From Candidatus Latescibacterota bacterium (GTDB taxonomy: Bacteria > Latescibacterota > UBA2968 > UBA8231): 64,000 bases of DNA. Positions 1 through 64,000 of the stretch are shown one piece after another. The DNA lies in NCBI GenBank assembly GCA_965243025.1, contig CBDETY010000003.1, positions 6,368,001-6,432,000 on the forward strand. The letters run 5' to 3'. A program made the position numbers and the translations under genes. The notes under the pieces were generated by a model that did not search any database, had not been told where the DNA came from, and saw only the letters and a program-made list of their open reading frames with translations. Every line of letters starts with the position of its first letter. Positions within the stretch are counted from its first letter, which is position 1.

Positions 1-904
1 TGCGAATCCCAGGGATGATCTCCCGCTGCACCTGGTAGGGTAGGCCCGACAGCGACGCCCCGAACAGCAAAGCGCCCAGTGAGCCGTGGAGTCCCACCAA
101 CTCCGCGCCGTACACTGTCAGGAAGAGCAAGCCGAGCAGCAGACCCAGGGAGAGCTGCGGCACCTGGATCACCCGCTGCAACCGCGCCACCAAAGGCGGC
201 AGCACCCGCGACGACAATACCCAGGTCACCACCGAAAAACCGGCGACTTTGCCCAGCAGAATCAGTATGCCGAGTGGCGAGACCTGGTGGGCGTGTTCGC
301 CGATGCTGAAGCCGATCAGCAGCAGGGCGATCAACTCGGCGATGATCACCACCGTGAAGATCTGCAGTCCAACCGGCTGTTTCAGGTATCCGCCGTCGGT
401 CAGCACTTTGGCCACGATGCCCAGACTGGTCATCGACAGCACGCCGGCCAACGCCAGCGACTCGGTGAAATTCAGTTTCAGTCCGAAATCGAAGACCACA
501 TCGGTGGTGACCAGCATCGAAATGCTCAATGACACGGTCACCGACAGTACGGCGGCGAGGAAGTAATGGCCTTTGAGGGACGACATGAAACTGGAGATAT
601 CCACTTCGTCCAGGCCGATGAGGAAGAAAAAAATGAACACCCCCAGCGCCAGAACCAGCTCGAGGTGCAGCGAAGACTCGATCCACCAGACGCCGGTCAG
701 TTCCATGACCGGCCCGAGAAGCATGCCTGCCGCCGCATAGGCGATGATGGAGTTCAACCGCAGCCTGCGAAAAACGCCCTCGGCCAACTTGGCAACGATG
801 ATGAGCATCCCGACAGTCAACAGCGATTGGTGCAGTTCATTCGTGTGCTCAGCGAAACTGAACAGATCCACCATCTTCTGGAGCGAGAAGCCTTCCGTGG
901 ACAT
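1..904 (-). CDS. cation:proton antiporter (CPA2/Kef-NapA type), runs off the window start
   Basis: Not in the ORF track. Manual translation from ATG at 904 (GGAG upstream) gives MSTEGFSLQKMVDLFSF...LLTVGMLIIVAKLAEG...AGMLLGP...FFFLIGLDE...LSMTSLGIVAKVL...GALLFGASL, a polytopic CPA2-like membrane protein. Confidence 0.8.
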   Translation of the reverse strand, partial: MSTEGFSLQKMVDLFSFAEHTNELHQSLLTVGMLIIVAKLAEGVFRRLRLNSIIAYAAAGMLLGPVMELTGVWWIESSLHLELVLALGVFIFFFLIGLDEVDISSFMSSLKGHYFLAAVLSVTVSLSISMLVTTDVVFDFGLKLNFTESLALAGVLSMTSLGIVAKVLTDGGYLKQPVGLQIFTVVIIAELIALLLIGFSIGEHAHQVSPLGILILLGKVAGFSVVTWVLSSRVLPPLVARLQRVIQVPQLSLGLLLGLLFLTVYGAELVGLHGSLGALLFGASLSGLPYQVQREIIPGIR

Positions 905-939
905 CGTGGGATTCTCCGCAGGTGCCGTTTGGAGGGTAT

Positions 940-2190
940 TCAGTACGGGCTTTTTAGTTTTTCGACCCCGTGGTACTTGCCGTCCGTACCGATCACGGTC
1001 AGGAACACGGCGTCGGATCCCTGGTTGTCGTCCGGCCCGTACTCGAGCTGCATGCCGTCGATTTCCATGGCGCCGGCATCTCGCACCGCGCGGAGAAGGC
1101 ACTCCCGACTCAGGTCGGGGCCGCAGGCTTTAAGGCCGGCGACGGCCAGGCGTCCGGCCAGGTACCCTTCCAGCGAAACGAACCCGGGTTCCGCCCGGGG
1201 GTCGTACTTGGAGAGGGCACCGTGGTATCGGGCCACCACGGGGATGTTCCCGTCGTCGGGGGGAGGAACTACCTGCGTGACGTACACGCCGGCCCCGCCG
1301 GGCCCCAACTCCTTCGCCAGAGCGTTGCTCCCCACGAACGATACCGTCATGAACACCGGGTCCAGCTCCCGCCGCACCAGTTCAATGGTCTTGACCACCG
1401 GCTTGTAGGAGCCAATCATGATCACCGCTTCCGGATTGGCCGCGGTGATCTCGAGGGCGGCTCCCTTCACGGCGCGGGTATTGCGCGGGTAGTGCGCGGC
1501 CGCTACCGGCTCCAGGCCCCGGCGCTCCAGTGCCAGGCGCGCGCCCTCCAGCCCGTTCAAGCCGAAGGAGTCATCCTGATAGAAGACGGCGACGCGGGTG
1601 ATCCCCAGATCCTCGGTGAGCCGCGCCACCATCTCCTCGGTTTCCTGGTAGTACGAAGCCCGGACGTTGAGCACATTGTCCAACTCCGGGTCGCGCAGGA
1701 ATTCGGCCCCCGTGAACGGAGCGAGGAAGGGGACCCCGGCGGCCCGGGCCAGCGGTGATGCAGCGCGGGACGTGGGTGTTCCAACCGCTCCGATCAGCGC
1801 GAATACCGTTTCATTCTCGATCAACCGCTGCGTGTTGGAAGCGGCAAAACCGGTTTCATAGCCGTCATCCAACGCCGTGAGCTTGAGTTCGCGGCCATGG
1901 ACGCCCCCGTCCCGGTTGGCCTCGTGGAATGCCGCCTCGATTCCCAGGCGCATCGCCTTGCCCAGTTCCCGGGCGGGCCCGGTGAACGCGGCCGATTGAC
2001 CGAAAAGGACGTGGTCGTCGGAAAACCCGGGGTCCCCGCGGCCTTCTTCCCGAGCCGTTGCCGGGTGCGGCGTATTCATTCCCCTTCCGCCGTCATCTGG
2101 CTCGGGGGCATCCTGTCCGCAAGCCATGCCAAAGGTTGCAAGCAGCAACCCCGCAATCATCGCAAGGGGGGATATCAAATGAGAAACCAA
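940..2190 (-). CDS. ABC-type (type 1 periplasmic, branched-chain amino acid family) substrate-binding protein
   Basis: Signal peptide; GQSAAFTGPA, GGVHGRELKLTALDDGYE and LIGAVGTPTS motifs; no permease adjacent. Confidence 0.85.
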   Translation of the reverse strand: MVSHLISPLAMIAGLLLATFGMACGQDAPEPDDGGRGMNTPHPATAREEGRGDPGFSDDHVLFGQSAAFTGPARELGKAMRLGIEAAFHEANRDGGVHGRELKLTALDDGYETGFAASNTQRLIENETVFALIGAVGTPTSRAASPLARAAGVPFLAPFTGAEFLRDPELDNVLNVRASYYQETEEMVARLTEDLGITRVAVFYQDDSFGLNGLEGARLALERRGLEPVAAAHYPRNTRAVKGAALEITAANPEAVIMIGSYKPVVKTIELVRRELDPVFMTVSFVGSNALAKELGPGGAGVYVTQVVPPPDDGNIPVVARYHGALSKYDPRAEPGFVSLEGYLAGRLAVAGLKACGPDLSRECLLRAVRDAGAMEIDGMQLEYGPDDNQGSDAVFLTVIGTDGKYHGVEKLKSPY

Positions 2191-2203
2191 ACGCTGCGCC
2201 AGC

Positions 2204-3157
2204 TCATCGTTGCGTTCTCCTCACGGGGGCAGCTCGCCGCATTGCGAGCCTGACACTTCTGAACCGGTCCATGATTTCCGAAACGAGCAGCCTGAACTCA
2301 ATCTTGGCCCGGAGTGCGGGGTCCTCTGTTTCATAGTGTTCGAGAACACCTTCCATTATGGGTGCAGGATCGAGTCCCTCGTCTTCCAGGTCTCCTTGAA
2401 GAGACGCAAAATCGGCCGATGGATCAGCCATCTCCGCGTCGGTAAAGTCGATGACGGACAAGCGTTCGACGTTTAAAGCATCCACAAGAATGTTGCCGAG
2501 GCAAAAGTCGCTGTGCGCTATTGCCCAAACCTGGTCCGTGCACTCCTCCAGTTCTTGAACCCGCTCTTCGAAACCCGTCACCTCAAAACCTGGTTCATGC
2601 TTTCTTAGAAACTCCAGGCCGCGCCGCGCCTGCTTGAGTTCGAGCTTCAAGTCTGCTTTCGGCTGGGGAACGTGTCTCCTGACATCCTGTGGAATATCCT
2701 CGCTGTGCAGAAATGTCAGGAACTCTCCAAGCGATCGGACAAGCGACTCTCGTTGACTCTCACTCATGGCAGTGACCACCTCGGGCGACAGCTCCGCAGC
2801 GTCTATTCTGGAAAACACGGCGTAAAACCCTTTGGGATGTACATACAACGGCCTGGGAACTGAAACCCGCAAATCCTGCTTGCTCAGGTATCCCAGAAGT
2901 ATCGTTTCCTTCAGCAGTGAAGGACGAGATCCGACCTTGTTGACTTTGAGCACCTTGTCTCTCTGGTAGAAAAATGTAAAACTGGGGCTGAACGATCCCG
3001 AAGGCACAAGCTCCAGATCATCGGTATCTATCTTCTTGGCGAAACGTCTGAGAAAAGCCTGCACGTTCCGGTGGGTCAGGCGCGTAGTTTCCTTTATTCT
3101 CGTACATCGTCTCACGAAAACTTTCCTTTGTAAGGCACGGCGGGCCGATCCAACCAT
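2204..3157 (-). CDS. aminoglycoside phosphotransferase/choline kinase-like (APH family) protein
   Basis: HSDFCLGNILV (Brenner-type) and IDFTDA...DPSADF motifs; start codon uncertain; visibly lower GC. Confidence 0.75.
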   Translation of the reverse strand: MVGSARRALQRKVFVRRCTRIKETTRLTHRNVQAFLRRFAKKIDTDDLELVPSGSFSPSFTFFYQRDKVLKVNKVGSRPSLLKETILLGYLSKQDLRVSVPRPLYVHPKGFYAVFSRIDAAELSPEVVTAMSESQRESLVRSLGEFLTFLHSEDIPQDVRRHVPQPKADLKLELKQARRGLEFLRKHEPGFEVTGFEERVQELEECTDQVWAIAHSDFCLGNILVDALNVERLSVIDFTDAEMADPSADFASLQGDLEDEGLDPAPIMEGVLEHYETEDPALRAKIEFRLLVSEIMDRFRSVRLAMRRAAPVRRTQR

Positions 3158-3185
3158 CCGCCCGAACAGCCAAGGTGCGGGCCGG

Positions 3186-3968
3186 CTACGGAGTGGCTAT
3201 GATCGCGTTGGTGGCGGCTGCCGTGACGGACTCGGAGTAGTGGCTGACGGTAACGCCTTCCGCCACGGGAGTGCGCCGCTGGACGATGAACTCGACCCAG
3301 TCCGGACCGTTGAAGGCGCTGTACGCCAGGTAGAGCGAGTCGGCGAGGCTGCTGAACGGCTTCTCCAGGTCGGGGTAGAGCACGGGGCCGGTGTCGGTCT
3401 GGAAGAAGCCGTAGCGCTCGCTGACGTTGATGGTGAAGACCGGGTGCTCCAGCTCGACCCGGTACCCTCCCGAAGTGAACGCGGTGCGGGCCACGAGAGG
3501 GCTGCCCGCGTCGACCGCCTCGACGACCGCCGAAGGGGTGTCCAGCACGGCGCCCTCCACCCGGGCGAGCATGAACCGGTGGCCGTGGAATGCCTCGCGG
3601 GTGGCGATGACGTGGCGCTCCGGCTGCGGCCCCAGGCTCGGCGGGGTGAGCATGACGCCCATGTCGTTGCGCTCCCAGCTCTTCAGGATCAGCGTCTCCT
3701 CCTCCGACATGACGAGACGGACGTCGGCGTTGGGCTGCGTGAATATGCCCAGGGCGCGGTCGGCGCCGACGCGCTCCGACTTGCAGCTCTCGCCCAGGTA
3801 GAAGTCGCCGCGGCTGCCGTCTCCATCCGTGATGGTGCACCGGCAGTCGATGCGGATGCGCGCGCGATTGTGGAGGTTCTGCCTGCGGTCGGTGACGGTC
3901 TTCGGCGGGAATGCCTCGAAGTCCATTTCGAACATGAAGAAGGATCGGTGGTAGTCCAGTACCTGCAT
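3186..3968 (-). CDS. hypothetical protein
   Basis: 260-aa ORF with coding-like codon usage, directly downstream of the enolase-family gene. Confidence 0.7.
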   Translation of the reverse strand: MQVLDYHRSFFMFEMDFEAFPPKTVTDRRQNLHNRARIRIDCRCTITDGDGSRGDFYLGESCKSERVGADRALGIFTQPNADVRLVMSEEETLILKSWERNDMGVMLTPPSLGPQPERHVIATREAFHGHRFMLARVEGAVLDTPSAVVEAVDAGSPLVARTAFTSGGYRVELEHPVFTINVSERYGFFQTDTGPVLYPDLEKPFSSLADSLYLAYSAFNGPDWVEFIVQRRTPVAEGVTVSHYSESVTAAATNAIIATP

Positions 3969-3989
3969 GGGAATGGCCGCAGTTTCAGC

Positions 3990-5123
3990 TCAGTGCACTT
4001 CGACCGTCATCGCCTCGAACCGGTCCTGGTCCCATTCGGCGCCCCATCCCGGACCGTCGGGCGGAACTATGTGGCCATCGGCGATGCGCGGCGTATTGAC
4101 CATGCCCCAGACAGTTCCGTGATCGCCGTCGGTCAGGTCATCGGGACCTGCCTCGAAAAACGTCGTGTTGTCGACGCAGCAGCCGAGGTGAGCGTGGAGA
4201 AGACCGAACAGGCCTCCTCCGGCATTCATCTCGATGGTGGTGTCGCAGAGCTCGGCGAAGTGGGCCATCTTCAACACCTGGGTTGTGCCGAACGCAGCGT
4301 TCGTTCCCAGGATGTCGGTCGCCCCGGAAATAAGCCACTGGGTGGAAATCCCGATGTCGTGCTTGAGCCGTTCAGTTGCCCTGACCGGCAGAGTCAACTC
4401 GCGGCAAAGTTGCTGATAGCGGTGTTGCTTCTGCTCGTGCATCGGTTCCTCGAGCCAGATGAAGCCCAGCTCCTCCATGACATGACCGACTTCGACCGCC
4501 TCTTCCAGCGTGTAGGAACAGACGGCGTCGTTGAGGAGCCCGTAGTCGGGCCCTACCACCTCGCGGACATGGCGAAAGATGGGAATATCGGCTTTCCCGC
4601 CTTTGTAGGAGTGAAACTTGTAAGCGTGGATTCCATGGCGTTTTCCCAGCTCGATGGCCTCGAGATACGACTCGAGGGTCCCGTCCCCTGAGGTGAGGTA
4701 GACCGGGAAACGCTCACGTACTTTGCCGATCAGGTCATAGACGGGGAGTCCCGCTGCCTTGCCGAGGATATCCCAGAGACAGTTGTCGAAGTCGCCGAAC
4801 CAGCCGGGGTGCTGGTACAGCCAGCGGGTACCCTTGTGGAGCATCTGGAAGAGCCGTTCGCGCCGGAGGGGGTCTTCACCCACCACCTGCCTGCGCAGCA
4901 TCTCCACCTGGTCGGGCCTCATTGCGGCCGTGCAGAGTCCATCGACGCCCTCATCGGTCAGCACCTTGAGGAAAGCCTGACGCAGAGGCCTTTCGTCCTG
5001 CCGGGCGATGCTCCCGTGAGTGTACTGAATGCGCCGCAGGCCGGGCACCTCCCTCAGCTTGAAGTACCCCTGAAACCGGTCGGGGTCCTCGAGAGTGATG
5101 AGTTTGATGTCGGTGATTTTCAT
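3990..5123 (-). CDS. mandelate racemase/muconate lactonizing enzyme family protein
   Basis: MKITDIK start; DNCLWDILGKAAGLPVYDLIG, WLEEP and PDGPGWG motifs. Confidence 0.9.
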   Translation of the reverse strand: MKITDIKLITLEDPDRFQGYFKLREVPGLRRIQYTHGSIARQDERPLRQAFLKVLTDEGVDGLCTAAMRPDQVEMLRRQVVGEDPLRRERLFQMLHKGTRWLYQHPGWFGDFDNCLWDILGKAAGLPVYDLIGKVRERFPVYLTSGDGTLESYLEAIELGKRHGIHAYKFHSYKGGKADIPIFRHVREVVGPDYGLLNDAVCSYTLEEAVEVGHVMEELGFIWLEEPMHEQKQHRYQQLCRELTLPVRATERLKHDIGISTQWLISGATDILGTNAAFGTTQVLKMAHFAELCDTTIEMNAGGGLFGLLHAHLGCCVDNTTFFEAGPDDLTDGDHGTVWGMVNTPRIADGHIVPPDGPGWGAEWDQDRFEAMTVEVH

Positions 5124-5222
5124 CCGTTATTCCTTACCAACTCCGTCGATTTCACCCGCGCACGCATCTCTCTGCAGTTTCCGGGTAGACTGACGAGCCC
5201 GCATCCCGGGGGAGCAGGAACG

Positions 5223-6296
5223 TTGAAGACCTACCGCGTCGGCATCATCGGCCTCGGCCGCATGGGCAGCACCATCGACGAGGGCCGCCACCCGGACGTG
5301 CCCGATTCCATCGCCTCGGCGTGCCGCAGAATCGAGCGGCTCGAAGTCGTGGCCGGAGCCGATCCCGAACCGGAGAAACGGGACGCCTTCGCCGCGAAGT
5401 GGGGCGTCGAGACCGTGTTCGAGGACTTTACCGACATGCTGGCGCGGGAGCAGCTCGATCTCGTCGCCGTCTGCGTGCCATCGGGCGGCTTGCCCAAGCG
5501 CGTCAACACGGCGCCCGATCCCGGATACCGCGGCGACGCCCACGCCGACATCGGCATCGCCGTCTCCGAAGCGGGAATCCCGATGCTGTACCTGGAGAAG
5601 GCGATCGCCTGTTCGATGGCGAGAGCCGACCAGCTGCGCGATGTCTGCACCGGCAACGGCACCGTCGTCAACACCGGCGTCTTCAAGCGCTTCAACAGCG
5701 GCTTTCAGGCGGTGCGGGATGCCATCGCCGCCGGCGACATCGGCGAGCCGAAGGTTGCCGTCGCCTTCGCCCGCTCGACCCTCGTGCACGGACACATCCA
5801 CTCCGTCGATCTCATTTCCAGCCTCGTCGGCGACCCCGGGATCGTCTCCGTGCGCGGCGACCTCGTCCCGCCGGATGACCGGTTCGTGGGGGAGCAGCTT
5901 CCAAAGGACCCGTTCGCCAATTTCCAGGTCCGCTTCGAGAGCGGTGTCGAAGGCTGGTCGGTTCCGGCGTTCGGGTGGGAGACGGAGGCCGAAGTCATCG
6001 GCTCCGAAGGGAGCATTCGGGCGCTCAACAACGGTGCCGGCGTGATGCTGCGCAAGGGCGGGTGGGACGAGTACGAACTGCGCCCGGTGAGGATCCCGCC
6101 GCCGAACAGCCCGGTCGCAGCCTGCCTCGAGGACATCGTCGATGCCCGCGAGTCGGGACGGCCGTCGTACAACAACATCGACCTGGCCCACCACACCACC
6201 GAAGCCGTCTTCGCCGCGGCCGAGAGCCATCGCCGCGGCGGCGTCTGGGTGGACCTGCCGCTGGAGAACCGGGACCTCTACATCTACCACGTCTGA
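5223..6296 (+). CDS. Gfo/Idh/MocA family oxidoreductase
   Basis: TTG start after GGAGCAGGA; RVGIIGLGRMG Rossmann motif; LYLEKAIA (EKP variant). Confidence 0.85.
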   Translation: MKTYRVGIIGLGRMGSTIDEGRHPDVPDSIASACRRIERLEVVAGADPEPEKRDAFAAKWGVETVFEDFTDMLAREQLDLVAVCVPSGGLPKRVNTAPDPGYRGDAHADIGIAVSEAGIPMLYLEKAIACSMARADQLRDVCTGNGTVVNTGVFKRFNSGFQAVRDAIAAGDIGEPKVAVAFARSTLVHGHIHSVDLISSLVGDPGIVSVRGDLVPPDDRFVGEQLPKDPFANFQVRFESGVEGWSVPAFGWETEAEVIGSEGSIRALNNGAGVMLRKGGWDEYELRPVRIPPPNSPVAACLEDIVDARESGRPSYNNIDLAHHTTEAVFAAAESHRRGGVWVDLPLENRDLYIYHV

Positions 6297-6307
6297 AGGG
6301 ACCTGCC

Positions 6308-7423
6308 ATGGCAAAACACCGCATCGCCCTCATCGGCACCGGCCGCGTCGGCTACCAGTTCAGCTTCGCCGACCTCCCCGACAACCACGCCGAGGCCGTG
6401 CAGCGAGTCGACGGCTGCGAGCTCGTCGCCGGGGTCAACCGCGGCAAGCAGAAGCTCGAGGACTTCGGCAGGCGCTTCGGCATCGATGCGCTCCATCACG
6501 ACTACCGCCGGATGCTCGACGAGGTGAAGCCTGACATCTGCATCGTCGCGACGCACCCGGAGCTTCACTGCGACATGGTCGTGACCTGCGCCGAATTCCC
6601 CTCCGTGAAGGGGATCGTCTGCGAAAAGCCGATGGGCCTCACCCTGGCCGAGTGCGACCGCATGGTGGACACCTGCGACCGCACCGGCACGCTCCTGCAG
6701 ATGAACCACAACCGGCGCTGGCATCCGGAATGGTCCCTCGCCCTGCAGCTCGTCAGAGACGGGGCCATCGGCGAGCTCAGGCACATCCTCTGCTACTGGG
6801 ACGGAGGCAAACCGGCTCCGTGTTGGCGCAGCGAGAACGAGGGTCCGATGCTGCACGACTTCACCCACCACTTCGACATGATGGACATGTTCGCCGGCGA
6901 GGCCGAGTGGCTCTGCGGCATGGCCGAGCAGCGCCTGCGCCCCTGGGCCGTCGAGGACTTCGCCGCCGCCTTCATGAAGTTCAGGAGCGGCGTCACCGGC
7001 GCCGTGCACTCGGCCGAACTCACCGGATACACCGATACCGGCTTTCAGCTGCGCGGCCACAGCGGCGCCATCGACATGGCCGGGGAGAAAGTCAGGCTTC
7101 TGCAGGCGGTGCCCGACGACTACGAGCCGGATTCCGGCTTTCAGTGGAGCGCGTTGGAGGAAGCCGAGGTCGAGCACCCGCCGCCGGCGTCGACCTACGT
7201 GCTCGCGCTGGAGGAGCTGGCCGCCGCCCTGGAAGGGAACGGGGAGCTGCGCAGCGACGGCAGAACCGGGCGCCGGTCGCTGGAGCTCGTCATGGCCGTC
7301 TACCAGTCGCAACTTGCGGGAAATCAGCCGGTCACGCTGCCGCTCGCCGACCGCGATACCGCGGTGCAGGCGTTGCGGGATGCCGGTGCGTTCGTGGAGA
7401 AGCCGGTGGCTCGAGGCAGATGA
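6308..7423 (+). CDS. Gfo/Idh/MocA family oxidoreductase
   Basis: IALIGTGRVG, VCEKPM and HDFTHHFD motifs. Confidence 0.9.
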   Translation: MAKHRIALIGTGRVGYQFSFADLPDNHAEAVQRVDGCELVAGVNRGKQKLEDFGRRFGIDALHHDYRRMLDEVKPDICIVATHPELHCDMVVTCAEFPSVKGIVCEKPMGLTLAECDRMVDTCDRTGTLLQMNHNRRWHPEWSLALQLVRDGAIGELRHILCYWDGGKPAPCWRSENEGPMLHDFTHHFDMMDMFAGEAEWLCGMAEQRLRPWAVEDFAAAFMKFRSGVTGAVHSAELTGYTDTGFQLRGHSGAIDMAGEKVRLLQAVPDDYEPDSGFQWSALEEAEVEHPPPASTYVLALEELAAALEGNGELRSDGRTGRRSLELVMAVYQSQLAGNQPVTLPLADRDTAVQALRDAGAFVEKPVARGR

Positions 7424-7448
7424 CGGAACATGAGTCCGTGTGCGAAGT

Positions 7449-8459
7449 TCACACCGTATCGAGGGCGGCGACGAGCCCCTTGATGTAACCCACGGCATAC
7501 GCCAGGCTCTGACCTTTTTCCGCTTCGCTGTCCCCCTCGAGCGGATAGTAGTGATCGGGATTCACGCAACCGTCGAACCCCGCGTCTCTCAATGCCCGCA
7601 GAACGGTGAACATGTCCCCGCCCCCGTCGTCGAGCAGGGACTCCTCGAAGGCGCCGTCGATGCCGAACGTGCCGCGCGGGTTGCGCAGGTGGACCATGAA
7701 GATGCGGCCCTTCCGTCCGTAGTTGTGAATCTCGTCGAGCACCAGCGGCATGCCGCCGGCCTCGGCGCGCGTTCCGCAGCAGTACAGATACCCGACACAG
7801 GAATTCGGAAAGGCGTCGACGATGCGGTGGAACCCCAATCCGCCGAACGGCGTATCCGGCAGCGGGATGTCGCTGGGATGCATGGCCAGCTTCACGCCGC
7901 GCTCTTCCGCCTCGGGCACCAGCCGCTCGTAGAGCCGGCAGAAGCGGGCCCACCAGTCCTCCAACTGCTCCTGCGAGGGACGCTCGCACCCCATTACCCG
8001 CGGCCAGTACGAGAAGCGCAGCGCCCGTTCGTCGGTGAAGTCGTGGCCGGGGGGCTGGTTAATGCTCAGCCCCCTCGTCTCGTAGCCGCCCCGGTGCAGC
8101 GACCTCGTGAACCTCGCGAGATGATTGAACTGGTCCCCCGCGAGAGCCGGCCTGACGATCGGAAGACCGGCCTCGGCGTAGACCCGCAGGGCGAGCACGG
8201 CGCGCTCCGCCTCCTCTTCGCCGCCTTCCCGGTCCGTCATGAAGCGATCGGTCACCGCAGGCAGGGTGCACCGGTTCAGGCCCAGGCCGAAGGACCTGAT
8301 TTTCCCGACGATCCGCAGGAGGCCGTCCAGGTCCGGATAGCCCTGCTCCTTCACCCCCGGCAGGTCGGTGCCGACGTCGACACAGTCCGCCCCGAGCTGT
8401 GACACGCGCTTCAGCCAGCTCTCCGAGAGATCGCCGGCGCTGACTGCTGTCCTGATCAT
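7449..8459 (-). CDS. mannonate dehydratase (UxuA)-like protein
   Basis: GVKLAMHPSDIP, YCCGT, IFMVHLRN, NPDH and AYAVGYIKGL motifs. Confidence 0.85.
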   Translation of the reverse strand: MIRTAVSAGDLSESWLKRVSQLGADCVDVGTDLPGVKEQGYPDLDGLLRIVGKIRSFGLGLNRCTLPAVTDRFMTDREGGEEEAERAVLALRVYAEAGLPIVRPALAGDQFNHLARFTRSLHRGGYETRGLSINQPPGHDFTDERALRFSYWPRVMGCERPSQEQLEDWWARFCRLYERLVPEAEERGVKLAMHPSDIPLPDTPFGGLGFHRIVDAFPNSCVGYLYCCGTRAEAGGMPLVLDEIHNYGRKGRIFMVHLRNPRGTFGIDGAFEESLLDDGGGDMFTVLRALRDAGFDGCVNPDHYYPLEGDSEAEKGQSLAYAVGYIKGLVAALDTV

Positions 8460-8519
8460 CGAACCCCGTCACCAACGGCGTCGTCGAAGGAGGATTGCTT
8501 CCGGATCCCCGTCATCCTC

Positions 8520-9710
8520 TCACCATCCCTTCCAGCTGCCGTCTGCATGGCGATATTGACGGAATGCCATGGGCTCGAGCGGGAGCTTGGCGATGTCGGC
8601 TTCCTTTACTTCGATGCCCAGGCCCGGCCGGTCGCTCACGTTGATGTATCCGTCGGCGATCTGCCAATCGTGCTCGGCATACTGGTCGTAGCGCTCGAAA
8701 TACGACGGGGCCATTTCCAGTATCAGGAAATTGGGAGTGACCGCAGATGCATGGAAAGCGGCCGCATTCCCGACGGGGCCTGCCACGTTGTGGGGCGCCA
8801 TCAGCATCTGTTGCCGGTTTGCGCTCCTGGCGATTTCGCAGAACGCGGTGATGCCGAAACAGTGCGTGATGTCCGGCTGCAGAAAGGCGCAAGCCCGGCG
8901 CTGGATCAGTTCTTCGAATTCCCTGGCGGCGAACAGCTGCTCACCCGTAGCAACGGGAACCGGACTGCGCTGCGTGACATCCATCAGGGCGTCGACGGAC
9001 CCGACTTTGACCGGTGCCTCGAGAAACATGGGGGCATAAGGCGCCGCACGTCGGGCGAATTCAATGCTCAGTTCGGGTGTGGGACTCCCGTGCGTGTCCA
9101 GCAGTATCGCCGGATCGGGGCCAATCGCCTCGCGCACGGCGGCAATACACTCGAGGCTGCGTGCGATCGCGGCCAGCTCCATGGGGGCGCGGCGCGATTC
9201 GAGCGGGTTGCCTTTGACCCCGGCGTAGCCGTTGGCGATCTGTTTCCTCGCCGTCTCCGCAGCCTCGGCGGGCGAGCTCTCAACGAGCCCGCCGCTGGCG
9301 TAGACCTGGATACGGTCGCGCCGCCTGCCGCCCAGAATCGCGTGCACGGGCACACCCCAGGCCTTACCGGCAATGTCGTACAGGGCCATGTTGATGGCGG
9401 CCACGGCAGTACCGATGATCGGCCCGCCTTTCCAGGGGGCAAAGTTGACGATGTCGTCGGTCAGCGCTTCGACGCGGGTCGGATCCCGGTCGAGCAGAAG
9501 GGGAACCAATTGTCGCAGCAGCGTTTCAACCGGCTGAACGAGCCACTCGCCGCTGCCTTCGCCCCAGCCGCTGATGCCGGCATCCGTTTCCAGTTTCAGG
9601 AAAAGCCAGCTCTTCATGGTGCTGCAAAGCAATTCGCCGGTTCCGGGATCTCGAATCTCCTGGCCGGTGGGTACGGACAGCGGATAGGTTTTGACAGACG
9701 TGATCTTCAT
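8520..9710 (-). CDS. enolase-superfamily acid-sugar dehydratase (galactonate dehydratase-like)
   Basis: MKITSVKTY start overlapping the upstream stop (ATGA); ALYDIAGKAWGVPVHAILGG, DTHG, ATGE, QPDITH, APHN and RPGLG motifs. Confidence 0.9.
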   Translation of the reverse strand: MKITSVKTYPLSVPTGQEIRDPGTGELLCSTMKSWLFLKLETDAGISGWGEGSGEWLVQPVETLLRQLVPLLLDRDPTRVEALTDDIVNFAPWKGGPIIGTAVAAINMALYDIAGKAWGVPVHAILGGRRRDRIQVYASGGLVESSPAEAAETARKQIANGYAGVKGNPLESRRAPMELAAIARSLECIAAVREAIGPDPAILLDTHGSPTPELSIEFARRAAPYAPMFLEAPVKVGSVDALMDVTQRSPVPVATGEQLFAAREFEELIQRRACAFLQPDITHCFGITAFCEIARSANRQQMLMAPHNVAGPVGNAAAFHASAVTPNFLILEMAPSYFERYDQYAEHDWQIADGYINVSDRPGLGIEVKEADIAKLPLEPMAFRQYRHADGSWKGW

Positions 9711-10606
9711 GAACTCTTCGCCCGGATCGTCTGCTCCACGTCTTCCTTGTAGTCGTCCCCCATGACACTCAGGGCGCGATCGATGCCCGACCCCTTCGAG
9801 GCCTCGAGGTCCAGATCGGTGACCGGCAGCAGGGAAGTAACGTTGGCGTTGCCCCGGAGAAACTTCTCGGCCAGATTGACTCCCGCGCACCAACCGTAGT
9901 GGCCGTAGAGGCGCATGATGCGCTGGCGCGCGTAGGCCGGGGTGTGGCCCTGCGACTGATAGCACATCTCGGCTTCGATACGCTGGTCTGCCCAGCCTGA
10001 TATATCGACGTACACATCGACCTCGTCTCCCGGTTGGGACGGAGCGCAGTAGTAGATGCGGGCAGGCTTGTGGGGCACGCGCTTCTGGCCCTGACGGGGA
10101 TGGCTGGCGACGACCAGGGCGTCGTTGACGACGGCAGCCGTCATCGTATGGTCGTCGTGTCCACTGGACAAACGGCTCCTCGTCTGCTTTTCCGGCACCT
10201 CCGTAATCAGCAGGTCCGGCCTCACCTCGCAGATGAGGTCGGCGACCTCGTCGACCATTTCATCGCTGCTCCGCAGGGGTTTGTCCGGATACCCCATGCA
10301 GCGCACGTCGTCGACACCGAACAGGGCGCAGGCGCGTTTCGCCTCGTCGTATTTCTGGTCGGTATACTCCTGGCGCTGCTGCTCGGTCACACTCGTGTCG
10401 CGCTCTGTCTCGTCCTTGCGCAGCTCTTCAAAGAGCCGCTCGTTGTGCGTGCCGCCCCCGTCGGTCAAAATAGCCACGGTGACTTTATCGCCATTCCGGA
10501 TGTGATTACCCATCGTTCCCAGGGCGTGGGTGCAGTCGTGGGGGTGGGCAAAGAGTCCCAACAACTGCACCTGCTGCTTCGTCTGCAACCATTGCATGAT
10601 CATCAC
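9707..10606 (-). CDS. PIG-L/LmbE family N-acetyl deacetylase
   Basis: AHPHD (HPDD variant), LTDG, GHDDH, VDIS and YQSQ motifs. Confidence 0.85.
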   Translation of the reverse strand: MMIMQWLQTKQQVQLLGLFAHPHDCTHALGTMGNHIRNGDKVTVAILTDGGGTHNERLFEELRKDETERDTSVTEQQRQEYTDQKYDEAKRACALFGVDDVRCMGYPDKPLRSSDEMVDEVADLICEVRPDLLITEVPEKQTRSRLSSGHDDHTMTAAVVNDALVVASHPRQGQKRVPHKPARIYYCAPSQPGDEVDVYVDISGWADQRIEAEMCYQSQGHTPAYARQRIMRLYGHYGWCAGVNLAEKFLRGNANVTSLLPVTDLDLEASKGSGIDRALSVMGDDYKEDVEQTIRAKSS

Positions 10607-10773
10607 TCCTCGTTATAGGCGTCGCTCTCGACGGCAACCAACGGCGCGATGCGCCATGGCCTCAACATTAGCGCTCCTTTCTCGCTTGACCAAACCATCG
10701 ATTCTCCGATCGTCGTTCATGTTCCGCCGCTGCTGCGCGCCGCGTTTTGCGCTTCCCTGGAAAGAGGTGCGAG

Positions 10774-12816
10774 GTGACCGAAGACAGAAATGCAAGGGAA
10801 ATCGTGCTGGCCCGGATCGACCTGTCTGAATGCCCGGCGGGCAAGATCCTCGACTACAACGACCCCGAAAAAAGCCTGGAAGCGAAGGTCTTCAAGGGCT
10901 GGAACAATCCCCTGGAATGGGGCCCCAAGCAAGGGCAAAGACCGAGCTCTTACCGGGTGGTCTCCGACGGGGGCGTACAGGTACTGGAGCATCACAACAA
11001 AACCGGACGGTGCCTTACGACAGGGGAGCCGTTGTGGGCGGATTACACCGTGGAGGCGTTCGTTCGGCAACTGAACGCGTTTACGCAACCGAGCATGGAC
11101 GAACCACATGCCATAGTGGGTCTCTCAGGACTGATGGTGCGCTACCAGGATCTGCGACGCTATTACCTGTTCGGCATGGAGGGGCATGAGCGCTTCGTGC
11201 TGTATCGCCGCGAAGACGAGTCGTGGCTGATGCTGGCGGATTGTCCCAACGGGGTGGATCGCAGCCGCTACTACCACCTGCGCGTCGTGTGTGAAGGGCG
11301 CCGGTTCGAGTGCCATGTAGACGAAAAGCAAGTATTCGTGGCCTACGACGAGAAGTTCGAGGTGGGTAAAGTCGGCATCCGCACGAACACCCGCAGCCGG
11401 ATGCACGGGGTACGGGTTACAGCGTCAGAGCCTGCCCGGGCGGCGTTCGTGAGCCGTCAGAGCGCCTGTGACCGGGAGGTGGCCCAAGCATCCGAGAAAT
11501 ACCCGAAACCGGTGCTGTGGAAGCGGATCGACATCGGCGAATACTGGCCGTGCGAGGTGCGGATCGGAGATTTCCGCGGTGCGGGCAGGAAGGAGATCGT
11601 GCTGCAGCAGGAGACCGGGTCGGGCCTCCGCATTGCGTGCCTGGACATGGACGGAGAGAAGCAATGGGAGAATGTCTATCCCGCGGCATCGGGTCTGGAA
11701 CACCGCGTCGTGCACGATCTGGATGGGGACGGAGTAGAGGACTTCACAGGGGTCGAGGGAGACCTGCTGCGCATGGTGAGCGGGCGGACCGGTGAAGTAG
11801 CGGCCGAGACGGAACTGCCCCGGGCAGGGCCGTACCGCGGGTTCCGCGGCGACAGCGTCAAGCCGCATCTGCACAAGCTGGGGGCCTTGTGGCCCTGCCG
11901 GCTTCGTAAGACGGAGAAGGCGCAGGACCTGATCCTGAGAGACGGCGACCATGCGGGCACCGGCTACTCCATCTGGGCCTACGATGAGGCACTGAACCTG
12001 CGCTGGCGTCAGGATGCGCACGAATCGTGGTACGGGATGTACATCTGGTTCTGCGACGTGGACGGGGATGGCCGCGACGAGATTCTGCCGGGGTATCAGC
12101 TCTACGACGGGGACGGAAACCTTCTGTGGCTGATGGAAGGGGCGGAATACATCGAAGATTCCGGTGGAGCCGGACACGTCGATCACGCCGCGTTCGGAGA
12201 GCTTGACGGCGATGAAAGCAACGGTCCGGAGATCGGGATCGCCGGCAGCGATCCGGGGTTTTTCCTCGTGGATGCGCGCACGGGAGCGCTGTTGAGGCAC
12301 CACCGCTTCGGCCACGTGCAGGGAATCTATGCGGGAAATTTCCGGCCGGATCTACCGGGCCTGGAAATGTGGATGGGCAATCGCTGGGAAAACTACGGCA
12401 TCCTGAATCTGGTGAGCGGCCGGGGAGATCCGCTGTTGCGGTGCGAGCCTGACACGATCAGCCAGGGTGGCCCGGCGGTGAACTGGTCCGGGGATGGCGA
12501 GGAGCTTTTGTACCTGTCGAGTTCCCCGGAGGCAAACGGGTTCTACGACGCGCAGGGCAGAAAGGTCGTGCGGCCGGTATGCGACGGGCTGCCGTTCGAG
12601 TGGGCAGGAGGTCTGGTCGAGGATGTAGTGGGAGACGCGCGCGATGAGATCATCTACGTCCACGAGGGAGCCATTTACATCCTCACGCAGGACCGTCCTT
12701 ACCCCGCCGGCGAGAAGATCTATGCGCCAACTCGCAAGTTCGATATCTCCCTGCCGGGTTGGAAGGTGAACGAGCCCATCGCTGCCTCGGGAATGTCGTC
12801 CTCGATCCGGGCATGA
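10774..12816 (+). CDS. rhamnogalacturonan lyase (PL11)-like beta-propeller protein with N-terminal concanavalin/DUF1080-like domain
   Basis: GTG after GAGG; repeated DxDGDG Ca-binding loops (DLDGDGVED, DVDGDGRDE, DVVGDARDE), GHVD and GNFRPDLPGLE; no signal peptide. Confidence 0.6.
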   Translation: MTEDRNAREIVLARIDLSECPAGKILDYNDPEKSLEAKVFKGWNNPLEWGPKQGQRPSSYRVVSDGGVQVLEHHNKTGRCLTTGEPLWADYTVEAFVRQLNAFTQPSMDEPHAIVGLSGLMVRYQDLRRYYLFGMEGHERFVLYRREDESWLMLADCPNGVDRSRYYHLRVVCEGRRFECHVDEKQVFVAYDEKFEVGKVGIRTNTRSRMHGVRVTASEPARAAFVSRQSACDREVAQASEKYPKPVLWKRIDIGEYWPCEVRIGDFRGAGRKEIVLQQETGSGLRIACLDMDGEKQWENVYPAASGLEHRVVHDLDGDGVEDFTGVEGDLLRMVSGRTGEVAAETELPRAGPYRGFRGDSVKPHLHKLGALWPCRLRKTEKAQDLILRDGDHAGTGYSIWAYDEALNLRWRQDAHESWYGMYIWFCDVDGDGRDEILPGYQLYDGDGNLLWLMEGAEYIEDSGGAGHVDHAAFGELDGDESNGPEIGIAGSDPGFFLVDARTGALLRHHRFGHVQGIYAGNFRPDLPGLEMWMGNRWENYGILNLVSGRGDPLLRCEPDTISQGGPAVNWSGDGEELLYLSSSPEANGFYDAQGRKVVRPVCDGLPFEWAGGLVEDVVGDARDEIIYVHEGAIYILTQDRPYPAGEKIYAPTRKFDISLPGWKVNEPIAASGMSSSIRA

Positions 12817-12910
12817 ATCGCCTGAGACCCGATGACGATCACCTCGGGCTCCCCCGTGACCGCGGAAAGCATCCTTCAACAGAATTGCCAACTGATTGCC
12901 TGGCACTGCA

Positions 12911-14677
12911 ATGCGACGACGACGCGATCCGATCATCTGGCCATGCCTGATCATCTCCTTTCTGCTGCACCTGGTCGCTGTCAACTACATCGCCCTGTCC
13001 TGGCGCGAGGCGGAAGAGGCCAAGGCCTTCCGGGCGAGGATCGCCAACATCCCCGCGAGGCGGTTCGAGCCCCAGCGGATGCGCGTCCCCGAACCGAAAC
13101 GGCTCCCCGAATCGAGGATGGAATACCTGCGGCGGGAGGCGGAGCCGGAAACCATGGCGGAAGAGGTCACTCGCACCGAAGTCGCCCCGCGCCCGCCGAA
13201 GGCTCCCGAAGTCGACTTCGCCCTCCGGGAGATCGGCACCGGGGCGCCGCCCGAAACCCTGGCATTCGTCGAGGAGCGCAAGCTGTCGCCGCACGAATAC
13301 GGCTGGGCGGACACGGCGGGGCGCAGGGAAGCTCTCGACCTGCTGCGCATCGAGGACCTCGCCCGGGCCGGCAGGGAGCCGGCGGCCATCATTCCCGACC
13401 TCTACAGCCGCAGGGACGCCAGGGGGTATCTCAACATCGCCCGGCTTCAGCTTTCCGGTGCCGGGTCCAGGGGCTTCTCTCTCGACGCTCTGGCCCGCTA
13501 CACCCGCGACCATTCGAACATCCTCGTCCAGGTAGGTCAGCACGGACACAGCTATTTCGACCAGGAATACCTCCTCGACTATCCGATTCATTTCCTTTTC
13601 GAGGGGGAAGGCAGGCCGGTCACGACCTCGGAATACCGGGTCCGCTTTCACGAAAAGGAGAAAGAGCTGCTCGCAGAGTACATGCGCAGCGGCGGGCTGC
13701 TCTATATCGAGGGGGCGGAGGGCAGGTACCGCTTTCTGACGGAAATGGTCGACAGCCTGAAGTCGATCCTGGAAAACGACGGGGGTATCGGTCCGATCGG
13801 CGTCGATCACGACCTGTACCACTCTTTCTTCGACTTCTACTCAGGTTTCCCGGGGGAGGGTGGCAAGGACACCAAATACCCTGAGCTTCCAGGGGAATCG
13901 TGGTACTACCCCGGCTCGGAGCGCGGCGATGAGGTGCCACCCGGTCTCCAGGAGTCCGGAGTAGTGCCAGGGATCGATTCCGGGCTGACCAAACTGGGGC
14001 TCTGGGGCGTCGAGATCGACGGCCGTCTCGTGGCTATCGTCAGCGACATAGGCCTGAAGGCGAGGTGGGCAAGGATGTACGATCTCGAGGCGCCTGCCCC
14101 CAGCGAACCCTTCCTTCAGGCAGGCATGAACCTTCTCATGTACGTCCTGAGCCGCGAGGACGGTCTCACGCCGGTTCGGCAACGGCCTGCCTGGGAGATC
14201 ACGCGCCCGAGGATCGGCCCCCGGGATGAGGCTCCGATCGAGGTCGCAAGCCGCCTGGCCGCCGAAGAATCGGCCATCCTCGACCAGGTCGCGGACCTCG
14301 ACGGTTCCCTCGCCCTGCTTCAGTCGCCGCTGGGGGCGGAAGTCGCCGCTGGGGGCCTCGTCATCCGGCTCGGAGCGGGCTACACCATCTCCCTTCTGAA
14401 GGGGGGAATCAACGGGATCCTCCTGCACAACGTTCCGGCGGGAAGCCTTTGGGTCGGGATCGAATACGGCGGGAAACGGCGGGAAATCGAAGTGGAGGTC
14501 GAGGGAGGGCGGGTGACGACGGTGACCTTCGGGATCAGCCGGACCGCCTTCCTCCGGCACCTGCGGCTGAACGAGCAGTCCGACCGCGTTTCAGCGATGG
14601 ACTGGATGCTGGGTTTTTCCGATTTGGAGGTGGAAGAGATGTTCCTAGCCGAAGACCGGGACACCCTGGGCGACTGA
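12911..14677 (+). CDS. DUF4159 domain-containing membrane-anchored protein
   Basis: N-terminal TM helix; EKELLAEYMRSGGLLYIE, HDLYHSFFDF, LWGVEIDGRLVAI and GMNLLMYVL motifs. Confidence 0.7.
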   Translation: MRRRRDPIIWPCLIISFLLHLVAVNYIALSWREAEEAKAFRARIANIPARRFEPQRMRVPEPKRLPESRMEYLRREAEPETMAEEVTRTEVAPRPPKAPEVDFALREIGTGAPPETLAFVEERKLSPHEYGWADTAGRREALDLLRIEDLARAGREPAAIIPDLYSRRDARGYLNIARLQLSGAGSRGFSLDALARYTRDHSNILVQVGQHGHSYFDQEYLLDYPIHFLFEGEGRPVTTSEYRVRFHEKEKELLAEYMRSGGLLYIEGAEGRYRFLTEMVDSLKSILENDGGIGPIGVDHDLYHSFFDFYSGFPGEGGKDTKYPELPGESWYYPGSERGDEVPPGLQESGVVPGIDSGLTKLGLWGVEIDGRLVAIVSDIGLKARWARMYDLEAPAPSEPFLQAGMNLLMYVLSREDGLTPVRQRPAWEITRPRIGPRDEAPIEVASRLAAEESAILDQVADLDGSLALLQSPLGAEVAAGGLVIRLGAGYTISLLKGGINGILLHNVPAGSLWVGIEYGGKRREIEVEVEGGRVTTVTFGISRTAFLRHLRLNEQSDRVSAMDWMLGFSDLEVEEMFLAEDRDTLGD

Positions 14678-14683
14678 CCGCCC

Positions 14684-14757
14684 GAACGCACTGCCGGCCG
14701 GAACGCACTGCCTGCTGCCCCTCTGGACTATGAGTCGGGCAAGATGCCCCGACCTAC
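14684..14757 (-). repeat. REP-like palindrome plus a 12-bp direct repeat between convergent genes
   Basis: Minus strand GTAG-GTCGGGGCA-TCT-TGCCCGAC at 14757-14734; GAACGCACTGCC at 14684-14695 and 14701-14712. Confidence 0.5.
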
Positions 14758-14762
14758 CACCT

Positions 14763-15899
14763 TTAATGGGGCGCGACTCTGAAGTGTTTCACCACGTCTT
14801 CATCCAGTTCGAAACCCAGGCCCGGACGGTCAGGCACTTCGACAAAACCGTCTGCATCAACCTCTACCGCTGGTGTCAGCAGTTCGGAGATGATCGGTGA
14901 ATCCGGAAATGCGACAGGGGTTTCGAAATACGGCATGTTCGGCAACACTGCAGCGAGATGGATTTCTGCCGCCACTCCGACGACATGGCACCACGCATGC
15001 GGGACACAAATCAGGCCCCTGCGATAAGCTGCTTCCGCAATCCGCGCAATCTCTCGAATTCCGCCGGAACGGACTGAACTGGGTTGGACCACATCCACCC
15101 GTCCCTTCTCCATGATTTCCTCGAATTCAAACCGCGTTGTGAAACCCCAGTCGCCTACCGCAATGCGGGTATCTACTGCGTCCGCCAACCGGGCATAACC
15201 GGCGAGATTGTCCGCTGGCAGGGGTGCCTCAATGAAAAACGGGCGATACTCCTCGATCGCACGGATCGAAGCGATGGCTTGTCCGACCTCGTACCAGCAA
15301 TTCTGTACATCGATCAGGATTTCCCTGTCCTCACCGATGGTCTCGCGGACAGCTCCTGTTATCTCGGCATCGCGCTGTACGCTGACATGCCCAAAGCCGC
15401 CGGGCCACTCCTCCAACTTCATTGCGTGAAAGTTCCGATCCTTTGCCAGCGTAAAACGCTCGACAATCTCTTCTACATTCTCACCCGGCGAATAGACGGT
15501 CGCATAGGGCATCACCTTCTTTTTGATTTCGCCGGCTTCCCGAACGGTGCAGCAGGCGTGCCAGATCAATTCACAGACCGGCTTGCCAAGTGCTTTGCCT
15601 GCAATATCCCAGAGCGCGGTCTCCACTGCTCCGATTGCTGCGATGGTTACGCCGCGCCTGCCGAACAAACCTGTGGCGGAGTACATCTTCTGCCAGAGCC
15701 GTTCAACCTGCAGCGGATCTTCACCGTGCAGAAGTCCCTGCAAGCCCCCATCGGTGCGGATGATGGCATCAATCACCAGGGACGGGGATTCCGCCTGTCC
15801 AATCCCGGTGATGCCTTCATCGGTATGTACGCGCACCAGGGTTTCGGCCGCTTTGCCCGGATCTGTCAACGCAATGGTTTCAATTTCTTTGATTCTCAT
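14763..15899 (-). CDS. mandelate racemase/muconate lactonizing enzyme family protein
   Basis: MRIKEIET start; ETALWDIAGKALGKPV, FIEAP, VVQP, PHAW and PDRPGLG motifs; lower GC than neighbours. Confidence 0.9.
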   Translation of the reverse strand: MRIKEIETIALTDPGKAAETLVRVHTDEGITGIGQAESPSLVIDAIIRTDGGLQGLLHGEDPLQVERLWQKMYSATGLFGRRGVTIAAIGAVETALWDIAGKALGKPVCELIWHACCTVREAGEIKKKVMPYATVYSPGENVEEIVERFTLAKDRNFHAMKLEEWPGGFGHVSVQRDAEITGAVRETIGEDREILIDVQNCWYEVGQAIASIRAIEEYRPFFIEAPLPADNLAGYARLADAVDTRIAVGDWGFTTRFEFEEIMEKGRVDVVQPSSVRSGGIREIARIAEAAYRRGLICVPHAWCHVVGVAAEIHLAAVLPNMPYFETPVAFPDSPIISELLTPAVEVDADGFVEVPDRPGLGFELDEDVVKHFRVAPH

Positions 15900-15997
15900 T
15901 AAAATCCCGTTCCTCGTTTCTTAGACGCTGAATTTACCGCGGCCGTGCCCATCCAAGGGATCAGGGCCCAGGGGTCAGCGTCGAAGCCGGGCGGATT

Positions 15998-16261
15998 TTA
16001 CCGGTGAGTTTTTTTCCGCTCTCCAGCCAGCCTGCGAAAGTCACACTCCATCTGGATTCCGTGCCAGAATTCATCCGATTGGCAGAAGAAGGCGCCGAAG
16101 CGAATTGACATGGCCGGTGTGATCGACCGCTTCGCGTGAACGATTTCGTTGATCGCACGCGGGGCCACACCGATGGCACGGGCAATGGCGCTCTGGGAGA
16201 TCCCCATGGGTTCCAGGTACTCCTTCAGAAGAATCTCCCCAGGCGTTATCGGGTTTTTCAT
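15998..16261 (-). CDS. higA: HigA family antitoxin (orphan; possible frameshift in an A7 run near the 3' end)
   Basis: [20 protein letters not shown]...[19 protein letters not shown]...FWHGIQ; no higB upstream. Confidence 0.85.
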
Positions 16262-16271
16262 ACAGGGCGTG

Positions 16272-16610
16272 TCAGACGGGTTCGGCGGCGGCGATGCGCA
16301 GCTTCCCAGCGGCGGCCGAGCGCGGCTGGCGGATGACGATGTCGATATCGCGGCCGAGCGCGGTGAGAAGGCGGAACAGGCGCTCGAGGGAATACTCGCG
16401 GAAGTCGCCTCTCAGAAGCCGAGACACGTCGGGCTGGGAAAGGCCGAGAAGGTGCCCGGCCTCGGTCTGGGTGATGCCGCGCTGGCGCACGATGGCGTCG
16501 ATGCGGCTGACCAACTCTGCCTTGAGAAGGTGGGCGTCGGCCTCGGGGCGGCCGAGGTCGGCGAAGACGTTGCCGCTGCCGCGTTCGACGGTCGAGTCGG
16601 ATGTGGTCAT
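16272..16610 (-). CDS. XRE-family HTH antitoxin
   Basis: [10 protein letters not shown]...LKAELV...[11 protein letters not shown]...[21 protein letters not shown]. Confidence 0.9.
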
Positions 16611-16614
16611 GGTT

Positions 16615-16971
16615 CTACCCTCCGCCATGTGTGTTCCGGTAATGCTGTCCGGCCACCCTCAGCCGGCGCCGGACCAGGTCAAGCTCCTGCTTCGGCGTGG
16701 CGATTCCCCGCCTGGCCTTCTTCTGGAAGGCGTGCAGGACATAGACCGCGGTCTCGAACCGGACTGTGTACACCGCCCTGAAGGTGTCGCCGTCGTGACG
16801 GGCAACCACCTCTACGACGCCGGAGCCGAAGCCCTTGAGCGGTTTGGCGTCGCGGTGCCGGAGACCGGCCTGGGCCTGGTAGATTGCGAAGCCCATACGG
16901 TCCTGCACGGGTTCTGGAAAGCGTTTCAGAGCCGCTTTGCTCGCACCGACCCATTCGACTGGCTTCAGCAT
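16615..16971 (-). CDS. type II RelE/ParE-fold toxin (DUF891/Gp49-like)
   Basis: KPVEWVGAS...AKPLKGFGSGVVEV...GDTFRAVYTVRF...VYVLHAFQKK. Confidence 0.9.
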   Translation of the reverse strand: MLKPVEWVGASKAALKRFPEPVQDRMGFAIYQAQAGLRHRDAKPLKGFGSGVVEVVARHDGDTFRAVYTVRFETAVYVLHAFQKKARRGIATPKQELDLVRRRLRVAGQHYRNTHGGG

Positions 16972-16988
16972 GGTGGTGTTCGCTCCGG

Positions 16989-17017
16989 ACTATAGGGGTT
17001 TCACCATACTCTGACAA
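16989..17017 (-). promoter_or_regulatory. sigma70-type promoter of the RelE/XRE operon
   Basis: Minus strand TTGTCA-17 nt-TATAGT, then GGAG and ATG at 16971. Confidence 0.65.
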
Positions 17018-17170
17018 GGCAACCGGCTGTTTCGTCAGTGCGCGGTTCATTCCGAATTGAGGCTTTGTCTGTCCCCAGCCCATTGCCGGTGGCGGGCGGC
17101 CTACGCTACCCGCGGGTGCTGAGGCCGGCAACTCGGTTTTCGGTAGGAACAGATTCACGGAGCGCTGCAG

Positions 17171-17276
17171 CTACTCAGCCAGTAGCTCACGAGCCACGTG
17201 CTTCCGAGCGGCCTGCACGAACTGTGTCAGGACCTCCTCCACGTCGGTCCTTATGCTCGAACTGCGCGCGGGTCAT
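17171..17276 (-). pseudogene. deletion scar: first 8 codons of a DUF6036-like nucleotidyltransferase joined to the 3' end of another gene
   Basis: ATG overlapping the XRE stop (ATGA) reads MTRAQFEH; a shifted frame then reads IRTDVEEVLTQFVQAARKHVARELLAE*. Confidence 0.5.
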
Positions 17277-17776
17277 CGTTGCAGCTCGTCGCGCCGGAAC
17301 TCCCGGTACGCGGCAGCGCGCTCCGATGCACTCAGCACGCCGGCGAACGGGGTGACGTGACGAAGGTCGCGATAGTGCAATCCGGGGTTGACAAGCGCGT
17401 CTGCGAGTGCATCCGGGGAGCCTTGCAACAGGCGTTCCCATTCGTCGAGGAGGTGGGACGCGCCGGGGTGAAGACCACGCATGCGCAAGAGGTTCGCCTC
17501 CGCTCGGGCCAGCGTCTCGGCGGGAGCAGCGCGAAGCCGTTCGGCGATCCGTTCATGCAGGGCCAGGCTCCGGCGGTCTTCCCGCGTCAGGTGAGGAACG
17601 AATGAGACATGGACGCCGAGACCGACGGCAGAGGCCAGACGCTGGAGCGTACGCAGATTCGGGCGCTTGGTTCCGGTCTCGTAGGCTGCAATCGTCGGTT
17701 GCGAGGTGCCGGCCAACTCGGCCAATGCGGCCTGCGTCAGACCGGCGCTGCGCCGCAGGCGGGCTACCAGGTTCAT
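17273..17776 (-). CDS. XRE-HTH protein with C-terminal helical domain (putative antitoxin)
   Basis: GLTQAALAELAGTSQPTIAAYETG HTH; C-terminal RSLALHERIA...LRHVTPFAGVL. Confidence 0.8.
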   Translation of the reverse strand: MNLVARLRRSAGLTQAALAELAGTSQPTIAAYETGTKRPNLRTLQRLASAVGLGVHVSFVPHLTREDRRSLALHERIAERLRAAPAETLARAEANLLRMRGLHPGASHLLDEWERLLQGSPDALADALVNPGLHYRDLRHVTPFAGVLSASERAAAYREFRRDELQR

Positions 17777-17785
17777 GTCATGAAT

Positions 17786-17801
17786 ATATCCGATTGGATA
17801 T
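17786..17801. promoter_or_regulatory. palindromic operator in front of the XRE gene
   Basis: ATATCC-GATT-GGATAT about 10 nt upstream of the start. Confidence 0.5.
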
Positions 17802-17908
17802 TATCCACCTCGATCCTCCCCGCGCGCGCTGATGAACCCTGTTACGCCCACAGGAACAGGCGCTCGAGCCGGGCTTGCTGTGCATTCCTCTGGCAAGCGA
17901 CAAACGCC

Positions 17909-19048
17909 CTAAGTCGCCTCTCCCCCATCCCCCCGCCGCCAGGTCTCATACGGATTCTCCCGGTTTGCCAACGGCAAAGACACCCGCGTCCCCAAGCGCT
18001 GCGACTCGTGCACCGCCATGATCATTTCCAGGGCGGCTCGCCCGTCCTCGCCGTTGGAACAGGCCCGCACCGGGCGGTCCTCCTCAATGGCATGGATCAA
18101 TTCCCGCACGATGATCAAGTTGCTCTGGTGCGTGCGCTCGTCCGCCGAGTACTGTTCCCACTCGTCCAACAGCACCCGTTCCCAGGTGCCGTTTTCCTCG
18201 CCGGGGATCCACATGCCCTGGCGATAGACGTACATCTCGCCGTTGGGGGAATTGCGCAGGGCGATGATGCCCTCGCTGCCGTGCGCCTCGAAACCGAACC
18301 AACGGCTGTTGGCCCCTTTCGGGTAGCCCGGTTGCGATTCAAAATGTCCGGTCACCCCATTCGCAAAAACGTAGTACGCCGCCACCCCGTTGCCGGCGAT
18401 CAGACCGATGCGCTCGTCCCCTTCCCGCACATCGTCCAACGTCACCTCGCGCCCATCCTGCGTGACGTGCCCGTGGGCCCAAACCACCTCGGCCCCGGCG
18501 AAGTAGCGCATGCTGTCCATCATGTGCGTGCCCAGGACCATCAGATCCTGAGACCCCGCCCGGCGGTCGGACTTGCCGTGGCTGCGCAGCACTTGTAGCC
18601 GGCCGATAACACCCTCGTCAACCAGCTTCTTGCCGTACTCCTCGTAGGGATTGGCGCGCCGGTGCGCCACCGCGGTCTTGACGCCGTGCTCCTGACAGGC
18701 CGCCAACAGGGCGTCGGCCTCGCGCAGAGTGGGCGTCAGCGGCTTCTCGATAAACACGCCGCGCACCCCGGCCTCGGCGCAGGCGATGACCATGTCGGCG
18801 TGGCAGTCGGGCATCCGCGGACAGACGCTGACTATGTCCAAATCCTCGTCGGCGAGCATCTGGCGGAAATCGGCGTAGAGCCGCTGGGCACCCGTGCGCT
18901 CGCCGGCTGCCGCCCGGCCCTCGGGATCGGGGTCGGCCACCGCGACCAGATCCACTTGCTCCAAGTCCCGGTAAACGGTTTCCAGCCCGTGGCCGTAGTC
19001 GCCGGCACCCGTGCGCCCGATGACTCCGGCTTTGTAGCGCTTGCCCAT
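17909..19048 (-). CDS. Gfo/Idh/MocA family oxidoreductase
   Basis: AGVIGRTGAGDYGHG, FIEKP and LGTHMMD motifs; GAGGAG RBS. Confidence 0.9.
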   Translation of the reverse strand: MGKRYKAGVIGRTGAGDYGHGLETVYRDLEQVDLVAVADPDPEGRAAAGERTGAQRLYADFRQMLADEDLDIVSVCPRMPDCHADMVIACAEAGVRGVFIEKPLTPTLREADALLAACQEHGVKTAVAHRRANPYEEYGKKLVDEGVIGRLQVLRSHGKSDRRAGSQDLMVLGTHMMDSMRYFAGAEVVWAHGHVTQDGREVTLDDVREGDERIGLIAGNGVAAYYVFANGVTGHFESQPGYPKGANSRWFGFEAHGSEGIIALRNSPNGEMYVYRQGMWIPGEENGTWERVLLDEWEQYSADERTHQSNLIIVRELIHAIEEDRPVRACSNGEDGRAALEMIMAVHESQRLGTRVSLPLANRENPYETWRRGDGGEAT

Positions 19049-19177
19049 AATTCGCACTCCTCGTTAGTCGGCCTGTGTTTCCAGGATCAATTCGGGGCCG
19101 GAGGGACCGTTGAGGCACACCGCAGGGCGTGCCGGGCAACCCGGGCGCTCCGGCGGTCCGTGGTCAGCGTTCCGTCC

Positions 19178-22321
<3,144 letters not shown>

Positions 22322-22324
22322 GGG

Positions 22325-23335
22325 CTACGGCTGCCTGCGGATGATGCGCACGGCCTGGCCGTCGCGCAGCCGCTCGTTGCCGCGCACCACCGCCAGGTCC
22401 CCGGGTGCGAGCTCCCCCGTGACCGCCACGTACCCCTGGTGCGCCAGCCCGGTTTCGACCGGGCGGCTGAGGGCCTTGCCGTCGCGGGCGAGATACACGA
22501 CCTGTCCTTCCGGACCGGAGACCAGGGCGTCCTTGTGCACGAGGAGCGATGCCCTGGCCTGCGCGATCCGGAAGCGCACCCGCGCCGACATGTTGCCGAG
22601 CATCCGGCCTTCCGGGTTGGCGGCCTCGACGACGACCGGGAAGGTGCGGGAAGCGGCGTAGCCCTCGGCGGAAACGGCGGTCACGAGGCCGGCGATGGGA
22701 TCGCTGCCGAGGGCGTCGACGACGATGGCGACGCTGTCCCCCAGGGAAAGCTGCGGCACGTGGTTCTCGGGAACCTCGACGATCACCCGCACCGTGTCGA
22801 TGGAGATCACCTGCGCGATCTCACCGCCGCGGCCGACCCACTCGCCGACCTCGGTGAAGGTGCGGACGATGTGCCCGGAGAAAGGGGCGCGGACGAGGAG
22901 GTTTTCCACCTGGGCCTGGAGGCCGCTCAGCCGGGTCTCGGCGCGGGCCAGCTCGAAAGCCTTGTTGCGCAGGTCCTGCTCGGAGACGGTGTCGGTGGCG
23001 CGCAACCGGAGGCTGCCCTCGTGGTTGAACCGGCGCAGCGCGAGGTCGGCCTCGGCTTCGGCCAGGGCGGCCTGGAGCGGGTCGTTGGCCAGCTCGAAGA
23101 GAGGGTCGCCGGCGCGCACGGTCTGGCCGGCGTCCTTGAAGCGCTTGACCACCTGTCCTTCGGTCTCGGCGGCGACGCGGCTGGAGCGCACCGGCAGGAT
23201 GCGCCCTACAAAGGAGAGGTCCTCGACGAGCGGCTGTTCGAGGACCTCGGCGACGATGACCGGCGACGGCGGGCGCTCCTGGCCGGGAAGTGCAGTGGGC
23301 AGCAGGATCAGGAGCAGGAGAAGGGCAGAGGGCAT
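22325..23335 (-). CDS. RND efflux membrane fusion protein (periplasmic adaptor)
   Basis: Lipoyl-like half-motifs VAAETEGQV and VRAPFSG...GEWV; SRTFPV; immediately upstream of the permease. Confidence 0.9.
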   Translation of the reverse strand: MPSALLLLLILLPTALPGQERPPSPVIVAEVLEQPLVEDLSFVGRILPVRSSRVAAETEGQVVKRFKDAGQTVRAGDPLFELANDPLQAALAEAEADLALRRFNHEGSLRLRATDTVSEQDLRNKAFELARAETRLSGLQAQVENLLVRAPFSGHIVRTFTEVGEWVGRGGEIAQVISIDTVRVIVEVPENHVPQLSLGDSVAIVVDALGSDPIAGLVTAVSAEGYAASRTFPVVVEAANPEGRMLGNMSARVRFRIAQARASLLVHKDALVSGPEGQVVYLARDGKALSRPVETGLAHQGYVAVTGELAPGDLAVVRGNERLRDGQAVRIIRRQP

Positions 23336-23470
23336 TCAGGTGTTCCTCGTCGGCGTGAGAAAGTACCGGGGATGGCTGTATGACTCGGTGTTATGGAATG
23401 AAAGAAAATAAAAACGGCAGCCAGACGGATAGTATGTTCAGCGAGGGGGCCGCCCATACTGGGGCGGCTC

Positions 23471-24313
23471 TCAAAGGTGTGCGCGGTAGTTGATTGCCTG
23501 CAACTGCACATGACGACTGACATCCCCCGGTAACTGGAAGAGCTTGGGTCTCTGCCGAAACTCGAACAGCCGGTAAAGATGGTAGGCCTGGGCGTTCGCC
23601 TCCGAGAATCGGACCTCGCCGGCGCTGATGTAGAACGGCGTGAGCTTGCCGTAACGTGTGGTCTTCACCTCGATGAATCGGTCCCGTCCGTTGGCTTCGT
23701 ACGAATGAATATCAAAACCGGCATGGTCGCCCAAAGTTTTTGAGACCTGCTCGACGTTCCTGGCCAGGTGGTCCTTGCCTTCACCCAGGAGCCTGGCGCG
23801 CTCGAAATCCATAACCAATGCTTCACCGGCATCGCCGAGCGATCGATTGAGGGCCTCCATATGAAGGTAGTTGATCGTTGGGGAAGGGTGTCTGGGAACG
23901 CCGTAGTCAGTAGTTGCCTCACCTACCGAAGCGGAAGTGGGCACAGGCGGAGCGACTTGGATGCCGAGGACATCGTCGACGGCGACTTGGTTCTGGAGTG
24001 CCTCGACATCTGTTGCGACCAAGTCCTCAAGCGACCAAAGGTGCTCGCGAACCACATCCCTCAACAGGCTCTGGATGTTGACGAGCGGTTTGTATCCGTT
24101 GATGTAGGGAAACCCCAACTCGATCAGGACTGCGCTGATGTTCTGGTGTTTGCGCTCAACCGCGCCGCGGGTGCGGCCATCCAACCGAGCACGGAGCGCC
24201 TTGTTGTGGGCAGCTTTGTTGAAGGGTTCACCGCGAACCTCATAAGCCAGCATTTCGAGGTAGTCTCGGACAGTGGCTTCAACCTCCTGTCTGCTCCAAT
24301 CGCTGAACTGCAT
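23471..24313 (-). CDS. DUF3883 (NO VEIN C-terminal) PD-(D/E)XK nuclease, putative restriction/defence protein
   Basis: LGDAGEALV...GDHAGFDIHSY...RFIEVKTT...FYISAGE. Confidence 0.85.
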   Translation of the reverse strand: MQFSDWSRQEVEATVRDYLEMLAYEVRGEPFNKAAHNKALRARLDGRTRGAVERKHQNISAVLIELGFPYINGYKPLVNIQSLLRDVVREHLWSLEDLVATDVEALQNQVAVDDVLGIQVAPPVPTSASVGEATTDYGVPRHPSPTINYLHMEALNRSLGDAGEALVMDFERARLLGEGKDHLARNVEQVSKTLGDHAGFDIHSYEANGRDRFIEVKTTRYGKLTPFYISAGEVRFSEANAQAYHLYRLFEFRQRPKLFQLPGDVSRHVQLQAINYRAHL

Positions 24314-24391
24314 GGTTCAGCATCGTACGAACGAGTACGAGGAACGCACAACCTTCTATCCACTCGCGGACCCACCTCAGACTCCTCCGCT

Positions 24392-25660
24392 TCAGCCCGG
24401 CAGCAGGGCGTCCCACTGGGCCTCGCGGTCCGGATGAGGGGCGTTGGCCACCTGTTTCCTGCCGTCGACGTAGATCCTCAGGTAGGAGGTCTCCAGGTCC
24501 GCGGTCTCGTGCAGCACGAGGCCGTCGATGCGGCAGCCCCGCGCCTCCCGGACGATGCCGCGCAGCTCCCGCGGCGTCGGCGTCCGCTTGGAGAGGTTCC
24601 CCTCTGCGTCGTGGAAGTGGCAGATCATGTTGAGCCAGGTGTAGAGCTTCTTGCCGAAGCGCGCCGTGGTGTCGCGGTAGACCTCACCTATTGAAGGGTC
24701 GCAGGGGTTGAGGCGGCTGGTCACCACGACCACCGCGTCCACCAGGTCCTCGCGGCACCATTGGCTCAGGTCCAGGCGCGCCCGCAGCAGGGCCCGCTCC
24801 GGGTTCTCCTTCTCGGAGTGGCCGGCGATGAGGATGTCCGGCTCTTCCGAGGTGCCCACCCAGACCGGCAGGGCACCGGCGGCCTCGCGCACTTCCCTCA
24901 ACAGCACCGTGTACGAGTCGCCGCGGATCCTCTGCAGGCGGCAGGCCAGCCAGGGGAACTCCCGGATGCGCGCCGGCGGGGCGTCGACCCCGGTCTCCTC
25001 GCGCAGCTGTTTCAGCCAGGGTTCGTTGTACCCGAACCCGTCGTCCTCGTCCGGCTCGCCGGCATGGCTGCGGAAGCAGACGAAGAGGCCGTCCACGCCG
25101 TACTCCCGCACCTCCTCGAGGTGGTCGAGGTAGTAGCGCCGGGCCTCCTCGTACGCGTAGCAGGGGATCCCGGGGTGGCGGCTGCGGCCGTCGAGACCGG
25201 CCCAGTAGAGGTGGGGGCGCTCGTCGTAGAAGGGGGAGGTGTTGCGCCCCCAGTGGCGGACGATGTGGAAGTCCTGGAGGGTTGCCCAGGCGAAGAGGCG
25301 GATGCCGTGGCGCCGGGCGCTGGCGACGGCAACCTCGAGGGGGTCCATGCCCGACAGCAGCCGCTCCCACGCCTCGGACTGGTCCGCCAGGCTCGGCACC
25401 GAGCGGCTGCGGTAGAGCCCGCGGGCGCCGGCCAGCGTTCGCCAGAGGATGGTCCTCACCTGGCGGCGGCTGGCCTTCTCGAAGATCTCGTCGATGTACG
25501 CGGCCTCCGCGGCCCGGGGATCGTGCACGAGGAGCACGCCGTGGTCCAGGGTGAGGATCACCTCCCGGTCCGGACCCGTTTCCCTTTCGGCATCCGGCTT
25601 CGGGTGGCCGGCCCCGGCCCTGGAGTCCGGGTCTCGGGAATCGGCTTCTGCTGCAGTCAT
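24392..25660 (-). CDS. GHL10/DUF187-like TIM-barrel glycoside hydrolase-like protein
   Basis: DPLEVAVASARRHGIRLFAW, YAYEEARRYYL, YGVDGL and FGYNEP motifs. Confidence 0.6.
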   Translation of the reverse strand: MTAAEADSRDPDSRAGAGHPKPDAERETGPDREVILTLDHGVLLVHDPRAAEAAYIDEIFEKASRRQVRTILWRTLAGARGLYRSRSVPSLADQSEAWERLLSGMDPLEVAVASARRHGIRLFAWATLQDFHIVRHWGRNTSPFYDERPHLYWAGLDGRSRHPGIPCYAYEEARRYYLDHLEEVREYGVDGLFVCFRSHAGEPDEDDGFGYNEPWLKQLREETGVDAPPARIREFPWLACRLQRIRGDSYTVLLREVREAAGALPVWVGTSEEPDILIAGHSEKENPERALLRARLDLSQWCREDLVDAVVVVTSRLNPCDPSIGEVYRDTTARFGKKLYTWLNMICHFHDAEGNLSKRTPTPRELRGIVREARGCRIDGLVLHETADLETSYLRIYVDGRKQVANAPHPDREAQWDALLPG

Positions 25661-25664
25661 CCCG

Positions 25665-28019
25665 TCATTCCCGCGCGGCGATCCGGAAGGCGTAGAGGCG
25701 GGCGCGGTCGAGGGTGAACCGCAGGCGCACAGTCCCGCCCCGCCAGGGGGCCAGGTCGGCGACCGCCTCGTCGACGGCGTCCCCCTCGAAGACCGCCGGT
25801 TCCGGTCCGAGGGGATCGCCCGCCTCGTCGGTCAGCTCGACGCGGATGCAGCCGCCCCGGTCGGTGGCCGCGTTGAGGCGCAGCTCCTCTCCGTCCACGC
25901 GGACCGGGCGGGTGCCGAGATAGCCGCACCCCTCCACCGGCTCGGCGTGGGCCACGCGGAAGGGCAGGCAGCGGGCGAAGGCCGGCTGGTAGCGGGTCTG
26001 TTTGCCGTCGGCCCAGTACCCCTCCCAGGTGGTGAAGTAGGGGGCGTCGGCGTGGTTGGGGCAGCTGCGGCGGAACTCCTCCAGGTCCTTCCACCCGGAC
26101 ATGATCCCGTAGCCGTTGTGACGCGTGTTGATGGCGGTGTAGTGGTACCACCACTGGCCGCCGAGCTCGCTGTACATATAGATGTCGCGGATCATGCCGA
26201 AGTCGTAGGTGCCCGGGCCGTTGGACTCGACGAGGCTGCGCCGGTGCCCGGTGAAGCGCTTGAAGTGCAGCAGGTCGCGGGTCCAGATCAGCTCCGGCTC
26301 CTGGGTCTGCTCGATCCCCCAGTGCAGCAGCACCGAGCCGAGGTAGAGGTTCCGCCGCGGGAAGGCCTGGTTGACCTTGTGCTTCCCCTTGTTGAGCGCC
26401 GGCCTTCCCGGCGCGTCCCCCGGGGTGCCGAAGCGCTGCATCAGCCCCATGGCGTAGAACTGGGACCCGAGACGGTCGTGCCGGTCCGGGCCCAGCACGA
26501 AGCGGCGGTCGTAGGCGATGCCGTCCGCGGTGGACATGACCGCCAGGCAGCGCAGGCACAGGTGCATGTTGTCGTAAGTTGCCCCGTGCGGCGGATAGGC
26601 GGGCGAGGCGGGGCGGAAGTAGAAGTGCAGCCGCTTTCCGTCCGACTCCTCCACGTGGCAGCGGATGGTCTCGCTGGTGTGCATCAGGTCCATGCCGACG
26701 CCGAGGTAGAGGACCGGCTCCCGCGTCAGCACGAGGTAGAGGGCGCCGCGCTGCTCGAAGGGCCAGAACTCCCCCTTGCGGGGGCGGAAGGACCCGCTCT
26801 CTCCGTCTTCGTCCCGGTTTTCGAGGCTCCTGCAGCGGGAGGGGAAGTCCTCCTTGGCCGAGGCGACGAAGACGCGGTCGAGGTCGACGGGGCCGTCCCT
26901 CTCCGCGTCGTAGAAGCGGAACTCCGCGTGCTCGAGGGCGTGGGCCCTCTCCCGTTCGGCCGGGGTGGGTTCGCGGTGGTCGCTGAGGATGTTGTTGGCC
27001 GTGGAGCCGTCGTACTCGACCAATCCGAGGGCGGGCTTCTCCCAGCTCTCCCCGTCTTCGCTGACCAGCAGCATGCGCAGGCGGCTGCGCTCCTCGCGCG
27101 TCTCTTCCCGCTCGATGCGCCCGCCCCCGTTGCGGTAGACGGCCTCGTAGCGCCCGGCCTCCTCGTTCCAGTCCACGGACTCGAGGCCGAGCATCTCCTC
27201 GTCGTGGGGCTCGGTGGTGGCGGCCAGGGGGGCCGGGTTCTTGTCCATGGTGTCGGGGACGAACTGGACGCCTTCGGCCTCGTCGAAGCTGTAGTCGTCG
27301 ACCAGCACCTCGGGATAGCCGGCCAGCTCGAGAACTTCCGGTGGCGCCGGCCCGGCGGCGGCCTGCACCCAGAACTTGCGCACGCACCAGGGCCCCACCG
27401 GCTCGCCGTTCACCAACGGCCGCAGGCGGATCCAGTACTCTCCCGTGCCCCAGCCGGCGATGGAGAAGGTCTGTTCCTGCAGCTCGTGGGTCAGGCTCAG
27501 GCGCCAGGGGCCTGCCAGGGGCGCGAAGCCTTCGCGGGTGGTGACGTCCGCTTCCACCTCGCAGCGGCTGACGCGGCGGCGGCGGATGCGGTAGAGGAAG
27601 CGGGCCTCGTCCTCGTCGAGGAACAGGGACTGCCGCGGCGCGCACTCGATGATCTGCGGCCGGGCGTCGACGGCGATGACCGAGCGATCGGAGGGGAAGA
27701 AGCCGAGGGGGTCGAGGGTGGTGGACCCGGAGGCGATCGCGCGGTCCGCGGCCAGGAGCTGCACGTCGAAGCGGTACTCCCCCATGAGCCAGCTGTCCTC
27801 CCAGAGGCCGGGTTCGGGGTCGTAGCGCCCGTCGTCGACCAGCGGGTAGAGGATGGGGACGCGGGCCTTGCCGTCCCGCACCTCCACCTCGTCAACCGTC
27901 AGTTCCTGGACGTATCCCTGGGGCTGGCGAACCCGGACCCGGGCGGTCAGGCCGTCCGCGCCGGCCGGGCAGTCCAGGACCAGGCTCTTCCACCAGTAGC
28001 CGTTGTCGATGAACTCCAT
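25665..28019 (-). CDS. uncharacterised beta-propeller glycosidase-like protein
   Basis: Asp-box-like SEDGESWEKP and STADG; C-terminal LRLNAA...IRVEL...VRLRFTLDRARLYAF domain. Confidence 0.55.
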   Translation of the reverse strand: MEFIDNGYWWKSLVLDCPAGADGLTARVRVRQPQGYVQELTVDEVEVRDGKARVPILYPLVDDGRYDPEPGLWEDSWLMGEYRFDVQLLAADRAIASGSTTLDPLGFFPSDRSVIAVDARPQIIECAPRQSLFLDEDEARFLYRIRRRRVSRCEVEADVTTREGFAPLAGPWRLSLTHELQEQTFSIAGWGTGEYWIRLRPLVNGEPVGPWCVRKFWVQAAAGPAPPEVLELAGYPEVLVDDYSFDEAEGVQFVPDTMDKNPAPLAATTEPHDEEMLGLESVDWNEEAGRYEAVYRNGGGRIEREETREERSRLRMLLVSEDGESWEKPALGLVEYDGSTANNILSDHREPTPAERERAHALEHAEFRFYDAERDGPVDLDRVFVASAKEDFPSRCRSLENRDEDGESGSFRPRKGEFWPFEQRGALYLVLTREPVLYLGVGMDLMHTSETIRCHVEESDGKRLHFYFRPASPAYPPHGATYDNMHLCLRCLAVMSTADGIAYDRRFVLGPDRHDRLGSQFYAMGLMQRFGTPGDAPGRPALNKGKHKVNQAFPRRNLYLGSVLLHWGIEQTQEPELIWTRDLLHFKRFTGHRRSLVESNGPGTYDFGMIRDIYMYSELGGQWWYHYTAINTRHNGYGIMSGWKDLEEFRRSCPNHADAPYFTTWEGYWADGKQTRYQPAFARCLPFRVAHAEPVEGCGYLGTRPVRVDGEELRLNAATDRGGCIRVELTDEAGDPLGPEPAVFEGDAVDEAVADLAPWRGGTVRLRFTLDRARLYAFRIAARE

Positions 28020-28037
28020 GGATTCCGCGCAGGTCGA

Positions 28038-30173
28038 TCAGTAGAAGGAGGCCTGTTCCCTCAGCGCCTCGATCCGCCAGCCGAATTCCTCCTCCAGTTC
28101 CTTTGTCCATCCCCGCTTTTCAAAGGCGATCTGCCCCTCCCGGTTGAGAAACCAGGTTGTGGGAAAGGCATTCACGTCTGCTTCGTCGACGTACCCGTCG
28201 TCGACAAGGACCGGGAAGTCGTAGCCCCTTTCGTTCATCCACGGGGGTACCGACTCGGGGACGCGATCGTTGTTGATCGTCAGAATCGCCACCTCAGGGT
28301 CGTCCTCGTAGTGCTCGTACAGCTTCTGAAAGTCAGGCATTTCCCTGACGCACCATCCGCACCAGATGCCCCAGAAGTTGATCGCCACGACCCTGCCCTT
28401 CAAAGAGGCCAGCGACACCCGCGTCTCCTCGAGTGTCGGCAGATCGAACGGGATGGCGGGTTCCGGGACCTCGATGCGCGAGGAGAGGACCTGCTGTTTC
28501 CGCGTTTCCCGGTCCGCCTCTTCCAGGGCTTCGAGATACTCGTCGTACCCGGTCAAGCTTCCGTGTCGTTTCAGATAGAGCGACTCCAGAGCCTTTTCGT
28601 TGGGATTGTCGCGCGGCGACTGGACCGACACCCCCATCCGGTAAAATTCTTCGGCCTTGCCGAGGTCGGCCGTCTCCTCGTAAAGCCGGCCCAGATGGTG
28701 AAGGGTGCTCACGTCCTCGGGGTTCAGCTCATAGGCGCGCAGCAGTTCCCGCTCGCTTTCCTCCAGGCGGCCGGCCTGAAACAGCACCCAGCCAAGGGCG
28801 TCCGCCATCGCCCCGTTCCTCCAGTTCGAAGCCTTTTCAAAGGACTCCTCCGAGTCGTAGTGCGGCCTGTTGCTTTCCAGTTTTTCCCGAACTGCTGCAA
28901 CGCCGTCCCGGGCGATCTGCTCGGCCCCCCCGTGATACGGCGTGCGTTCGGCCAGCGCGATCGCACCCTGTGCGAACACGACGCGCGGGTTGCTTTTCTC
29001 GTGTTCAACCATACCCCGCACCACCGTGCGGATTTCTTCCGCCGTTACCGTGGAATCCTCTCGAATGGAATGGAACAGTTCCCGGTACGCATCTCCCAGC
29101 AGGTCTTCATTGAAGTGGGCAGGCCGCGCGATGAACGACTTCAGCAGGCTGCGATACTCCGCTTGCTGCTCCGGGTCTTCGAAATCGTCGCCCGCGGCCT
29201 CCCGCACGGCGCGATAGCGATGCACCAGAATCCACTCCGCCTCCGGACTTTCTCCATGGCTGCCGAGGATGCGATCGGCGATAGATCTCGCCTTTTCTTC
29301 GGCTTCCAGGCTGCGCCAGGCATTGTAGACGGCCAGCAGAGAAGGGGCGTCCCCTCCGCGCGCCTCCAGAAACAGATCGGCGTCCGATTCGATCCGGGCG
29401 ATTTTCTCCTCCAAAGTCCTGTCTTTCCGGCTCTGAACCATACGCCAGAAGTACCGGCGCACCCTCAAGTTCGTCGGCGCCAGTTGAACCGCCTTCCGGT
29501 ACAACGAGTCGGCTTCGTCATAACGACGCGCCGAAGCGAGATAAACCGCCGGCCGGAAAAAAGCATTGGCATTGCCGGGGTCGGCTTTCCGCGCTTCTTC
29601 GAACGCCTCCAGGCAGGCGCCGAAGCGTTCCTCGTCTTCCCCTTTTTCAGAGGTGTGGTAGAGCGCATCTCCCTTGACCACCAGAAGCCGGGCGGGGTTG
29701 TCGACCCGGGTCCGATACCGGTCGACAAAGGCGATGGCGTCTTCCTTGCTGCTTCCGTAAAGGACCTCCGCCCTCGTGTTGATGACATCTGCGTGGCCGG
29801 GCAGCATCTGCAACGCCTTTTCGCTGGCCGAGAGCGCCTCATCCCTTCGCTCTTCTCCCAGGGCGTCGAGCGCGCCCGCGAGAGCGAACCAGCTCCAGGC
29901 GCTGGTTTCATGAGAAGCGGCCATTTCTTCGGCGGCGGCGACCGCTTCCGCAGTGCTGTCCACTGCCATGTGATGGATAAACCAGGCGCGCAGGGGCAGA
30001 TCGTCGGGAAACCGTTCGACCAGGGTTTTCCCCTCGACATATCCAACTTCGTGATTGCGGGATTTCTGCAGGGATCGCAACCGAGCGACCGCTTCTTCTG
30101 CGCTATCCTGTCCCTGAAGCGGGATCGGACACAGAGAGAGAACCAGCAGATACGGCATCCATCGCTTCATCAT
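28038..30173 (-). CDS. secreted TPR-repeat protein with C-terminal TlpA/redoxin domain
   Basis: Signal peptide MMKRWMPYLLVL; TPR helices; INFWGIWCGWCVREMP and FPTTWF motifs. Confidence 0.85.
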   Translation of the reverse strand: MMKRWMPYLLVLSLCPIPLQGQDSAEEAVARLRSLQKSRNHEVGYVEGKTLVERFPDDLPLRAWFIHHMAVDSTAEAVAAAEEMAASHETSAWSWFALAGALDALGEERRDEALSASEKALQMLPGHADVINTRAEVLYGSSKEDAIAFVDRYRTRVDNPARLLVVKGDALYHTSEKGEDEERFGACLEAFEEARKADPGNANAFFRPAVYLASARRYDEADSLYRKAVQLAPTNLRVRRYFWRMVQSRKDRTLEEKIARIESDADLFLEARGGDAPSLLAVYNAWRSLEAEEKARSIADRILGSHGESPEAEWILVHRYRAVREAAGDDFEDPEQQAEYRSLLKSFIARPAHFNEDLLGDAYRELFHSIREDSTVTAEEIRTVVRGMVEHEKSNPRVVFAQGAIALAERTPYHGGAEQIARDGVAAVREKLESNRPHYDSEESFEKASNWRNGAMADALGWVLFQAGRLEESERELLRAYELNPEDVSTLHHLGRLYEETADLGKAEEFYRMGVSVQSPRDNPNEKALESLYLKRHGSLTGYDEYLEALEEADRETRKQQVLSSRIEVPEPAIPFDLPTLEETRVSLASLKGRVVAINFWGIWCGWCVREMPDFQKLYEHYEDDPEVAILTINNDRVPESVPPWMNERGYDFPVLVDDGYVDEADVNAFPTTWFLNREGQIAFEKRGWTKELEEEFGWRIEALREQASFY

Positions 30174-30272
30174 GCACTCCTCATCCGTTGTGAGTGGCTC
30201 GCGTCCTGACCGTACCATGAGAATGCTCCACGATTCGAGTCCGCTTGGCGACCGACGATGCATCAATTAATG

Positions 30273-30315
30273 AAAAAGGCCCGGTGGGAAGTCATATGAA
30301 CTCCCCTCCGGGCCT
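30273..30315 (-). terminator. Rho-independent terminator after katG
   Basis: AGGCCCGG...CCGGGCCT stem followed by T5 on the minus strand. Confidence 0.65.
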
Positions 30316-30341
30316 CTGTGCGGTTTGCCAAACTGTTACGA

Positions 30342-33005
<2,664 letters not shown>

Positions 33006-33229
33006 CTACATTGCCATCGGGATCGCCACTCACCCATCAGGGAACACACACGACATAGACGAACACCGGGAGGATCAAGGGCACTCTTGAAGGGATTCTT
33101 GATGCATGGAGTGGACGGTGTTGAACACCGAGCGCGATTGGCGTCGGGTACCGTGGTGAACGAGCACACCGAAAGGGTGCCGTTTCCAGGGCGGAACATT
33201 GAGCTTGCCTGCGTGGCGGGTGGGCGCCG

Positions 33230-34027
33230 GTGACCATCGGGGCAGGAGAAGTTGTCTACGATATCGGCGAGGCCCCCTGTTACGGGGTTGGCCTGCGATG
33301 GTCGGAGGACCAGTTTGAAGCCGCGATGGACGGTAGGGTTGCAGGCGTGCTATTCGATGATGAGGGCAAGGCGAACATCGAGGGAATCCTTGCGGAAGTG
33401 GCCGAGACGAAATTTGCCCAAGACGGCCTTCGACGCGTGCTGGAGGATCCGGATGCGGTCGAGGACTGGCGGGTCGGCGAAGCGATTGCGGAGGCCTATC
33501 TGATAGACCATCGATCGTGCAGCTTTCCCTGGCCGGCCGGTCGGGACGAGAGAAAAAGCGGGTCCAGCCTGCCGGGCGCCGATCTGGTAGGGTTCGGGAG
33601 TGACGACAACGGCGACTGTCTCGCTTTCGGTGAGGTGAAGACATCGAGCGATCCCCGCTACCCTCCAGGAGCGATGTACGGGCGGACCGGATTGAAGCAG
33701 CAATTGGAAGATCTTCGCGACAGCCAGGCAGTCCGCGACGATCTCCTGAAGTATCTCGGTCACCGGGCCGGGTTGGCGCCATGGCGCGCTCGGTTCGAGC
33801 GTGCGGCAAGCAGGTATCTGCAAAATACGTCCGACGTTCAACTCTACGGATTCCTTGTTCGCGACGTGGAACCCCATCGGGATGACTTGAGGGCGCGGGT
33901 CAGTGGTCTTGCGTTGGGTTCCGGGGAGGGAACGCGTATCGAGCTGCTGGCGCTCTACCTGCCACATGAGAGTCTGGATGGCATTGGGGAGGCGATGGTT
34001 CTGAGGCGTTCAGGAGCGGAACGATGA
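33230..34027 (+). CDS. HamA/DUF1837-like PD-(D/E)XK nuclease (Hachiman-like)
   Basis: VGEAIAEAYL...GADLVGF...FGEVKTS; ATGA-coupled to the helicase. Confidence 0.7.
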   Translation: MTIGAGEVVYDIGEAPCYGVGLRWSEDQFEAAMDGRVAGVLFDDEGKANIEGILAEVAETKFAQDGLRRVLEDPDAVEDWRVGEAIAEAYLIDHRSCSFPWPAGRDERKSGSSLPGADLVGFGSDDNGDCLAFGEVKTSSDPRYPPGAMYGRTGLKQQLEDLRDSQAVRDDLLKYLGHRAGLAPWRARFERAASRYLQNTSDVQLYGFLVRDVEPHRDDLRARVSGLALGSGEGTRIELLALYLPHESLDGIGEAMVLRRSGAER

Positions 34028-37000
34028 GCCTGTCTTCTGGAGCATTTGAGGCGCTCAACAAACATTGGGCGGTCGCTGCCCTCGGGACCGACGAGTTGGA
34101 GCGTGCGGGGGAACTTGCCGGCCAGCGGCTGGCACAGAGAGCAGTCGGCAGGCAGATCAGCTTTTCCTTCGCGGAAAGCTCTGACGAGGAGCCGTTCCTG
34201 GTGCGAGTGGCGCTCGCTTTCGAGCTCGCCGCGATCGAAGGCTTGGATGAGCTGAGCCGTCCGGCGGGTGAGAACCTTCCCCTCAGGGACCAGGCAGTGG
34301 CGGCTTCGTTCCGTGCCTTCGACATCCGCCGCCTGCTTCCCGTCCCGGAGGAGACGCTGGATCGCCTGTTCTTTGTGCTTCAGCTCTCCGCCATCGCCTA
34401 TTGCGGCGATCGCTGGTCTGACTTGCGACGCTGGTATCGGGAGCAGGGAGAGGCCCTGAAGGCGCCGAGTGTGGCGGATGCGGAATGGGACCGCAGGCTC
34501 CTTTACAGGCTGTTCGATTGCTGGGTCCGGCTTTTCCGCAAGGAGGGCTGGGACGATCTGGATCGCATCCGCGAGATCATATCCGGCCTTCGTGATGACC
34601 AGAAAATCCATGAAGAACGTCGTCTGCAAAACGGTTCGAAGGCGGTGGACCGGGCAATCGCCCTGCGGTTGGCGGCTCTCTACAACTGGGCGAAAGCTAC
34701 GGAGACACTCGCGAGGTACATGCTCCAAGGCGAACCGGGCGATCCGTTCGGCATACTGGACAAGCACTTCGAGGCGGGAATCAAGGCGGCGGCGGCTTCG
34801 GGGGATGCGCAGCACGAGGTGGTGCTGCGGTGGTTGCACGCGACGGCGCGCATCATGGTGACGAATTCGCTCTGGTGGGCGACCCGGACGGTCAATTCGA
34901 AGACCTCGGACTTCGTGCGCTCGCTGACGAAACGCGAGCATCAGGCGATGTTCGAGCTATTGCCGCCACAGCGCGCCGCGCTGCTCGAACAGGGGCTGCT
35001 GGACCAGGCGAAGACCGCGATCGTGGTCGATTTGCCCACCTCTGGCGGGAAGACGCTGCTCGCGCAGTTCCGCATCCTCCAGGCGCTGAACCAGTTCCAG
35101 GTCGACGGGGGATGGGTCGTCTACGTGGCGCCGACCCGTGCGCTGTCGGCGCAGATCACGCGGCGCCTGCGCACGGACTTCGAGCCGATCGGGCTGCGTG
35201 TTGAGCAGTTGACTGCAGCCGTTGAGGTGGACGCCTTCGAGGAAGAGCTACTGGCCGACAGGAACGAGCCGTTCGACATCCTGGTCGCGACGCCCGAGAA
35301 GCTGTCGCTGGTGATTCGAAACAAGAAGGTAGATCGTCCTCTCGCCTTGGTGGTGATGGACGAAGCCCACAATCTGGAGTCGGAAGGTCGGGGCCTGCGG
35401 ATTGAGCTGTTGCTGGCGACCGTAAAGCGGGATTGCCCGCAGGCAAACTTCCTCCTGCTGATGCCGTACGTGGAGGAAGCGGCGTCAGTGGCGCGCTGGC
35501 TTGCGCAGGACATCGACGCGGGGAACGCGATCAGCCTCGGTACGGTTCCGTGGAAGCCGAACGAGCGTATTATCGGCCTTTACCGGGCCGTTGCCGATGA
35601 CAGCGTGCGCGGGGGTTGGCACCTCGATTTCGAGACGCTGACGGCTAGCGAGAAAGCGATGCCCCTTCACGGAACGCACCGCGTGGGAGGTGTAAAGCCG
35701 ATCGACGTGCCAAAGAGCCAGGTGCTTGCGAAGGGCTCACAGAAGGGGCTTGGACTTCAGACGGCGGCGATTGGTGCGGTGATGTCGGCGCGAGGCACGA
35801 GTGTTGCGGTGGCCAACAACATTCACACGGTCTGGAAGATGGCGGGGGAAGCGGCGCGGAGCCTTCCCGAGATGGAGGAAGTGCCGCCGGACATAAGGCT
35901 GGTTCAGGACTTCCTGCGCACCGAGATCAGCGTCGACTTCAGGTTGGTCGGCATGCTCGAGAAGGGCGTGGGCGTGCACCATGCGGGGCTGTCCGATGAT
36001 GTCCGGGCGCTGATGGAGTGGCTTGCGGAGACGGGCAGCCTGCGAATGCTGTGCGCGACGTCGACGATCGCCCAGGGCATCAACTTTCCGGTGTCGTCGG
36101 TCTTTCTGTCCTCGCGCTATGTGCCGCAGGGGACGAGATCGGTGGAGATTGCGCCGCGGGAGTTCTGGAACCTCGCCGGGCGCGCAGGACGGATCGGTCA
36201 CGACAGCGTCGGTGTAGTCGGGCTGTCCGAGGGGACCGATCGCGATGCCTTGATCCAGTTCGTGAGCCGTAACACCGGTGCGCTCGTCTCACGTCTCGTT
36301 GTGCTTCTGGACGAGCTGGCAGCGCAGGGGTCGTTGGCGCAGCTGTCGGATGTGCTCTGGCAGGATCAGTGGGAGGATTTTCGCTGCTACATCGCACATC
36401 TGTGGGCGGAGAAGAAGAACTTGGATGCGGTCCTTGCGGATTCCGAGCAGCTTCTGAGGCAGACCTACGGATATACCTCGATGCGGAACGATCCCCAGCA
36501 GAGACAGAAGGCGGATGCCCTTCTCGATGCGACGCATAGCTACGCGCGCGAGCTCGCCGAAATGCCTCAGGGCATCCCGGAGCTTGCGGATTCCACCGGG
36601 TTTTCGCCGGAAGGTGTCCAGGCCGCAATGGGTGGCATCCGCAATCTGGAGAGCAGGCTCACCGTGTCGGACTGGGCGCCGGAGAGTTTGTTCGGCAGCG
36701 GCGGGAGAATGGCGGACCTGTTCGGGGTCATGTTGAGGGTGCCGCAGCTAAAGCAGGACTTGGTCGAGTTGGGGGGGCAAGGGTTCGACCGGAGCCGGAT
36801 TTCCGAGATCACCAACGACTGGGTGAACGGAAGGGGCCTGGAAGAGATCGCGAGGGAGTATTTCAGCCGCAAGAACGACGACGAAGTGGGCACAGCCGCC
36901 CTGACGGATGCGTGCAGGGCGATCTATCGCACCATCGTCAACAGCGGAACATGGGGTGTTTCGGCGCTGAGTCGGGTGTCGGGGATTGATTTCGACGCGC

Positions 37001-37302
37001 TTTCCGAAGTCGACAAGCGACGGATCAACGCACTTCCCGCCATGATCTATCACGGCGTAAGCAGCGAAGATGCGGTACTCATGCGGATGAATGCCGCCCC
37101 GCGCAGCGCCGCCGAGGCGTTGGGGAGCCTCTACCGGGATGTCACGGATGAGGATGAGGGGCGGTATTCGGTGGGAGCAGCGCGGCGTTTCCTGCAGGGA
37201 CTGGGCGCCGATGAATGGGACGGGGTGAGACCGGAGGACGCGCCGCTGTCCGGCACCGGATATAAGCGGGTCTGGGAGATTCTCTCCGGAGAGGCGAGCT
37301 GA
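34024..37302 (+). CDS. Ski2-like DEAD/DEAH helicase (HamB-like)
   Basis: LPTSGGKT, VATPEK, MDEAH, GVGVHHAGL, ATSTIAQGINFP and NLAGRAGR motifs. Confidence 0.9.
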   Translation: MSLSSGAFEALNKHWAVAALGTDELERAGELAGQRLAQRAVGRQISFSFAESSDEEPFLVRVALAFELAAIEGLDELSRPAGENLPLRDQAVAASFRAFDIRRLLPVPEETLDRLFFVLQLSAIAYCGDRWSDLRRWYREQGEALKAPSVADAEWDRRLLYRLFDCWVRLFRKEGWDDLDRIREIISGLRDDQKIHEERRLQNGSKAVDRAIALRLAALYNWAKATETLARYMLQGEPGDPFGILDKHFEAGIKAAAASGDAQHEVVLRWLHATARIMVTNSLWWATRTVNSKTSDFVRSLTKREHQAMFELLPPQRAALLEQGLLDQAKTAIVVDLPTSGGKTLLAQFRILQALNQFQVDGGWVVYVAPTRALSAQITRRLRTDFEPIGLRVEQLTAAVEVDAFEEELLADRNEPFDILVATPEKLSLVIRNKKVDRPLALVVMDEAHNLESEGRGLRIELLLATVKRDCPQANFLLLMPYVEEAASVARWLAQDIDAGNAISLGTVPWKPNERIIGLYRAVADDSVRGGWHLDFETLTASEKAMPLHGTHRVGGVKPIDVPKSQVLAKGSQKGLGLQTAAIGAVMSARGTSVAVANNIHTVWKMAGEAARSLPEMEEVPPDIRLVQDFLRTEISVDFRLVGMLEKGVGVHHAGLSDDVRALMEWLAETGSLRMLCATSTIAQGINFPVSSVFLSSRYVPQGTRSVEIAPREFWNLAGRAGRIGHDSVGVVGLSEGTDRDALIQFVSRNTGALVSRLVVLLDELAAQGSLAQLSDVLWQDQWEDFRCYIAHLWAEKKNLDAVLADSEQLLRQTYGYTSMRNDPQQRQKADALLDATHSYARELAEMPQGIPELADSTGFSPEGVQAAMGGIRNLESRLTVSDWAPESLFGSGGRMADLFGVMLRVPQLKQDLVELGGQGFDRSRISEITNDWVNGRGLEEIAREYFSRKNDDEVGTAALTDACRAIYRTIVNSGTWGVSALSRVSGIDFDALSEVDKRRINALPAMIYHGVSSEDAVLMRMNAAPRSAAEALGSLYRDVTDEDEGRYSVGAARRFLQGLGADEWDGVRPEDAPLSGTGYKRVWEILSGEAS

Positions 37303-37312
37303 CGTAACCAAT

Positions 37313-37633
37313 TTGGCATGGAGGTCAATACCCCTGGCTGCCCTTGAAACAACCCTGGTCGATGTCTCCGACCTGGTCCGTTCCGCCCTCCCTGAATTCC
37401 TCGGCGACGGCATAGCCATAGCCGACGCATACTCAGAATTCCTGCCAGGACCTGACGGCGATGACTATATCAGAACTACAGTGGTCCTGGAGGATGATCA
37501 CCCTGAACTCGATGCACGAACCCTGAATAAGTTCTCTCTGCACATCGCGGCGCTCTGCATGCAAGGAGGCTTTGACCGACCGACCATCGCCTACGCCGAC
37601 AGAAGCGAGGTTCCGGGCGAAGGTCCGGTATGA
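37313..37633 (+). CDS. small hypothetical protein, putative antitoxin partner of a HEPN-like gene
   Basis: PDGDDYIRTTVVLE; ATGA overlap with the next remnant; start uncertain. Confidence 0.45.
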   Translation: MAWRSIPLAALETTLVDVSDLVRSALPEFLGDGIAIADAYSEFLPGPDGDDYIRTTVVLEDDHPELDARTLNKFSLHIAALCMQGGFDRPTIAYADRSEVPGEGPV

Positions 37634-37778
37634 CTGCCAGCAACACCCAACCAGACTTCACCCCCCGGTGTCGTATAGACCGGCAAACCAAGCCGAAGCA
37701 GCAATCACCGGCTTCTTTCAAACTGGCCAAAGCGAACGCGTCGCCATAGCCACACTCACCCTGTTCAGAACACGGTAG
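37630..37778 (+). pseudogene. internally deleted HEPN-like gene
   Basis: N-terminus MTASNTQPDF, then in a shifted frame QAEAAITGFFQTGQSERVAIATLTLFRTR*, resembling the C-terminal helix of HEPN-like proteins. Confidence 0.35.
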
Positions 37779-37789
37779 ACCCGGAAGCC

Positions 37790-37889
37790 CCGGGGTGCTG
37801 GAAATCGCGTGACTCCCTCGTTGCCTCACAAGCGCGAAACCAACCATCCGCAGAAATCGGACCACCCCATCACCCGGCATTCTGTTCAC
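37790..37889 (-). pseudogene. hicA: truncated and frameshifted HicA toxin
   Basis: VVRFLRMVGFALVRQRGSHA, then QHPG in another frame; the C-terminal VPxH part is missing. Confidence 0.7.
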
Positions 37890-38107
37890 AACGATATTCT
37901 TTGAATCCCTACCAGCTCAAGCTGACTCGGGGCGTCTTCGCCCTCACCTCCCTCGACTTCAAGCCAGAGGGCGATCGCCTCCTCCATCCGTTCGATCAGC
38001 TGATCAATTGACGTTCCCTGGGTATGACAGCCCGGTAGACCGGGAACGCTCCCAACGAAAAAACCGTCTTCATCTTTCTCGATTACGACAGTGTATTCAG
38101 AGCTCAT
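37886..38107 (-). CDS. hicB: HicB family antitoxin (UPF0150)
   Basis: YTVVIEKDEDGFFVGSVPGLPGCHTQG...MEEAIALWLE. Confidence 0.9.
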   Translation of the reverse strand: MSSEYTVVIEKDEDGFFVGSVPGLPGCHTQGTSIDQLIERMEEAIALWLEVEGGEGEDAPSQLELVGIQRISL

Positions 38108-38159
38108 CGGAATCTCCCATTAGTACAGAACACGGACAGATCGGGGCGGCCACCACAGG

Positions 38160-39152
38160 TCACTCACCGACCATGGCAGCAGCAAGACGCTCCATGAGCT
38201 CATCGTCCGCCGGCATCAGACCAGAGGCCGGCAAACGCCGCAGCAGGTCGACCCTGCGGTCGTTCTGCGCCTGCGCCCGTTGCAGGTAGGGCACCGCTTC
38301 CTCCTCGCGTCCCTCGGAAACCAGGGTCACACCCACCCAGAACGGAGCCTCGCCCCCCGTTGCCTCATCGGGCACCAGTTCGGCCTTGGCGCGGTAGGCA
38401 TCCATGGCCGCCTCCATGTCCCCCGCGGCCACCAGTTCGTCCCCCTCGTTGAGCTTGTGGTAGGCGCGCGCCAGGCGCACCAGGCGGCGCAGTTCCTTCA
38501 CTGGCTCGGGATGATCCTCCACGCGCAGGTCGAACACGCGGTCCACCCACGGCCGGCCCGTATCCTCGGCGGAGACCACGAGGATGGCCGCCGACTGCCG
38601 GCCGCGCAGGTCGCCTCCCTCGGCCTCTGCGGCTTCCAGGGCCGCGAGCAGCCGCTCGGCCAGATCCCCCTCGGCATTTTCGTAGGCGTTCGCCATGGCC
38701 GGCCACACGCTGTCCCCGTCCATCAGGTTCGCCTGAACGCTGTACTGGGCACCGGCTTGGTGGCCGGCCGCGGCAATGGCGCGCTCCCCCGTGTGAACGG
38801 CCACGTTCCCCTCGGCATCGACCATGGCCACCTGCCGCACCGCAGCGTCGGCATCCCCGGCGAGCAGGGAGGTGAGCGCCTCCTGGGCGGTCTTGCCCAT
38901 GGCCATTAGTTCGAGGCCGAGCGGGCCGTAGGCCGGGTCGACGAGGGACTGGGTAGCCACGGCGCCGACGCCGGGACGGGCCCACGGAACGATGGGACCC
39001 ACGGAAAACCAGTGGGACTGGACGGCCACGCCGAGCTGTCCGCTGAGGGAGTCCCGGGCGACGATGGAATAAGTGGCCACGGGCCGCCGCCAGTCGGGTG
39101 CGTCGGCCGCAGCCAGCTGTGCCGCGGCGAGAATCAGGATGAGTAGGCGCAT
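38160..39152 (-). CDS. DUF1028 (Ntn-hydrolase-like) secreted protein with C-terminal TPR
   Basis: TYSIVARD...GVAVQSH...GVGAVATQ...GGDLRGRQSAA...DLRVEDH; signal peptide. Confidence 0.9.
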   Translation of the reverse strand: MRLLILILAAAQLAAADAPDWRRPVATYSIVARDSLSGQLGVAVQSHWFSVGPIVPWARPGVGAVATQSLVDPAYGPLGLELMAMGKTAQEALTSLLAGDADAAVRQVAMVDAEGNVAVHTGERAIAAAGHQAGAQYSVQANLMDGDSVWPAMANAYENAEGDLAERLLAALEAAEAEGGDLRGRQSAAILVVSAEDTGRPWVDRVFDLRVEDHPEPVKELRRLVRLARAYHKLNEGDELVAAGDMEAAMDAYRAKAELVPDEATGGEAPFWVGVTLVSEGREEEAVPYLQRAQAQNDRRVDLLRRLPASGLMPADDELMERLAAAMVGE

Positions 39153-39258
39153 GGTTCCTCCAATGGATGATTGATAGGCCGTCCGCTCCAGCGATACAGC
39201 GAGACGCAATACTGGCCATGGCTGAGATGCCGGCTTGTGCTCTTAGCAAACCGTATCT

Positions 39259-39302
39259 TTGCACGGGTGTCAGTTAACACCATAATTTTCTGACAATTGT
39301 CA
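39259..39302 (+). promoter_or_regulatory. promoter with TGTCA/TGACA inverted operators for the DUF6088-AbiEii operon
   Basis: TTGCAC-16-CATAAT; TGTCAG (39268)...CTGACA (39290) and the palindrome TGACAATTGTCA (39291-39302). Confidence 0.6.
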
Positions 39303-39316
39303 AAAAGGAAAAATCC

Positions 39317-39913
39317 GTGCGAAGCCTTCCATCTCAGATCATGAGCCACGCTGCCGAGTCGCCGGAGGGCACATTGCTGTGCCCAAGTGCGTTGTTGCAT
39401 CTGGGAAGCAGAGCCGCCGTCGACCAGGCGCTGTCCCGTCTTTCCCGCAAGGGAGAACTCATCCGAGTCTGCCAGGGGATTTACGTGCAGCCCATACAGA
39501 CCCGCTTCGGTCCACGTCCGCCTGCCGTCGAAAAAGTGATTGCATCGCTGGCCGAACTCTGGGGCGAGACGATTGTATCTTGCGGCGGCGCAGCGGCCAA
39601 CGCCCTTGGACTGACAACGCAGGTGCCGGTGCGGTCGGTTTACCTGACCTCCGGACGCAGCCGCAAGCTGAGGTTCGGTGAGTTGAGCGTGGAGCTGCGC
39701 CATGCACCCCGCTGGCAGTTGGCAGCGCCTCATCGGCCGGCCGGGGAAGTAGTGCGCGCACTGTCCTGGCTGGGTCCCGATGAGGTGGAGGTTGGCCTGG
39801 AAATGATAGGTAGCAAGCTCTCCGCGGAGGACCTTCAGGAATTGGCTGCATCGCGTGCTGTAATGCCTGCCTGGGTAGCAGGGCCCGTGAGCGCACTGGT
39901 GGCCAATGGCTGA
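39317..39913 (+). CDS. DUF6088 family / AbiEi-like type IV antitoxin
   Basis: LGSRAAVDQALSRL...GIY...GAAAANALGLTTQVP...YLTSGRSR. Confidence 0.9.
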   Translation: MRSLPSQIMSHAAESPEGTLLCPSALLHLGSRAAVDQALSRLSRKGELIRVCQGIYVQPIQTRFGPRPPAVEKVIASLAELWGETIVSCGGAAANALGLTTQVPVRSVYLTSGRSRKLRFGELSVELRHAPRWQLAAPHRPAGEVVRALSWLGPDEVEVGLEMIGSKLSAEDLQELAASRAVMPAWVAGPVSALVANG

Positions 39914-40922
39914 CACGTCGTTTCAGTTACTCTCGCTCGAAGACCAACGGGATGCCCTGGGGGTGGCCGCCAGTCGCAGCGGAAGACGAGCACATCTCCT
40001 GGAGAAGGACATATGGGTGGTTCACACCTTGAGTGCTCTTTTGAAGAGCCCTTTTGGTGGGGCCTTGACGTTCAAGGGAGGAACTTCTCTCGCCAAGGCA
40101 TATCAAGTTATTCGTCGATTCTCGGAAGACCTCGACATCACCCATGACATCCGAACCATTGCTCCTGACTTGGTGGATAGAGGCGGGAGAGACGCTTTGC
40201 CATCCACGCGCAGCCAGGAGCAAAACTGGACGCGGGAAATAAGGAAGCGCCTGGCCGAATGGGTAGTAGAACATGCCCGTCCCACCATCGAGACTAACCT
40301 GTCGAAATCGGGCCTGTCGGCACGGGTGCGATCTGACCGGGACCGGATATTCGTTGGATATGAGCCGTTGTTCTCTGACTACGGCTTCGTCAGGCCGGAG
40401 GTAATGCTGGAGTTTGGGGCACGCTCGACAGGAGAGCCCCGCGAGGAGCGTACGATCGAGTGCGATGCGGCACCTTACATATCTGACGTGGCGTTCCCCA
40501 CAGTTCAAGCCCTGGTCATGTTGGCGGAGCGCACGTTCTGGGAGAAAGCTACCGCCATGCACGTCTTCTGTCGCCAGCAACGAGGACGCGGGAGGCGACT
40601 CTCTCGCCACTGGTATGACATGGTTCGACTGGATGACGCCGGCTTTTGCCAGACCGCGCTTGGCGACCGTACGCTGGCCCAAGCGGTAGCGAGGCACAAG
40701 GCGATGTTCTTCCGGGAAAAGGACGCCTCGGGGTGTTGGATCGACTACGAGGCGGCAGTAGCGGGTGGATTGCAGTTGGTGCCCCATGGCTTGGCTTACG
40801 AGGCACTGGCCGACGACTACGCGAGGATGCTCAGGGATGGGATGTTACTCGACGACGAAGAGCAATTCGCCGACTTGATGGAAAGAGTTGGCGAAATCGA
40901 GGGGAGGGCGAATCAAAAGTGA
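39906..40922 (+). CDS. AbiEii/AbiGii nucleotidyltransferase toxin
   Basis: LEKDIWV, FKGGTSLAKAY...RFSEDLD, ERTFWEK and SRHWYD motifs. Confidence 0.92.
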   Translation: MADTSFQLLSLEDQRDALGVAASRSGRRAHLLEKDIWVVHTLSALLKSPFGGALTFKGGTSLAKAYQVIRRFSEDLDITHDIRTIAPDLVDRGGRDALPSTRSQEQNWTREIRKRLAEWVVEHARPTIETNLSKSGLSARVRSDRDRIFVGYEPLFSDYGFVRPEVMLEFGARSTGEPREERTIECDAAPYISDVAFPTVQALVMLAERTFWEKATAMHVFCRQQRGRGRRLSRHWYDMVRLDDAGFCQTALGDRTLAQAVARHKAMFFREKDASGCWIDYEAAVAGGLQLVPHGLAYEALADDYARMLRDGMLLDDEEQFADLMERVGEIEGRANQK

Positions 40923-41131
40923 GCATTCCTGACACAAAGACATCTCGGCTCTAAGCATCATCCATGCTCGGGGGAGCAGGTTGCCATACGTCATGGGGTT
41001 GGTGCGCCAGGCCTTTGAGAAGCAAATGGGGAATGTAGTGGTCCAAGAGTTAGCAGTTCCCCATGTGCTTGCGGGACAACCCTATACATAAAACCGCGAG
41101 TCTTCATGCACGATCCTCCGCGGCGCGAGTT

Positions 41132-41464
41132 CGGCGGCGCAGCGGCCAACGCCCTTGGACTGACAACGCAGGTGCCGGTGCGGTCGGTTTACCTGACCTC
41201 CGGACGCAGCCGCAAGCTGAGGCTCGGTGAGTTGAGGGTGGAGCTGCGCCATGCACCTCGCTGGCAGTTGGCAGCGCCTCATCGGCCGGCCGGGGAAGTA
41301 GTGCGCGCACTGTCCTGGCTGGGTCCTGATGAGGTGGAGGTTGGCTTGGAAATGATAGGTGACAAGCTCTCCGCGGAGGACCTTCAGGAATTGGCTGCAT
41401 CGCGTGCTGTAATGCCTGCCTGGGTAGCAGGGCCCGTGAGCGCACTGGTGGCCAATGGCTGACA
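41132..41464 (+). repeat. 333-bp direct repeat of 39583-39915 (3' half of the DUF6088 gene; pseudogene)
   Basis: 7 mismatches in 333 bp by manual alignment. Confidence 0.9.
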
Positions 41465-41519
41465 AGTACCGGCACGGAACCCCGTGCTGGGTTGATCTGG
41501 CGACAACTGATTTGGTTGG
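41406..41519 (+). repeat. 114-bp direct repeat, copy 1 (DUF6088 3' end plus truncated VOC 5' end)
   Basis: Matches 44060-44173 with 5 mismatches; encodes MADKYRHGTPCWVDLATTDLVG and then breaks off. Confidence 0.9.
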
Positions 41520-41613
41520 CCCCAATATCCCGACTCGAGCTGATTTCACCGCCCGCGGACCGGGGGTGCGCACATCTCTTTGAAAATACTTACCCCCTAA
41601 GCATATTCACAGC

Positions 41614-42054
41614 ATGGACCTGCCCGATGAAGTCAGGAAGGAGTTCCGGCGTTACGGCCGGAAGGGTGGCCTGAAGCGTGCCCGTGCTCTGACCCCTGCC
41701 GCGAAGAAAGCGGTCGCCCGTCGAGCCGCGGTCGCCCGATGGACGCGCGCGCGTTTTGGCGCGTCGAGCTTCGCTGCGCTGGGTCTTCCAGGCGGCGACA
41801 TCGTCGACTCCGGACTGGCGGACCTGGCGGCCGGCGAGACGACGGTGGAGAGCTCGCTGGTGTCGCTGGCGGCACCCCGGCTGCGCCGGGAGGGGGTGCC
41901 GCTGGCAGAGGTGCAACCGGATCCCGAGGACCGCCTCTATGCGCTGCTCTGCGAATCCGCGGGCGATCTGGCTCACGCCCGTTACACGGCCTGCCTGCGC
42001 CAGATCGCGTCGTTCGCAGACGCCTGCCGACGGGCTCGCCGGGGTGGCGGCTGA
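41614..42054 (+). CDS. hypothetical protein with N-terminal GRKGG...ARW motif (putative antitoxin/regulator)
   Basis: YGRKGGLKRARALTPAAKKAVARRAAVARW; 2 nt before the DUF6036 gene; promoter-like TTGAAA-16-CATATT just upstream. Confidence 0.7.
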   Translation: MDLPDEVRKEFRRYGRKGGLKRARALTPAAKKAVARRAAVARWTRARFGASSFAALGLPGGDIVDSGLADLAAGETTVESSLVSLAAPRLRREGVPLAEVQPDPEDRLYALLCESAGDLAHARYTACLRQIASFADACRRARRGGG

Positions 42055-42056
42055 AC

Positions 42057-42587
42057 GTGCGCACGAGCCTCGACCGCGATGGGCTGCGCGCGCTGATGCA
42101 GGAACTGGCGCGCTCGGCACGCGGTCCGCAGTCCCACCGGGTCTTCCTCGTCGGTGGAGGCACCGCCGTTCTCGAGGGCTGGCGCTCCTCCACCATCGAC
42201 GCCCACCTGCACAGCGATCGGGATGAGGTCTTTCGCGATATCCAGCAGATCAAAGAGCGCCTGCAGCTGAATGTCGAATTCGCCCGGCCGGAGGATTTCG
42301 TGCCGCCATTGGCCGGCAGCGATCAGCGGCACGTATTCATCCAGACGGTCGGCAAGGTCAGCTTCTACCACTACGACCCGTACGCCCAGATGCTGTCAAA
42401 GGTGGTTCGGGGGTTCGCACGAGACATCCAGGACGCGGGGAGCTTCCTGGCCAGCGGCATGGTCGATGCGGACCGCTTCCGATCGCTCGTGCAAGAGATC
42501 CCGAGCGCAGCGTACGCCCGATATCCCGCGTTGTCGCCGGAGGCTGTGCTGGAAGCCGTCGAGGACTTCCTGTCCGGCGCCGGATGA
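42057..42587 (+). CDS. DUF6036 family nucleotidyltransferase
   Basis: VFLVGGGTAVLEGWRSSTIDA...DPYAQMLSKVVRGFARDIQD. Confidence 0.8.
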   Translation: MRTSLDRDGLRALMQELARSARGPQSHRVFLVGGGTAVLEGWRSSTIDAHLHSDRDEVFRDIQQIKERLQLNVEFARPEDFVPPLAGSDQRHVFIQTVGKVSFYHYDPYAQMLSKVVRGFARDIQDAGSFLASGMVDADRFRSLVQEIPSAAYARYPALSPEAVLEAVEDFLSGAG

Positions 42588-42659
42588 AGAGGGTCGCACT
42601 CAAACTTCCTTTGCATCAAGGCTGATTGGATTGCCGCTTCAAACCGATGGGAATATGGA

Positions 42660-43934
42660 ATGAAAGTCGATCTGGATAGATTCCGCGAAGACGGGTACCT
42701 GATCCTGCGGAACGTCGTTTCTCCCGAGCAGCTGGCGGACCTGCGGCTCTCGATCGAACTCATGGTGGACACCGAAAAGGCGCGTTCCGTGGCAGAGCGA
42801 AGGGCCGGGGACCCCCGCGGGGGAAGGTGGTACGAGGCAGTTGCACCGCGACTGAGCGAGCAATCGATAGACGAGCGCACCGCCGACGCCATCGATTTCT
42901 GTCTCGGTGAAACAGTGTACGGCGTCAGTCACCGACTCTTGAATTCACCGCCAGTAACGGCGATGACGTCCTTCGGGGCGATCTGCAGCGGCTTGATCGA
43001 CTCCGGCTACACCGACTGGCATCGCGACGCCAGCTCGGCGGAGCAGGCTCCGTTGAGCGGCATGCAGCAGGACCTGATGGAGAACGCCCCTGGGTACGTG
43101 CAGTGGAACATCCCCCTTTACGAGGACGGCGTTTTCTGGATTCTGCCGGGCAGCCACAAACAGCCGAGCACCGAGGCCCAGCGCAAACAGCTCCTGCTCG
43201 ATCCGAGATCGCCGCTCGAGGGCGGGATCCCGGCCGAGCTGGGCCCTGGCGATGCGATCGTCTACCCCAATCTCATGATGCACTGGGGCAGCACCTACAC
43301 GAGCCGGCTGCGGCGTACGATCCATCTCGGGTTTCGCTCGTTCGGCGGCGACATCTTCCCCTACGCCCACGAGCTCCGCCTGGCCGAGGACGACCGATTC
43401 CTGCAGTACCTCTCGGCCGAGGCCCGGATCCACTTCGAGCGCGCCGTCGAGGCCTACGCCGGCGAGCGCAACCAGATAGAAGAGACCTTTCGAGCGCTGA
43501 TTGACCACGACGACGGTGCTTTCCGCAGCTGCCTGGATAGACTGCATCCGGGAGCCACCTGCCGCATGGTGAGTGTCGTGCTGTTGTGCCGGATTGCGGC
43601 CAAGGTCGTCAAGCTGCATCAGCCCGGGATGGCCGCCCTGTCGGTGGAGGATAGAAAACCCCTCATCGACGGCTCGCCGCCGGCCTTTTACGCCGAGGAT
43701 ATGGCGCGGCGATTCACGGCAGGACAGGCTGCAGAGCTCGGGATGCGCTTTGCCGAGCTGAATCGACGGTTAGAGGCGGACGCGGAGCGCGTTCACAGTC
43801 ACTACGCCAGGCTCTACGCACAGCTGCGACCGGATGCCGAGGGCCCACCCGATTTCAAGTCGCGCCCGCTCAGAACCTTCAACAGTGAGATGCCGCAGGA
43901 CTTCGACGTCGACGATTTCGCGGCGAGTTGGTAA
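42660..43934 (+). CDS. phytanoyl-CoA dioxygenase (PhyH) family protein with C-terminal extension
   Basis: FREDGYLILRNV, WHRD, LPGSH and HWG...RRTIH motifs. Confidence 0.85.
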   Translation: MKVDLDRFREDGYLILRNVVSPEQLADLRLSIELMVDTEKARSVAERRAGDPRGGRWYEAVAPRLSEQSIDERTADAIDFCLGETVYGVSHRLLNSPPVTAMTSFGAICSGLIDSGYTDWHRDASSAEQAPLSGMQQDLMENAPGYVQWNIPLYEDGVFWILPGSHKQPSTEAQRKQLLLDPRSPLEGGIPAELGPGDAIVYPNLMMHWGSTYTSRLRRTIHLGFRSFGGDIFPYAHELRLAEDDRFLQYLSAEARIHFERAVEAYAGERNQIEETFRALIDHDDGAFRSCLDRLHPGATCRMVSVVLLCRIAAKVVKLHQPGMAALSVEDRKPLIDGSPPAFYAEDMARRFTAGQAAELGMRFAELNRRLEADAERVHSHYARLYAQLRPDAEGPPDFKSRPLRTFNSEMPQDFDVDDFAASW

Positions 43935-44059
43935 AACGAAATGAACGGGCCGTTTACTTCTGGTGGGGACCGGCGTCTTCTGCGCCCCGACCTCTTCGCT
44001 CCCCTTTCCGCCGTCTCCTCGCCTTCCAATAATTAAAGTTTCTCGCCGTTCTTACCGAA

Positions 44060-44173
44060 GCTGTAATGCCTGCCTGGGTAGAAGGGCCCGTGAGCGCACT
44101 GGTGGCCAATGGCTGACAAGTACCGACAAGGAACCCCGTGCTGGGTTGATCTGGCGACGACTGATCTGGTTGG
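44060..44173 (+). repeat. 114-bp direct repeat, copy 2
   Basis: Matches 41406-41519; its first 58 bp also match 39857-39915. Confidence 0.9.
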
Positions 44174-44903
44174 GGCGAAAGCGTTCTACGCCGGGTTGTT
44201 CGGTTGGGAGTATGTGGACGAGGAGATGGGGGAGATGGGCATCGGGGTTTATTCGATGGCGATGTTGGCCGGGTCGGCGGCCGTGGCGATTTATGAATCG
44301 GGCCCCGGGCAGATTCGTCCGGACGGGGCGGCGAAGTGGAACGTTTACGTTTCGGTGGATGACGTCGACGCCGTCCTCGAGCGGGTGACAACGAATGGCG
44401 GGGCCGTGCTGGCTGGTTCACGGGACGTTGATCGCGCCGGCCGGGTGGCGGTGATCGCGGACCCGACTGGTTGTGTGACGACGCTGTGGGAGCCCGGCGA
44501 GTTCGCGGGATGCGGAGTCATGTCGGAGGCGAGGGCGTTTGCCTGGACGGAGCATCTGAGCACGGATCGTGCGGCATCGGTCCGGTTTTTGGAGGAGGTT
44601 ATCGGTGTCGAGACTGCGACGGCGGGCGAGGAACAATCGGCGCCGTATTCGACGTTGTTGGTGGGGGACAAGGAGGTAGGCGGGATAATGCAGATGCCGG
44701 ATCCGATGATCGAAGAGGGGGTCGCGTCCGAGTGGTACGTGTATTTCCGGGTCGGGGATTTCGACGAATCGGCGGCTCATGTGCAGAGGCACGGAGGGCG
44801 GTTGATGGCTGAGCCGGAAGACATCGAAGGGTTCGGACGGATGGTGGTTGCCCGGGATCCGCAAGGTGCCGGCTTCTGTATCGTAGAACCGGATAAGGGG
44901 TAG
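44109..44903 (+). CDS. VOC family two-domain glyoxalase (CFP32-like)
   Basis: GTPCWVDLATTD...AKAFYAGLFGW...GRVAVIADPTG...WYVYF...DPQGAGF. Confidence 0.92.
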   Translation: MADKYRQGTPCWVDLATTDLVGAKAFYAGLFGWEYVDEEMGEMGIGVYSMAMLAGSAAVAIYESGPGQIRPDGAAKWNVYVSVDDVDAVLERVTTNGGAVLAGSRDVDRAGRVAVIADPTGCVTTLWEPGEFAGCGVMSEARAFAWTEHLSTDRAASVRFLEEVIGVETATAGEEQSAPYSTLLVGDKEVGGIMQMPDPMIEEGVASEWYVYFRVGDFDESAAHVQRHGGRLMAEPEDIEGFGRMVVARDPQGAGFCIVEPDKG

Positions 44904-44913
44904 TCGGCCCTCC

Positions 44914-46074
44914 ATGAGTCAACCAACCCGAGTTGCAATTATCGGTCTCGGACAACGTGGACTTCAGCACTTGAACGCCCTGTGGCGGCTTCAGGGCGAA
45001 GGGCTTGTCCGGATTGCAGCGCTGATCGACGCCTTCGAGGACAATCTCGCAGAGGCGAAAATCCGGAGTCATGTGGATGGGTTTCGCATCGAGGGGATCG
45101 ATACCTCGACAGATTTTCGGAAGACTCTCGAGGAACTGCCGCTGGATGCAATCTATTTTGCGCTTCCTCCCGGAGTCCACAACGGCGAAGTCATCCAGGC
45201 GGCGAACGCGGGGGTCCACATCTTTGCCGAGAAGCCGATGAGCCTGTACCTGAACGAGGCCATCGACATGGAACGCGCAATACGGGAAAACGGCGTAATC
45301 TCCACGGCGGGATTCCAGCAGCGCTACGACTCGCGTTATGAAGCCGTCCGGAAATTCCTCGCGGACAAGAAGCCGGTCATGATAACCACTGTAGGGAATG
45401 GCGCCCTCGAAGACCATTCAACCAAGCACACTAAAACCGAAACCTTGGGCGGCCCCGCCAACCGTGTCTGGACGGCAAACTACGAGTGGTCCGGGGCATC
45501 CGTCGTGGAAGGGGGGATTCACCAGACAGACCTGATGAGGTACTGGTTCGGTGACATCTCATGGGTCGAGGCGGATTACATCCACCGCGATGCGTCGGAC
45601 ATCGTCGATGGCGGGGATAATCCGTATGCCTACAGCGTGAGGTACGGATTCGAGTGCGGCTGCATCGCCAATCTCATCCTGTCCCGTCTGCGCCGGACGT
45701 ACTATGGCGACGGCTATGAAAGCATACTCTGGACGCACGGGCATCTGAAGTTCGAGGGAGATGAACCGGTTGCATATTACTACGATGGACCGTATCCGCC
45801 GGAGCGGACACCGCCGCTGGAAGCGGTGCGCCATCCACTTCCGACAGCGCCTCCCGTAGACACGACAGAGCAGATCAGCCGCGCTTTTCTCGGCGCGATC
45901 GAGGCAGGCAACCCGGGCAAGCTTCGGAGTACCTTCGCGAGCAGCATGAACAGCCTCGCTGCGGTCCTGGGCGCGAATGCCTCCGATCAGCTGAAAGGCG
46001 AGCGTATCTATCTCGAGGATTTTTCAGTTGACGAGAGGTACGATCGCTTCCGGCGGAAGCCTGCCGGCAGTTAG
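44914..46074 (+). CDS. Gfo/Idh/MocA family oxidoreductase
   Basis: VAIIGLGQRG, IFAEKP and IHQTD motifs. Confidence 0.9.
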   Translation: MSQPTRVAIIGLGQRGLQHLNALWRLQGEGLVRIAALIDAFEDNLAEAKIRSHVDGFRIEGIDTSTDFRKTLEELPLDAIYFALPPGVHNGEVIQAANAGVHIFAEKPMSLYLNEAIDMERAIRENGVISTAGFQQRYDSRYEAVRKFLADKKPVMITTVGNGALEDHSTKHTKTETLGGPANRVWTANYEWSGASVVEGGIHQTDLMRYWFGDISWVEADYIHRDASDIVDGGDNPYAYSVRYGFECGCIANLILSRLRRTYYGDGYESILWTHGHLKFEGDEPVAYYYDGPYPPERTPPLEAVRHPLPTAPPVDTTEQISRAFLGAIEAGNPGKLRSTFASSMNSLAAVLGANASDQLKGERIYLEDFSVDERYDRFRRKPAGS

Positions 46075-46189
46075 TTCCGTCCGCCAGGACAGTCAGCGGA
46101 AGGCAGCGGATGCCCCGCGCTCGGGGGGCGAGTCGCATCCGGCCGCCTGCCGCCACAAAGACGCGCTTTAACTGCGCGGCGTGCAGCTC

Positions 46190-47002
46190 TCATCTCGCCG
46201 CGCGATACGGTTCCGCGTCGAATCCCGGGTACCGCGCCGCCATCCCCGCGATGAATCCTTCCGTCCACAGCGGGTCGCCCGGCGGCGGGAAGCCCAGCAG
46301 TTCGCGCTGGCGCGGGGTGGCCTCGGCCATGAAGCGGTTCATGGCGGCACCCTTGGCGCCGCTTTTGTACGTGAAGGTGCGGCCGCCGTCCCAGGGGCGG
46401 TCCTTGCGCGTGAAGCCCACCCACATGACCGGGCGATGCCCCGCTGGCGCGGTGAAATCGGAAGCGGCGTGGCGGGTGAAGACGCTGTACAGGCATACCG
46501 ATCCCCCGGGGACGATCATCGGCACGGCTTCCTCCTCGGAGCCGCCCCTCGGCACCATGCGGATCGGGGCCATGCCTTCCCCGACGTCGTCGAAGCAGTA
46601 GAAACAGACCAGGTTCATGAAATCGTCGGGCTCGATGACCGGCCCCAGCGTGTTGTTGCCGTAGTCGATGTGGAAATTGGTCCCGTGCTCCTCACCGGCG
46701 TATTTCATGCCCAGGTGGCCCTCGCACAGCCGGATCTCGCGCGTGCCCAGGACGCGCTCGGCCGCGTCGATCAGATCGGGATGGACGGTGACGTGATTGA
46801 GGCCGGAATGGTCCCAGGGGAAGAGGACCTGTTGAGGGGTGTCGTTGCGCCGGCCGTTGGCCAGGTACCGGTCGTAAGGGGGAGCGTACCGGGTGAAGAA
46901 GCCGTCGAGCGCAGCTTGCTGCTCGTCCCTGGTCAGGAAATTCTCGACGATCACAAAGCCTTGTTCTTTGTACGTAGCGAGTTGGGCGTCGGTGATGTGC
47001 AT
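46190..47002 (-). CDS. phytanoyl-CoA dioxygenase family protein
   Basis: YKEQGFVIVENFL, FHIDY and TRHAAS motifs. Confidence 0.8.
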   Translation of the reverse strand: MHITDAQLATYKEQGFVIVENFLTRDEQQAALDGFFTRYAPPYDRYLANGRRNDTPQQVLFPWDHSGLNHVTVHPDLIDAAERVLGTREIRLCEGHLGMKYAGEEHGTNFHIDYGNNTLGPVIEPDDFMNLVCFYCFDDVGEGMAPIRMVPRGGSEEEAVPMIVPGGSVCLYSVFTRHAASDFTAPAGHRPVMWVGFTRKDRPWDGGRTFTYKSGAKGAAMNRFMAEATPRQRELLGFPPPGDPLWTEGFIAGMAARYPGFDAEPYRAAR

Positions 47003-47091
47003 TCAGGGGTCCGCTTTTTCTTGTCGCCGCAAGTTACCACAGCCGGGGGGCGCGCCCCGGCCAGGAAGGAAAGCACCAAACCGCCGCAATA

Positions 47092-47595
47092 CTAACGATG
47101 GCTGGACGGGGCACCGTTGGTCACTTCGGTGAGCGCGGCGTCGAGGCCGTCGGCGTCGTCGGTGCCGATGCGGATAATCTGTTCCCGGCCGAGATCGTCG
47201 CGGTAATGGACCTCGATGGCGTCGAGGCCCCAGACCTCGTAGCACCACCCTCGCCGGTCGGAGAGCAGTCCGTAGATGGCCCCGGGGCCGCCGAGGCCGT
47301 AATACCAGGGGTTGCGGGCTCGCGTGAAAGAGATGATCCCCTCGAGGGGAATCGTCCGCGCCGGTCCGAACGGCCGGAACGCGGCACGAAGGTGCCGGCC
47401 GGTGATTTCGGTGTCCATCGTGCACCAGACGGCGGCTCGCACGGCGACGACCGCACCGAGCGCGAAGGGGGCCGCCGCAATGCGAGGGTCGGCCGGAACC
47501 AGGACGAGCAAGGCGATCACCCAGAAGAAACCGAGGGGGACCAGGATCTTCCTGGTCGAGCGCTGACGATGCCGGTAGCGGTCCACGTTGATCAT
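47092..47595 (-). CDS. hypothetical membrane protein
   Basis: Two TM helices followed by RTIPL...RNPWYYG...IRIGTDD (PH-like). Confidence 0.65.
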   Translation of the reverse strand: MINVDRYRHRQRSTRKILVPLGFFWVIALLVLVPADPRIAAAPFALGAVVAVRAAVWCTMDTEITGRHLRAAFRPFGPARTIPLEGIISFTRARNPWYYGLGGPGAIYGLLSDRRGWCYEVWGLDAIEVHYRDDLGREQIIRIGTDDADGLDAALTEVTNGAPSSHR

Positions 47596-47721
47596 GTCAA
47601 GCTTTCACGGTCGTTCCCCCGGATTGAGCCTGTTTCGTAAAATACATCCTTCTTCATTTCGGCTGAATCCTCAGCGGACGGCACGGCACCGATGCCGGTG
47701 CAGCGACATCAGAGGAGTTTA

Positions 47722-49359
47722 GTGCCAGTGACTGAAACACCTCCGGGACCGAGACCCATCGAGCCCAGGGGCGGCATTCGCCTGCTGTTCGTGGCCGACC
47801 TTTCGAGTCACGCAAGAGAGCCGTTCATCAGCGACCCGGCCGCGCCCGAACAGATCGAAAGGCTCGTCGACCACTTCGCTCTCAGCGGGGCCGACGCCCT
47901 CGGCCAGGAGGTCTTCGGCCAGGGATGGGTCACCTACTTCCGCTCCGACACCTATGAGTTCGACCAGCGTCCCCAGCACCGCCGCTGGATCCCCCTGCTC
48001 GACCGGGGCATCAACCCCCTCGAGATAATCTGCGGGCGCGCCCATGAGCGCGGCATGAAGTTCATCGCCGGCGCCCGCTTCGGCGACGACCACGGGGCCC
48101 CCACCCAGGGCGCCCGGTGGATGTTCGACCACCCGGAGTTCATCCTGAAAGAAGTTCCGCCCGGACCCCTCGCCAATCCGGGCAACGCGATGGACTTCTC
48201 CTTCAAAGAGGTGCGCGACTTCCACTTCGGGGCCATCGAGGAGATCGCCCGCCGCTTCGACGTCGACGGCATCGAGATAACCTTCCGCAGCGACAACCAC
48301 TTCCCGTACCCGCGCTCGGTCTCGCGCGAACGCCGGCACCTGATGACGGAGCTCTTCCGGCGCATCCGCGGCATGCTTGACGACGAGGGGCGGCAGAAGG
48401 GCAGGAAGCTGATCCTGGGCGTGCGCGTGCCGGAGACGATCGACGAGTGCCACGACTGCGGACTCGACATCCCGGCGTGGATCGCCACCGGCGTTATCGA
48501 CTACGTGAGTCCGTCGAACGCCATGTACGCGAACCACAACGCGCAGTGGGAGGAGTTTTCGCGCCTCACGGAGCGAACGTCCTGCCTGCTGCTGCCCGGG
48601 GTCATGCCGTTCTGCTCGGCCGCCGACGCGCGCAGCGACACCGTCCCCTGGGCGCTCCAGCCCGACACCGGCAGGAGCGGCAGCGCCGACCACATGGCCT
48701 TCCAGTCGCGGGTCTACCTCCGCCCGATGGCCGCGAACAACTACCGCGCCCTCGCCAACAACATGTACGGGGCCGGCGCCGACGGCGTTTCGAGCTTCAA
48801 CTACCAGGAGCAGTACACGGGAAACCTCATGGGCGACTTCCCCGGCTCGCTGGCCCTGCTCAGAGAGCTGAAAGACCCCGATGCCCTGAAAGCGGGCCAC
48901 CGCACCTACCTGTTCCGCTCGATGATGGGCGGGGTGGACTACCACGGCGCCATGGGCATGGCCTCCACAGGCGCGATCAAGGACGACAAGATCCTCCTGA
49001 GCCGCGGGACCCCCGGCGTCCGGCAGGAATACCGGCTCCGCCTCTGCGAGCAGTGGGACCGGATCGGCTACGCCTACGCGGCGGTCCGCGCTCAGAATCT
49101 CAGGCCCGGCGACGACCTGGCGCTCGACGTGAACGGCGCGGCCGTCCCGGAAGACAACGTCCGCCGGATGTGGCACGAGGCCGGCCGCTCGACCAACATC
49201 GGCCGTCCGCTTCCCGCCTACTCGACCGTCATCTTCGACCTCGACCCGGACGGCATGATCGACGGAGACAACACTCTCGGCGCAATGCTGACAGAGCAGG
49301 AGGAGGGAACATCCGGCGATATCCTCATCGACGAGATCGACGTTACCGTGATGCCCTGA
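47722..49359 (+). CDS. GHL10-like TIM-barrel protein with C-terminal beta domain
   Basis: GTG after GAGGAG; RAHERGMKF, MDFSFKEVR, RRFDVDGIE, GLDIPAWI and GADGVSSFN motifs. Confidence 0.65.
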   Translation: MPVTETPPGPRPIEPRGGIRLLFVADLSSHAREPFISDPAAPEQIERLVDHFALSGADALGQEVFGQGWVTYFRSDTYEFDQRPQHRRWIPLLDRGINPLEIICGRAHERGMKFIAGARFGDDHGAPTQGARWMFDHPEFILKEVPPGPLANPGNAMDFSFKEVRDFHFGAIEEIARRFDVDGIEITFRSDNHFPYPRSVSRERRHLMTELFRRIRGMLDDEGRQKGRKLILGVRVPETIDECHDCGLDIPAWIATGVIDYVSPSNAMYANHNAQWEEFSRLTERTSCLLLPGVMPFCSAADARSDTVPWALQPDTGRSGSADHMAFQSRVYLRPMAANNYRALANNMYGAGADGVSSFNYQEQYTGNLMGDFPGSLALLRELKDPDALKAGHRTYLFRSMMGGVDYHGAMGMASTGAIKDDKILLSRGTPGVRQEYRLRLCEQWDRIGYAYAAVRAQNLRPGDDLALDVNGAAVPEDNVRRMWHEAGRSTNIGRPLPAYSTVIFDLDPDGMIDGDNTLGAMLTEQEEGTSGDILIDEIDVTVMP

Positions 49360-49405
49360 GGCAGGGTGTGAAAGTATCGAAGCCAACACAGGCGAAAGGA
49401 ATCCC

Positions 49406-50476
49406 ATGAAGACATCCGATCCGTTTGAAAAAGGTCTCGCAGCCGGTGAGGCAGCGGCTTCTGCCGCCGCCGGCGCGTCGCAAACAAAGTCGAACGGCGC
49501 GCGCATGTACGTGCGCACCCAGAGTTTCGGGTCGACCGATGCCGAGTTGCGCTTTCTGCAGCGCTGCGGCGTGCGCCACAAGGCGGCCAACTTCCCCTTC
49601 CACCCCGGCCGCGGCTGGGACCTCGACGAACTGGTCCGGGAAAGAGAGCGCCACGAGGCCTTCGGGCTGACCCTGGACATGAGCCTGCTGCCCATATATC
49701 AGGAACTTCCCAACATCATCTACTTCGGCAAAAGTCCGGACCGGGACATGGAAATCGACCTGGTGTGCGAAATGATCCGGACCGCTTCCCGCGCCGGCAT
49801 CGATTCCCTGCGCTACAACACCTGCATCCTGCCCATCGACCGCACCGAACGGGAACAAGGCCGCGGCGGCTTCGTCCACACGGCGTTCCGCCTGGACAAG
49901 GTCCCGGCAGAAGAACAGGCCGGGCTGACCGAAGCCGGACGCGTCACCGCAGAGATGCACTGGGAACGGATCGAGTACCTGCTCGACCGCATGATCCCGG
50001 TGGCGGAAGAATTCAAGGTCCGAATGGGAAATTCCCAGGAAGACCCTGCCACGCCCCCCGGTTACAGGGGCGTCGACAAGGTCCTCAACGACTTCGAGGG
50101 CATGAAGCGGTTCATCGAGATTCAGCGCAGTCCCTACAACGGCTGGAACTTCTGCGTCGGCTCCATCGCGGAAGGGCTCGAAGATCCTGCCAGCGAGATC
50201 TGCCCGATCATCGAATACTTCGGAAGCCGCGACACGATCTTCCTCGTTCACTACCGCAACATTCTCGGGGGGCGCTACAGCTTCCGCGAGGCCCTGCCCG
50301 ATGAAGGTGACATGGACTTCCACCGGGTGTTGAAGGCCCTCAGGGACACGGGCTACTGTTACGGCATCGATCCCGACCACGTCCCGCGCACCGACGACGA
50401 TCCGCAGGGCAACTACCAGTCCCTTGCCTACTGCTTCGGCTACATCAACGCCATGATTCAGGCGGTCTACGGTTGA
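49406..50476 (+). CDS. mannonate dehydratase (UxuA)-like protein
   Basis: QEDP, NFCVG, VHYRN, DEGDMD, IDPDH and AYCFGYI motifs. Confidence 0.85.
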   Translation: MKTSDPFEKGLAAGEAAASAAAGASQTKSNGARMYVRTQSFGSTDAELRFLQRCGVRHKAANFPFHPGRGWDLDELVRERERHEAFGLTLDMSLLPIYQELPNIIYFGKSPDRDMEIDLVCEMIRTASRAGIDSLRYNTCILPIDRTEREQGRGGFVHTAFRLDKVPAEEQAGLTEAGRVTAEMHWERIEYLLDRMIPVAEEFKVRMGNSQEDPATPPGYRGVDKVLNDFEGMKRFIEIQRSPYNGWNFCVGSIAEGLEDPASEICPIIEYFGSRDTIFLVHYRNILGGRYSFREALPDEGDMDFHRVLKALRDTGYCYGIDPDHVPRTDDDPQGNYQSLAYCFGYINAMIQAVYG

Positions 50477-50531
50477 TCCATATGCAGGTGGGAGACGGCC
50501 GGCGCATCCCCGGTTCCCGGGGGGACCTGGC

Positions 50532-50777
50532 GTGACCCTGTCCGACCTTCGGCGGCGGCCGCCGGAACGCCGGGCGGACTTCGTCAGGGAGATCGCCGAC
50601 GACGTGAGCCGGCGCATCCGCGAGGGACTGGTGTCCGAGGCCGAGGCGCGGGAGCTGGCCGCCGGCCTGCGCTTTCAGGCGGGGCTGCTGCTGCCGGGGC
50701 GCCTGGAGGCATTCGACCGCATCTACGGCTCCCGCTTCGAGCGGCTGATCCGCCAGTTCCTGCGCGGCGAGAGCTGA
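50532..50777 (+). CDS. small hypothetical helical protein
   Basis: LLPGRLEAFDRIYGSRFERLIRQF; coding-like codon usage. Confidence 0.55.
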   Translation: MTLSDLRRRPPERRADFVREIADDVSRRIREGLVSEAEARELAAGLRFQAGLLLPGRLEAFDRIYGSRFERLIRQFLRGES

Positions 50778-50909
50778 CCGCGGCGTGCCGGTCCCTTCAC
50801 CGACGGGGCGCTGCAGGCGACCCCCACCTGGGTCTGCGGGTCGGCATGCCGCCTCCCGAGTCCCTGAGCCCAACAGCCGGCGGTCGCGCCGGCCGGAAAG
50901 GAAACTGGT

Positions 50910-51851
50910 TTGACCGTACCTGCAGCCGTCTGGGAGATACCCGAGCCGCTGTCAGTTGACAGCGTGAAGGTGGACGACGACGCCACCATCGTCCTGAGGC
51001 GCCACGGGAATCCGGCGGGGCCCCGGCTCGTCCTGTGCCACGGGAACGGCCTCGCCATCGACCTCTACTACCCGTTCTGGTCGCTGCTGGCGGCCGACTT
51101 CGACCTGGTGATCCATGACCTCAGGAACCACGGCTGGAACGAAGTCGGAGCCCTGGAGAACCACCGTTTCGACGCTTTCTCACGCGACCACGACCGCATC
51201 TTCGCAGCGATCGGAAGGCTCTACGGCGACAAACCCACGGCGGCCGTCTTCCACTCCATTTCCGCCCTGGCCGGCCTGCACCTGCCTTCGAGGGGCGGCA
51301 ACTACTCCGCGATGGTGCTGTTCGCCCCGCCTCTCTGCAACCCGGGCTCGAGGTACGGGGAGTTCGAGCTGATTGCCGTGCGAACCGGCGACATGCTCAT
51401 GAGGAGGGCGCCGTGGTTCCGGACCAGGGAAGAGCTCGCCGAGCTCCATACCAACCTCCATTACTTCGAGCGGGCGGTGCCGGGGGTCTTCGATCTCGTG
51501 GCCAGAACGACCCTCAGGGAGTCGGCGACCGGACAGGGTTACGAGCTCCGGTGCCCGCGCGAGTACGAAGCGCAGATCTGGTATGAAGCCTCGCAACCTG
51601 CGGTGTCGGTGGACTTCGGCTCCCTGCGATGCCCCACCAGGATCGTCCCGTCGGATCCAGCCATGGACCCGAACCGGCCGAAGTTCGATTTCAGCGGGGC
51701 CGCAGGCGTCGAGCACGAGTTCGTGCCGGGGACGACACACTTTCTGCAGCTCGAGAAACCGGAGAAGTGCGCGGCGGTGATGCTGGACTTCCTGAGCCGG
51801 CAGGGCTTTGTCGAGAGTCCGCGATTGGCCGCGGGACGCGCGCCGAGGTGA
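50910..51851 (+). CDS. alpha/beta hydrolase
   Basis: LCHGNG, HDLRNHG, FHSIS nucleophile elbow and THFLQLEKP motifs. Confidence 0.85.
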   Translation: MTVPAAVWEIPEPLSVDSVKVDDDATIVLRRHGNPAGPRLVLCHGNGLAIDLYYPFWSLLAADFDLVIHDLRNHGWNEVGALENHRFDAFSRDHDRIFAAIGRLYGDKPTAAVFHSISALAGLHLPSRGGNYSAMVLFAPPLCNPGSRYGEFELIAVRTGDMLMRRAPWFRTREELAELHTNLHYFERAVPGVFDLVARTTLRESATGQGYELRCPREYEAQIWYEASQPAVSVDFGSLRCPTRIVPSDPAMDPNRPKFDFSGAAGVEHEFVPGTTHFLQLEKPEKCAAVMLDFLSRQGFVESPRLAAGRAPR

Positions 51852-51884
51852 GGCGCGCGGCGACCGCTCAGGTCGCCCCCGGCT

Positions 51885-53783
51885 TCAGAAATAGACCTGC
51901 ACGCCCCTGGCTTCCAGGGTTGGAATCTGCCGCTCTCTCGCCTTCTCACTGAGAGGGTTGCCCCTTACAGTCACCCAATTCCCACTGCCGAAATCCGTGT
52001 TGGCCACCAGGGCGGACAGATCCTCGATCTGGTTGTCATCCAGCCGTACGCCTTCCAGGCCGGGCAGCGACGCCAGGGGATCGATATCCGTAATCCGGTT
52101 TCCTTCCAGTTTCAGGTAGATCAGTTCGGTCATTTTCCCCAGGGGGCTCAGATCGGCTATCCGGTTGTTGGACAGGGACAGGTCTGCCAGGGCAGTCAAT
52201 CCGGCGAGTGGGCCAATTTCCACGATTTCGTTGTCCGCGAGATTCAATACTCTCATGAGAGTCAGGTTGGCCAGGGGGTCCAGGTCGGCTATTCCGTTAG
52301 CGGACAAATGGAGAAACCGCAGGTTGCTCATTCGGGTCAGTATGCTGAGATCGGTCAACCCCGTGGCCTCCAGGAGCAGACGTTCCAGACCGGTCAGTCC
52401 GGCCAGCGGGGACCAATCCTCTATCCGCCGGTTGTAGGTAAGCCATAGTTCCCTGAGAGCGGTCATTTCAGCCAACGGGCCCAGATCGGCAATTGGATTC
52501 GCCCCTATCAACAACCGTCTCAGGCTGGTCAATCGAGCCAGCGGAGCCGTATCTGCTATCCGGTTGTTGAACAGATTCAGGTCTTCCAATCGGGCCAATC
52601 CGGTCAGTGGGGTCAGATCCGACACCCGGTTGTAGGGCAGCTGCAGGTCTTTCAGGTTGGTCAACTCCCCCAGGGGGCTGACATCGACTATCTGGTTGAC
52701 GGACAGGTTCAGCCTGGCCAGGCTCGTCATCTTCCCCAGGGGCTCGACATCGACTATCCGGTTGTTGGAGAGTTGAAGCTCTCCCAGGGAGGTCAATGCC
52801 ACCAGCGGGCTGACATCGGCAATCTGGTTTCCGGACAGGAACAGCGTCTCCAGGTTGGTCAAATGCACCAGGGGGTTCACGTCGACTATCTCGTTTTCCA
52901 CCACCCACAGGAATTCCAGACCGGTCAGTTGCCAGATCCCGGCCAGACTGTGAATGCCCATCGCCCCGATCACGAGCCTGGTCAGCGAGGCGGCTCTACG
53001 GTGCGAGAAATCGGAGCTCGGCGATCCCCCCAGGGCTTTCGCTACCGCTTCCCGCAGGGCCTGGTCCTCGAAGAGCAGGATATCGAAAGGAAGAAAGAGG
53101 ACCGTCCCTTCCGGCAGGCCCATCCCGCCTTGCAGCAGGCGCACCTGCACGGTCGGCGAGATATCCCCTTGCCGATGGGTATCCTGCAGGTAGGCCACCA
53201 GCTTGCCCAACGAATTCGGCTCCTCCAGCACCACCGCCAGGTTGACGTCGGCACTGAGTTCGAGCCCCACTATCCCGGTTCGCTCCCCCCAGCGCTGGCT
53301 GAGGAAGGTCCCCACGGCCTCCCAACCCGTAAGGCTGGTCTCCTCCGTACCCAATACGGCCTCGGCACTCGAATCGACTCGCCAGTCGATGGGGACCAGG
53401 CCCGGTGGCAGGTCGCCGGGCTCGGCGGCCTTCAGCCTCAGATGCAGGGGGTCACCCGCGGGGCGGGTCCACACCAGGGTCTTCCGGACCACTCCGTCCG
53501 GGTCGGCACAGCGAATTGACACCAGGCTGTCCCGCCGGCCCCGGTATTCGACATGAAGCCCGGGCAGCGGCCTTTCGGCTTCATCGAGCAGGTGCAGCCA
53601 CAGGCCGCGAGGATACTCCGGCGACTCGACCATCACCCGGCCGTCGCCATCGCTTTGCCCCAACGCCCGGCCGCTGCGGTCGACCCCGACGGCATGGAAC
53701 AGTTCGGTCTCCGCCGTCGCCGCCGCAGCCCATGCAGTCGCCAAAGTCAGGAGTACTCTTGCTTGCACCATTACCGGATACAT
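51885..53783 (-). CDS. secreted internalin-type leucine-rich repeat protein
   Basis: Signal peptide; about 15 22-aa LTxLxxLxLxxNxIxDxxPL repeats; LRR cap GNPLS. Confidence 0.9.
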   Translation of the reverse strand: MYPVMVQARVLLTLATAWAAAATAETELFHAVGVDRSGRALGQSDGDGRVMVESPEYPRGLWLHLLDEAERPLPGLHVEYRGRRDSLVSIRCADPDGVVRKTLVWTRPAGDPLHLRLKAAEPGDLPPGLVPIDWRVDSSAEAVLGTEETSLTGWEAVGTFLSQRWGERTGIVGLELSADVNLAVVLEEPNSLGKLVAYLQDTHRQGDISPTVQVRLLQGGMGLPEGTVLFLPFDILLFEDQALREAVAKALGGSPSSDFSHRRAASLTRLVIGAMGIHSLAGIWQLTGLEFLWVVENEIVDVNPLVHLTNLETLFLSGNQIADVSPLVALTSLGELQLSNNRIVDVEPLGKMTSLARLNLSVNQIVDVSPLGELTNLKDLQLPYNRVSDLTPLTGLARLEDLNLFNNRIADTAPLARLTSLRRLLIGANPIADLGPLAEMTALRELWLTYNRRIEDWSPLAGLTGLERLLLEATGLTDLSILTRMSNLRFLHLSANGIADLDPLANLTLMRVLNLADNEIVEIGPLAGLTALADLSLSNNRIADLSPLGKMTELIYLKLEGNRITDIDPLASLPGLEGVRLDDNQIEDLSALVANTDFGSGNWVTVRGNPLSEKARERQIPTLEARGVQVYF

Positions 53784-53901
53784 GAAGGATCCGCCCGGCA
53801 TGTGGACCCCGGAAATCCGGGGCACCGCGGACCAGAATAGCCGGGGCCGGGGCGCTGCGCGCCAGGATCGGGCAGCAGCTCGGGGGCAGCGGGGAGCGGC
53901 T

Positions 53902-54753
53902 CTACTGAAAATCCTTGCCGGGAATCGTGCCCCAGGGGACCGCTTCCGCATCGCCCTCGTACACCGGCAGGTACGGTTCGGTGATGTGCCGCGTATGTTC
54001 GACCCAGTCAGCCCATTCGGACCTGCTGGTGATGTGATCGCGGATCAACGCCTTGACTTCGCCGGGCATGTCGTCGTAGGCGGGCCAGTACCAGAGAGTG
54101 AGCACTGTGCGCCGCTGGCCGGTTCGGTTGGCGCGGGCGGAATGCAGCAGGCGCGAATCGCCGATGACGACATCGCCGGCGCGAACGGGTACATCGACCT
54201 CACCCTCGACCTGTTGAAAAGCGAGATGATCCATGTCGGTTGCGTTGATCACGTCGTCGTCGTCCCTTGGCCGCATGTCGTGCAGGGGGTGGCGTTTCAG
54301 GTGGGAGCCGGGAATCAGACGCAGGCAGCCGTTGTGCAGGTTCGTGTCGACCAGATAGTACATCAGGAAGTACTGCTGCGGCTGGTTGGTGTAGCTGATC
54401 GGATGGTCCCACAACACGCCGTCGTGGTGCCAGTACAACGGCGGGCTTTGCGGAGGCTTGCTGATCACGAAACCGCTCCAGAATCTGGGGGAATCGAATC
54501 CCAGTTCCGCGAGAGCGGCTATCGCGCCGGGATAAATCAGGAGTTCGGTGAAGGTCGGGTGCGGGCAGGTCCAGTAGGGAATCAGGCAGCCCTGCGAGCG
54601 GTGCTGCTCGAAGTGCTCCTCGTCCTGTTGCGCGATCATCCATTCGCTCATGGCGTTCAGTTTCGCCACCATCTCCGGCGCCAGCACGTTCTCGAAGACG
54701 CAGAAGCCGTCGCGCATGAGTTGATCGCGTTTCTCCCTGGCGGCGATCGGCAT
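53902..54753 (-). CDS. phytanoyl-CoA dioxygenase family protein
   Basis: DGFCVFENVL, WHHD, NGCLRLIPGSH and AGDVVIGDSRLLH motifs. Confidence 0.9.
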   Translation of the reverse strand: MPIAAREKRDQLMRDGFCVFENVLAPEMVAKLNAMSEWMIAQQDEEHFEQHRSQGCLIPYWTCPHPTFTELLIYPGAIAALAELGFDSPRFWSGFVISKPPQSPPLYWHHDGVLWDHPISYTNQPQQYFLMYYLVDTNLHNGCLRLIPGSHLKRHPLHDMRPRDDDDVINATDMDHLAFQQVEGEVDVPVRAGDVVIGDSRLLHSARANRTGQRRTVLTLWYWPAYDDMPGEVKALIRDHITSRSEWADWVEHTRHITEPYLPVYEGDAEAVPWGTIPGKDFQ

Positions 54754-54778
54754 GGGCTCCTTTCCGGTCAGCAGGTTC

Positions 54779-55516
54779 TCACGCCCTCCCGCCCGTCAGA
54801 ATCGACACCACCTGCGGGACGGCCTCTTCCACGCTTTCATCGAACTCGTCCCCTTCCACGGGCGCGGCGTGCGCGCCCAGTTCGATGTTCCTGTAGCCGG
54901 CAACGCCGTCGAAGGTACTCGACCAGGCGCCGGCACCGCCGGGCCTGATTCCGGCTTCCAGCTCCTTCCGGGGATACTCCCACCGCAGGTCCCTGCCGCC
55001 GTAGCGGACCCGGTCCCCCTCCGTCACGCCGCTCATCCTCATCCTGCGGTGCACCCCGAAGTGGATCAGCCTGCGATGCACTGCGTCGGACTGCGGGCCG
55101 GAGTCCTCCCAGCCCTCGACCAGGAAGTTCCCCGTTGCGTGCGACAGGCTGAACCCGTCGCCGTCGCGTGCGACCATCGGGACCCTTCCCGCGGCGGTGA
55201 TGTAGGCGGTCGGTACGCCTCTCAACTCGAACTCGAGCATGTCGTGCAAACTGCACGAACTGGCCCCGCATCAGTCGACGACCCCCATTACAAGCCCGTC
55301 GCACCGGGGAACGATCTCCTCGAGAAGCTTCTTCGAGCAGACGCGGTAGGGAGACGTCTTTTTCCACGGTCCGGCCACACTCGCGCCGTGCTCTGCCGCG
55401 AGCCGCTCCCCGACCGCTTCGAGGACGGCTCCCGCGGTGCGCTTTCCCGGGTCCAGAAGTCCGATCCTGGCACCGTTCAGGCGGGTCAGCCGGGATGCGG
55501 GTTCGATTCCTGGCAC
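54779..55516 (-). CDS. UGSC-family selenoprotein (Sec at UGA 55273-55271, codon 82) with OCT-like insertion
   Basis: GTG after AAGGAG; track ORFs 55271..55624 and 54779..55249 are in frame across one TGA, reading DGLVMGVVD-U-CGASSCSLHDMLEFELRGVPT; hairpin downstream of the UGA. Confidence 0.8.
55242..55258 (-). promoter_or_regulatory. bacterial SECIS-like hairpin
   Basis: UCGUGCA-GUU-UGCACGA, a perfect 7-bp stem whose G-led loop begins 20 nt after the UGA. Confidence 0.7.
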
Positions 55517-55536
55517 AGGTATGCTCCTTTCTGCTT

Positions 55537-55950
55537 TTACTCGGCTGTTCCCTCTCGGGTATCGTCCGAATTGTCGGCGTTTTCTTCGCGTTCTATGACT
55601 AAAGTATTGGATGGCTTGTAGCATGTCAGAAGGTACGAAACTTCATTTGGTTCATTCAGCCGAAAGGATTGCATGTCGTCATTACCGGAATCAGTAATAA
55701 TTTTGGACAAGGATTCTCCTTTTTGGTGCAATACAACCATCGCCCCAAGGCAGTCGGAGTATCCGACTTTCCTGATTCTCCTGAATACCGGAAGGTCGAC
55801 CTCGTCGTTGCGGCGAGTTTTTATCATCGTCGAATCACTTGAAACTTCATGACGAATATAACGAGCGGTTACTGCAGCTTCCTCGTGGTCATCATTCGAT
55901 GAGCAACCGGAAGAAATCACGGCAACCACGCACAGTAATTTCCATGACAT
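55537..55950 (-). CDS. hypothetical lipoprotein (AT-rich)
   Basis: MSWKLLCVVAVISSG|C lipobox-like; AGGAG RBS. Confidence 0.65.
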   Translation of the reverse strand: MSWKLLCVVAVISSGCSSNDDHEEAAVTARYIRHEVSSDSTMIKTRRNDEVDLPVFRRIRKVGYSDCLGAMVVLHQKGESLSKIITDSGNDDMQSFRLNEPNEVSYLLTCYKPSNTLVIEREENADNSDDTREGTAE

Positions 55951-56317
55951 TTATATCTTCTCCTTATGGGACTGGTTTAATCAGAGAAGCATACTTCTTC
56001 TACAAAGGGACGCGAGAGTACCGATCCCGTCCTCCCGCCAATCCCGATTCTAACGGGGACAGCAATCCCCTGTCAACACCCTGCTTCGGGAGCCGGGCCT
56101 CGCCCTGGGTGTCAGTGAGGCAATTGTTGCATGGTTTTCAATCCTGGTATTTTTCGTGAGATTACCGGAGAATCAAAGGACGCAGGCTTCCGCAGGGGGA
56201 GCAACGCTTCGCTGGAGCAAGGGGCGCCAGGCGGCCGCCAGCGAAGGCGGTTTCGAGGGTATCCAGCGCCAGGCAGGGGTTTACTGAGACGATGGCAGTC
56301 CTTCCGGAAGAGTCGCG

Positions 56318-58453
56318 ATGAACCGGGTACCGATGCCCGTCACGACGATCTCCGCAGCGGCGCTCGGGTGCCTGGTCCAGATCGATGCGGCCGCCGCGGA
56401 AGTCGAGCGATGGCAGTTCGGCGGCGACGCCGGCCACCCCTGGGTTGAGTTCACCGATTCGGCGGCGAACGTCCTGATGGACGATTTCACGGTCCCGGGC
56501 GCCCTTCAGCCTCGCGAACTCGACCCCGAGGCGAACTTCCTTACCCGGCTGGGACCCTGGCACGGCGTCAAGTTCCCCAAAAGCGTCCGTTACCGGGACG
56601 GTCAGCCTCGCATCTGGCGGGGAGTCAACCCGTTGGGGAACCCTTCGTTTTTTCCGCTGAAGTACGTCGACGGCGATCCCGGAACCGCCGACGTATTCAA
56701 CGAGGTGATCAGGGTCACCCAGGAGTATTACACCCTGGATCTGGGCGGGCGCATCCCTGCCGAGCGCTTCCGTTTCTATCCGCCCGACGGCATCGATCAC
56801 GTAAGCGACCAGCCTTACCGCCCGTATTACAACCCCTCCGGGTTCGAACTGTCAGCGGGAAACGACGCCGAGTGGGTGGCGGAAGAAGGGGTCCACCTCC
56901 TGCAGAAGCAGTACGCCTGGGCAGTACCCGACATCGAGTACGAACCCCTGGAGGAAGTGCTGTTCACTACGCGGCAGCACTACGAGCCTTCCGGCGTCAT
57001 CGGCATCGATTTTCCGCTGCAGTTCTACCGCTTCTTCCGCCTGCGGGCGTTTCCCGATTCCTGGGACGACTGCGTGGTAGCGAATCCGGCGGTGGTCCGG
57101 ACCGCGGAGTGCTGCGCCGAGAGCATGGGTCCCGGCTGGCGCGACTTCCCCTGTTTCATCCGTTTGGCGTGGGCGGAGATGGAGATCTACGGCCGCGGTT
57201 TCGTGCCCGAGGCGTCCTGGGAATCCCGGGTGGTCGATCTGGGAAGCGAGTTCAACTTCGGCCGGGTCGTGTTTCACGCCAGCAGGTGGCGCCGCGACGG
57301 CGGGCAGCTGGTTCCGGCTCCGGAGGCTGCGGCCCGGGTCGAGATCGCCCTGCGCACCGGTGTCGACGACGACCCGACGGCCTGGTTCGGGTTCGACAAA
57401 CGGGGCGGACACGTACAGGTAACGGCCGAGGAGTACGAATCACTGAGGGTGAACAGACCCGAGGTCGACCCCGAGCTGGTCGGTTGGCGGGGTCCGGTCA
57501 CCCACGACCACGAAAACTGGAGCTTCTGGTCGGCGCCGATGGCGGAATCCGGTTCGCGCCCGCGGGTACGCGCCGGCCGGTTCTTCCAGGTGCGGGTCAG
57601 GCTGCAGACCGACGAACTGTGGGCGTTCGCGCGGCTGGACTCGCTGGCGGTGGAGATCTCGCCCCTGCTGGCCGACCGGATCGTCGCCGAGATCGCCGAT
57701 ACCGGCGATCTGCGCCCGGCGGGCAACCTGACCCGGGTGCGAGCCGGGGAGATGACGGAATTCGTCTACGACGTCCGCGCCGAGTTTGCCGGTGAGGGCA
57801 AGGCCGGCTTCGATGCGGTGCGCCTCATGACTCCATCGCATGCCGGGTTCCGCAGCCTCGAGATGGGCGCTCCCCTGCAGGAGGTCGCCCCCGACGAGGT
57901 CATCGAAGAGGCTGCGGGATTCACCCTGTATTTGCCGCGGCCGGTCGGGGACGGGGAGCCGCCTTTGAGGATCCGCTTCGAGAGCGCCCTGTACGGGGCG
58001 TCGGGTACGTTCGCGGGCGAGGTTTTCCAGCGGGCCGGCGAGCAGTTGCCGCAGGCCATCGAGGCCGGCGACGTCAGCGACGAGATAGGAACGAACCGCC
58101 TGCAGGTCGTGGCGATTCCGTCGTCGCTCACCGAGGTCCTGGGCGCGGTCGAAATCGAGCCGCCGGTCTTCACGCCGCAGGGGGACGGGATCAACGAAAG
58201 GGTGCGGATCGGCTACACCATGCTGCGCGTCCAGGCCGGAACGCGCGTCGAGATCGGCATCTTCGCCCTGTCCGGTGAACGCCTCTGGTCCACGCGCTCC
58301 GACACGCAGGGGGCCGGCGGTCATGTCCTGTGGTGGGACGGACGCGACGACCAGGACGGGCTGGTGCCACCCGGGCTCTACCTGGCGCGGGTGAAAGTGA
58401 CGACGAGCGAAGGGGATTCAGAGCGGCTCCAGCGGCTGGCGGTCGTCTACTGA
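56318..58453 (+). CDS. secreted protein with C-terminal FlgD-Ig/CHU-like sorting domain
   Basis: Signal peptide; PPVFTPQGDGINE...WDGRDDQDGLVPPGLYL. Confidence 0.8.
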   Translation: MNRVPMPVTTISAAALGCLVQIDAAAAEVERWQFGGDAGHPWVEFTDSAANVLMDDFTVPGALQPRELDPEANFLTRLGPWHGVKFPKSVRYRDGQPRIWRGVNPLGNPSFFPLKYVDGDPGTADVFNEVIRVTQEYYTLDLGGRIPAERFRFYPPDGIDHVSDQPYRPYYNPSGFELSAGNDAEWVAEEGVHLLQKQYAWAVPDIEYEPLEEVLFTTRQHYEPSGVIGIDFPLQFYRFFRLRAFPDSWDDCVVANPAVVRTAECCAESMGPGWRDFPCFIRLAWAEMEIYGRGFVPEASWESRVVDLGSEFNFGRVVFHASRWRRDGGQLVPAPEAAARVEIALRTGVDDDPTAWFGFDKRGGHVQVTAEEYESLRVNRPEVDPELVGWRGPVTHDHENWSFWSAPMAESGSRPRVRAGRFFQVRVRLQTDELWAFARLDSLAVEISPLLADRIVAEIADTGDLRPAGNLTRVRAGEMTEFVYDVRAEFAGEGKAGFDAVRLMTPSHAGFRSLEMGAPLQEVAPDEVIEEAAGFTLYLPRPVGDGEPPLRIRFESALYGASGTFAGEVFQRAGEQLPQAIEAGDVSDEIGTNRLQVVAIPSSLTEVLGAVEIEPPVFTPQGDGINERVRIGYTMLRVQAGTRVEIGIFALSGERLWSTRSDTQGAGGHVLWWDGRDDQDGLVPPGLYLARVKVTTSEGDSERLQRLAVVY

Positions 58454-58568
58454 GCGGGGGCGGCCCGGCCCGGAGCGCACGCCGGCCTCGCTCCTCGCCA
58501 TCCCGACATCCCCGATTCACCACGCTCCCGGTGCGAGCAGTCGATCTTGCCAACGGCGGCGGAGAGAG

Positions 58569-60214
58569 TCACCGCCATTCGTCGACGGACGCGGTGGCCG
58601 CGTGGGGGGCGCCGAAGATGCGCCAGTACCCGTTGGTTTCGCCTCCGACGACGACGACCTGGATCTGGTCCTTCGGCCAGATGCGGATGAGCTCCTCCTC
58701 TTCCGCTTCCAGCATCGCCGCCCAGGGCTCCTCGCCGACGAGCGCCCTCGGCTCGACGTAGTTCTCGATCAGCTGGTAATCCCAGTAGACCCCGGCGCGC
58801 ATGGTGCCGTTCTCGTGGACCCAGTCGACGAGCTGTTCGACGGTGTGGAAACCGCCGCGGTCGACGAACTGGCGGGCGGTGATCGGGTCGAGGACGAAAG
58901 TGGGCGCCTCGTGCGGGTCCATGCCCCGCAGCATCTGGATGACGTGAGTCTGCCAGTGCTTTTCGCGCAGCCCGAGAGTGAAGGCGGTGGAGCGGCAGCC
59001 CGGGAAAACGCTGACGGTGCTGTCTCCTTTGGCGAAGCCCTTCCGGACGTGGAAGGGATCCCACGGACTGCGCTCTTCGTTCTCGGCGTAGCAGATGCTG
59101 CTGAAGGCGTAGCCGTTGCCCTGCGAGCCGAGGTAGGTGTGCAGCGGCAGCGAACCACCCTGGCCGTTCTGGGACAGCAGGCCGTAGGCGCGCCCGATGG
59201 TGGCGTTGGCGTGGTTGTAGGGTCCCATGGCGCCGACGCCGGAGTTCATGCCGATCTCTTCGCGGAAGGGCCCGTTGACGACCGCCATGGCCGCGGCCGA
59301 GCTGGTCGTGCTCGGGCGCGCCGTGACCTGCGTCGATGCCAGCGCGAGAATGGCGGGAAAGTATTCCGGCCGCGCCCCGGCCATGACGGCGTTGACGGCG
59401 ACCTTCTCCACCGTGTACTCCCAGGCCTCGCGCGGGCCCGTGGGCCGCATCTGTCCGACTGTTTCATCCGGGTCCCGGCTCGTGCCCCTGAGCATCGCCT
59501 CGACGCGGGCCTCGGTCGGCAGCACGATCGGCAGCTTGTCGGTCCAGTTCTCGCGCAGGAAGAGCTCGTGGAGGTTGTCCTCCGAGTCCGGCTCGCACAG
59601 CCGCGGGGTGGAGCGGTCGAAGCTGACGACCTCCGTCTCCCCGGCGCTGAGCGGGCGGGTCAGGGCCTCCATCACCTCGGTCATGAACGGACGCCCGGTG
59701 ACGGGATCGGCGCCGTCGACGTAAGCCCGCAGCTCGGCCGGCGACTTGCCCATCACCGGCTGGGGGACGAAGACGAACCGCTGCTTCGGCATGCCCCGCG
59801 CCAGGCCTGGGCCCGCGCCAGGGGTTCGAAGATGTCGGTCTGGACGGAGGCTGTCGGCACTCCGTACTCGGTTTCAACTGTGATGCACTGGTCGGCGACC
59901 GCCGGCGCGCACGTGCTTCAGTGGCCGACGCCGATGACGGCGGCATCTCCCTGCTGTCTGATCTCCTCGTAGAGCGCCTCGTCGCGGGTGGTGTAGACGT
60001 TCGACTTGCGGCGCACCTCCACGTTGATCCCCGGGCGGTGCTCGCCGAACCAGTTACCCATCTGGCGCATGAGGATGTCGCCGTCGTCGAAACGGCAGTC
60101 GACGAGGTAGACGGTGCGGCCTTCGAGCGAATCGGGACGAGGGGCCATGCCCAGTTGCTCCCTCTTCGGCGGGTGCCCCATCGGGTTGAGGACGGTGATC
60201 CTGTTGTCGCCCAT
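58569..60214 (-). CDS. UGSC-family selenoprotein fused to a TDxLPIVxPT domain (Sec at UGA 59920-59918, codon 99; one-base frameshift near 59805)
   Basis: DAAVIGVGH-U-STCAPAVADQCITVETEYGVPTASVQTDIFEPLARAQA; restoring one C joins it to (LARG)MPKQRFVFVP...WTDKLPIVLPT...TVEKVAVNAVMAGARPEY...ANATIGRA. Confidence 0.8.
59885..59917 (-). promoter_or_regulatory. bacterial SECIS-like hairpin
   Basis: GCAC...CGGC-GGUC-GCCG...GUGC; G-led loop at +18 after the UGA. Confidence 0.55.
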
Positions 60215-60354
60215 CGGTCTTTCTCCTTAAGTAGTGTGAATTGACTTGGGATTAAGGAAGATCCGCAGGTGCCGCAAAGCGGTGCGGTCGTGGCGCCGGG
60301 TTTCCAGGCGGCCTTTGATGAAGTAGCCTCTCGTCGTGGCCCAGTTGATGTGCC

Positions 60355-60441
60355 GGCACCGGAGATGGTAGAGAAGTTGAACGCCATGAGCGAATGGATG
60401 ATCGCGCAGCAGGAGGAGGAACACTTCGAGCAGCACCGTTC
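60355..60441 (+). pseudogene. 87-bp fragment of a PhyH paralog, inverted relative to 54596-54682
   Basis: APEMVEKLNAMSEWMIAQQEEEHFEQHRS; 9 mismatches, 7 of them synonymous. Confidence 0.85.
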
Positions 60442-60581
60442 ACCTGGGGCATATGCCCCGGCGGGGATCTGAAGTAGAATCCCTTCGGACGGCGCCTGAA
60501 GATGACCCGCTGCAGAAACAGTGTGACAAGGTCGGCCCTGGTTTCCCCGCGGCCCGTCTGCCCGCGCGCCCACCTGAGAAT

Positions 60582-61562
60582 ATGACCGACGCGCCAGCAC
60601 CCCTGCGGTGGAGGGTTCCCTCGACAGACCCGGTCGTCGCTCCGGGGTTCGGCGGAGCCGTCGATGCCCGCCGCGCCTCGAGTCCGCACGTGCTGCGCTT
60701 CGGCGGCGACTACCACATGTACTACTGGGGCACCGGCGAGGACGGCTTCAACCGCATCTGTCTGGCAGTCGCCCGGGTGGAGGCTCCGCATGAGTGGCGC
60801 TTCGCCGGAACGGTGCTGGAGCGCCAGGCCGGAACCGCCTGCAACGCCGTGGGGCCGAGCTTTCCGTTCGTGGTGCCGCGCGCCGACGGAGCGTGGCTGA
60901 TGTACTACGTTGCCTGGGGTGTGCCCAGGGACGACGGAAAGCTGGCCAACACGACCGGTCTGGCTCTCAGCGACGACCGCGGCCGTACGTGGCGGCACGC
61001 CGGCGACTCGCCGGTGCTGGCGCTGGACCGCCCCTGGGACCACGAGGGCACCGGCAGCGTCTGCGTGCTCGCCGAGGGCGGCGTCTTCCGCATGTACTAC
61101 ACGGCGCTGGGCGACTACTCGCCCAGACCGGCGGGCGTGCGCACCCGTCATGGAGACCTGCTTCCGCACATCGGGGTGGGCTACGCCGAATCGACCGACG
61201 GCATCCGCTGGACCAAGCCCCTGGACCGCCTGATGGTGAGCCCCCGCGGGTTCGCCGTCGAGCCGTTCGAGTACATCGTTTCCAAGCCGTTCGCGCTGCG
61301 CCGCGGCGGCCGCTGGACCCTGTGGGTCAACACCTTCGGCACGGCGTACCGCGTGCGCAGCCTGATCAGCTGCGATGGCCTGAACTGGACCTGGACCGCC
61401 TCGGGACCCGACGGCGACATGGGCGTCGGGCCCGCCGGCAGCTTCGACGATCACCAGCGCTCGTACGCGGTGGTGGTCCCGCACGACGGCGGGCTGCGCT
61501 GCTGGTACACCGGCAACGGCTTCGGGCAGACCGGCATCGGCTACGCCTGTCAGGGACCCTGA
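60582..61562 (+). CDS. five-bladed beta-propeller glycosidase-like protein (GH32/43/130-like)
   Basis: Repeated MYY blades; Asp-boxes SDDRGRTW, STDGIRW and SCDGLNW; WYTGNGFG. Confidence 0.7.
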   Translation: MTDAPAPLRWRVPSTDPVVAPGFGGAVDARRASSPHVLRFGGDYHMYYWGTGEDGFNRICLAVARVEAPHEWRFAGTVLERQAGTACNAVGPSFPFVVPRADGAWLMYYVAWGVPRDDGKLANTTGLALSDDRGRTWRHAGDSPVLALDRPWDHEGTGSVCVLAEGGVFRMYYTALGDYSPRPAGVRTRHGDLLPHIGVGYAESTDGIRWTKPLDRLMVSPRGFAVEPFEYIVSKPFALRRGGRWTLWVNTFGTAYRVRSLISCDGLNWTWTASGPDGDMGVGPAGSFDDHQRSYAVVVPHDGGLRCWYTGNGFGQTGIGYACQGP

Positions 61563-61676
61563 CGGACCTTCGTGCACGTTCACGACGAACCGCAATGAAC
61601 CGATACCGGTGCCCTGTTTTCCCGGTTCAACCGCAACCGCGGAGACGGGGGAGGAGCCGGGGGCCTGGACACTACC

Positions 61677-63950
61677 ATGCCGAACCCCGCTGACGAGCTG
61701 TTCTTCGAGAAGATCTCCCACTACGACCGGCCGCAGGAGCCGGTAACCTTCGGGATACCCTTTTCCCGCGGAACCCTGTCCCGGGTCGAGCAGTTCGCCC
61801 TGTACGACGGCCCGGCGGAAATCTGTTGCCAGAAGTCGGCGACCGGGCGCTGGGACGACGGCAGCATCCGCTGGCTGCTCGTGCACTGCCTGCTGGATCT
61901 GCCCGGGGGCAGCGGCAAGTCGTTCCGCTTCGCCATCGAGGACGGGGCGCGCGAGCAACCTGCTCCTCCAGCGGCCGTGACCGTCGTCGACGCCGGGCGG
62001 GAAGTCGTTTTCAACACAGGTCCGCTGCAACTTGCCCTCGGCAGGCCGGGGACGGACCTCATCAGGTCGGTCACCCTGCACGGCGAGCCGCCGTGGGACG
62101 AGGTTTCCTGGCCCGGGTTCAGCGTGGTCGACGGGCAGGGGACGGCCTTTGCGACGGCCGCGGACGACGCGGCGCAGGTCGAGATCGAGGAGCGGGGGCC
62201 GCTGCGCGCGGAGGTCTGCATTTCCGGCACCCACCGCAGCGGCGCGGACGGCTTCCTGGACTACGTCATCCGCATCCACGCCTGGGCCGGCAAGCCCTGG
62301 GTCGCGCTGCAGTACCAGTTCATCAACCGGGAGGAGCCCCCGCGGGTCGCGGTCCGGGAGGTCCACCTCAAGGGCCGGCTGGCGGGGGCCGGCCCCGTGA
62401 AGCTGACCTCCGGGGAGGGGCACTACCGAACCAACAAGGTGGTCGGCGAACGCGAGGTCGATCTCGGCGTCGACACCGCGAAGATCCTGCGCGATGCGTC
62501 CGAACATCAGGACGAGTGCTTCTTCGGCGACTTCTGGGTCGACTGGAACGGGCCGCGCGGCGGCGCGACCCTCACCATCCGCCAGGCGCAGCAGAACTTC
62601 CCGAAGCGGCTGCGCGCCGCCCCGGACGCGCTGGAGGCGTTCCTGTACCCGCCCGGCGGGGACGACCTGGTCCTGCACCAGGGGGTGGCCAAGACCCACG
62701 AGCTGCTGTTCCACTTCCATCCGGCCGATCTCGGCGTGGAGGAGATCTCCCGCCGCAGCCTGCAGTTCCAGCTCCCCGATCATCCCGCCCTGGCCAGCGA
62801 CTGGTACCGCGATGCCGGCGTCTGGGAGGACGTCTTCTCCGGCCGCCGCTACGGCCGCCTGGAGGCGCTGATCTGCGACGTGATCGACACCCGGCCGGTC
62901 GGGCTGGGCATCCTTTGCTTCGGCGACGAGGGCACCTACGGCTACACCTGGCAGGGCCGCGGCGGCGGCAAGGTGGTGTGGCTCAACGGCGAGTACGACA
63001 TCCCGCACCTGATGTTCCTGCAGTACGCCCGCACCGGCGCCAGGCGCTTCTTCGAGACCGGCCGCGCCACCGCCCAGCACTGGGTGGACGTCGACTTCTG
63101 CCACCACAGCCCCGATCCGCTGCAGCGCGGCGGGCTGAGGATGCACAGCGCCGACCACGTCACCGCCGGCGTCAACGTCTCGCACCAGTGGGTGGAGGGG
63201 TTCTTCGACTACTACCACCTGACCGGAAAGCGCGAAGCCTTTGACGCCGCCATCGCCGTCGGCGAGAACTACCTGCGCCACATCGCGGCCGAGCAGTACC
63301 GGGAGGTGGGCAGGTACCAGGCCCGGGACCTCGGCTGGATGCTCAAGGCGCTGGTGGTCCTGTACCGCGAGACCGGACAGACGCGCTTCCTGGAGGCCGG
63401 CACCGGCATTGTCGAGCGGTTCGGGGAGTGGCAGCGCTCCATGGGCGGCTTCCTGGCTCCCTACACCGACCACGCGCGGATCCGCGTGCCGTTCATGATC
63501 GCCATCGCGGTCAATGCCCTGAAGGCGTACCATCAGGTGACCGGCGACGATTCGGTGAAGGAGCTGATCCTCGACGAGGTCGACGCCCTGCTGGAGCATG
63601 CGCTGCTGGACAACGGGCTGTTCTACTACAAGGAATTCCCGTCGGTCCAGCACCCGATCTTCAACGGCCTGGCGCTGGAGGCGCTGGCGTACGCCTATCG
63701 CCTGAGCGGCGACCGCGGCTACATCCTGAAGGGCATGCGCACGCTGGAGTCGATCCTGATCAACATGAACTTCCAGCTCCTGGTGTCGCCGGGAGGCAGG
63801 AAGACGGTGGCGGACGGGGCGATCTTCAAGGAGGCCCTGCCGGTTCCTCCGGGCGGGCAGAGCTACGGCACCACGATCGGACCGCTGATCCACTTCCTGG
63901 TGGCCGCGGACGAGCTCGACCTGCTGCGGCCGTTCGACTTCGTGTATTGA
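61677..63950 (+). CDS. exo-rhamnogalacturonan lyase (PL26)-like protein
   Basis: PVTFGIPFSRG...WDDGSIRW N-domain; EERGPLRA, WLNGEYD, HWVDVD, SHQWVEG, YYHLTG and RDLGW motifs. Confidence 0.75.
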   Translation: MPNPADELFFEKISHYDRPQEPVTFGIPFSRGTLSRVEQFALYDGPAEICCQKSATGRWDDGSIRWLLVHCLLDLPGGSGKSFRFAIEDGAREQPAPPAAVTVVDAGREVVFNTGPLQLALGRPGTDLIRSVTLHGEPPWDEVSWPGFSVVDGQGTAFATAADDAAQVEIEERGPLRAEVCISGTHRSGADGFLDYVIRIHAWAGKPWVALQYQFINREEPPRVAVREVHLKGRLAGAGPVKLTSGEGHYRTNKVVGEREVDLGVDTAKILRDASEHQDECFFGDFWVDWNGPRGGATLTIRQAQQNFPKRLRAAPDALEAFLYPPGGDDLVLHQGVAKTHELLFHFHPADLGVEEISRRSLQFQLPDHPALASDWYRDAGVWEDVFSGRRYGRLEALICDVIDTRPVGLGILCFGDEGTYGYTWQGRGGGKVVWLNGEYDIPHLMFLQYARTGARRFFETGRATAQHWVDVDFCHHSPDPLQRGGLRMHSADHVTAGVNVSHQWVEGFFDYYHLTGKREAFDAAIAVGENYLRHIAAEQYREVGRYQARDLGWMLKALVVLYRETGQTRFLEAGTGIVERFGEWQRSMGGFLAPYTDHARIRVPFMIAIAVNALKAYHQVTGDDSVKELILDEVDALLEHALLDNGLFYYKEFPSVQHPIFNGLALEALAYAYRLSGDRGYILKGMRTLESILINMNFQLLVSPGGRKTVADGAIFKEALPVPPGGQSYGTTIGPLIHFLVAADELDLLRPFDFVY

Positions 63951-64000
63951 GCCTCGAGGTGGGCATGGAAACCTTCGTGCGCGCCGGGTCCTGCTGACGA

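Follow-up and report, generated by a model that had tools for sequence, protein, structure and literature searches.

Locus organization and fragmented annotation

The window, i.e., the whole 64,000-nt stretch of Latescibacterota DNA analyzed here, contains on its minus strand a 245-codon reading frame with a single internal TGA, preceded by a ribosome-binding site and followed by a gene for a PhyH-family dioxygenase (Table 1). Under translation table 11, this frame is split into two ORFs, at 55271-55624 and 54779-55249. The earlier note had taken these for one frame interrupted by a single TGA, which was confirmed. The peptide around the TGA reads GLVMGVVD-U-CGASSCSLHDMLEFELRGVPT, with U as the predicted selenocysteine (Sec).

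Table 1. Features of the predicted selenoprotein locus (positions within the window)
Feature	Position	Strand	Evidence or remark
Ribosome-binding site AAAGGAG	55524..55530	-	7 nt upstream of the GTG start
GTG start codon	55514..55516	-	
Predicted selenoprotein CDS, 245 residues, GTG start, Sec at codon 82	54782..55516	-	245 codons and same start in 20/20 orthologs
UGSC domain core, residues 6-108, flavodoxin-like alpha/beta, Sec just after strand 3	55193..55501	-	PF24696, 88.2 bits
In-frame TGA, predicted selenocysteine, residue 82	55271..55273	-	One TGA in 21/21 other full-length copies; Cys aligned in relatives
Cys83 codon TGC, vicinal Cys	55268..55270	-	TGC or TGT in 20/20 orthologs
SECIS-like hairpin, 7-bp stem (55252-55258 with 55242-55248), loop GUU (55249-55251)	55242..55258	-	Overlaps codons Ser86-Asp92; longest invariant run
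Inserted Obg-C-terminal-like (OCT, DUF1967) domain, residues 112-178	54983..55183	-	PF09269, 1udx_A, and TIGR03595 matches
Terminal stop TGA	54779..54781	-	TGA in 19/20 orthologs, TAA in 1/20
PhyH-family dioxygenase gene	53902..54753	-	PF05721, 89.8 bits; 25 nt after the stop, own GGAAAGGAG site

In public protein collections, the gene is represented mainly by pieces. Thirty of 32 matches, 148 to 156 aa long, are confined to the portion downstream of the TGA, while P0036 is an 81-aa N-terminal piece that ends exactly before it. The same pattern recurs among 148 new representatives, 22 of which are N-terminal pieces whose last residue immediately precedes the Sec position and 8 of which are C-terminal pieces starting within approximately 12 residues after it. 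Pieces that end and begin at such points are characteristic of genes that have been split at a UGA. Two studies (X1 and X5) contributed sequencing runs with contigs across the TGA, and these show 0 differences from the window. None of the runs holding the stretch is on record as RNA, and several runs that hold parts of it are labeled as sponge metagenome.

The PhyH gene is probably cotranscribed with the selenoprotein gene. Around the orthologs, PhyH neighbors occur in three arrangements, and six of nine annotated loci have convergent VOC/glyoxalase genes downstream. However, the genome contains at least 152 PhyH matches, and among the matches listed, 8 fall within approximately 125 kb of the gene. 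The link between the selenoprotein and PhyH is therefore weak, and the adjacency was discounted as a functional clue. A neighboring UGSC-fusion gene in the window carries a frameshift.

Conservation and recoding of the internal UGA

The read-through protein was searched against 168 genomes of the phylum, which yielded matches in 45 of them and a list of 49 places. Besides the window's own copy, 21 places in 19 genomes are full length (at least 241 of 245 residues, 67 to 91% identity), and each contains exactly one TGA. Two further copies are cut by contig ends and have one TGA each. Three fragments have no TGA, two of them in genome G059 and one in genome G106, which has an internally deleted remnant at locus L050. 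The other 22 places are 29 to 39% identical over residues ~7 to 110, with one TGA each, and correspond to canonical UGSC genes. When genome contigs were searched with the single protein, 11 relatives were found, all of them close.

For codon-level comparisons, an ortholog set was assembled from the window copy and 19 orthologs with fetched DNA (n = 20; 81 to 97% DNA identity). All 20 have a GTG or ATG start in the same place and 245 codons, with a ribosome-binding site at the same distance (AAAGGAG, or AAGGGAG in 1/20). Pairwise differences at codon positions 1, 2, and 3 amount to 1,017, 822, and 4,283 upstream of the TGA and to 3,164, 2,431, and 7,314 downstream of it. By this third-position bias, a coding signal is present on both sides of the TGA.

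These data bear on one alternative, namely that the TGA is a true stop separating two independent small genes or the persisting halves of a decaying gene. Such a reading agrees with the two ORFs called under table 11 and with the separate listing of the pieces in public collections, and the deleted remnant in G106 together with the frameshifted UGSC-fusion neighbor indicates that decay does occur here. Against it, the halves are adjacent and in frame with one TGA between them in 21/21 full-length relatives, full-length homologs carry a Cys at the site, and the Pfam UGSC domain extends across the TGA. In addition, the second part lacks a start preceded by a ribosome-binding site, the called start being a TTG inside the hairpin, and the predicted structure folds as one unit in which the last helix packs on the N-terminal core. 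We therefore consider a true stop very unlikely.

The genome encodes a complete system for Sec insertion, as a selenoprotein at this locus would call for. All four components (selA, selB, selC, and selD) score above the curated cutoffs, with 533.7 bits for SelA, 320.2 bits for SelB, 361.8 bits for SelD, and 69.7 bits for tRNA-Sec, which ARAGORN likewise calls as tRNA-SeC with anticodon TCA. The selD gene itself contains one TGA and is thus predicted to be Sec containing. The check for this machinery proposed in the earlier note accordingly turned out positive.

The hairpin downstream of the UGA has the sequence TCGTGCA-GTT-TGCACGA, with seven perfect pairs. The earlier note had described a perfect 7-bp hairpin with a G-led loop 20 nt downstream of the TGA. 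The hairpin and its loop hold, but the stem begins 12 nt past the UGA; the loop G lies 19 nt past it, so that the figure of 20 nt refers to the loop. A 7-bp stem 3' of the UGA with a G-led loop was found in 20/20 orthologs. Codons 87 to 91 (TCG TGC AGT TTG CAC), three of which are six-fold degenerate, show zero synonymous differences in the 190 pairs of the 20 orthologs. The mean synonymous difference is 0.25 per 7-codon window, and the window of codons 85 to 91 is the third lowest of 239. At the nucleotide level, no other invariant stretch of the 735-nt gene among the 20 orthologs is as long as the 17 nt of the hairpin (gene nucleotides 259 to 275), and GAC and GAT occur interchangeably in the Asp codon that borders the stem. 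The core CGUGCA-GU[GU]-UGCACG also occurs at the same place in canonical UGSC genes that are only ~30% identical in protein.

Not every measure singles out this element. The folding energy of the hairpin region is no better than that of shuffled sequences (z = -0.37 for 76 nt and z = -0.90 for 48 nt), and no compensatory changes in the stem were found among the 20 orthologs, in which the stem never varies. Since this invariant stem also encodes the conserved S-C-S-L-H, RNA and protein constraints are not cleanly separable here.

In E. coli fdhF-type bacterial SECIS elements, a hairpin lies a short distance past the UGA and carries G and U in its apical loop. The hairpin described here shares this position and the G and U in the loop. 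It differs from the fdhF type in that its loop is only GUU and its 7-bp stem is a perfect palindrome without a bulged U. The fdhF-type pattern is closely fitted by two other hairpins with GGUC loops, i.e., GAGCCC-GGUC-GGGCUC, located 11 nt after the UGA of this genome's selD, and the hairpin located 13 nt after the UGA of a second UGSC gene in the window. In its spacing and its loop containing G and U, the selD hairpin resembles the one studied here.

Read-through without Sec, by a near-cognate Trp, Cys, or Arg tRNA or through a general reassignment of UGA, is more improbable still than a true stop. UGA terminates the gene itself in 19/20 orthologs and is thus not reassigned; it acts there as an ordinary stop unless a hairpin follows. 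The complete Sec system, the conserved hairpin spaced as in selD, and the presence of Cys at the site in relatives, the usual signature of a Sec/Cys pair, also argue against it. Recoding of the internal UGA as Sec is thus well supported.

The long UGSC subfamily and its inserted domain

The predicted protein matches the Pfam UGSC domain (PF24696) over residues 6 to 108, across the TGA, with 88.2 bits against a gathering score of 25. The match to the NCBIfam equivalog NF041046 (62.3 bits) falls short of its cutoff of 125 and covers only model positions 2 to 94 of 147. The UGSC-containing selenoprotein was introduced from GOS metagenomes by Zhang and Gladyshev (PMC2398784), and the literature presents the family as abundant in aquatic and marine metagenomes, functionally uncharacterized, and marked by a UxxC or UGSC motif (PMC2398784, PMC9312934, PMC13188914). 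With this family, the window protein shares a Sec after the G-x-x-D end of a strand, the motifs C-S-[LV]-H-D and E-x-R-G-[IV]-P-T, and the SECIS core CGUGCA-GUK-UGCACG. In contrast, the eponymous Cys at position +3 relative to Sec is absent, the protein reading U-C-G-A instead of U-G-S-C. Together with the orthologs and the Sec machinery, the Pfam match bears out the proposal of the earlier note that the locus encodes a 245-aa, UGSC-related selenoprotein.

When 1.84 billion representatives were searched exhaustively, 175 matched at E ≤ 0.001. For the residue at the Sec site, the 111 listed matches of at least 120 aa were aligned, of which 9 lack the region. Of the remaining 102, 98 have Cys at the Sec-aligned position. 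The other four comprise P0085, with a clear Ser, and three rows that look misaligned or garbled. The expectation that homologs would carry either Cys or TGA at this position is thereby borne out, the TGA being present in 21/21 full-length copies of the phylum. An ESM Atlas search with the natural Cys homolog P0034 returned UGSC clusters only, and metagenome scans with the Cys homologs P0034 and P0040 gave no matches.

The short, single-domain UGSC forms found here measure 169 to 178 aa (canonical Sec forms) or mostly less than 200 aa (Cys forms), compared to 245 aa for the window protein, which is longer because of the inserted OCT-like domain. Relative to canonical UGSC proteins, an extra segment of ~84 columns is located between strand 4 and the last helix, and it is common to the window protein and nine full-length Cys homologs of 144 to 254 aa (P0034, P0039 to P0041, P0049 to P0052, and P0060). 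This insertion is the main structural difference from short forms and was absent from the first reading of the sequence.

The relation of the inserted segment to Obg emerges mainly from the subfamily as a whole. At E ≤ 1, PF09269 (DUF1967) is recognized in 23 of the 26 subfamily members, with a best E value of 4.1e-12. The window protein alone scores 14.1 bits (E = 0.049), below the cutoff of 27. In addition, the subfamily profile matches residues 344 to 411 of Thermus thermophilus Obg (1udx_A) over 67 positions with an E value of 5.1e-6, and TIGR03595 matches P0040 (5.4e-6) and P0034. The Obg OCT domain aligns with residues 112 to 178 of the window protein, including the pattern G-[VIL]-x-x-A-L-R-x-x-G-x-x-x-G-D-x-V-R. 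However, the OCT domain of Obg is appended to a GTPase, whereas the OCT-like domain lies inside the core of the selenoprotein. To our knowledge, the role of the OCT domain in Obg itself is unsettled.

A tree was computed from the N-terminal domain alone for 43 chosen rows (6 of the 20 U-C orthologs, the 9 long Cys forms, 25 of the 50 short Cys forms, and 3 canonical Sec forms). Long and short forms separate with a support of 100/98, and the U-C clade forms one group (100/99) beside P0034 (91/82). On these grounds, the assignment of the window protein to a distinct long subfamily of UGSC proteins with an inserted OCT-like domain is well supported.

We found no description of this long form in the selenoprotein literature, although a supplementary figure of PMC2398784 may show a related fusion. 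A "UGSC/Unknown_1" fusion is mentioned in that literature (PMC2398784, Figure S1A), and it more likely corresponds to the second UGSC gene of the window than to the long form. Literature searches revealed no pairing of DUF1967 with a selenoprotein, nor of Latescibacterota with selenocysteine. Another selenoprotein family compared was GrdB/PrdB (selenoprotein B of the glycine, sarcosine, betaine, and proline reductases; PF07355), and PrdB is given with a UxxC motif in the GOS table of PMC2398784. Among the 26 subfamily members, none was listed with a match to PF07355 at E ≤ 1, a threshold to be read in light of the HMMER filters, which drop most matches above ~0.1. The genome yielded no PF07355 matches, but none were obtained in the control genomes either, so that this negative carries no weight.

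A first AlphaFold run, based on 24 mostly close sequences, left the insert unmodeled (pLDDT of 57), and Foldseek returned only generic rows for that model. A second model, built on a more diverse alignment of the subfamily, reached a pLDDT of 88.7 and a pTM of 0.88. Its core is flavodoxin-like, with strands at residues 17 to 22, 46 to 52, 74 to 80, and 103 to 108. Sec82 follows strand 3 directly, in the loop leading to helix 3 (residues 87 to 98), and Cys88 belongs to the first turn of this helix. The insert, at residues ~112 to 180, falls between strands 4 and 5, and the final helix (222 to 241) packs on the core. Model confidence is lowest at the Sec loop (mean pLDDT of 68 for residues 81 to 90). 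A Foldseek search of the second model against the PDB gave nothing at E ≤ 0.001, and a wide VIA-align search gave generic flavodoxin-like arrangements only, the best being 8s7v_H (Z of 11.0, root mean square deviation of 3.4, 131 residues aligned). These fold searches do not argue against any particular family.

The Sec-Cys motif and a possible redox role

The motif of the window clade, D-U-C-G-A-S-S-C-S-L-H-D, has the same length as the canonical one, and 20/20 orthologs read U-C-G-A. Canonical Sec forms in the phylum read D-U-G-S-C-x-x-C-S-[VL]-H-D, in agreement with the family motif D-U-G-S-C-x-x-C-S-x-H-D that the earlier note had given. Compared to these forms, the window clade shows only two changes, Ala in place of Cys at +3 and Cys in place of Gly at +1. 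The earlier note had further proposed that the usual UxxC is replaced by a vicinal U-C plus a Cys at +6. The U-C-G-A-S-S-C motif stands, but the +6 Cys is no replacement, as it is also found in the canonical Sec forms. In drawing a different redox chemistry from this motif, the earlier note reads more into it than the comparison supports.

Motif counts were made in Cys forms, with Cys required at the Sec site and one misregistered row dropped (n = 59). Gly occupies +1 in 48 of the 50 short Cys representatives and Cys occupies +3 in 45 of them, while +6 is Cys in 11 and Trp in 19. Among the nine long Cys representatives, +3 is Cys in one and +1 is Cys in one, both of these being P0034 (C-C-A-C-S-A-C-C), and +6 is Cys in five. 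A +1 Cys is thus found in P0034 only (1/59). The vicinal +1 Cys is, as far as these motifs tell, an add-on limited to the window clade and, outside it, to the nearest Cys relative. By the same counts, the long subfamily as a whole is marked by loss of the +3 Cys, which is kept in 1/9 long Cys forms. Four long forms (P0043, P0050, P0051, and P0052) keep the Cys at the Sec position alone, and in a seven-sequence alignment of long forms (A3), the Sec/Cys site is the only invariant Cys/Sec column.

The UGC codon of the +6 Cys lies within the SECIS stem. As this residue is often non-Cys in Cys forms, its conservation among Sec forms perhaps reflects RNA as much as chemistry. The position of the codon in the stem may explain why Sec forms keep the +6 Cys and Cys forms often do not.

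We consider it likely, with a probability of about 85%, that the locus is a functional selenoprotein gene of the long UGSC subfamily, in which UGA82 is recoded by means of the hairpin and Sec82 would serve as a redox nucleophile resolved by Cys83 or Cys88. According to this scheme, translation would start at the GTG at 55516, and the hairpin 12 nt downstream of the UGA at codon 82 would recruit SelB and Sec-tRNA(Sec), so that Sec is inserted. Translation would then continue and end at the terminal UGA, where a hairpin of this kind is absent. In the protein, Sec82 would act as the catalytic nucleophile of a thiol/selenol oxidoreductase and attack an oxidized substrate. It might then be resolved as a selenenylsulfide with the vicinal Cys83 or with Cys88, before being reduced again. 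The inserted OCT-like domain could provide a binding surface for recognition of a partner or substrate. We infer the enzymatic role of Sec82 from its setting, since redox nucleophiles typically take the form of one conserved selenol or thiol placed where a strand meets a helix.

Mammalian thioredoxin reductase offers a known case of a vicinal Cys-Sec redox pair, in the sequence G-C-U-G. In both this enzyme and the U-C of the window protein, adjacency could allow an eight-membered selenenylsulfide ring. However, the C-U of thioredoxin reductase is carried on a flexible C-terminal tail, whereas the pair in the window protein is reversed and located internally, at a strand-helix junction of an unrelated fold.

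The conserved residues around Sec82 also lend themselves to another reading, in which Sec82 would be one ligand of a metal or cluster site (Fe-S, Zn, or soft metals like Hg and Cu), together with Cys83, Cys88, Cys72, His91, and Asp92, and the selenoprotein would bind or sense a metal, with no selenenylsulfide cycle. C72, D81, U82, C88, S89, H91, and D92 are indeed invariant across 24 Sec forms (alignment A1). Canonical forms read C-x9-U-x2-C-x2-C, a spacing that we take to resemble that of cluster-binding motifs, and 8s7v_H, the best VIA row, comes from a cluster-bearing activation complex, though it ranks barely above generic rows. In the Cys relatives, however, the other candidate ligands are not conserved, which weakens this reading. 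C72, +3, and +6 all vary in the long Cys homologs, down to the four that retain only the Sec-site Cys, and the short Cys forms have Trp at +6 more often than Cys. A single conserved thiol or selenol would not suffice for a cluster. We thus regard a metal site as improbable, and retain Sec82 as a predicted redox nucleophile.

A broader and more speculative extension would make the long UGSC proteins a separate class of selenoenzymes, in which the OCT-like domain docks a partner or substrate on the flavodoxin-like core and, in the sponge-associated clade, the reversed U-C pair works as a redox switch through a strained eight-membered selenenylsulfide. Such enzymes may serve the PhyH or VOC oxygenases encoded nearby, e.g., by repairing or reducing an oxidized intermediate. 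We hold this extension to be improbable.

With the UGA read as Sec, a selenoprotein is read correctly in genomes for which public collections hold only fragments or a "hypothetical protein." The long branch of the UGSC family differs in architecture as well as in its set of Cys partners. Part of what appears as a protein motif in the Sec forms, C-S-x-H-D, overlaps the SECIS stem and may instead reflect an RNA constraint. The Sec/Cys position is the only one conserved throughout the family, and this points to one catalytic nucleophile rather than to a fixed UxxC pair.

A second UGSC-family gene and its partner domain

Besides the long U-C gene, which encodes the UGSC-family selenoprotein with vicinal Sec82-Cys83, the window contains a second selenoprotein gene of the same family. 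Its in-frame TGA (59918-59920) lies within the motif H-U-S-T-C-A-P-A-V-A-D-Q-C and is followed, 13 nt 3' of the UGA, by a hairpin with a GGUC loop. In five related genomes, this gene runs in frame into the 407-aa partner, showing that the UGSC domain and the partner domain form a single reading frame. In the window copy, one base is absent near 59803/59804 and the frame is broken. The base is present in contigs from sequencing runs X6 and X8 and absent from those of X1 and X5. Since the latter two runs come from two studies and both lack the base, the frame break looks real in this strain.

In genus g31 of GTDB family f4, a partner homologue (45 to 48% identical) is found approximately 450 nt upstream of a canonical (short Sec form) UGSC gene. 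UGSC and partner are thus linked in two ways, as neighbouring genes here and as one fused frame elsewhere.

Features of the window and of a related locus (genome G072)
Feature	Coordinates	Strand	Remarks
137-aa ORF	within 55537-56076	-	Immediately upstream of the long U-C gene; lipoprotein-like start (…VISSGC…)
Sigma-70-like site	56047-56076		Match at 11/12 positions
Second UGSC-family selenoprotein gene	58569-60214	-	Start at 60214; 3 kb from the long U-C gene
407-aa partner protein	58569-59792	-	No known family; in-frame continuation of the UGSC gene in relatives
Partner homologue near canonical UGSC gene	G072:C1:144175-145520		Example

SelD, a serine-form relative and the PhyH family

SelD of the source genome is itself a selenoprotein, with the motif K-T-C-G-U (locus L024, about 1528; G000:C3). 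A hairpin with a 6-bp stem and a GGUC loop begins 11 nt after the selD UGA. Among the short-form UGSC relatives, the representative protein P0085 has Ser at the usual Sec/Cys position (D-S-G-A-C-A-T-C-S-V-H-D); this variant may lack activity or act in another way. The phytanoyl-CoA dioxygenase (PhyH) family has undergone a very large expansion, with at least 152 matches over the cut-off in the whole 6.8-Mb genome.

Conservation and distribution of the long U-C gene

Across 20 orthologs, the second-longest invariant nucleotide run of the gene measures 14 nt (window 55458-55471; gene nt 46 to 59) and falls within G-L-L-D-P-G. Synonymous diversity is also very low in codons 1 to 7 and 171 to 177. 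The 137-aa ORF upstream has no counterpart at the other loci compared.

A phylum-wide genome search revealed that the long U-C gene is patchily distributed, yet strongly conserved. The protein is 81 to 91% identical across three GTDB families (f1, f3, and f9). The window protein as query did not find the gene in either of two same-genus genomes (92 to 93% complete). One genome, G058, carries three copies, and another, G106, retains an internally deleted remnant (locus L050). This combination of patchy presence, high identity between families, multiple copies, and a remnant may reflect transfer and turnover of the long U-C gene.
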